From the IMG/VR virus record IMGVR_UViG_3300037603_000018, positions 1-33,733 of that record: a DNA stretch of 33,733 nucleotides; one strand, 5' to 3'. Source of the DNA: a virus. Lineage: Duplodnaviria > Caudoviricetes. The notes beneath the pieces are model-generated. The model saw only the letters and a list, made by a program, of their open reading frames with translations, did no database searches and was not told where the DNA came from. Of the stretch, positions 1 through 33,733 are shown piece after piece; the first letter of the stretch is position 1, and every line of letters begins with the position of its first letter. The translations under genes and the position numbers were made by a program.

Positions 1-495
1 TATTGTTACGTGCTCAAGCCTACTGCACAAGGATTCAGTAAAAGCATCCTTTGCATTGGTGATTTTCTTTGTCATCGATCCCTTCGCCTTATCAAATCCA
101 AATGTTCCGTCAATCTTGCTTGCAAATGACATCTTGGTTCTTACCCAGAGTGCCCACGCCCTTTCGATAGGCGTGAACCAGGACGGGTTGTTATAAATGT
201 ACCCTGCGTGATCAAATTCTGCACGACTATGTAATGATTTATCGATTAGCTTTTTCAAATCAGCATAATAAACCGATGCTGCCCAATAAAAATTAATAAG
301 CTCTGAATTAAGGTCATTGATAATCTCGACATGTGCAGGTTCTTTAGCAAATAGTACTGCTGCTCCACCGACAAAGGACTCGGTATAGATCGTATGATTA
401 GGTATAAGGGGGAGGATATGCTTAAGCATTGTTTGTTTTCCTCCATAGTAGGTGATTGGTGTTTTTAGTTTTTGTTTGATTTTTACTTTTTCCAT
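1..495 (-). CDS. DNA adenine methyltransferase (Dam/D12 class), 5' part, runs off the left edge
   Basis: Manual translation, absent from the ORF track: MEKVKIKQKLKTPITYYGGKQTMLKHILPLIPNHTIYTESFVGGAAVLFAKEPAHVEIINDLNSELINFY... Contains YxGGK, E(S)FxGG SAM-binding motif I and NDLN motifs. Confidence 0.92.
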   Translation of the reverse strand, partial: MEKVKIKQKLKTPITYYGGKQTMLKHILPLIPNHTIYTESFVGGAAVLFAKEPAHVEIINDLNSELINFYWAASVYYADLKKLIDKSLHSRAEFDHAGYIYNNPSWFTPIERAWALWVRTKMSFASKIDGTFGFDKAKGSMTKKITNAKDAFTESLCSRLEHVTI

Positions 496-509
496 ATTGA
501 TAACATTTT

Positions 510-517
510 TACATTTG
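510..517 (+). promoter_or_regulatory. Bacteroidota -7 promoter box TACATTTG, antisense to the late operon
   Basis: Exact TAnnTTTG match 3 nt upstream of a long structured region. Confidence 0.55.
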
Positions 518-519
518 TA

Positions 520-643
520 TTCCAAGATTTACTAATAAAAGAAGTACATAAGCACCCCGAAGAGCTAACTCCGGTCTGTGCATTTATGTACTTTTCTCTT
601 GGTGAATCTTGGACGTATCAACAGGGAGGGCCGGAGTTTTTTT
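520..643 (+). ncRNA. Candidate structured (pseudoknotted) small RNA, antisense to the methylase leader
   Basis: 521-535 pairs with 599-613 (15 bp, 2 G-U); 542-550 with 585-593; 552-555 with 578-581. Loop 567-577 pairs with 628-638, followed by a T tract. Confidence 0.55.
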
Positions 644-3600
644 ACATAATAGACCGCTCTATCCTTTCAGCTTCCGTCAAAGTCCCTGAATAGTACGCCG
701 CTGCGCTAAGAAAGTCCGACCCTTGGCTACTGATTTCTAAATCAGACACAGGCGTGAAAGATTCCGAACCTATATAAACACCGTCTTTATACGTCTTCAT
801 TGTTCCGGCTCCTGGTTCTACGTATTGGAGGATTGTTTCACCATTTATCCTTTTTAGAATTGCATAATCATTTGATGTGTTTATTAGCCCTGTAACGGTG
901 TATACATCAGCTGGTCGGGTAATGTTAGTTTCTAATGTTTTAATAAAAGAAGTGCTAAAATCTTTTTGAGTTACTTGAAGATTTGAAAATTGAAAGTAAT
1001 TATTTGTATTTTTACTTACACCGCTTCCACTGCCTAGATAAAAACTAATTACATCTGAAGTATCTATATCCCTATTATTTGATAGAAAGATCAATTTAAT
1101 CCATCCATTATTCAAAACATCTATTTCCCACTCTGAGCTACTTTCTGTATTGTTTAGAAAATCAACAACAGCAGTTCCAAAGTTTTGAGACTTAGAATTG
1201 TTTCTCACTAGAAAATTATAAGTATCATTTGTAGGTGTTTCTGATTTAATCAAAATCTCTATCCTTATCTTATCAGGAATAGTCAAGGATTCGTTGGATA
1301 TGTTTAAAGTTGGGACAGCTAATAAGTTTGTTGAATCCTGAACTCTTAATATGTTTTGATTATTAAAATTATAATCTAAATTAGACCAGAACCTAGACAA
1401 ATTCAAGTGATAAGCGTCTCCTTCAGCCTCTTCATTCCCCATCTCACTGTATAACGCGTAATTCGTATCCTCAACCTCCAAATAAACCCCCTCAAACAAT
1501 CCGCTTTCCGGATCAAATGTAAACCTCGGCCTATCATTATCCAGCCCAGTTTCAAGCAATCCATCCTTATTGAACCTACTCCCATTTCCACCTCCAGAAA
1601 CAGTCAAGTCAGGCCCAACCAAACTATAAAGTTTGTCATCCTTATAACCAAAAGGCACATTGGCCATGTCCCAATCATGCATAAGGAGGCGATCAGAAAG
1701 CCACTTCACATCCATCAACGACGCTCCCATCACCCCATTATTCGCTTTTGTTCTTTTATATGCCTCATATACAGAAGTTCCATAATGTTCTTCAAGGCTT
1801 ATAAATCTTACACCCCTCGCTTTATGGGATGGTGGCACATAATTAGGATCAACAATAAACACAGCTTGTATCGGTAAATCTTCTGCTCCCATAGTACTCA
1901 CTAAAGGGTTTTGATCCCCAATATAGTAAGACCCAAAAGCTCGCCATTCTTTGAAAATGTAGCCGGCTTTTCGGTTTGCTTGAAGCCTAAATTCATCACC
2001 TTCAGCATAAGGACCTTCCGTCAACTCTGTTATTGTTCCGGCACCCCCTGGTGATACAGATAAAATTAAATTATAAGTATCTACTACATCATCACTACTT
2101 TCATAACAACCTATTGAAGGTGGGGTTTGAACTGGATTCCCCTCTAAATCCATTGTCAAGCCTATAGAAGTCCCGGATCCAAGAAGGGCTGACCCCTCGG
2201 AAGGTTTATAAACATGCCCATCAAAGTTTATAAAATAAGCCGAAGCTAATGGAGTAATACTAGTAGTAATTGAACCAGTCCCCGATCCGGTCAAATGGTT
2301 ATACACCGTATTAACAATCGTAGCATTCCCGTTTCTTGTAATTGTTCCCGGAACGGTACAGTTTCTTATCTCAGTCCCTGAAGAATCAGCATCAACAGTT
2401 ATATCCCCACTATCGCCAAGATTACACATCTCAACGATTGTACCTTCTGCTCCTTGATTTATGTTAAGTGGTCCAGCTCCGGGAGAATTAATAACATCTA
2501 TGTTGATGAACTTAATATTTTGAGCATTCCTATTGCCCCCACCAGATACAAAACCACCGATTGATCCGGTACAGCCATCTATCAATATGTTTTTATAATA
2601 AGAATTCTTAGGACGGTAAGAATCTGGCAATCCATTATGAGATACGTGTTTATAGGGATTAAAACAATCCTGATAACCTTTCAAATAAAACCATTCGTAA
2701 TTATGGTTTTCAGCCCGGATCTGAATACCTAATCCCTGTGTATTATCTGTACATTGTAGGTCGGCATATTTCAAGTCTACATTCGGAGCGTTGGCAGCCG
2801 AAAGTGGTGTCTCCGAATTTGCTATTGTGGTATAACACCGGAAATTCCTCCCTTTAAGTCCACCGCTTTCAAACTTGATTGCTCGGTCAGGGCTATCATA
2901 AGTTTCTATATCTTGAAATACAGCCTCTATATCACCTGCCCCTGCTGATCCTGGGTTATTCTTCACCCAAAAGAACCCATCCTCAAAAACTAACCCGGAA
3001 CATTTTAACCGATGAAATCTAAGCCCTTTACCATACATACCTACCTGATAAGGATACCAGTTAGAAACCCCATTAAAAACAGTCTCTATATCCATGATTC
3101 GGACATTATAAGCGACCATTTCAGGATTAGTTGTAGCAGTAACAGTTGTGCCGTTAAGCTGGGAGTTAGACACATCGCAAAAACGCTCTGATGTTGCCAA
3201 GTTGGTGCCATCTATAATAGGCCTTGCACCAGTACCATACGCCCCGATAGTGATGTAATCAGGCCTTTGACCGCCTACCAAAGGGTTTTGAATCTTTGTC
3301 CAGTCTTCGTGAATTTGACCTCTTTTGTAGAAATAAAATTTACCTGATGTACCCCAACCTACCGGAGGCGAACCGCTATAAAACCCATCACGCCAGCCTC
3401 GGTAAGGATCGTTTCTAGTTCCAGTTCCAGAATTAGCCGGTACAGATGAATCAAAGAACACACAATTAGCTACAGGAATTCGGTCTATCTTACAAATAGT
3501 TTCTTCCCAATTATCCGCTGATATAGATATTTTTACCGTAATCAGCCTCGTTGCTGTGAAGGATGCCGGTATAGCTACCGTCATTTCCCCATTTGTAGAG

Positions 3601-3848
3601 ACAGAAAATGCATTGTCACTATTGCCAGATGTTATTTCATAGCTATAAGAGCTGTCATTAATTGAAGCTCCAAATCTTCTATTATAAAATTTTTGATGGC
3701 TCCATAAAAACTGAACCCTTCCAACCGCATCAAATTGTTCACAGTTCTCAGGAACAGCAAAATATTGATGATAAACAGGTTCTGAATTAGCGATTTCAGA
3801 TACAGTCCTTATATCTTCCGTATGTGTTATTGAATGTTGAAAACTCAT
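642..3848 (-). CDS. Tail fibre/spike with cadherin-like, parallel beta-helix (putative polysaccharide depolymerase), InlB B-repeat-like and C-terminal phage spike/LamG-like domains
   Basis: YEITSGNSDNAFSV (cadherin-like); SGTGTRNDPY beta-helix cap; DLEGNP..PPSIGCYE; GPYAEGDEFRLQANRKAGYIFKEW; DRPRF..GVYLE..TN and TSFIKT..TRPAD spike motifs; last gene of the tail cluster. Confidence 0.65.
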   Translation of the reverse strand: MSFQHSITHTEDIRTVSEIANSEPVYHQYFAVPENCEQFDAVGRVQFLWSHQKFYNRRFGASINDSSYSYEITSGNSDNAFSVSTNGEMTVAIPASFTATRLITVKISISADNWEETICKIDRIPVANCVFFDSSVPANSGTGTRNDPYRGWRDGFYSGSPPVGWGTSGKFYFYKRGQIHEDWTKIQNPLVGGQRPDYITIGAYGTGARPIIDGTNLATSERFCDVSNSQLNGTTVTATTNPEMVAYNVRIMDIETVFNGVSNWYPYQVGMYGKGLRFHRLKCSGLVFEDGFFWVKNNPGSAGAGDIEAVFQDIETYDSPDRAIKFESGGLKGRNFRCYTTIANSETPLSAANAPNVDLKYADLQCTDNTQGLGIQIRAENHNYEWFYLKGYQDCFNPYKHVSHNGLPDSYRPKNSYYKNILIDGCTGSIGGFVSGGGNRNAQNIKFINIDVINSPGAGPLNINQGAEGTIVEMCNLGDSGDITVDADSSGTEIRNCTVPGTITRNGNATIVNTVYNHLTGSGTGSITTSITPLASAYFINFDGHVYKPSEGSALLGSGTSIGLTMDLEGNPVQTPPSIGCYESSDDVVDTYNLILSVSPGGAGTITELTEGPYAEGDEFRLQANRKAGYIFKEWRAFGSYYIGDQNPLVSTMGAEDLPIQAVFIVDPNYVPPSHKARGVRFISLEEHYGTSVYEAYKRTKANNGVMGASLMDVKWLSDRLLMHDWDMANVPFGYKDDKLYSLVGPDLTVSGGGNGSRFNKDGLLETGLDNDRPRFTFDPESGLFEGVYLEVEDTNYALYSEMGNEEAEGDAYHLNLSRFWSNLDYNFNNQNILRVQDSTNLLAVPTLNISNESLTIPDKIRIEILIKSETPTNDTYNFLVRNNSKSQNFGTAVVDFLNNTESSSEWEIDVLNNGWIKLIFLSNNRDIDTSDVISFYLGSGSGVSKNTNNYFQFSNLQVTQKDFSTSFIKTLETNITRPADVYTVTGLINTSNDYAILKRINGETILQYVEPGAGTMKTYKDGVYIGSESFTPVSDLEISSQGSDFLSAAAYYSGTLTEAERIERSIM

Positions 3849-6052
3849 GCCAATGTACTATATATCCTATCTCCTGAACCCGTATCACATGCATACATTA
3901 CCACAGGTTTTCCATTAATTATAGTTGTGGCCATGGTAGAGATTTTGTTTGTAGTCCCAGAATCTACCTCCTCATAAGTTTGTAGGTCTTTTGTTCGAAT
4001 CATATACCCGTTAGCCCCAAACAGGTACAGATAATCAGCTATAACTGCCATCCCCGATGTTTCTTGAGAAGCTACAGGAGGAAGCAGCCTTTCCTCCCAA
4101 GTTGCCCCTTGGTCGTTGCTTATTGCAATAAACCCTCCCGAGGATGACCCGGAACGCCTTAAAATTATGTGGCCATAAAAAAATCCTACTTGTGAAAACG
4201 ACCTGTTTGTACCTGTGCTATATGAAGTAAAAGTTTCCCCAAAATCTGTTGAGACTTGAACACGATTTGTACCATCATTACTTGTAATTACCACTAGGCC
4301 ATCATTAAAATCTATCCCTTGAAATGAATTAGCGCCATCTACAGTAGAATCACTCCAAGTAGCCCCATCATCTTCAGAGTAGATTACATTACCTAATCTA
4401 CAACAAGCCACCCAACGACCCGGCGCAACATTAACCACCCCTGTAAGCTCTGTGGTTGGCGTTATTGTAGTAGTTGAAAATGAAACCCCTCCATCTGTTG
4501 ATCTCCTGATGCTTGTTGTTCCATTATCTCTTCCTACAAGAATAACTGTTCTGCCATCATAAGAAACATCAAAGGAGTAAAACAAAAGACTATTAGTATC
4601 CCCACCCTCATAAAAAAAGCGACCATCTTTTGATATATAAAATCTATGGCCTGAGCCATTAGAAGAACATGCATAAAACAAACCATCTCGGCCTATTACT
4701 TTCCTTATGCTTATGTCTTTTGTATCTCTCGTTTGGTGAAAAACGGGAGCGAATCCAACATAAAGAACCTGAAACATATCGAAGAGAACATTAGAAGGAA
4801 CAAAAGCTAAATCGTTGTCTTTTTCAGGTTTTTCAGTAGTGGACAAATTCATAGACCCGTCATTCTCATCAAAATAAAATTGATCTGAAACAAGTGTACC
4901 ATCAAAAAGAATTGTAGGAATCTTCACTACACTTTCTGTCAATGCTGCGAGCTTATCTAATATTTGTGTAGCGGTATCATTGACCTCTGCCTCAGCCTGT
5001 ATTCCATTTAGCTTATCACGCAGTGCGGTCGTGAACCGTGCCACATCGGCATAGCCTTCATATGCTGATGCTATTTGCGAGCCTGTGATGACAGCACTAA
5101 ATAGATCCTGATCCATTGTTTTGATATAAGTCGCTGGCTGTCCCGGAGCCACAGCACGGTATACCGCCCACTTCCCATCACCATCATCATCTACAAAAGC
5201 CTGAAATGGAAGAGATTCTACATCATAAGCATCCCTCTGAGCGATATTATCAAACCGCTCTTCTTTAAACATTGCTGTAATAAGATTATAAAGCTTCTTA
5301 AGTGTATCGCCATCACTACTCACCCCATCCCGAAGTGCAGTAGCACTCCCTTCCACCTGCCCCAGTGTGGCCAGATCATCTGCATTCACACCATCACCCG
5401 CCTTCACTCTACCTCCTTGCCTTACCCTGAATACCTCATTACCTGTATTATCAATGCCTCTGTAAATAAAATAATCAGTAACGCTATCCCCTTTAGCAAA
5501 AGCACTTATACCACCTCGTTTTTGGATAGACACCCCGCCTCCTGATGCGTTGACCGTTCTAAATAAATCGCTCGAAGCAGTTCCTGCATGAGATGTGGAA
5601 ATGACAACATCCCCATCTACAACTTGTAGGTTACCATTCACCAATACACCAGCAAGGAACTTTTTTAAGGCGTTGATGTCCTGAATACTTTCCAAATCAA
5701 CAAAATCATCAGATGTTGGGCCGTTATCTTCCAGAGCTTGAGCAAGACCATTGATATCATTGATATCATGATCATGATTCTTGTTTGCCTTTCCTTCGAG
5801 GGCTTCTGGTAATCCATTAACACCAGCAATTTCATGTCCATGAGGATGGGCGTTTTCGTCCGATAAGTGAGATTGAAATGTTTCATTCTCCACCTTATTC
5901 TGAAGTCCTTCAGACAGACCTTCTATTTTTGAAGCCGGAATATTTTCATCTTTATGCCAAAACGAATCCCAGGTATCCCAAAATTGGCTTTGAGTTGGTT
6001 TTTTTAGCGTACGAAACCAATTTTTAATAGTGTTTAAAGTCTGTTTAGCCAT
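3845..6052 (-). CDS. Tail fibre protein with HxH fibre repeats and C-terminal BNR/Asp-box beta-propeller
   Basis: N-terminal KNWFRTLKKPTQSQFWDTWDSFWHK; HGHEIAGVNGL and HDHDINDINGL repeats; Asp boxes STDGGVSF, SEDDGATW, STDFGETF, SNDQGATW. Confidence 0.75.
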   Translation of the reverse strand: MAKQTLNTIKNWFRTLKKPTQSQFWDTWDSFWHKDENIPASKIEGLSEGLQNKVENETFQSHLSDENAHPHGHEIAGVNGLPEALEGKANKNHDHDINDINGLAQALEDNGPTSDDFVDLESIQDINALKKFLAGVLVNGNLQVVDGDVVISTSHAGTASSDLFRTVNASGGGVSIQKRGGISAFAKGDSVTDYFIYRGIDNTGNEVFRVRQGGRVKAGDGVNADDLATLGQVEGSATALRDGVSSDGDTLKKLYNLITAMFKEERFDNIAQRDAYDVESLPFQAFVDDDGDGKWAVYRAVAPGQPATYIKTMDQDLFSAVITGSQIASAYEGYADVARFTTALRDKLNGIQAEAEVNDTATQILDKLAALTESVVKIPTILFDGTLVSDQFYFDENDGSMNLSTTEKPEKDNDLAFVPSNVLFDMFQVLYVGFAPVFHQTRDTKDISIRKVIGRDGLFYACSSNGSGHRFYISKDGRFFYEGGDTNSLLFYSFDVSYDGRTVILVGRDNGTTSIRRSTDGGVSFSTTTITPTTELTGVVNVAPGRWVACCRLGNVIYSEDDGATWSDSTVDGANSFQGIDFNDGLVVITSNDGTNRVQVSTDFGETFTSYSTGTNRSFSQVGFFYGHIILRRSGSSSGGFIAISNDQGATWEERLLPPVASQETSGMAVIADYLYLFGANGYMIRTKDLQTYEEVDSGTTNKISTMATTIINGKPVVMYACDTGSGDRIYSTLA

Positions 6053-6055
6053 CTC

Positions 6056-6946
6056 TTAAAGCTTAATTATAAATGCGAGTGAATAATAAGGTGGTCGGTT
6101 TTCATGTGGGTCTCCTCCTCCAACTGAACTACTTTTCCCGACCAGGGCAGGATTTGATACCCCTCCAAGATTGGCATCAGATCGGCCTCCTCCGGTTCTT
6201 GTTTTTGCCATTTGAGTACCGGACGAAACAGTATCATTAGTAGCTATTGCGTTGGCCATGATCAAATGAGTATGTGCTGGTATCTGAGAAGTATTCAACT
6301 CCACCTCTTTAGCTCCTCCGGTAATCCCTACTGAATATTCATCACCAGCACCCACAATAAATCTATTCCTCAGGTTAGGTGTACCGTTCTGTCCATCACA
6401 CAATGCAAAGCCTTCAGGTATATTGTTCAAAGCTCCAGACCACATGACCACAACCCCAGTAGGAACTATAGACAACCCACCTATCTTATCATTAAGTAAT
6501 TTTAAGGCCCGGGAAGTAGCCAATTGATCTGCCTTATCTTCATTAATAGCTGAACTCACTTGATGAGGGAGCTGTCTAAAAGTTTTCAAATCTTTCAACC
6601 TTACAAAGTCAGACCAGGGGATACTATTTCCACCGCTTCCAAAGCGCATAAACCTATTCTTGTATATTTCACGGGATATACCATCTTCAAAGGTTTTTTC
6701 TTCCTTTTCTTCCACTACTACCACACTTGTTGAAAGAGCTCCACCCTTAAAAGGAAGCAATTCCCCATTCAGGATAATTACGCCATCACTTACATTGCTG
6801 CCCGTCTGAATGCAACCACGAACAATCGTCCTATCGCCAGCTAGGCCTACAAGCTCCTGAAGCAGCGTGAAGCTATCCTGTATAAAATTGAGCGTATTAG
6901 TATTCAGTGGAAAACCGCCCGGTTGTAAAAATTCTGCTCTATTCAT
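6056..6946 (-). CDS. Baseplate/tail-collar domain protein
   Basis: VPTGVVVMWSG..IPEGFALCDGQNGTPNLRNRFIVGAG and HENRPPYYSLAFI tail-collar motifs. Confidence 0.85.
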   Translation of the reverse strand: MNRAEFLQPGGFPLNTNTLNFIQDSFTLLQELVGLAGDRTIVRGCIQTGSNVSDGVIILNGELLPFKGGALSTSVVVVEEKEEKTFEDGISREIYKNRFMRFGSGGNSIPWSDFVRLKDLKTFRQLPHQVSSAINEDKADQLATSRALKLLNDKIGGLSIVPTGVVVMWSGALNNIPEGFALCDGQNGTPNLRNRFIVGAGDEYSVGITGGAKEVELNTSQIPAHTHLIMANAIATNDTVSSGTQMAKTRTGGGRSDANLGGVSNPALVGKSSSVGGGDPHENRPPYYSLAFIIKL

Positions 6947-7407
6947 AGTTTGATTATTTCATAGCGTTTTGACGCCAGCTTATAGAAGTTAATAAGGGCT
7001 TTGATTTGAAATCCATAAAGATCATCTCTGAAATCAGCCGGAACTACTACTGTAAAGTCCCGACTACCTTCACCTGTTTCATTATCCCCACGCAGATAAA
7101 TTGTCCCCAAGTACTTGTCCTTATCCTCAGCCTCTGTATAGATGTATTTTTGTGAAAAGGCATCACCGTCAGCGATGTATATCCTGCGCTGGTCAGGGTC
7201 AAAGGAATCATTAAGCGCAGCCTCCAGGTAACACACCTGCCCGTTATGATCAAGCCGATAAAGGTTGTCTAGTCTTCTTGCCAGAAACGTACCCAGCATT
7301 GACCGAATTGGTGAGGTGATTGCCAATAGCAAGGCCAAAAACATGGGTTGTCTCAACCTTCCAGGTATTAAGATTATTGCCAGCCGACTCAGATCAATAT
7401 TAAACAT
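6943..7407 (-). CDS. Baseplate wedge protein (Mu gp48/P2 gpI-like)
   Basis: Position after the baseplate J-like gene; GQVCYLEAALND..D and DFTVVVP..YKLASKRY motifs. Confidence 0.6.
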   Translation of the reverse strand: MFNIDLSRLAIILIPGRLRQPMFLALLLAITSPIRSMLGTFLARRLDNLYRLDHNGQVCYLEAALNDSFDPDQRRIYIADGDAFSQKYIYTEAEDKDKYLGTIYLRGDNETGEGSRDFTVVVPADFRDDLYGFQIKALINFYKLASKRYEIIKL

Positions 7408-8245
7408 TGGCTATATAGTTTACATTGTCAAAATTGGCCACAGCAAAGTATCCCGATACGGGTATTTGCTTCACGGTTATCGGCTGGGCATCTCCATAGT
7501 CATTAATTTCAGCATCTATCCAACTTGTCTCTGCTAAGTTGATATGGGGAATGTCTACACCTTGTACTTGCTGAAGGTGATCGACTAGGTGAGCCAAAAC
7601 CAACTGCCCGTTAAATGGCAATTCTTTCATATAAGCGTTAATAGCCTCTTCGACTGTCTTCCCTCCAGAGAGAATATTATTCCCTTCACCATCAAGCACC
7701 AAAGGATCGTAATAGATATCCATATTGAGAAACAGTCGATCCGGTAAGAAATTGATTATCGTAGTTCTTACCCCTGCATCTTTTATCCGGTTAATGTATG
7801 CTGTGAAAGCATCACTTTCCGCAACGCTGATAGGTGCCAAAACTCCGTTTTCTTCTGTAGCTATTTTGATCACCAGGCGACTTTCATCATCGCTTTCGGT
7901 CACCGCTGCATACTTGATGATCAGACTACCTTCAAGTACAGTATCATCTATTCCAGTATTGTCATACTTGTCAGTTTCCGGCACCAGCTGAAAGCCATAC
8001 TGAAATGCCAAAGCCTTACTTCTGTACCACCTTGCTGTATGAGGCTTAAGTTCCAATATTCGTTTGTCAACTTCGGCCATATGTAAATCTGTAAGTTTCT
8101 CTAGGCTCCATATTGATACCGCTACCACATATGAATACAGCCTCCAGATGGCTGTTTTAGACGGGCTGTTAAGATTAGCAAGCCGTTCATCTCCAGTCAC
8201 GCTGGTAATGATCTCATTATATATTTCGTCTATCGTTCTTGCCAT
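7400..8245 (-). CDS. Baseplate J-like wedge protein (Mu gp47-like)
   Basis: MARTIDEIY.. N-terminus; YI..IKDAGV; LPFNG..VLAHLVD.LQ.V.GV C-terminal motif; position in the baseplate cluster. Confidence 0.7.
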   Translation of the reverse strand: MARTIDEIYNEIITSVTGDERLANLNSPSKTAIWRLYSYVVAVSIWSLEKLTDLHMAEVDKRILELKPHTARWYRSKALAFQYGFQLVPETDKYDNTGIDDTVLEGSLIIKYAAVTESDDESRLVIKIATEENGVLAPISVAESDAFTAYINRIKDAGVRTTIINFLPDRLFLNMDIYYDPLVLDGEGNNILSGGKTVEEAINAYMKELPFNGQLVLAHLVDHLQQVQGVDIPHINLAETSWIDAEINDYGDAQPITVKQIPVSGYFAVANFDNVNYIANV

Positions 8246-8247
8246 TA

Positions 8248-8538
8248 TTAACTTGATATAAAATCCATTTCTATGTGCCAGTAGCCAATTCCTTCAAGTA
8301 TTTCCGCATCCTGAATATTGCCAGTGGCAGGTTTGATGTTATTCGCCTTATACTGCCGAAGAACATCAGCATTAATATTTCCTTCAGGTACCTTAAGCTC
8401 AGTCCCGGCAGATACTTCATCGCTTACAGCTATATCGTTAGCCGTAGCCAATTCAAAAACACCTTCAATACTTCCCGTCTCCTGGAGAGCAATATCAAGC
8501 AGGTTTTGCCTATCAATAATCGTTGTCCTTGCTTCCAT
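8248..8538 (-). CDS. LysM/tail X-like baseplate protein
   Basis: QNLLDIALQETGSIEGVFELATAN..GTELKVP LysM-like pattern; ATG at 8538 preferred. Confidence 0.7.
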   Translation of the reverse strand: MEARTTIIDRQNLLDIALQETGSIEGVFELATANDIAVSDEVSAGTELKVPEGNINADVLRQYKANNIKPATGNIQDAEILEGIGYWHIEMDFISS

Positions 8539-9067
8539 CAAATTCAAACCATTGATTCATTTTCCTTAGGATCACACCTATGATCCCCTTTGTTTCTTTG
8601 TAGCCCAGAGCCGATAGATTCTCTAGCCAGGAAATGATTAGTTGAAATACTATGAGAATGAAAACCACATAGTATAACCAGGTGAAAGGATTGATCTCAA
8701 GACCAAAGACTGGGGGGATTTCAAATCTGCCTGAAAAAGCATGCAATACACCTATCATCATGATGTAAACACCTATTTTCAGTATCATCCGGCCAAATTT
8801 CCTAGACTGAAAACGTTCTTTCTTTTTTCGCATAGCCACCTTTAGGCCTGTCTGAAATTCCGCAACGATCAGAAATACAAAAGCAGAAAAGACTATAATA
8901 TCTAGTCCAGTGAAATCAAAAAGTAACAACCGGAACGTGCCTGCTCCTGCACTTAACTTGATCCAAAAACCCTTGTCTTCACTGTAAGCCAGTTTGAACA
9001 CTGTGTGCCTAAAATCGGCCCCGTTCAGGTAGCCAAATCCTCCAAGTAAATAAGTCAGGTAGCTCAT
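8513..9067 (-). CDS. Holin (multi-pass; phage holin family 4-like)
   Basis: Several hydrophobic helices; EFQTG..A, S.KFGR..LK and SWLENL..LG motifs; ATG at 9067 preferred. Confidence 0.75.
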   Translation of the reverse strand: MSYLTYLLGGFGYLNGADFRHTVFKLAYSEDKGFWIKLSAGAGTFRLLLFDFTGLDIIVFSAFVFLIVAEFQTGLKVAMRKKKERFQSRKFGRMILKIGVYIMMIGVLHAFSGRFEIPPVFGLEINPFTWLYYVVFILIVFQLIISWLENLSALGYKETKGIIGVILRKMNQWFEFDGSKDNDY

Positions 9068-9068
9068 A

Positions 9069-9368
9069 TTATTGTTTAGTTTTTCGCACTGCATCTATAT
9101 TGATCTCGGGCCAGTTGATTTTTAAGGTTTTCACCTTATATCCATCACGCTCCAGCTGAAGCATTACCTCTCGTTCTATCACGGCACGCTTATTCCCACT
9201 TTTCAGCATTGCTGGAATTCCGGCTCCTGTTAGGGGACTGCCTTTGTATTCTCCCTTATTCATCACCATCAGGTGTTCGATATGTTGCGCCTCAGATTCT
9301 CCTGTTACCAAGTCACCATTTTCTATCCTCAAGTCGCCATTTTCATCAAGAAGTATATCAGTCGCCAT
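9069..9368 (-). CDS. Baseplate gp25/gp46-like sheath initiator
   Basis: DILLDENGDLRIENGDLV.GES..QHI; KGEYK.SP..GAG. Confidence 0.7.
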   Translation of the reverse strand: MATDILLDENGDLRIENGDLVTGESEAQHIEHLMVMNKGEYKGSPLTGAGIPAMLKSGNKRAVIEREVMLQLERDGYKVKTLKINWPEINIDAVRKTKQ

Positions 9369-9870
9369 GATTGAATATTTTATTAAAACGCCCTTTAAGA
9401 CCGTTTAAGACAGTTGTTTTTATGGCTGTGATGGCTGGCACATTGGGACTTACACCCGTCACCACTACCACCTTTGCCAGTTCATCACAGAGCTTCCCAA
9501 ACTCCTCCAGATAGGCCTCGTTCACCACTCCAAGGTTTTCACCTTGCCTTTCTATCACATATCCCGCATGATCCACCTTCAGTAGAGTATCTTCTTTTTT
9601 AAATGCAATGCTATCCACCTCACTTATTTTGAGCAGGAGCGCATTATTATTCCCTTCCATTACACCTACCACCACCGGAGAGCCGACAGCTGGGACAGCC
9701 TTCAGGTAGTTGTCTCCATTTGCAGCCACAGCATTGATCCGGCATTTCCTGTATTCCCTCGTTTCTGTCAATACTGTACATACATCTCCATTTACTTGAG
9801 TGACCGTTCCTTCCTTTAGGAATACATGCTGATTCTTTTTTATGAGTTCTACTATTAGCCGATCAAGCAT
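9358..9870 (-). CDS. Baseplate spike (gpV/gp45-like, OB-fold)
   Basis: GTVTQV...C.V and P.VGS.VVVG OB-fold pattern; lies downstream of the hub gene. Confidence 0.65.
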   Translation of the reverse strand: MLDRLIVELIKKNQHVFLKEGTVTQVNGDVCTVLTETREYRKCRINAVAANGDNYLKAVPAVGSPVVVGVMEGNNNALLLKISEVDSIAFKKEDTLLKVDHAGYVIERQGENLGVVNEAYLEEFGKLCDELAKVVVVTGVSPNVPAITAIKTTVLNGLKGRFNKIFNHGD

Positions 9871-10831
9871 CTCTTCCTAGTTTTACCATTCTTCTGTAAC
9901 CCTCCTCTGGAGAGCACCACACATTCACTTCTTCGATATAGTGTTTCGTGTCCCTGCCTTTTTCATAGAGGTCATCGACCACATTTACCACCATGCCATG
10001 TTTCACAAATGGGAACCCGAAGCTGGTTATGGTCCCTACATATTTGGAGAAGTTCCGTTCCTCTTCTTGTATGAGTTCTACATCTTTATCCAGCTGCTCT
10101 TTGGTTCTTCCCGGAATTTCACGCCTGATCACATTACCCCCGTCATTTCCGGCCTCAGCCCTTATTATAGTACCATCCGCCTGCAAGCTGCTTCCATACA
10201 CCTTCACGTTTACTTCCTCGCTGTCCCTGTAGGTGAGTGTATTGTTTAGGATATTATGCCCAAACACATATTTTTTCACTGTCTTGTCTATTTCCGGATC
10301 ACTATAAGGTTTGCCCACTATCAGGCGGTTCCCTCTAAAAAAGGTGTGAATACCACTGGTTTGCTTCAGCTCATCAAAGACCTTTACCGGGGTAGTTTTC
10401 AAAAGCGAAAAATCCCCATAATATTCGTCAGCACATTCTATTGCGTATCCTGGGGCCACTGCCTGAATGATTTCTTTCACCGAGGCATCACCCATTCTTA
10501 CATTCACTTCCTTTTGCTTCAGCTTCCACATCTCATCCTCGCATTCGATTTCATAAGGAATAGTAAGCTTTGGACTATAAGCCACATACCCTTCAAATTC
10601 GGTAACCAGCATGCCATTATAGCCAAGCTCGATTTTAACCCGATCACCTACTTTGATAAAGTCCCGAATATTTTTTACAGGATGCCTTTTACCTTCCTTT
10701 TGGTAGTACATGGCTTTTGGAAGCCACACCCGAGCGGTCTGCGTGAACCGACGCCAGGTGCTGCTGATATCTACCCGATTGATAGAATCAAAGCTTATTT
10801 TACCGATCGATATTTTGACAGACAGATACAT
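9863..10831 (-). CDS. Baseplate hub protein (gpD/gp44-like)
   Basis: GDRVKIELGY...EFEGYV; IECEDEM..LK; G.ITSFG.P. Confidence 0.75.
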   Translation of the reverse strand: MYLSVKISIGKISFDSINRVDISSTWRRFTQTARVWLPKAMYYQKEGKRHPVKNIRDFIKVGDRVKIELGYNGMLVTEFEGYVAYSPKLTIPYEIECEDEMWKLKQKEVNVRMGDASVKEIIQAVAPGYAIECADEYYGDFSLLKTTPVKVFDELKQTSGIHTFFRGNRLIVGKPYSDPEIDKTVKKYVFGHNILNNTLTYRDSEEVNVKVYGSSLQADGTIIRAEAGNDGGNVIRREIPGRTKEQLDKDVELIQEEERNFSKYVGTITSFGFPFVKHGMVVNVVDDLYEKGRDTKHYIEEVNVWCSPEEGYRRMVKLGRDA

Positions 10832-11427
10832 TAGAATTCTACTTCAATATCAAATGGTCGCTTACTTATCATTTGGCATTCAAAGGGCTGGACATTGCTA
10901 TACCCATACATCGCAGGTAGATTGAGCGACTTGAGGCTTACAAAATTCACCCCAAGCAAGTTTAGGAAAGTTGACACCACTGGGATGTCAGTCCCCTTGT
11001 AGGCAAATGCCTCCCTGAAGGCTTTCACCTGGTCAGTGGGATAATCAGTGCTTTCATAATTGATAAAAAACCCTTTGACCGTAAGTTGCCAGTCACTCAG
11101 CCCTATAAGCTCCTCTATCACCCCATCACGCCCCACTATGTCAGTTTCCACGATCTTCTTACCGATAGATGCTTCAGTTGTGCACTCCAAGGGGAAGTTC
11201 AAACCCTCAAAAACTTCATCACCTGTTCGATCAGCCTGGAGAATGATATAATCCCACACAGGCGTACCCATGTAGGTTCTTACCTCTTCAAAAGGCTGAT
11301 CGGTAGGCAATACAGCAATATTACCCGCCTGGTTAAAGACTTTGTCAATAACCGCACGGGTGCCTATGCTGGCATTCAGCCCAAATTGAGCCGTATATAA
11401 TGCATTGATGTCGATGTTAAAGTTCAA
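10831..11427 (-). CDS. DUF6046-like tail tube initiator/baseplate protein
   Basis: K.IVET.IVGRDG.IEE.I...DW.L..KG, YP.DQ and Q.F....IS..P motifs; TTG start overlaps the stop of the chaperone extension. Confidence 0.65.
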   Translation of the reverse strand: MNFNIDINALYTAQFGLNASIGTRAVIDKVFNQAGNIAVLPTDQPFEEVRTYMGTPVWDYIILQADRTGDEVFEGLNFPLECTTEASIGKKIVETDIVGRDGVIEELIGLSDWQLTVKGFFINYESTDYPTDQVKAFREAFAYKGTDIPVVSTFLNLLGVNFVSLKSLNLPAMYGYSNVQPFECQMISKRPFDIEVEF

Positions 11428-11623
11428 CGGTACCTTCTTTGCTATTTTGACGTTTCGATTCGTAATAAAGCACCCATCTTAGTTGTTCCCATTTGTCCCA
11501 AAACAATTGATCGGGTAGCTCTTCAGGATTCGGTATTTTGAAGTGATAGGAGAGCATGGCCGTTACCTTTCGGATAAAGTCATGGCCTCCCTCTGTAGAG
11601 ATAGGGAGGCTTAAACCTCCCCC
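11417..11623 (-). CDS. -1 frame extension of the tail assembly chaperone (gpGT-like T segment)
   Basis: -1 frame is open through the chaperone stop: ..GGLSLPISTEGGHDFIRKVTAMLSYHFKIPNPEELPDQLFWDKWEQLRWVLYYESKRQNSKEGTVEL*; it fills the gap to the next gene. Confidence 0.7.
   Translation of the reverse strand, partial: GGGLSLPISTEGGHDFIRKVTAMLSYHFKIPNPEELPDQLFWDKWEQLRWVLYYESKRQNSKEGTVEL
11585..11623 (-). other. Programmed -1 frameshift signal: G_GGG_GAG, 6-nt spacer, hairpin GCCTCCC/GGGAGGC
   Basis: Minus strand reads ATG GGG GAG GTT TAA gcctccctatctctacagagggaggc. Confidence 0.6.
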
Positions 11624-12042
11624 ATTTCTGCATCCATAAACTTGATGATTCCGTTAGCCTGGATAGCAGCCGTGTCTGCGATATCATCATCAGCCATCAG
11701 GCGTTCATCTCCTCCCAGCCAACAGTTGTTCCTTAGGAATTCTCCACATTCCAAAATCTTATCTTTGGCGTACATGCTCAGGGCAGTAGCCTTATGGTTT
11801 CGGTTGGGTTTCCTCAGGTAGCCTGTGGCCACATCACCTTCCTTGACAGTGACCTTGATCACGTGCACAGTACCATGCTTTTTCTTCCATTCTGCGATTT
11901 GCTCAGCAGAAACAATCCCATTTTTCAGGGCTTCAGTTTTTTCCTTTTTCATGATTTTCTTGGTCAGTTGATTGATTGTTTCATGCGGGGAAAAAGGGAT
12001 TCCCCTTTCCCTGCATTTGCTTCTCACCTCTTCACGGCTCAT
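11611..12042 (-). CDS. Tail assembly chaperone (gpG-like)
   Basis: EQIAEWKKKHG.VH.I, GYLRKP.R and NCWLGGDE motifs; follows the tail tube gene. Confidence 0.75.
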   Translation of the reverse strand: MSREEVRSKCRERGIPFSPHETINQLTKKIMKKEKTEALKNGIVSAEQIAEWKKKHGTVHVIKVTVKEGDVATGYLRKPNRNHKATALSMYAKDKILECGEFLRNNCWLGGDERLMADDDIADTAAIQANGIIKFMDAEMGEV

Positions 12043-12461
12043 GCGTTCCAGTCTATATCATGGATGTAGAGGGGTATTTCAGTGGTCAGTGCATCAGCAT
12101 TTCCCTGTTCAGCACTTCGCCCATTACTTTTGAACTTGGCACCTATCAGGGTATGCGCCACCTGTACGCCTGCATCATCCACATATGCTACCGAAATCGG
12201 AAAAGGCGGTATGTCCGGCAAAGACTTACCTGGAGGCAGTATTTTTTGAATACCGTCCACCTCTTCAGTAAGTAGGGTTATCGAGCCTTCATAAACTTCA
12301 TTGCCTTGAGTGTACCCGATGGGCTTAGTGGTTCCCACAGCTTTTACAGGATTGATATCATCTGTCCGGCTGTAGCTAATATTTTGCATACCCACGAGCG
12401 TACGACCAAAAACATTGATCCGTACAGAGGCATAATTCCTGAATTTTCCGTTGATATTCAT
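12039..12461 (-). CDS. Tail tube protein
   Basis: 140 aa after the sheath gene; G..P.G...GN..YEGSITL; IPPF.I.VAY. Confidence 0.8.
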   Translation of the reverse strand: MNINGKFRNYASVRINVFGRTLVGMQNISYSRTDDINPVKAVGTTKPIGYTQGNEVYEGSITLLTEEVDGIQKILPPGKSLPDIPPFPISVAYVDDAGVQVAHTLIGAKFKSNGRSAEQGNADALTTEIPLYIHDIDWNA

Positions 12462-12464
12462 TGC

Positions 12465-13700
12465 TTAGCGATTAGGGTTGTCAAATCCGATTTTGAGCGT
12501 AATCTTTCGATTGATCGCCACCGGAACAAAAGTCAATAGCACCTCGATTTTGGAAGTACTTAGTACATCCTGAGCAGGGTCTACATAAGCGTCCACACCG
12601 CCGGAGATATCGCCATCAGCCACCATTGAGCTAAGGGAAGCTTCGGTTATTGCTTCCAGTTCTTTGGCATCTTCATGTGCTATCCTTCCTGTATCCGGGT
12701 CCACCAGTGTACGGGACTTGATCCGAGGCACCAGTACGGTTCTGGCCAGCCTTATTGCCTTCTTGATCGTGCGGTTATTCTCGATATAGGCATAGTCACT
12801 GTCCAAGCCTGTAGCTGTAGGCGTGTCATTCAGGTGAAATCCTGCTATGCCAGGCGTGAAGTTGCCAAAGATGTAACCTTTGTCATGAAGTGCATCCAAG
12901 TCAGCATCTGTATACTCTGCCAGTTCCTTTGCCGAGCTAAGCCCACAAGTCAAATACAGCCCTTGTAATTTATTCGTAAGGTTAAAGGCTTCTATCAGTT
13001 CCCCTGCGTTTTGCGAAACAGCCGAAAGGCTCACCAGAGCCAATACATCCTCTACAGCTGCATAGCCTTCAAAGAGTTCGTTCTGTGCATATACTGAAGG
13101 ATCAGCAAGCAAAACCACCGAAACATCAGGACATTTGGGATCACTTTCCCTAAGGCTGGCAATGGCAGCTGCTGTACCTGTGAAGGATCGGCCTTCAATG
13201 ATAAACTCACAGTACCTTGCTTTGTCAAATTCAGCGATGGCCAGCTCCTGGGCTTTCGGTACAGCATTTACACTATCCTCATCCAAGCCGTTTGAAATGG
13301 TAGGTGTATACCCTGTCGCAGGGTTCCTGGCCACGGCCAGCTGTACGATATTTCCAGCCTGCTCCCTGAGCAGTTTTGCAGCGTAATCTTCTTCCTTATC
13401 CACCATTTCGGTAAGGGTCACCGTCTGCGCCACGGGCATAAAGTACAGCGTGATGGATGGGTTTCGGACAAATATCCGCCTCAGTCGCTCATAGACCAAA
13501 ACCTCGTTGTCCGTGTCGTAAGCTTCATTCAGCCCCAATGCCTCGACAGATGCCATTGAAATCAAAACATACACTTTCCCAAGCTCCATTTCATTAGTAG
13601 CCACCGCATTCATCACGATACCACTCACCATGTCAGCATTCGGGTTTCGCCTGCCAAGCCCACCTTCAAGTTTCTCTATTACTATATTGGGTCTTGCCAT
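12465..13700 (-). CDS. Contractile tail sheath protein (DUF2586-like)
   Basis: L..LHDKGYIF; DYAYIENNRTIKKA.R; C-terminal IDP.Q..L....I...L..VP-like motif. Confidence 0.85.
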   Translation of the reverse strand: MARPNIVIEKLEGGLGRRNPNADMVSGIVMNAVATNEMELGKVYVLISMASVEALGLNEAYDTDNEVLVYERLRRIFVRNPSITLYFMPVAQTVTLTEMVDKEEDYAAKLLREQAGNIVQLAVARNPATGYTPTISNGLDEDSVNAVPKAQELAIAEFDKARYCEFIIEGRSFTGTAAAIASLRESDPKCPDVSVVLLADPSVYAQNELFEGYAAVEDVLALVSLSAVSQNAGELIEAFNLTNKLQGLYLTCGLSSAKELAEYTDADLDALHDKGYIFGNFTPGIAGFHLNDTPTATGLDSDYAYIENNRTIKKAIRLARTVLVPRIKSRTLVDPDTGRIAHEDAKELEAITEASLSSMVADGDISGGVDAYVDPAQDVLSTSKIEVLLTFVPVAINRKITLKIGFDNPNR

Positions 13701-14218
13701 TATTTAGCCTCCTTTTTTAGTTTTGCCACTTCCTTTTTCAAACTGTCCACCTGCTTTTCAGCAGTAGCAAGCTTTGTAGTCAGGGCTTCCATTTCTTTTC
13801 CCGAGCTTTCCAGATCATCTGACAACTTCTTATTTTCATCCATTGCCTCTTTTAGATTTCGTTCGGATTCTTCATAAGCCTCCCGGAGTTTCGCTACTTC
13901 CAATACTACTTTCTCCTCATCATCACCTAGCTCCACATCCTCTTCCATCCTTGCAATGGCAGATACCTTACGCTCGGATTCCTGGTAAGCCCTTTCATTC
14001 TCCTGATATTCCTGAAGTACTTCTTCCAGGTCTTCATCCACCGGAGCACCTCCCTTGTGAAAAGGGTACACTTCCAAGCCACGCCTGTTCTTATGATTGA
14101 TGGCATCGCTTTCTATAAAAAAAGACTGCCCGTCACTAGTGATATGGACAGTCTTTTCGTTTGGGTATTCAGCGAACAGATCGTCCGCCAATTTTTTAAA
14201 ATCTTCCTTTTTCATCAT
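13700..14218 (-). CDS. Hypothetical head-associated coiled-coil protein
   Basis: N-terminal TSDGQ.F....A.NH motif followed by an acidic coiled coil; lies between capsid and sheath genes. Confidence 0.6.
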   Translation of the reverse strand: MMKKEDFKKLADDLFAEYPNEKTVHITSDGQSFFIESDAINHKNRRGLEVYPFHKGGAPVDEDLEEVLQEYQENERAYQESERKVSAIARMEEDVELGDDEEKVVLEVAKLREAYEESERNLKEAMDENKKLSDDLESSGKEMEALTTKLATAEKQVDSLKKEVAKLKKEAK

Positions 14219-14748
14219 TAGGGGAATAGTGTCTTTCTTATGAGTTTTAGAATGGCCCCACGTGATCGATACAGTACATAGAGCAGGGCCAGCAAAGTCA
14301 CTGCATAGGAGGGTTTATCATACCACTTGGGTTGATGCTCATAGATCACCTCGTGAGTACTTTTCTCCTGATTGCGAAATCGATTAATGATACTATCCTT
14401 AAGCATAACCAAGTGTGTAAGGCTATCTTGGATGTAGGAGATTTTAAGTCTACTACCTTCCAACAGTGCTTTAAATTCAGCATCATTGACTCCGGAATCA
14501 TTCCCCTCTGGTGGTTCTCCCGGTTCGCTTATATATGGAAGTAGGGTGATAGGATCACAAATAATTTCTAATTCGGTAGTAAATACCGCTCCCGGAAGCT
14601 TGATCGCCTCCTGCCTTTCCCGAACCTGCACGGTGGTACTGTCAGTAATGATTGTATTGTCAGTGGGTGCAGGCCCATTAGACCTGCATCCCGCCAACAC
14701 AACCACACCCAAAACCAATAGGTATTTTATAGCTTGTCTAATCATCAC
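14218..14748 (-). CDS. Lipoprotein with C-terminal TM helix; candidate unimolecular spanin
   Basis: Signal peptide with lipobox LAGC; C-terminal YAVTLLALLYVLY followed by basic residues. Confidence 0.6.
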   Translation of the reverse strand: MMIRQAIKYLLVLGVVVLAGCRSNGPAPTDNTIITDSTTVQVRERQEAIKLPGAVFTTELEIICDPITLLPYISEPGEPPEGNDSGVNDAEFKALLEGSRLKISYIQDSLTHLVMLKDSIINRFRNQEKSTHEVIYEHQPKWYDKPSYAVTLLALLYVLYRSRGAILKLIRKTLFP

Positions 14749-15669
14749 TTAGGGTTCTACTCCTGATACCAATGCACCAAATCCATGTTCCTGCGTTTTG
14801 TCACACAGCCCGTAAGTGTGCGTCCTGAACTCTGTCTGAGGATCAGCACTCCTGGTATCTTGCTCCATTGGCTGAAGGAGAAGCTTCACCCTTTCGATGT
14901 GATATACCGTTTGCCCGGGGGTGAAGAAAATACTTGCATTTCTGTCAGTACCAGCTGGTGTAGCTCCTTGAGCCTTCAATTCGCCCGAAGCATCATACTT
15001 AACTGAATGATTGTTCTCAAAGAACTTCAGTTTGTAGAACCGCTTCAGTTCACCTGTGTTCTTATCGATCTCGATATCACGATAGTTGTTAGTACTGCCC
15101 CTGTCTTCGATCAAATCTGCCCGGTGTTCTGGACACAATACCATTAACAGCTGCTCTGTAGGGTCCAGATTCAGGGTTTCAAGCTGCACGTAGAACTTGA
15201 TCAAATCAGCATAGGTAAGTTTCAACCTACCATTCACAGCAGCTCCGGAAGTTCTTATTACAGGCATCTTTCCCGCTACATCCTCCGCAGGTGCAAGTTT
15301 CTGCATCACATAGTTTCTTACCCCCAGTTTGAAGCCCTTGGTATGAGCCACACGAATAGCGTTTTCCTTGTCATAGGCCATATACCTAAGGTCTATGTCA
15401 GTGACGTTGGTAAGCTCGGTATCCATTTTGTCCCATTCAACAAGGCTTTTCTTTTCATCCAATTTTCTAGGAGTGAAAGCTGTTGACTTGTTGATGTAGA
15501 AAGCCACATCCTCAATCAGTTTATTGAAGCGGATACCATCCTTATCAATTGCTTGCTCCGGTGCTTTCTTTAGAAAGGCAATGAAGTCATCTTTGTAATT
15601 CCTGAAGTCAGTCAGGAGTTGGGGTGCCACATATTGTTGCAGCCACGCACCATCAGTTAATTCTGCCAT
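14749..15669 (-). CDS. Major capsid protein
   Basis: 306 aa immediately downstream of the head maturation protease; translationally coupled (TAATG). Confidence 0.8.
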   Translation of the reverse strand: MAELTDGAWLQQYVAPQLLTDFRNYKDDFIAFLKKAPEQAIDKDGIRFNKLIEDVAFYINKSTAFTPRKLDEKKSLVEWDKMDTELTNVTDIDLRYMAYDKENAIRVAHTKGFKLGVRNYVMQKLAPAEDVAGKMPVIRTSGAAVNGRLKLTYADLIKFYVQLETLNLDPTEQLLMVLCPEHRADLIEDRGSTNNYRDIEIDKNTGELKRFYKLKFFENNHSVKYDASGELKAQGATPAGTDRNASIFFTPGQTVYHIERVKLLLQPMEQDTRSADPQTEFRTHTYGLCDKTQEHGFGALVSGVEP

Positions 15670-16838
15670 TAATGGTTAAATTTTGCGTTAAACAATTTTT
15701 CAAATGCCTCAGGTGCTTCATCCTGTAGTCTGGCCAATCCTTTCGGATCAGTTTCTTGCCATTTCTCAAAGCTCCAGTCACCACGGCCTTTCAAGATTTC
15801 GTGGTCTCCTTCATTACCGGGATCTTGCCTTTCTCTTTTCGTCATCCCATTCAGGTCAGGCTTGCCGGGAATCCTGGATAAGGTTCTAATCACCATGTTA
15901 GGGTTGGCTTTGAAATCAGCCTCCCATTCCGCCCTTTCCGTAGGCTTGAATTTTCCTGCTTGCTGGGCAGGATCAAGCGTGGCCTTCATGAGCTCATTGG
16001 TCATTCTGTCCACTTCCTTTTTATACCTGTCAGAATTCACGGCCTTATCGACCAGGGCTTGCAGCTGATTAGCAAAGTCCCCATCGGCACTGGAGGCGGT
16101 AAGTTCGCCTGCCATGCCCGCAGCCATGAGTATGGCCATAATCGCTTCTTTTTTCATAGCACTAGTTTGGTTTGTATCGTTAGATGGGCCGGACTCCTTT
16201 GATGTAGGCCCTTCAAATAGTTTAAAAATATCTTCAGCAGTTCGGTTGCTCATATCTTCAGGATCCACTGCCCTTTTCTTAACTGGCTCTATGACTTCAT
16301 CCACTATGCCTAGATTAGCGCATTTATCAGAGTCAAGCCATGTTTCCTGTCCGGGTTTTACCCAGCCCTCTATTTCCTCCTCACTGGCAGTTGTTCGTTC
16401 CTTATAGATTTTCTTGATTCGAGCCACACAGCCTTCCATTTGTTCTAGGCTCGACTTTACTGCCTGCCTATTGCCATACACACCCATTTCTACATCATGT
16501 GCCATGAAGAATGCATTCTTAGTAGTTTTAATGGTGTCACCACCTAGTAGGATTATAGAACCCATGGAAGCAGCCAAGCCTTCATTGATCGTAGTGATCT
16601 TACAATCACTTGAGCGCATTAGATCATAGATGGCAAGACCCTCATATACCGAACCACCACCACAATGAAGCCTCACCGTCAAGTTGGTCTTGCTTGTGAT
16701 CAGGTCTCGGAATGCTTGCTGAAAACCAGCATAGTCCACGGCTTCCCATTTTCCGATATACCCGTATATTTTGATTTCCGCATCTTGCTGCGTAGCGTTG
16801 GTAACCTCGTATTGAAAGCCCTGTTTAAGTCTTGCCAT
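15669..16838 (-). CDS. ClpP-like prohead maturation protease fused to a scaffold domain
   Basis: IYGYIG, HCGGGSVYEG, GLAASMGS (catalytic Ser), FMAHD (His), ETWL..GIVDEV. ATG at 16838 preferred because the track's TTG start lies inside the promoter box. Confidence 0.88.
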   Translation of the reverse strand: MARLKQGFQYEVTNATQQDAEIKIYGYIGKWEAVDYAGFQQAFRDLITSKTNLTVRLHCGGGSVYEGLAIYDLMRSSDCKITTINEGLAASMGSIILLGGDTIKTTKNAFFMAHDVEMGVYGNRQAVKSSLEQMEGCVARIKKIYKERTTASEEEIEGWVKPGQETWLDSDKCANLGIVDEVIEPVKKRAVDPEDMSNRTAEDIFKLFEGPTSKESGPSNDTNQTSAMKKEAIMAILMAAGMAGELTASSADGDFANQLQALVDKAVNSDRYKKEVDRMTNELMKATLDPAQQAGKFKPTERAEWEADFKANPNMVIRTLSRIPGKPDLNGMTKRERQDPGNEGDHEILKGRGDWSFEKWQETDPKGLARLQDEAPEAFEKLFNAKFNH

Positions 16839-16868
16839 CCTTGATCCGTTTTCCTGTTTCGTTGGATG

Positions 16869-16876
16869 CAAAGATG
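16869..16876 (-). promoter_or_regulatory. Leftward late promoter -7 box CATCTTTG (variant of TAnnTTTG)
   Basis: Identical to the rightward box; 31 nt from the nearest operator. Confidence 0.6.
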
Positions 16877-16907
16877 TTGTGAAGGCAAAAAATCATGAAA
16901 TCATCAA

Positions 16908-16981
16908 TTAGAATTTAAAGAAAAACCTTTAAATCCTAAAGGTTTTTGTTTAGGATTTAAATGAAAACCTTTAAATCCTAA
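16908..16981. repeat. Two tandem 32-bp palindromic operators TTAGRATTTAAAK-N6-CTTTAAATCCTAA, offset 42 bp
   Basis: Copies at 16908-16939 and 16950-16981. Confidence 0.85.
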
Positions 16982-17012
16982 CTGAACTTTTCAGCAAAAA
17001 GAAGCCCTGAAT

Positions 17013-17020
17013 CATCTTTG
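17013..17020 (+). promoter_or_regulatory. Rightward late promoter -7 box CATCTTTG
   Basis: 31 nt from the nearest operator; 10 nt before the terminase small subunit ATG. Confidence 0.6.
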
Positions 17021-17030
17021 TATAAACAAA

Positions 17031-17474
17031 ATGACAGGGATGAGCAGCAAAAGGAAACTTTCCAATGAGGACAAAAAAGCGGTAGGTCTAGACCTCTACC
17101 TCAATACTGATAAATCGCAAAATGAAATTTGCAACATTATCAGCGTCACACCCAAGACTTTCTCAAAGTGGAAAAATGACGGAGACTGGGAGCTACTCAA
17201 GCAAGCCCAGACCATCACTTCCAAAAACATCATTTTTAATCTCTATAAAAAAGCGCATGACGAATCCCTCAAGGACGACATGAGTGCGGACAAAATGATC
17301 AAGATAGCTACCAGTATTGAAAAGCTATCCGATAGAAGAGTTACCATCGCTCAGATCATCAATGTTTTTCAGGAGTTCACCACTTATGCTTTCAATAAGG
17401 ATGCTGACTTGGCAAAGCAAATCAATGTAATGCAGAAGGAATTCGTCGAGTACAAAATTGAGCAAGGCCAATGA
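17031..17474 (+). CDS. Terminase small subunit (HTH, DUF1804-like)
   Basis: N-terminal HTH SQNEICNIISVTPKTFSKWKNDGDW; directly upstream of the large subunit. Confidence 0.75.
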   Translation: MTGMSSKRKLSNEDKKAVGLDLYLNTDKSQNEICNIISVTPKTFSKWKNDGDWELLKQAQTITSKNIIFNLYKKAHDESLKDDMSADKMIKIATSIEKLSDRRVTIAQIINVFQEFTTYAFNKDADLAKQINVMQKEFVEYKIEQGQ

Positions 17475-19033
17475 TAGAGCAAATCAAAAAAAGAGACTAC
17501 CAGCAGTGGTTAGACTTTTGTACGCAAGTACAAAACAGCACTTCAGTCAAGCTCAACGAATCCAAACAAGACCAGAAAGCCCGGATTAAAGCCTGCTTAA
17601 AGGACTATAACCTATTCTTTAAGACCTACCTGTCTATTTACGCAGACCATGATTGCGCCCCTTTTCATATCAAGCTGGCAAAGGCCGTACTCAAAGACCC
17701 TAACTTCTTTGGTGTAGCTGAGTGGCCACGAGAGCATGCCAAGTCAGTACACATGAATATTGGCATTCCCATGTTCCTGATTGCTCATGGTGAGCTAACA
17801 GGGATGATACTTATGGGGAAAAATAACGATGATGCCAGTAACCTACTTGCCGATGTTCAGGCCCAACTAATGAGTAACGACCTCTTTGCAAATGATTTTG
17901 GCAAGCAGTACAGCTTTGGGAGTTGGGAAGAGGGTGATTTCACTACCAAGCAAGGTATTCGATTCCTTGCTGTTGGTCGTAACCAATCTCCCAGAGGAGC
18001 CCGAAAAAACGAAAAGCGTCCCAACTACGCCTCCATTGATGATATCGATGATGATGAATTGGTAGAAAACCCAAAGCGAGTCAAAAAGGTGGTTAAAAAT
18101 ATCCTGGGAGCCCTGTACTTTGCGCTCTCCATCAAGGGAGCTCGGGTAGTCATGGGAGGTAACCGGATTCATAATAATTCAGTCCTGGCAAACATTGTAG
18201 GTGATACCAAGCCGGGCAAAAAGAAACGCAAAGGCCTGTGGCATGACAAGCGTGTAGCCCTTACTGATATCAAATATAATGCTGAAGGCGAGATGATCAG
18301 TGGAAAACCTGTCTGGAACCGCTACACCTTTGAGGAACTAAAGCGCAAGATCATTAAAGCCGGGCATGTCCACAGTCAGCGTGAGTTCTTTCACAAGACC
18401 GAGATCGAAGGAAGCATTTTCAAAAACCGATACTTCAGGTTTGCCAAGATTCCAAACCTACGACTTATGCAGGTCATCATTGGTTATTTTGACCCAAGTT
18501 TTGAAAACAATCCCACCTCTGATTTTAAGTCTGCTCCGGTCTGGGCCCTTAGAGGACAAAAACGGTATTGCCTGGCTCGATTCTGCCGAAGATGCGAAAT
18601 AGAAGACGCCTTCGAATGGATGGTCCATTTTGAAAAGAAGTTACCTCTTGGGGTAGGTATGATTTGGTACGTAGAGAAACAATTCTATAACCGACCTATC
18701 ATCAACGCCAAAGCCAGAGTGGAGCGCAAAACAAAGCACCGCCTTAATGTCATTACTGATGAAAGAATCAAACCGGGCAAGTACACCCGAATAGTAAGAA
18801 TGGAGCCGGAGTACTCCTCAGGAAATGTCATTTACAATTTAGATGAAATTGAAGACACTGACATGATTGAAGGCAACAACCAGGTGAAGGGAATAGAACC
18901 AGGTTACAATTCTCCGGACGATGCCCCCGATAGTGATGAAGGCGCATGGTATTACCTCGACCAGCACATTACCGAAGACAATCCACCTCCGGCAGCAGGC
19001 AAAAGGGAGATTGACGAAACCAGACGTTACTAA
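17471..19033 (+). CDS. terL: Terminase large subunit
   Basis: Walker A variant WPREHAKS; RP..ASIDDIDD Walker B; nuclease motifs YFDPS and DDAPD. Confidence 0.9.
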   Translation: MIEQIKKRDYQQWLDFCTQVQNSTSVKLNESKQDQKARIKACLKDYNLFFKTYLSIYADHDCAPFHIKLAKAVLKDPNFFGVAEWPREHAKSVHMNIGIPMFLIAHGELTGMILMGKNNDDASNLLADVQAQLMSNDLFANDFGKQYSFGSWEEGDFTTKQGIRFLAVGRNQSPRGARKNEKRPNYASIDDIDDDELVENPKRVKKVVKNILGALYFALSIKGARVVMGGNRIHNNSVLANIVGDTKPGKKKRKGLWHDKRVALTDIKYNAEGEMISGKPVWNRYTFEELKRKIIKAGHVHSQREFFHKTEIEGSIFKNRYFRFAKIPNLRLMQVIIGYFDPSFENNPTSDFKSAPVWALRGQKRYCLARFCRRCEIEDAFEWMVHFEKKLPLGVGMIWYVEKQFYNRPIINAKARVERKTKHRLNVITDERIKPGKYTRIVRMEPEYSSGNVIYNLDEIEDTDMIEGNNQVKGIEPGYNSPDDAPDSDEGAWYYLDQHITEDNPPPAAGKREIDETRRY

Positions 19034-19043
19034 ATATTTCTAT

Positions 19044-19490
19044 ATGGCTTTTCTAAATATTAATGATTACAGCGTTCAAATCCGATCCTGGGTTACCAAT
19101 ATCATCACTGATGAAAATGAAGACATCCGTATCAAGTCGGAACTGATGGCGCAGGGTGAAATGGAATCTTACCTGCGGACAAGGTATGACACCACTTTGA
19201 TTTTCGATCCTGCCCTTTACGATGAAGACCAGACCCTAGACGAAAGGAACCAGACCATAGTCATGTACCTTATCGACATGGCCGTCTATCACCTTCATGC
19301 CAATATCTCCCCTGAGAGTGTTCCGGACATCAGGGAAACTAGGTACAAGGCAGCCATCAACTGGCTCAAGGATGTGAGTAAAGGCAACATTAATCCAAAC
19401 CTCCCTGAAAAGACCTCCGAAGACGGAGAAGCTGAATTAAACTCCCTTTTCAATGGTGGTAGCAATGATCCGGTTACGGATAGATACTAA
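19044..19490 (+). CDS. Mu gp36-like head-tail adaptor (DUF1320)
   Basis: SYLRTRYD, IDMAVYHL, RY..AI.WL..V..G...P.LP; ATG at 19044. Confidence 0.85.
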   Translation: MAFLNINDYSVQIRSWVTNIITDENEDIRIKSELMAQGEMESYLRTRYDTTLIFDPALYDEDQTLDERNQTIVMYLIDMAVYHLHANISPESVPDIRETRYKAAINWLKDVSKGNINPNLPEKTSEDGEAELNSLFNGGSNDPVTDRY

Positions 19491-19523
19491 AGAACGTTTA
19501 AGACCTATTTAAGAGCGCACACA

Positions 19524-22472
19524 ATGGACTTTAATAAAACAATCAAGGGATTATGGCCCCTTACGCTTTCGAAGCCTCTAAAGCCCGAAAAAGAAGAGTA
19601 TGACAATCTGGTAAAACAGATGGTTGCTATCATCAAACACCAGCGTTCCTTATACCGAAAGGAAATAGCCGACTGGAAGAAAGCCAGAGCCTGGGCACTC
19701 GATCCTGAGCAACCAAGGCGCAAGATGCTAATCGACCTTTACGAAGACATCATGACCGATGCCTTTATCTGGGGCCGATGGGATACACGGAGGCTTCGAA
19801 TCAGTAACAAGGGAATTGCCATCATCAATAAGAACGAGGAGATCGATAAGGACAAAACCGATATGCTCGAAAAGATGTGGTTCAATAAGTTCATCAAAGA
19901 TGCACTGGATTCAAAGGCTTTCGGTTACACTTTATTATATGTAGACCAGCTAAACCCTGATGGCACCATCAAAGCCATGAGCCATGTATACCGTGACCAC
20001 ATCGTACCGGAAACTAAAGAGATCCTGAAATTCTCCACTGACATATCAGGCACCCGGTTTGATGAGCCTCCGGTATCGGACTGGTGTGTATGGATAGACT
20101 CAGGTAATCTTGGTCTCTTGGATATGGCTGCACCACTTTGGATATTCAAAAAACACTCCTGGCAAAACTGGGATGAGTTCGAAGAGAAATTCGGCCTACC
20201 TATCAGGACGGTAAAAACTGCCCAGACTGATCCACGAGTACTTCGGGAAATTGACTCGTTCCTAAAAGACCTCGGTACCTCAGCCTGGGGAAGGTTCCCG
20301 GCCAATACCGAAATCGATATCAAAGAATCAAGCTCCAGAGACTCTTATAATGTATTCAACGAAAAGCGAAAGGCATGTAATGAAGAACTGGCCACGCTCA
20401 TTGATGGTCATTTCGAAACAGCCAAAGACACTGGCTCACGGGCAAAGGCAGGATCGATTATTGAAAGTACCCAAAAACTCATCACTCTCGATGATGAAAC
20501 TTTCGTCAAGTACCTCATGAACGAAAAGGTATTGCCTTTCCTTCGTGAAATGGGTTACCCGTTCTCTGAAGATGACAGATTCATCTGGAATGAAAACGAA
20601 CAGCAGTCACCTAAAGACCGCCTCGACATATTCAAAGGAGTGAAAGCCCTGGGTTACAAAGTCAAGAAAGAACAGATCGAAACCGAATTGGATGTGGAGA
20701 TAGAAGCAGAAATTTCACCACCGACACCACCTCCAGGAAGCCCTAAAGATTTCATCACGGGTTTTAAGTTGCCCCATGCCTCATGTGGGCATGGGGCCGT
20801 CCCGGACACGTACCGGATGATATTCGATATCAGCAATGCCACAATTGACCCCGATGAGGAAATGTTACTAAAGCAGCTGTACGCTTCCGGAGGCAATACC
20901 GACTGGTCATACAATGAGTTCAAGAAATCCCACACCAAGCTAATTGACGGGCTGAAGGGTTACGGGCAGATTGATTTTGATTTCGAATCTTCAGACCACC
21001 TCACAGTGCAAATGATGCGAGCCAATATCCACCGATTTGGTACAGACAAGACCCAAGCGCAATTATTCCAACTCAACCAGATCATCAAAAACCCAGAGGT
21101 CGACACCTTCGGAAAGTTTAGAGAACGGTCATTAAAGGTCTTCCCTAATTACAATGAACGCTGGCTGGAGACTGAATTTGATCAGGTACAAGCCACTTCA
21201 CAGATGGCAGCCAAGCAAAAGGAAATGATGGAAAACCAAGACATCGCTCCTTACTGGAGGCTTGTAGCTGTACTGGATGAGGGTACCACACTTATCTGTA
21301 GAAGCCTTGACGATAAGGTGTTTAGAAAGGACGATGCCGATGCCTGGCGTTTCCTTCCTCCCAATCATTGGCGATGCAGGTCAGATGCTGAAGATGTACT
21401 CGAGGATTACGATGGGGAAGTCTCCACCATGGCCGATGCCGTAGGTGCAGACCCGGACGGCTTTGAGCGCATGCAGCGTAGCGGACATGATGTCAACTGG
21501 GGAGATGAGAAGGCGGTTTTTTCCAAAACCCAAGGCTACCTGTCCAAATTTGACCTGGGAGAGATCGACACTTTCAATGCCTTTGACTTCCGAACCTTTG
21601 ACCTGAAGAGCCGGGCCAGCATGACCAATCTACCGGACATGCCAGCCATTGGGAGAGTCAGAAGGTTTACGGATCGATCAGGAGACTACCGTTTCCCCGA
21701 TCCCGAAGGCATGCCTGTATGGATGGAAAGAGACCAGGTAAGCGGGCCATTGCTCAGGGCTGCGGACGATGCCATCGGTAATGCAGATGAAGTATATTGG
21801 TTTCGGGCAGGTGACGCTGAGGTCAAAAGTTACTTCAGGCATTACAAGGAAGGTACTGTCCATACCCTTGTGGATTACAATGCTACCCAAAAAGCCACCG
21901 TCCAAAGCATGGAACTGATCAGCGACCCGGACAATGCCAGGCGTGGACTATTGGTATATAGCCCCGTGGAAAAGATCGCTTATAATAAGGCCAAATACAA
22001 TTCACTACCCCCTGAGGAAATCAAAGTATCCTTTAATGAGAAAACAGGGGCATTTATTAGCCGTCATATTGACCATGGTAAACATGAACTCCCAAAGAAC
22101 CTGTATACTGCAAATAAGCTTCAGGAGAGCGGGTATTCTTCTCAGCTTCTACCCAATCCAGATAATATAAAGTCTGCCGATGCATTGGTAAATGGTGTGA
22201 AGTGGGAATTTAAATTACTCACTGAGTATAAGAATTTAAGTGGAAGGGTTCGGGATTCTATAAGAGAGGCTTCCAGACAGAGCCAAAACATACTACTCCA
22301 TATCAACAATCAATATACCATAAAAGAAATTGTTGAAGGGCTGAACACAGCCGTAAGAAGGGATAAAAAGAAACGAATCCATTTCGTAGCCATTGCATTC
22401 AATGACAATCGAGTGTTTATCTTTTCCAGAAAGCAAATAGAAACGGGGGAATTCAGAAGGATATTAAACTAA
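19524..22472 (+). CDS. Portal (DUF935-like)-MuF minor head-PBECR-like-CdiA-CT/PD-(D/E)xK-like nuclease fusion, 982 aa
   Basis: Portal LGLL..A..W.FK..W..F.E.FG.P.R; Pro-rich linker; MuF WLETEF..PYW..V.D..PPNHWRCRS; ADEVYW..Y...Y..RRGLLVY; SADALVNGVKWEFK..Q. Confidence 0.85.
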   Translation: MDFNKTIKGLWPLTLSKPLKPEKEEYDNLVKQMVAIIKHQRSLYRKEIADWKKARAWALDPEQPRRKMLIDLYEDIMTDAFIWGRWDTRRLRISNKGIAIINKNEEIDKDKTDMLEKMWFNKFIKDALDSKAFGYTLLYVDQLNPDGTIKAMSHVYRDHIVPETKEILKFSTDISGTRFDEPPVSDWCVWIDSGNLGLLDMAAPLWIFKKHSWQNWDEFEEKFGLPIRTVKTAQTDPRVLREIDSFLKDLGTSAWGRFPANTEIDIKESSSRDSYNVFNEKRKACNEELATLIDGHFETAKDTGSRAKAGSIIESTQKLITLDDETFVKYLMNEKVLPFLREMGYPFSEDDRFIWNENEQQSPKDRLDIFKGVKALGYKVKKEQIETELDVEIEAEISPPTPPPGSPKDFITGFKLPHASCGHGAVPDTYRMIFDISNATIDPDEEMLLKQLYASGGNTDWSYNEFKKSHTKLIDGLKGYGQIDFDFESSDHLTVQMMRANIHRFGTDKTQAQLFQLNQIIKNPEVDTFGKFRERSLKVFPNYNERWLETEFDQVQATSQMAAKQKEMMENQDIAPYWRLVAVLDEGTTLICRSLDDKVFRKDDADAWRFLPPNHWRCRSDAEDVLEDYDGEVSTMADAVGADPDGFERMQRSGHDVNWGDEKAVFSKTQGYLSKFDLGEIDTFNAFDFRTFDLKSRASMTNLPDMPAIGRVRRFTDRSGDYRFPDPEGMPVWMERDQVSGPLLRAADDAIGNADEVYWFRAGDAEVKSYFRHYKEGTVHTLVDYNATQKATVQSMELISDPDNARRGLLVYSPVEKIAYNKAKYNSLPPEEIKVSFNEKTGAFISRHIDHGKHELPKNLYTANKLQESGYSSQLLPNPDNIKSADALVNGVKWEFKLLTEYKNLSGRVRDSIREASRQSQNILLHINNQYTIKEIVEGLNTAVRRDKKKRIHFVAIAFNDNRVFIFSRKQIETGEFRRILN
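20759..20797 (+). other. Programmed -1 frameshift cassette at the portal/MuF junction, leading to an immediate stop
   Basis: In-frame G_GGT_TTT (20759-20765); spacer AAGTT; perfect 10-bp stem GCCCCATGCC/GGCATGGGGC; -1 frame reads GGG TTT TAA. Confidence 0.75.
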
Positions 22473-22545
22473 AAAAATAAAGGAGGATAGCCAACAAGTG
22501 GCTAGAGCCTTCCTTTCTTGAGGGGGTCATCCTCAGACAACCATT
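22471..22545 (-). ncRNA. Candidate ~70-nt small RNA convergent with the toxin-domain gene
   Basis: Upstream TATATTTG box; hairpin UGAGG-AUGACCC-CCUCA; then terminator-like hairpin AAAGGAAGG..UAGCCA/UGGCUA..CCUCCUUU and a U tract. Confidence 0.5.
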
Positions 22546-22546
22546 A

Positions 22547-22577
22547 CAAATATAGCGCAAATCCATTAATTAAACAA
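22547..22577 (-). promoter_or_regulatory. Bacteroidota promoter TTG-N20-TATATTTG, antisense to the rightward late operon
   Basis: -7 box at 22547-22554; TTG at 22575-22577. Confidence 0.55.
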
Positions 22578-22578
22578 T

Positions 22579-24597
22579 ATGAAGGGATTAGATTATGCAT
22601 TAGGGCTTATTGACAAAGGTTTCATGGCAGGCATGAAGCAGGCCATTGGGTTGACCAAAACCCTCGACCATACCGTCAACAAGGTAAACCGACATGTAAG
22701 CGGTACTGGCAAAGCTGCCAAGTCTGGATTCAATGGCCTGTCCCAGACCATTAAAAAGACTAGTGAAGACATGAACGGCTTCACCTCGAAAGCCAAGAAA
22801 GGCATTGGAGGCATGAATGCCAGCTTGGAAAGCACCAAGAGAAAGCTTATAGATACAGGGGCCTCAGGCAGTAGAAGTATGAATGGACTGAATGGTACCA
22901 TCCGTACGGTTAGAAATTCCCTCGTTGGTCTTTTTGCTGTGGCTCAGATTAGCGCATTCACAGGCAGTGTTAAGACGGCCACCACCACTTTCGAAGGATT
23001 AGAGAATACCATTCGCTTTGCCTCAGGTAAGGAAGCCAATACCAATATGACTTTCCTTGATGATACTATCAAGCGACTGAATATGGATATGCAAGCCAGT
23101 TACAAGGGTTTCCAAACCATCTCCGGGGCCATGAAAGGAACAGCCCTGGAGGGGCAAGCCACAAGGGATATCTTCGAAGGCATAGCCACAGCCGGTACCA
23201 TCATGAACTTGAAAGCAGACCAAATGGAAGGAGCTTTATTAGCCGTCTCCCAAATGGCATCAAAAGGTAAGGTACAGGCTGAAGAACTCAGGGGACAACT
23301 TGGCGAAAGGTTACCGGGAGCCTTCAATATTGCAGCCAAATCCATGGGAGTTACCCAGGAGGAATTGAATAACATGCTGGACAAAGGACAAGTTTATGCA
23401 GAAGATTTCCTTCCTAAGTTTGCCAAAGAACTTAAGAATACTTTTCAAGATGGCCTTCCGGCAGCTGCCAATTCCATGCAGGCAGCCACCAACAAGCAAA
23501 ACAACGCTCTTACCAGCCTAAAACGAACACTGGGTGAATCCATGCGCCCGGCATTTATGATGTTTAGTGAAAACATGGCTGGTTTTTATAACTGGCTCAA
23601 TGGGGTCATTCCTTTACTTGAACCTGTGAGGAAGGCCATGGTAAACTTAGGTCAGGCCTTTATGCCAGTCATTACTGCCATCATGGGTATAGCAGCTGCC
23701 AGCGGTGGAGCCAGTGGTATAATAGACCAAATGGCTGGTGTGATCAATACCGCAGCTACGATCGTAGAAGTGCTGTCATATGGCATGGGCTTCCTCATAG
23801 AGAATTACAAAATTGTGATCCCGGCCATAGCCGGATACATCGCCATGCAAAAGCTTATGGCCTTGGTCCAGATGGCAGCAGCTGCCAAGACTACAGTGCT
23901 GGCCATAGCCACACAAGGGCTTAACGCTGCCTTTGCTGCTAACCCCATAGGGCTTACCATCTTGGCATTGGCTGCGCTTAGCGGAGCGGTGATTTATGCA
24001 TACAATAAAGTGTCCTGGTTTCGTGGGGGGATAATGGCTGCATGGGAAGTGATCAAGGGATTTGGTAATATCATCAAGGATTATGTCATTACCAGATTTC
24101 AAGAGCTACTCTCAGGGATCACAGGAATAGGTAAATCCCTCTACCACCTCTTTACCGGAGACTGGGCAAAAGCATGGGAGGCAGGCAAGAAAGCTGCAAA
24201 TGGCCTTATGGGTGGCAATGCCAAAAAGCAACTAATTCAGGATGCCCTGGACGTAGGAAAAAAAGCTGCCAACGCTTATAAGAAGGGAGCCAGTGAGGCT
24301 AGCATGGCCACCACTGCTGACGATTCAGCCAATGCCCTGGTGAGCAACGGCAGCCCAAACAGTAACAATATCACTGCACCCGGAGGAAGCCCCACAGGAA
24401 ATGGCCCTAGCACTTCTGTAGCTGCTGGCTCTGGCACCGGAGGCAATAGGGAGATTACTTTCAATATTCAATCGTTCGTCAAAGAGCTAACGATCCATAC
24501 CACCAACCTAAAGGAAAACCCTCAGGAGGTAAAAGCAATTATTGAACGCTTGTTTTTCGATATCCTGCGAGACCTTGAAACCAGAGTAGACCTATGA
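22579..24597 (+). CDS. Tail tape measure protein
   Basis: SQMASKGKVQAEELRGQLGERLPGA tape-measure N-terminal motif; Ala-rich hydrophobic segments; ANPIG and TGDW..AW repeats. Confidence 0.92.
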   Translation: MKGLDYALGLIDKGFMAGMKQAIGLTKTLDHTVNKVNRHVSGTGKAAKSGFNGLSQTIKKTSEDMNGFTSKAKKGIGGMNASLESTKRKLIDTGASGSRSMNGLNGTIRTVRNSLVGLFAVAQISAFTGSVKTATTTFEGLENTIRFASGKEANTNMTFLDDTIKRLNMDMQASYKGFQTISGAMKGTALEGQATRDIFEGIATAGTIMNLKADQMEGALLAVSQMASKGKVQAEELRGQLGERLPGAFNIAAKSMGVTQEELNNMLDKGQVYAEDFLPKFAKELKNTFQDGLPAAANSMQAATNKQNNALTSLKRTLGESMRPAFMMFSENMAGFYNWLNGVIPLLEPVRKAMVNLGQAFMPVITAIMGIAAASGGASGIIDQMAGVINTAATIVEVLSYGMGFLIENYKIVIPAIAGYIAMQKLMALVQMAAAAKTTVLAIATQGLNAAFAANPIGLTILALAALSGAVIYAYNKVSWFRGGIMAAWEVIKGFGNIIKDYVITRFQELLSGITGIGKSLYHLFTGDWAKAWEAGKKAANGLMGGNAKKQLIQDALDVGKKAANAYKKGASEASMATTADDSANALVSNGSPNSNNITAPGGSPTGNGPSTSVAAGSGTGGNREITFNIQSFVKELTIHTTNLKENPQEVKAIIERLFFDILRDLETRVDL

Positions 24598-25148
24598 TCA
24601 ACGACAATGCACCGGAATTTCTTCGCATAGCCAATGCCTACCAGAAGGCAAAGAAGGTGATCCCTCGCAAGATGGCCATCTATGCGGTTAACCATTTCAA
24701 AAGAAACTTTAGGCTCCAGGGATTTCAGGATGGCAGCCTAAAGAAATGGCCTGCAAGGGCTGGCAAGATACGTAAGGGAAACAATATACTTATCAAGTCA
24801 GGCAGGCTCAGGAGAGGCGTGAAGATACTTCGAACTTCAGGGAGCCGAACGGTAATAGGCGTGGGTGCAGAGATACCTTACGCACGCATTCACAATGAAG
24901 GCGGTAAGATCAAGATCACCGCCAAGATGCGCAGGTACTTCTTTGCCATGTATTACAGCATGGCAGAAAGGGACGAGGCGGGCAAAGTAATCTCCGAAAG
25001 CGATGAGGCCAAATTTTGGAAGATCATGGCCCTTACCAGGAAAACACATATCGATGTACCCAAGAGGCAATTCATCGGCCCCAGTATAGGACTTGAAAAA
25101 GGCCTCGACAAACTTGTCATTAAAGAACTTAAAATGATCATCCAATGA
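24594..25148 (+). CDS. Phage virion morphogenesis / tail completion protein (Mu gpG-like)
   Basis: KW..R, L..SGRLR, YARIHNEGG and P.RQFIG motifs. Confidence 0.85.
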   Translation: MINDNAPEFLRIANAYQKAKKVIPRKMAIYAVNHFKRNFRLQGFQDGSLKKWPARAGKIRKGNNILIKSGRLRRGVKILRTSGSRTVIGVGAEIPYARIHNEGGKIKITAKMRRYFFAMYYSMAERDEAGKVISESDEAKFWKIMALTRKTHIDVPKRQFIGPSIGLEKGLDKLVIKELKMIIQ

Positions 25149-25699
25149 GCGTAAAAGGAACCATTTATTTAGAAATATCCACCTACCTAAAACAACAAAT
25201 ACCCGAACTAAAGTGGGTAGACAAAGACCGTGGCCAGCTGGAGAACATCTCCAATTTCGTATTTCCACGGCCTGCCATATTCCTGTCCTTTATGCGTACG
25301 GAGTACGGCACCATTGGCAACAATAGCCAAAAAGGTGAAGGAGCAGTGAGGCTTAGAATAGCCTATGAAAACTATGCCGACAGCTTTACCGGATCAATCA
25401 ACCAGGACAAAGCCCTGGCATTCTTTGAATTCAATGAGAAAGTTTACGAAACCCTCCAGGGCTTGAGCGGTACCCACTTTTCCCCACTGGACCGGACAGC
25501 CGATGAGGATGATTTGGAGCATACCAATATCATAGTGACCATTCAAGAATACGCCTGCAACTTCGTGGATGATACAGCTGTCAAGAAAAAACAATTCATC
25601 CTTACCGATCCCGATGTAGAAGTAACGCACGTAAAAAAAGGGACGCTCCCCGATAGAACGCCCCTTGATGATGGTACCTTTGTAATAGCTGATTTCTGA
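25145..25699 (+). CDS. Mu gp37-like tail terminator/neck protein
   Basis: LKWVD.D.GQL..P.PA.F motif; follows the gpG-like gene. Confidence 0.65.
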   Translation: MSVKGTIYLEISTYLKQQIPELKWVDKDRGQLENISNFVFPRPAIFLSFMRTEYGTIGNNSQKGEGAVRLRIAYENYADSFTGSINQDKALAFFEFNEKVYETLQGLSGTHFSPLDRTADEDDLEHTNIIVTIQEYACNFVDDTAVKKKQFILTDPDVEVTHVKKGTLPDRTPLDDGTFVIADF

Positions 25700-25831
25700 A
25701 AAACAATGCTTGGCTAGGTTTCCATTTTGAGGTTACAGAGTAAGGGATCGAACCAACCATTAACCTACAACATCGCCCCACTGGATGTTTTCTCTATCTC
25801 AAATGACGGGTGTTAATAACACCGCCAAGCA
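25700..25831 (-). ncRNA. Candidate multibranch structured RNA containing a tRNA-like T-loop
   Basis: Closing stem TGCTTGGC/GCCAAGCA; hairpins GGTGTT/AACACC and AACATC/GATGTT; stem CATTTGAG/CTCAAAATG; GGTTCGATCCC; 3' T tract. Confidence 0.45.
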
Positions 25832-25867
25832 AAGTTTAATAGTAAACAAAATTCATTTAAACATCCC

Positions 25868-26062
25868 TTAAAGGTGTTTATAATATCCCGTTCGCCTTAC
25901 GATAAGCCAGATTGTTTCTTTCTCCAGAGGAAGACACTCCTCCTCTAGGAGCTGTAGCGCATACTCAGAGGAGTAGTGGCACCTTGCCGTAAGCTCCTCA
26001 TATCGCTTCCTTATTCGCTCATTGCGCCTGACTATCTTACTATTTGCTGTCTTTACTGCCAA
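25868..26062 (-). CDS. Mor/C-like HTH late transcription activator (putative)
   Basis: RNERIRKRY...L...L...TIW.IV pattern resembles the Mor/C C-terminal HTH; lies at the end of the early/middle region. Confidence 0.6.
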   Translation of the reverse strand: MAVKTANSKIVRRNERIRKRYEELTARCHYSSEYALQLLEEECLPLEKETIWLIVRRTGYYKHL

Positions 26063-26086
26063 TCGCTATTATTGCTTTGTTTCATC

Positions 26087-26094
26087 CAAAAATA
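26087..26094 (-). promoter_or_regulatory. -7 box TATTTTTG upstream of the Mor/C-like gene
   Basis: TAnnTTTG match 24 nt upstream of the start; AT-rich context lowers specificity. Confidence 0.35.
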
Positions 26095-26136
26095 AACAAT
26101 CCCATTTTATTTTGTAGGATTAATTTATTAGGGCAT

Positions 26137-26170
26137 AAAAATGCCCTGCTAAAATTGAATTTAGCAGGGC
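26137..26170 (-). terminator. Intrinsic terminator after the 71-aa ORF
   Basis: 11-bp inverted repeat GCCCTGCTAAA/TTTAGCAGGGC followed by ATTTTT on the minus strand. Confidence 0.65.
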
Positions 26171-26189
26171 TTAACTTAATCTGGTTAAC

Positions 26190-26405
26190 TTACTCCTTAC
26201 TAAACATTATAGAATTTAAACTATCTATGCTCTTATCAAGCTCTTTCACCATTTCGATTAATGCTTGCAACTTATCCTCAAGCATATCATTCCTTTGAAT
26301 ACCCAATGCGATAATCAGAGCAGTCTCCAAAGGTACCTTTTTTCTTTTCTGAATAGTTTCGGCCAGTTCTAAAATTTGATCAAGTAATTGTTCTTTATCA
26401 TTCAT
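26190..26405 (-). CDS. Hypothetical 71-aa helical protein (AT-rich cargo)
   Basis: Clean ORF with its own terminator, divergent from the protease gene. Confidence 0.6.
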   Translation of the reverse strand: MNDKEQLLDQILELAETIQKRKKVPLETALIIALGIQRNDMLEDKLQALIEMVKELDKSIDSLNSIMFSKE

Positions 26406-26574
26406 GATTCTTATTGGTTAGAGATTAAAAAGTATGTATAAATATAATAGTAAATCTTGATTAAATATACAAAATATAGTAAAAACTATTATGAGTTTAA
26501 ATACATGAAATTTTTTAGTTATAACACAATTTTAATATATTTATCATATTAACTGCACAAACAAAATATATAAT

Positions 26575-27795
26575 ATGCCGAGCATTTTAAATCAATACTT
26601 AAAAAAAAGGATGAGTCTCATTGACTTAGAGACGGAATTGCAAAAACTTATTAAAGAATACAACAGATATACAAATAGGTATTTATTTGTGTATTCAAGT
26701 GATATTAATAAAGGTAGAACCCGCGGGATAGATGTTAGCCTTGTCCAAGACGATTTTTATAACATTCAAGATATCTTACGTGAATCAGATAAAGGAGAAA
26801 TTGACTTTTATATTGAAACACCAGGTGGGAGTGGCGAAGCTGCTGAGGAAATTGCTAAATTTTTGAGAAAAAAATTTAAAGAAGTAAATTTTATTATTGC
26901 TGGAGAAGCAAAAAGTGCCGGTACAATTTTAGCATTATCTGGGGATAATATTTATATGACGGACACTGGAAGTCTAGGGCCTATTGACGCACAAATAAGG
27001 CTAGGAAGATCTACTATTTCGGCTCATGATTATAAAGAATGGGTAGACCTCAAAAGAAACGAAGCCGAAAAGAACGGAAAATTAAACCCATTTGACGCTG
27101 TCATGGTTGCCCAAATATCACCTGGGGAGCTTTATGGAGTAATTAATTCTTTAGAATTCGCAAAAGACTTAGTTAAGTCTTGGTTAGAAGAGTACAAATT
27201 CAAAAATTGGACCAAAACCAGAGATAATGGAAATGTGGTTACAGCAAAAATGAGAAAAGAAAGAGCCTCTGAAGTGGCAGAAAAATTGTGTGATCATACT
27301 ACTTGGAGAACCCATGGCCGATCTTTGAAAATAGAAGATTTGCAAAATGAACTGATAATTGAAAGGGTCGATGATGATTCTAAGCTTTCGGATATTGTTT
27401 ACCGCATTAAAACAATTGTTAGGCTTATTTTCGATAGTTCTTCCGTATACAAGTTATTCTACACGGATGACCTTAAATTATCAAAAACATTTACAATTAA
27501 CTCAAGCAGTAACAACCCTATCCCTAGCCCGTTTAAAGGCCTAAAACCTACCAATAATAAAAAGATTGAAAAGGTTGATTTAAATGTCGAATGCCCAAAA
27601 TGTAAGAAAAAACACATTGTTCCTGGATACCTCGGTATTGGAGGAAATTTAATTAAAAGCCATAAACTACCGATAAACAAAAATGTAAGAGATAATGACG
27701 TACTTGTTTGTGATAACTGTAATTTTGCATTAGATTTAAAACCAATCAAAAATGAGGTAGAAGCTCAAATTAAAAAGAAAGTTATTTTTAAATAA
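26575..27795 (+). CDS. SDH-family Clp-fold serine protease with C-terminal zinc ribbon
   Basis: IETPGG; AKSAGT (Ser); LGPIDAQ (Asp); WRTHGR (His); CPKC...CDNC. Confidence 0.85.
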   Translation: MPSILNQYLKKRMSLIDLETELQKLIKEYNRYTNRYLFVYSSDINKGRTRGIDVSLVQDDFYNIQDILRESDKGEIDFYIETPGGSGEAAEEIAKFLRKKFKEVNFIIAGEAKSAGTILALSGDNIYMTDTGSLGPIDAQIRLGRSTISAHDYKEWVDLKRNEAEKNGKLNPFDAVMVAQISPGELYGVINSLEFAKDLVKSWLEEYKFKNWTKTRDNGNVVTAKMRKERASEVAEKLCDHTTWRTHGRSLKIEDLQNELIIERVDDDSKLSDIVYRIKTIVRLIFDSSSVYKLFYTDDLKLSKTFTINSSSNNPIPSPFKGLKPTNNKKIEKVDLNVECPKCKKKHIVPGYLGIGGNLIKSHKLPINKNVRDNDVLVCDNCNFALDLKPIKNEVEAQIKKKVIFK

Positions 27796-27802
27796 AACTC
27801 TT

Positions 27803-28015
27803 ATGAAAGCTAAAAAAAGTACCAAAATTGAAAGTAAAAATACGAATAAGTTATTGGATTTTGTTTCTAGAACTCAAGAAGGAGAATTCACAAGTGGGAA
27901 ACCTAAATTATCCTATTTTAGCTACAAAAGACAAGTTATTTGCAATCAAGAAGATAGCGTATTAAACGAAGAGGAAACTAATAATCAATCTCTTTTATTT
28001 GGAATAAGTAATTAA
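27803..28015 (+). CDS. Hypothetical 70-aa protein co-transcribed with the SDH protease
   Basis: ATG 7 nt after the protease stop; followed by a terminator. Confidence 0.55.
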   Translation: MKAKKSTKIESKNTNKLLDFVSRTQEGEFTSGKPKLSYFSYKRQVICNQEDSVLNEEETNNQSLLFGISN

Positions 28016-28022
28016 GATTATT

Positions 28023-28072
28023 AAAAAAAATCGGGTTAGATTCAACTCACTATGAACCTAACCCGATCTTTT
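28023..28072. terminator. Bidirectional intrinsic terminator
   Basis: ATCGGGTTAG/CTAACCCGAT stem with an A tract on the left and a T tract on the right, between convergent genes. Confidence 0.7.
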
Positions 28073-28133
28073 AATAAAAAAAAATGCATAAAAACAATAC
28101 ACCCTAATTAATTTTAATCGTTATTAAATTCGA

Positions 28134-28391
28134 TTAAAAGTACCAAACAGCCACTAACACACCTCCCAAGGCAGTAGCAAAGAAGTCCATCCAGTTTTCC
28201 AGTTTGATTGTTTTGTTCCTCGCATAGTCCCAGACCTCCTTCATTAGCCCTATCTCCGCAGCACTCCTTATAAGCTCATAGGGGTCATTGGTAAATATCA
28301 GGGTAATAAGTGCTGCCACTGCTCCGGCTGGCACATGGAGCAGTAGCTTGTCCGCTCCTGGAAACAACTTTGTTATCGTGCTTATTTTCAT
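28134..28391 (-). CDS. Small membrane protein (DKxxH..KE..D..DxxA motif family)
   Basis: Hydrophobic helices; DKLLLH, KEVWD and DFFATALG motifs. Confidence 0.65.
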   Translation of the reverse strand: MKISTITKLFPGADKLLLHVPAGAVAALITLIFTNDPYELIRSAAEIGLMKEVWDYARNKTIKLENWMDFFATALGGVLVAVWYF

Positions 28392-28403
28392 AATTGATTT
28401 TAT

Positions 28404-28838
28404 TTAAATATTCACTAATTCAAAATGTGGCCTATCATCAAAGGACTGGTCGATCAGAAGCTCCCCATCCATATCCCAGTTTCCACCCCAGCGTATCCGG
28501 TGATGGATATCCCCATCACGTAGTAAAGTCTGAGCCACACTTTCTATGACACCAGCCAGATAGCTTAGGTGTTCATCTTCCCATAGGGCCTTCCCGTTGA
28601 CGAAGGGATAAATATCCACAGCTAGAGAAGGCATTGAATTATGCTTTCCCTTCACCTTTACACCATCTATCTTGCTTTTGCCCTCCCTGAAGTACTGCAT
28701 TTGTTTCTCCAGGCTTCGGTATCCTTCAGCTATCCCGAAATCAACCTTACTAACCATAATCGCTAAGCCCATTATCATCTGTAAGTCTTGATGACAGGTA
28801 GCCAATTTCTGTTTACTTGTTTCTCCGAATTCGTACAT
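28404..28838 (-). CDS. Endolysin, M15-family L-Ala-D-Glu peptidase
   Basis: EGYRS..Q; KHN...AVD; RWGGNW; D.PHFEL zinc-ligand motifs. Confidence 0.9.
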   Translation of the reverse strand: MYEFGETSKQKLATCHQDLQMIMGLAIMVSKVDFGIAEGYRSLEKQMQYFREGKSKIDGVKVKGKHNSMPSLAVDIYPFVNGKALWEDEHLSYLAGVIESVAQTLLRDGDIHHRIRWGGNWDMDGELLIDQSFDDRPHFELVNI

Positions 28839-28839
28839 A

Positions 28840-29118
28840 TTAAAACCTTTTGCTTTTCATAGAAACATAGCTCCCGATTAGTCCACCGCTCAGTGAGCAG
28901 AATACTATAGGCAGGTAAGACCATTTGAAATTCGTAATGATCTCATGCATGGATACCGCCCCAATAGCAATGGATATAAGCCAAGCCAAATGAACCAGAG
29001 CCCCGGAAAGGATCACTTGAGGAATACTCGATGCGCTGATCGCTTTCACATTCCAAGTTCTACAGCCTATAAATATCAGCTGCGTAACGAATACAATAAT
29101 TGAATACTTTAATACCAT
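28840..29118 (-). CDS. Small 3-TM membrane protein
   Basis: Three hydrophobic segments; adjacent to the endolysin. Confidence 0.65.
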   Translation of the reverse strand: MVLKYSIIVFVTQLIFIGCRTWNVKAISASSIPQVILSGALVHLAWLISIAIGAVSMHEIITNFKWSYLPIVFCSLSGGLIGSYVSMKSKRF

Positions 29119-29144
29119 AGTTTATTTTTGTTTAAGATTTGATT

Positions 29145-29294
29145 TCACCTTATAATTTCAATCCTGATCACCTCCCCACAGGCACAGACTAGGGCATCTA
29201 TCCGGCCCCGATAGCAGCTGTCATGATTTACCACCAGTTTTGGCCTGTTCGATAAGCATTGCTGACTTTGCTTTTTGCAGCATTTCACGAGCAT
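29145..29294 (-). CDS. Putative 49-aa Cys-rich protein
   Basis: Manual translation MLVKCCKKQSQQCLSNRPKLVVNHDSCYRGRIDALVCACGEVIRIEIIR; fills the gap and overlaps the 3' end of the upstream gene. Confidence 0.35.
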   Translation of the reverse strand: MLVKCCKKQSQQCLSNRPKLVVNHDSCYRGRIDALVCACGEVIRIEIIR

Positions 29295-29949
29295 CTTGGG
29301 GGCTTGCTTTCCTTTCGTCATGTATTGATGATTTATGTTGGAGGCGTTGGTTTTGTTGCTTCAGGCTTAGGGCTTCCATTCGGCTTTCATTGTAGACCTT
29401 AAGCCAGCCAAGGATTACCTGACCATCCAGTCGGTTATAAATCTGGCCGTAAATCCCCTTTTTAGCGTTTAGAAAACAAATACACACATCCTCCAGCGTT
29501 AGGCTCTTATAAGTTTCAATGATGATTGGGAGAAGGGAGAACAGCCCTTCATTACTAATCACATTGTCCACCTGAAAGAAAAGCCTTAGGTCATTGATAA
29601 TCAGTAGAAGCATATCCTCAAGCTGCTCTGGTTCTTTGCGCTGTAGTTCAGCGATGGTGGGCATATATTCAAGTGTGGCCAGTTCATTGCTTTTTTCCTC
29701 AATAGTGCTTTTAATAGCGTTTAAGTAGCCTTTTTTGCCTTTGCCTTTATACTCCTCCTCATAGAATGCCTTGGATCGTAGCAAGTCATCCAATTCACTT
29801 TCCAGTTGCTTCAGCAGTTCTTTCTTTTGCATCAGCTTCACTTGGGAAAATGTGGCCAGCCTACTTAGTGCGCTGCTGTCTCCGTGCCTCAAGCTGCATA
29901 GCAAGCTGCTCGGCTTCGGTCTTACGACTATCTCGTTTCGTTGCTCCAT
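29221..29949 (-). CDS. Hypothetical protein, DUF6633-like (possible helicase loader-like)
   Basis: LTLED...F...KKG.YG..Y.RLDG..I..WL..Y motif. Confidence 0.55.
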   Translation of the reverse strand: MEQRNEIVVRPKPSSLLCSLRHGDSSALSRLATFSQVKLMQKKELLKQLESELDDLLRSKAFYEEEYKGKGKKGYLNAIKSTIEEKSNELATLEYMPTIAELQRKEPEQLEDMLLLIINDLRLFFQVDNVISNEGLFSLLPIIIETYKSLTLEDVCICFLNAKKGIYGQIYNRLDGQVILGWLKVYNESRMEALSLKQQNQRLQHKSSIHDERKASPQDAREMLQKAKSAMLIEQAKTGGKS

Positions 29950-30331
29950 TGCGTATTTTGTCTAGTATTTCCTGTAAATTGGATTCAATTTTTACTAGGC
30001 TCTTTTGCCTGCCTATAAAATCTCCGGTACGATCCCAGTGGGTAAGAATGAATTCCCAAGAGCGAATAATACCTTCATTAGACTTTTGATTACTGGCCCT
30101 TTTTAGCTTCATGATGATAGATTTTAGTGCCTTTCCTTGTCTGCCGTCCATGATCATCGGCACGCCTTGTTTGTCCAGGAAGGACTTGTATAGCTCCACA
30201 CACTTTTGATACACACCATCTGTAGGATGCTTTTCTTTCACTACGGTTTCAAGTACCGCCTTATGAAACTGCACCGCATCACCTTTAGCGATGCGATCCT
30301 TGCAGTGTTTGATCATTTCCTCATGCGTCAT
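29861..30331 (-). CDS. Hypothetical protein (possible replication-initiator C-terminal-like domain)
   Basis: ATG at 30331 overlaps the upstream stop; helical domain; precedes the DUF6633-like gene. Confidence 0.55.
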   Translation of the reverse strand: MTHEEMIKHCKDRIAKGDAVQFHKAVLETVVKEKHPTDGVYQKCVELYKSFLDKQGVPMIMDGRQGKALKSIIMKLKRASNQKSNEGIIRSWEFILTHWDRTGDFIGRQKSLVKIESNLQEILDKIRNGATKRDSRKTEAEQLAMQLEARRQQRTK

Positions 30332-30626
30332 GGCCAGCTTTGTTAAATCTTCCCAGTTCCTTCCTATACATCGCTTCCACCTGAACCAGCACGTCCTGAA
30401 GCTCATTTTCATAGAGGTAATTAAGAATTTTACCCCTTGGGTTTCTGCTTCCGATCTCCTGAATGAATGCATTGATCCGCTCAAAGTCCGGCACCATTTT
30501 ATTCATGTCTTTTGAGGGTTTTGTATAGCCCATCAGGCACAGGTAATGGATCACCTTTGCCCGCATCTTTTTCCGCCTGGCATTCATCTCTGCCAGCTGT
30601 TCCGGTGTTAATTTTGGCTTTGCCAT
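30321..30626 (-). CDS. Hypothetical Mu-like early protein (GemA/gp16-like, weak)
   Basis: RRK.R..VI; D..RIN.F; L...EL..V..Q.E.M pattern. Confidence 0.55.
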   Translation of the reverse strand: MAKPKLTPEQLAEMNARRKKMRAKVIHYLCLMGYTKPSKDMNKMVPDFERINAFIQEIGSRNPRGKILNYLYENELQDVLVQVEAMYRKELGRFNKAGHDA

Positions 30627-30666
30627 TTTAGTTGATAATTAAGATTATTGATTGATTAGTGTTTTG

Positions 30667-30710
30667 AACCCTACCGGGGAAACGATCCCCGGCTTGTTCC
30701 AAATAGGGTT
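30667..30710 (-). other. Intergenic RNA structure: outer stem, asymmetric loop, T-loop-like hairpin
   Basis: AACCCTA-TTTGGAACAAG-CCGGGG-ATCGTTT-CCCCGG-TAGGGTT. Confidence 0.55.
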
Positions 30711-30712
30711 AG

Positions 30713-31375
30713 TTAAACTGCTGTAAAGTTTAATTTCAAATGTTCCCACTTGCCCTGCTCATCTAGACTCTTAAATTCATAGCCATAGCCCTTCAAGTTG
30801 ATACTGTAGCTTTCCTTAAGTAGTCGAATTCCTTCTCTCCATCGAGTATCTTCCCACATTTGCTCATGTTGGATCAAAATAAAAACCTTAGCATACTCCA
30901 TATCACCGTTCTTATTCTTAGCCAAAAAGGAAATCAACATTTCGAAGGTTTTTACATCACGTTTCTTCACTGTGTCATACAGGAAGTCCTTGATCAGTTC
31001 CACAGCCTTGGTACTTCGCTCATCCCAGTAAGGCTCAGTACTTCGGGTTCTGGTGATTCTTAGGTTACCCTTGCTGTGGGTAATGGAAAACCCTCCCTTG
31101 CTGTTTGAGCGTATCTCCCCATACTCAGCCAGCTTGATTGCCTGAGCATCCATGCGCTCATGACATTTCTTTTTGAAGGCCTCCATTCGCTCGGCCAAGT
31201 AACTTGCCTCACTCATTAGGTCTTGGATTTCCATGTCACGGCCATTTTCATAAGCCTTGCGGGCTTTCTCTCGGGCTGCCCTTTCTTCTTTTTCACGCTC
31301 TGCCAGCATTTCTTTAAGCTGGGCGGTGGTTAGGCCAGATAGATCAGCCTGCGGTTGCATTGTTTCTGTACTCAT
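30713..31375 (-). CDS. DUF3164 family protein (Mu-like phages)
   Basis: N-terminal coiled coil; KG.FS; WDER...A..LIK.FL; W.EG..L.KES; Y.F...D..G.W..L.L.F. Confidence 0.75.
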   Translation of the reverse strand: MSTETMQPQADLSGLTTAQLKEMLAEREKEERAAREKARKAYENGRDMEIQDLMSEASYLAERMEAFKKKCHERMDAQAIKLAEYGEIRSNSKGGFSITHSKGNLRITRTRSTEPYWDERSTKAVELIKDFLYDTVKKRDVKTFEMLISFLAKNKNGDMEYAKVFILIQHEQMWEDTRWREGIRLLKESYSINLKGYGYEFKSLDEQGKWEHLKLNFTAV

Positions 31376-31397
31376 AATAATTGTGTTTAAAGGTTAT

Positions 31398-31799
31398 TTA
31401 AATGATAAAATTGATTGCCTGCTTGCACGCCCCGGCCATATGCTTCACCATTCGGTGGAAGCTTTCATATACCACCGAATTGGGTGAAGTCTGGATAAGC
31501 CGTGGGTCATGCCACTTTTGATATTGATCAAGCCCTATCCCTTCATTTCTTATGTATTCGAAATTGCCTTCATTCAGCCTGGAGAGATGAAGCATATCAG
31601 TATCCAGCCACAAGCTTCGCCACCATACCCAAAACTCCGGAGTAGCCTCCCAGGTCTTTACAGCCTCATCACTTCCGGTCCACTCCATTAGCCAGACATG
31701 CGCATTGTCTATGACCATATCGTAAATCTCCTCTGGAGCCAAGCCCAGATTTGCAGACATTTCAGCTATTGTTTGGTCAAAAATCCTAGCGTTGTACAT
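31398..31799 (-). CDS. Hypothetical protein
   Basis: Coupled ORF with FWVWW..W..D motif. Confidence 0.65.
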   Translation of the reverse strand: MYNARIFDQTIAEMSANLGLAPEEIYDMVIDNAHVWLMEWTGSDEAVKTWEATPEFWVWWRSLWLDTDMLHLSRLNEGNFEYIRNEGIGLDQYQKWHDPRLIQTSPNSVVYESFHRMVKHMAGACKQAINFII

Positions 31800-32421
31800 T
31801 GTTAAATAGATTTATTTGGTTGCTTTGTGACTTTTTTACCTTTTCAGGCCAGATGATATATTTATCACCACCATCCATTCTAGATATTGGATAAGCTATG
31901 AATTGCTTCACATTTACGATCACATCCATGTGGTATTCACAGAGCTTGGCAGCTTTGTTTTCAGCCCATGCCACCACTATTATTACCTTCTTTGGAAACC
32001 GCTCATGAAGTGCCTCAAATTGCTCCACCGTCATTTTCATATAGTCCATGCTGTCGATTACCAGCACCTTTCCGCTATTAGGCCGTTCACAGGCCTTGTA
32101 AAAGACATCAAATTCCTTTTGCCTTCGGTCACATAGCATGAATTGGCCAGCTACTTCCTGCATCTTGTTTCGGTTGTATGCCTTCTGAAGGCCTTTAGTC
32201 CTTACCTGCTCAGCAGAATTGAAGCGAACCTTGCCGTAAACCGTTGCCAGGTGCTTCATTAGTTGGAATAAATATTCTGTCTTGCCATTCTTTGGCCTTC
32301 CTGTAATCAATATCCTCGCACCTTCAGTTAGCTCCCCAAGGTGCCCTTTCCACTGATCAGAAAGAGGCAAGTCTTCAAACTTCCAGTTTTGCACATCTCT
32401 AACTCCATAGTTTCTAGCCAT
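31786..32421 (-). CDS. P-loop ATPase (RecA/Sms-like)
   Basis: Walker A GRPKNGKT; SAEQ; Walker B LVIDS. Confidence 0.8.
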   Translation of the reverse strand: MARNYGVRDVQNWKFEDLPLSDQWKGHLGELTEGARILITGRPKNGKTEYLFQLMKHLATVYGKVRFNSAEQVRTKGLQKAYNRNKMQEVAGQFMLCDRRQKEFDVFYKACERPNSGKVLVIDSMDYMKMTVEQFEALHERFPKKVIIVVAWAENKAAKLCEYHMDVIVNVKQFIAYPISRMDGGDKYIIWPEKVKKSQSNQINLFNNVQR

Positions 32422-32650
32422 TGGTTACCTCCAGTTCTTCTATTTTTATGATTTTGTGCTTTAATTGTCTTGGGTTTTCATCCACCATAATTATAGGTTC
32501 AGTACCACAAGCAATTGACGACACATGAATACCAGACCATATATCGTATTGAAATGGACCTACGTCAACTACTAAATTATCTTCATTGATGTCCCACCAA
32601 AGGAAATCTTGTCCATTGTCTTCAAAGTGAAGTTTTCTTACCTTACCCAT
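32414..32650 (-). CDS. Hypothetical protein
   Basis: FEDNGQDFLWWDI..VV..GPFQ..IW.G motif; coupled overlaps on both sides. Confidence 0.7.
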   Translation of the reverse strand: MGKVRKLHFEDNGQDFLWWDINEDNLVVDVGPFQYDIWSGIHVSSIACGTEPIIMVDENPRQLKHKIIKIEELEVTNG

Positions 32651-33191
32651 TGTGCACCTCCTCTTTATGTTCCACCTTGGTTACCTGACAGCCCAGGGTG
32701 AGATTAGCATTGGTTTTTCCATTGATTATGCGAATCTTAGGCATATCACCTTTCTTTAGGTCGGTATTGACCAGCTGAAAGTCCAGCCACTTTTCATCCA
32801 CCGGGCTTGTTTTTAGCACCTTGCCAAATCCATCAAGCTCCCAAATATTGTTTTCTCCCCATGCCTTGAAGTGAATCACCATTTTTACAGGAATTTTGAC
32901 ACTGCCCTTTATTGCCTCCTCCAAATCAAGTACAGTAAGGCCCCATCGCTTTACAAGGTCAGCATCCGTGATGCTTTCCAGCTTTTTATAGATGTCCTTA
33001 ATCTGCTGTCTGATCTCAGCCTCAGGCTTGTTTTTGTAATACCAAGCAGTAAATTCAGGAAGATTGGAGGGGTCAAAAAGGCAGTTTTCGCAGAATTCAA
33101 CACATTTAGCTGAATCTTCACAAAGCCTCTGCTGTACGTTTTCCATATTGTGATTTACTGGCGGTATAGATATCCCTTTATACTTTTCCAT
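32643..33191 (-). CDS. Hypothetical protein
   Basis: Coupled ORF; Cys cluster C..C..C.NC near the N-terminus. Confidence 0.65.
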   Translation of the reverse strand: MEKYKGISIPPVNHNMENVQQRLCEDSAKCVEFCENCLFDPSNLPEFTAWYYKNKPEAEIRQQIKDIYKKLESITDADLVKRWGLTVLDLEEAIKGSVKIPVKMVIHFKAWGENNIWELDGFGKVLKTSPVDEKWLDFQLVNTDLKKGDMPKIRIINGKTNANLTLGCQVTKVEHKEEVHNG

Positions 33192-33300
33192 TTTTACCCT
33201 CCTTTCTTTTGGTGTCGTATTTGTCTATTAGGTTAATGGACAGTAGGATTATGCCGGATAAGGCAAAAAAACAGATTAAGAAAATAACTGATGCGTTCAT
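33178..33300 (-). CDS. 40-aa single-TM peptide
   Basis: Manual translation MNASVIFLICFFALSGIILLSINLIDKYDTKRKEGKNGKV; ATGA overlap with the upstream gene. Confidence 0.55.
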   Translation of the reverse strand: MNASVIFLICFFALSGIILLSINLIDKYDTKRKEGKNGKV

Positions 33301-33575
33301 GATTTTTGGTTTTTGAGTGTGTGTAAATGTTTCAATTGTCTCTGAATGCCGTCAATTCTAAGCCGACATTTCCTTTCATAATCCTCCTTTTCGAGGATAC
33401 CGTTGGTCTTCACCCGGCCCGGAAAATCTTCCTTCCGGTATTCGGCCAGGTCTTTCATTACCAGCCTGTGGCTGTATTGCCAGCTATGCAGTTCTTGCTG
33501 GAGTTTTTCTATAGCCTCGCTAGCCTGCTGAGCAGTATTTACCCCTGCCTTTATTGTTATGGTATTAGTTGTCAT
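33297..33575 (-). CDS. Hypothetical coiled-coil protein
   Basis: Coupled ORF in the early operon. Confidence 0.6.
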   Translation of the reverse strand: MTTNTITIKAGVNTAQQASEAIEKLQQELHSWQYSHRLVMKDLAEYRKEDFPGRVKTNGILEKEDYERKCRLRIDGIQRQLKHLHTLKNQKS

Positions 33576-33732
33576 GGCTGAGTTGTTTTTTCTCTCTTTG
33601 AATCACAAGCTGTCTGTACACGACACGCATATCTTTTAGGCTTCCACTTGCAACCACCTCATCGATCACTTTTTTAATGACTGCTTTGTCTTTTTCCCCT
33701 TGGGCTTGAATGATACTGTAAGCCAATTCCTT
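33565..33732 (-). CDS. C-terminus of a probable MuB-like transposition ATPase (5' part outside the window)
   Basis: Manual translation ..KELAYSIIQAQGEKDKAVIKKVIDEVVASGSLKDMRVVYRQLVIQREKKQLSHDN*; resembles the AAA lid helix D(L/M)R.V; position at the head of the early operon. Confidence 0.5.
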   Translation of the reverse strand, partial: KELAYSIIQAQGEKDKAVIKKVIDEVVASGSLKDMRVVYRQLVIQREKKQLSHDN

Positions 33733-33733
33733 C

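Follow-up and report, generated by a model that had tools for sequence, protein, structure and literature searches.

The window, the whole 33,733-nt stretch of phage DNA that was analysed, contains a long open reading frame (ORF) in which a portal is fused to MuF and nuclease-like domains, with a candidate −1 frameshift signal at the junction. The features of this locus are listed below.

19524..22472, + strand: fused ORF (portal, linker, MuF, PBECR2-like, CdiA_C-like nuclease); 982 aa, 113.5 kDa
19731..20690, + strand: Mu-type portal domain, residues 70-389 (PF06074 positions 1-334 of 336, Pfam E 3.7e-56)
20712..20758, + strand: Pro-rich linker 5′ of the shift site, read from the sequence; residues 392-442 have pLDDT <50
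20759..20765, + strand: candidate slippery heptamer G_GGT_TTT, at codons 413-414 (GGT, TTT) of the fused ORF
20765..20767, + strand: TAA stop of the −1 frame, directly after the heptamer (−1 frame GGG TTT TAA)
20766..20770, + strand: 5-nt spacer AAGTT, read from the sequence
20771..20797, + strand: predicted stimulatory stem-loop, 10 Watson-Crick pairs and one G-U (RNAfold, 11 bp)
20850..21383, + strand: MuF / SPP1 gp7-like domain (PF04233 at residues 554-620; first helix from residue 443)
21687..21959, + strand: probable PBECR2-like domain, residues about 722-812, a folded alpha/beta unit in the structure model
22050..22469, + strand: CdiA_C-like PD-(D/E)xK nuclease domain, predicted toxin (PF18451 45.6 bits, cut-off 26.6)
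Predicted shifted product of the fused ORF: 414 aa, 48.2 kDa, C-terminus ...DFITGF

Domain architecture of the fused protein

The modelled portal matched the portals of JBD30 (Z 18.4, rmsd 9.7, 288 aligned) and Mu (Z 17.7, rmsd 9.0, 278 aligned) over about residues 42-395. According to this model, the shift point lies within the low-confidence linker (392-442), after the full Mu-like portal fold, so that the portal domain would be complete before the cut, as the first-pass annotation had supposed. The MuF domain is encoded next to the portal and scored above the cut-offs of both PF04233 and TIGR01641 (40.2 bits for the latter; cut-off, 39.65). PF18810 (PBECR2-like) matched in 8 of the 15 clade members scanned, one of them above cut-off, and the corresponding region of the window's own protein gave no Pfam match. 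Fold searches with the whole-protein model as query returned nothing for the MuF and PBECR2-like parts. The predicted nuclease domain matched the fold of 4g6v_A (Z 10.6, rmsd 3.3, 119 aligned; structure model) and had no PDB sequence match; its Asp and (D/E)xK columns are conserved in all 14 aligned tails. When the C-terminal 296 aa were modelled from the single sequence, the quality was poor (pLDDT 37.6), and this model was set aside.

This arrangement resembles the MuF polymorphic toxins, in which a MuF1 domain and a variable C-terminal toxin-like domain are encoded next to the portal (Jamet 2017, PMC5576092; Bxa, PMC11699363; Apk2, PMC10083569). The C-terminal domain is variable here as well: of the 22 scorable representatives of the window's clade, 14 have the nuclease and 8 lack it. 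By contrast with those toxins, there is a covalent link between MuF and the portal, and the gene has no immunity ORF behind it: in the 14 nuclease-bearing representatives, no small + strand ORF of at least 40 codons was found directly downstream, and 78-116 nt separate the gene from the next such ORF, which encodes the tape measure protein. The toxin proposed at first pass corresponds to the CdiA_C-like nuclease domain, which is called a toxin here as a domain prediction. A candidate antisense small RNA (22471-22546, minus strand) was observed to co-occur with the nuclease domain.

A candidate −1 frameshift signal follows the portal domain

The heptamer, the immediate −1 stop, the 5-nt spacer and the perfect 10-bp stem described by the first-pass annotation are all exact, 20771-20780 being the reverse complement of 20788-20797. 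In −1 frameshifting, the 3′ structure begins 4-10 nt downstream of the heptamer (PMC4066793, in the text covered); here, a 10-11 bp stem follows a 5-nt spacer. When the 54 in-frame X_XXY_YYZ heptamers of the 31 window ORFs were ranked by the strength of the downstream helix, the shift site came first. The 72 nt 3′ of the heptamer had a fold z of −4.3 against synonymous recodings, none of 100 being equally stable, while a wider 102-nt fold was modest against dinucleotide shuffles (z −1.63; 14/200). Rfam searches of positions 19000-23000 and 22440-22600 yielded nothing credible.

The signal is conserved in relatives of the fused gene

The decisive evidence for the signal is its conservation in relatives. 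We assembled 23 non-redundant fused representatives (95%), mostly Flavobacteriia prophages, with 47-95% identity. As predicted, every one of them carries A_AAT_TTT or G_GGT_TTT followed at once by a stop in the −1 frame (TAA in 22, TGA in 1). With duplicates included, RRR_TTTT and the −1 stop occurred in 49/49 fused loci of the window's clade (L001-L161), and all four full fused loci of a later metagenome set fit the signal. An SD-like stimulator (GGAG, GAGG, AGGA or GGGG 5-20 nt upstream) was present in none of the 23 representatives. At the other NF/GF dipeptides of the same genes (n=108), the heptamer was formed by 8 and the heptamer plus stop by 1. Among 12 representatives with <80% identity, 138 alignment columns had an invariant amino acid, and only that of the slip-site Phe was invariant in its codon as well. 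The first heptamer triplet changes between AAA and GGG en bloc over a codon boundary, twice in the window's clade and eight times in the mirror clade described below, and no mixed triplet occurs among the 74 representatives of both clades. Likewise, the third base of the codon before Phe follows the triplet type, whichever of six amino acids that codon specifies. Given the codon usage of each gene, the joint probability was 10^-13.4 (12 representatives, taken as independent).

The stem is also shared. A helix of at least 8 bp begins at the 5-nt distance in 20/23 representatives, and three have an ungapped helix of just 4-5 bp at this position; in 6/23, any advantage of the fold over synonymous recodings did not reach the 5% level. 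The covariation predicted at first pass was borne out in an alignment of 17 sequences, where 94.1% of cells were paired and 21 were double-change cells, a result equalled by 0/500 shuffles; slid controls gave 36-51% paired. Two of the five covariation measures did not exceed the shuffles (193/500 and 46/500), kinship alone can let sequences beat shuffles with this tool, and a test of independent pairs comprised 5 pairs only (p 0.0625). Left out of the alignment are three representatives with inverted stems, two with branched stems and two sequences nearly identical to L013; L009, itself a near-duplicate of one representative, is included. In the three inverted stems, GGGG lies on the 5′ arm and the encoded residues thereby differ. 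The closest outside relatives (L018, L039, L040 and L115; phylogenies were quick trees) encode the portal on its own and lack the signal, indicating that it is dispensable. In L325, a fused locus of the phylum sample, only a weak structure was predicted (−14.9 kcal/mol over 90 nt).

In a mirror layout the same shift would create the fusion

The first-pass annotation had also suggested looking for split loci where the shift would create the fusion, and such loci exist. In 51/51 representatives of a mirror clade, the portal gene terminates just after a canonical heptamer, with MuF in the −1 frame; the heptamer is located 12 nt upstream of the end of the stop codon, within MuF's open −1 frame, and is accompanied by a long-loop helix. 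This clade uses G_GGA_AAG, which we take to be the lambda slippery site. One mirror lineage has the non-canonical C_CCC_CAG (14/91 loci; 10/45 loci), and seven mirror loci of the phylum sample contain runs of 9-10 A. The layout recurs in Hankyphage p00, Peternella_1, fF4, TCUEAP3 and BS-TP1. Because MuF mostly has no start codon ahead of its conserved N-terminal motif, the shift is needed in the mirror clades. The tail of the predicted shifted product is similar in length to that of mirror-clade portals (median 24 vs 22 residues). A second, separate fused clade carries T_TTT_TTC or C_CCT_TTT followed by a stem in 69/69 loci; among 39 distinct separate-gene control junctions, any heptamer was found within the last 20 codons in one.

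Two Hankyphage records that we compared annotate MuF with different starts. Virion mass spectrometry of Hankyphage (PMC12135933 S6 Table) lists 20 portal and 3 MuF peptides; the MuF peptides came from the 250-85 kDa slice, as expected of a fusion, but the small Gam and head-tail adaptor proteins were found there too, so the slice does not distinguish a fusion from a free protein. Four raw RNA runs contained 0 reads on the Riemerella prophage stretch, which bears on neither expression nor slippage.

Comparison with known recoding systems

The short and full-length forms of E. coli DnaX are subunits of one complex. The portal signal resembles that of dnaX (tau/gamma) in having a heptamer and a 3′ stem-loop, and in that the shift reaches an early stop to give a short form beside a full-length multi-domain form (PMC6787027 and PMC4066793, in the text covered). 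It differs in its heptamer (A_AAA_AAG in dnaX, A_AAT_TTT or G_GGT_TTT in the phage portal gene), in lacking an upstream SD-like element and in the position of the stop directly after the heptamer. It works like dnaX, with a truncating stop in 23/23 representatives, but is not a member of the dnaX type, whose heptamer and SD-like stimulator it lacks.

Two further comparisons draw on the covered text of the recoding review PMC5009743. As in the lambda-type tail chaperone genes G/GT, a −1 shift in a phage morphogenesis gene would fix the ratio of a short to a C-terminally extended protein; G and GT, however, are absent from the virion and their shift extends, whereas the products here are predicted virion proteins and the window's shift would truncate. 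The gene is a Mu-type portal by Pfam and by the structure model, not a tail chaperone; the window's own tail assembly chaperone carries a separate candidate frameshift site. In T7/T3 gp10, Lactobacillus phage A2 and Listeria phages A118, A500 and PSA, as proposed here, two forms of one structural subunit occur in the particle, but these are Ig-like or small extensions on capsid or tail proteins, not on a portal. The text covered of that review nowhere uses the word 'portal', 'frameshift' is not mentioned in the main texts of PMC5576092, PMC11699363 and PMC10083569, and our literature search found no description of a portal frameshift.

Proposed mechanism and alternatives

We consider it likely that the heptamer, −1 stop and hairpin, as read from sequence, constitute a programmed −1 frameshift yielding a 414-aa portal and a 982-aa fusion, both probably in one ring. 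This interpretation of one gene making a plain portal and a portal-MuF fusion by a truncating shift, put forward at first pass, is supported by both comparative predictions, the conserved covarying signal and the split loci. Ribosomes would pause on meeting the stem, when tRNA-Gly and tRNA-Phe occupy GGU UUU; the paired tRNAs would slip to GGG UUU and meet UAA at once, releasing the 414-aa portal, and unslipped ribosomes would make the 982-aa portal-MuF-nuclease fusion. The shift rate would govern how many plain subunits are supplied relative to MuF-bearing ones, and the two would probably co-assemble in one portal ring. In mirror relatives, the two products would be the same but made the other way round, with the stop in frame and MuF in the −1 frame.

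SPP1 gp7 binds the portal in 1-2 copies per capsid. Since the fusion is the unshifted product in the window's polarity, the shift would have to reach about 85-90% here to leave 1-2 MuF in each ring, and a low-copy MuF is hard to reach with truncating polarity. In the covered text of PMC4066793, shifting in E. coli reporters reached a maximum of 54%, below this range; the top class there is H_HH.U_UU.Y, to which the window's G_GG.U_UU.U does not belong, and R_RR.U_UU.Y motifs are named as shifty exceptions. The position of the heptamer outside that class and the missing SD-like stimulator suit a shift that is real but weak or regulatory, trimming the fusion or pausing ribosomes, with the short portal minor and most subunits fused and perhaps clipped by a ClpP-like prohead protease. 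The window encodes such a protease at 15669-16871, the model shows a disordered, exposed linker, and for the fused L325 only a weak structure is predicted. Nevertheless, the signal is strictly conserved in two separate fused clades and the mirror-clade MuF, mostly without a start before its N-terminal motif, requires the shift; we regard this alternative as unlikely, with a modest chance of being right.

The remaining alternatives are far less probable. What is conserved at the junction might be the peptide it encodes (a protease site or an N/G-F-x-x-P-H motif), with heptamer and hairpin as by-products, given that F414 is invariant and that P-H plus a Cys/Gly motif recurs downstream of it. This is very improbable: codon-level invariance is restricted to the slip-site Phe, the preceding third base tracks the triplet over six amino acids, the joint probability under codon usage is as low as given above, and the inverted stems alter residues yet preserve pairing. 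Long A runs are a substrate for polymerase slippage, and about 8 or more A or T are expected at a transcriptional slippage site. Runs of this length are confined to some mirror loci (9-10 A); the window's clade has a T4 run only, together with tandem-slip geometry and a fixed spacer, and MuF of the mirror loci lies in the −1 frame. Recoding at the RNA level, or by a −2 or +1 shift instead of a ribosomal −1 slip, accordingly seems scarcely credible. Equally remote is the idea that the hairpin serves to uncouple MuF and portal, whether as a terminator, as a processing site or as an element for internal initiation, with the heptamer incidental. A strong hairpin at a domain boundary and window ATG codons 17 and 32 codons downstream would fit it, but no terminator-like match was found at the site on either strand, an ATG occurs within the next 50 codons in 5/23 representatives only and at unrelated positions, and the heptamer covariation is left unexplained.

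Implications for portal assembly

Portals are regarded as rings of identical subunits. MuF proteins are described as separate low-copy partners of the portal, and the MuF-toxin papers leave open how they enter the virion. If programmed frameshifting operates here, the portal would join the list of recoded phage structural genes, MuF loading would be simple, by covalent attachment to a fixed share of portal subunits, and mirror-type MuF genes would carry wrong annotated starts. MuF stoichiometry would be testable by point mutants in cultured phages (Hankyphage, fF4, Peternella_1, TCUEAP3). More tentatively, in a large group of Bacteroidota phages including Hankyphage, portal rings may be recoding-tuned mixed dodecamers in which one −1 signal sets the number of tethered MuF-nuclease subunits; extending and truncating polarity would have flipped at least twice with the signal kept, and the nuclease might be checked by an antisense small RNA, not an immunity protein.

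The portal-MuF gene and its setting

The 33.7-kb virus record carries genes for a terminase, a gp36-like adaptor, the portal and the tape measure on its plus strand, and genes for a ClpP-like protease, the capsid and the sheath on its minus strand. The tape measure gene lies directly 3' of the portal fusion (window 19524-25699) within the head operon, both being on the strand opposite to the sheath and capsid genes; the same gene order occurs in phage fF4 and in A1, the window's own clade, in which portal and MuF are fused in frame. The host of the window phage is likely a flavobacterium, because its nearest named relatives, with portals 56-67% identical, are prophages of Riemerella, Chryseobacterium, Flavobacterium, Apibacter, Moheibacter, Leeuwenhoekiella, Aquimarina and Spongiimicrobium. 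The fusion ORF has the following domain matches:

19524-22472, plus strand: portal fusion ORF, Portal_Mu at residues 70-389
19524-22472, plus strand: same ORF, Phage_Mu_F at residues 554-620
19524-22472, plus strand: same ORF, CdiA_C at residues 883-962

In a structure model of the fusion, the final portal helix spans residues 382-389, residues 392-442 are unstructured and MuF helix 1 starts at residue 443. A fold search matched model residues 42-395 to the JBD30 and Mu portals, and residues 843-969 to CdiA-CT 4g6v (Z 10.6, rmsd 3.3, 119 aligned).

A conserved recoding signal at the portal/MuF junction

The first-pass annotation had placed a truncating -1 frameshift at the junction, and its elements are present in the sequence: G_GGT_TTT lies in frame at 20759-20765, matching base for base, the -1 frame meets TAA at once (20765-20767), and a 5-nt spacer is followed by a perfect 10-bp stem. 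Across 31 ORFs of the window, which hold 54 in-frame heptamers, the site ranks first by helix score. Since the 102-nt fold at the junction has a z of only -1.63, the window sequence taken alone is modest evidence for a signal.

The conserved heptamer and covarying stem that the annotation looked to in homologues were both found. Heptamer and -1 stop occur in 23/23 A1 representatives, the window being one (dereplicated at 95%; identities 47-95%), which divide into 19 with AAATTTTAA, 3 with GGGTTTTAA and 1 with AAATTTTGA; A_AAT_TTT or G_GGT_TTT with the stop is likewise found at the junction of all 49 fused A1 loci in L001-L161, a count that includes duplicates and copies of the window. At other NF/GF dipeptides in A1 genes the heptamer appears in 8/108 cases, with the stop as well in 1. 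Among the 12 representatives below 80% identity, where synonymous sites are saturated, a single one of 138 invariant amino-acid columns is codon-invariant, namely the slip-site Phe, which is TTT in 12/12, while codons vary in the 13 further columns of invariant Phe. The first heptamer triplet switches as a block, with 2 changes on the tree.

A helix of at least 8 bp starts 5 nt past the heptamer in 20/23 A1 representatives, and the stem is inverted in 3. The downstream 72 nt fall within the most stable tenth of their own gene in 23/23, and in 17/23 no more than 5 of 100 synonymous recodings fold equally well or better. In 17 aligned A1 sequences, 94.1% of cells are paired and 21 are double-change cells, a result reached in 0/500 shuffles; two other measures did not exceed shuffles in these 17 sequences. 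A later metagenome scan, from which two weak 239-aa matches were dropped, yielded four full fused loci, one of them probably the same phage as L004, and 4/4 fit the A1 pattern. On these sequence comparisons, the junction signal is a real, selected recoding signal.

The mirror layout

The annotation had also envisaged split genes in which the shift would create the fusion, and relatives at ~33% identity have just this arrangement: the portal ORF stops one codon past the heptamer, and MuF, encoded in the -1 frame, mostly has no start codon ahead of its conserved N-terminal motif. Leaving aside six other -1-frame representatives (L039, L132, L156-L158, L160), a heptamer is found at -12 in 51/51 mirror representatives (A_AAA_AAG 25, G_GGA_AAG 24, A_AAA_AAA 2), followed by a helix with a ~60-nt loop and double changes in 6/14 pairs. 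Before dereplication, a canonical heptamer is present in 76/91 mirror loci and C_CCC_CAG in 14, and the 1 remaining locus is broken upstream; the corresponding numbers in metagenomes (n=45) are 34, 10 and 1. The C_CCC_CAG variant (14/91) represents one Capnocytophaga lineage and may be a weaker single-tRNA site. In L078, L142 and related Capnocytophaga loci it sits at the portal stop, with the stem and open -1 frame kept. The portal frame is broken upstream by an indel, with the junction signal intact, in L019, L042, L132 and L425, which we regard as assembly errors or decayed prophages.

The same layout occurs with other heptamers in Hankyphage p00 (T_TTT_TTC), Peternella_1, fF4, TCUEAP3, BS-TP1 and the unannotated record MT836506. 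In Hankyphage p00 (L154:5840-5910) and L162, T_TTT_TTC and a hairpin precede the end of the portal stop by 48 nt, and the -1 frame continues into MuF; the MuF start codon differs between the two Hankyphage GenBank records. The virion mass spectrometry of Hankyphage (PMC12135933, S6 Table) does not discriminate between a fused and a separate MuF: MuF falls in the 250-85 kDa slice, as a fusion would, but small proteins do too. Separate portal and MuF genes, with their own ATG, are found in lotta8-1, FPSV-S1 and Pasteurella phage AFS-2018a. One mirror-type MuF (L057:4637-5980) carries a C-terminal ADP-ribosyltransferase domain (PF01129); therefore, further C-terminal domains would also be portal extensions.

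A second fused clade and the spread of the signal

Portal and MuF are also fused in frame in A2, the Porphyromonas phage 010a group, a second clade in which a shift would truncate. In all 69 scorable loci (72 fetched, 3 left out as too short to show MuF) a heptamer (T_TTT_TTC 67, C_CCT_TTT 2) is separated by 5-6 nt from a G-C-rich hairpin, and the -1 frame closes 17-36 codons on. On quick portal trees, the sister group of A1 is formed by stand-alone portals that lack the signal (L018, L039, L040, L115), and that of A2 by TCUEAP3. A single clade of A1 and A2 was rejected (p-AU 8.6e-5, for a group named only after the first tree was seen). An amphipathic-looking stretch (e.g. RRLRDFF, WLKRFF) recurs up to the slip site in L155, L154, L158 and A2 loci.

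Because Hankyphage and A2 share heptamer and hairpin type with MuF in opposite frames, we infer from these sequences that the fraction made as fusion can turn from f into 1-f. This points to a shift rate that is intermediate, or to a ring tolerant of a wide range.

In an even sample of the phylum of genome G001, PF06074 was found in 53/401 genomes. The mirror layout is present in 13/58 fetched loci (64 matches minus G001 and 5 fragments), 7 of the 13 on runs of 9-10 A. At these mirror-type junctions (L351, L354-L359) the stems are inconsistent, and polymerase slippage is an alternative to a ribosomal shift. In a distant fused portal-MuF of 766 codons (L325, G082:C18), T_TTT_TTT is directly followed by a -1 stop, and about 5 nt past the heptamer a long helix begins; this is possibly a third truncating lineage. 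The remaining loci have separate genes, or no MuF was detected nearby. Among Pasteurella phage portal relatives, used as a separate-gene control, MuF frames vary and a heptamer falls in the last 20 codons at 1/39 distinct junctions.

Other candidate elements in the window

A candidate small antisense RNA lies 3' of the nuclease domain (window 22471-22554, minus strand), headed by the following motif:

22554-22547, minus strand: TATATTTG box of the candidate antisense RNA

After TATATTTG, which we take to be the Bacteroidota -7 promoter box, come two hairpins, the first with covarying pairs (5/6), the second with a U-run. Of the A1 representatives, 14/14 with a PD-(D/E)xK domain have the box, versus 0/8 without; among mirror loci it occurs in 10/12 with the domain and 17/36 without a domain match, and is absent from short MuFs. 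Rfam gave no credible match for this RNA, which could possibly be an RNA antitoxin replacing an immunity protein.

At window 11585-11623 on the minus strand, the end of ORF 11611-12042 shows G_GGG_GAG, one codon, a stop and an 8-bp hairpin, the geometry of mirror portal sites, with the -1 frame open for at least 65 codons. Its non-canonical X_XXX_XAG form is that of the C_CCC_CAG portal variant. This is probably a tail assembly chaperone frameshift, the chaperone label coming from position, with no family match.

Proposed mechanism and product ratio

-1 frameshifting is known in phage structural genes; for portals we did not find it in open-access text, in agreement with the annotation, which knew of no such description. 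The word 'frameshift' is absent from the main texts of PMC5576092, PMC11699363, PMC10083569 and PMC12135933; it concerns spanins in PMC10367356 and, in the accessible part of PMC8008677, reverse transcriptase. The word 'portal' is absent from PMC3711429 and from the accessible part of PMC5009743.

Both predicted products most likely arise by a tandem -1 slip followed by termination. A pause caused by the stem would lead to the slip, yielding a 414-aa, 48.2-kDa portal alongside the 113.5-kDa fusion. The tail of the predicted shifted portal matches that of mirror-clade portals in length (median 24 vs 22 residues). From general portal biology, short portal and fusion would be built into one ring. 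A tethered nuclease would have to be freed by a cut in the linker before it could leave the head, as the C-termini of portals point into the capsid.

The product ratio is the weak point of this mechanism. According to the accessible part of PMC4066793, the best heptamer in E. coli reporters reaches 54%, and R_RR.U_UU.Y motifs are shifty in E. coli, yet the top class is H_HH.U_UU.Y. The dnaX shift, about 80% in vitro in the part of PMC6787027 available, involves an SD-like element, whereas none was found when such an element was looked for in the A1 clade. SPP1 has 1-2 MuF modules (accessible part of PMC5576092). Because reporters top out at 54% and the SD-like element is missing, MuF modules may be more numerous in the window phage than in SPP1, unless the short form is preferred during assembly or the linker is cleaved.
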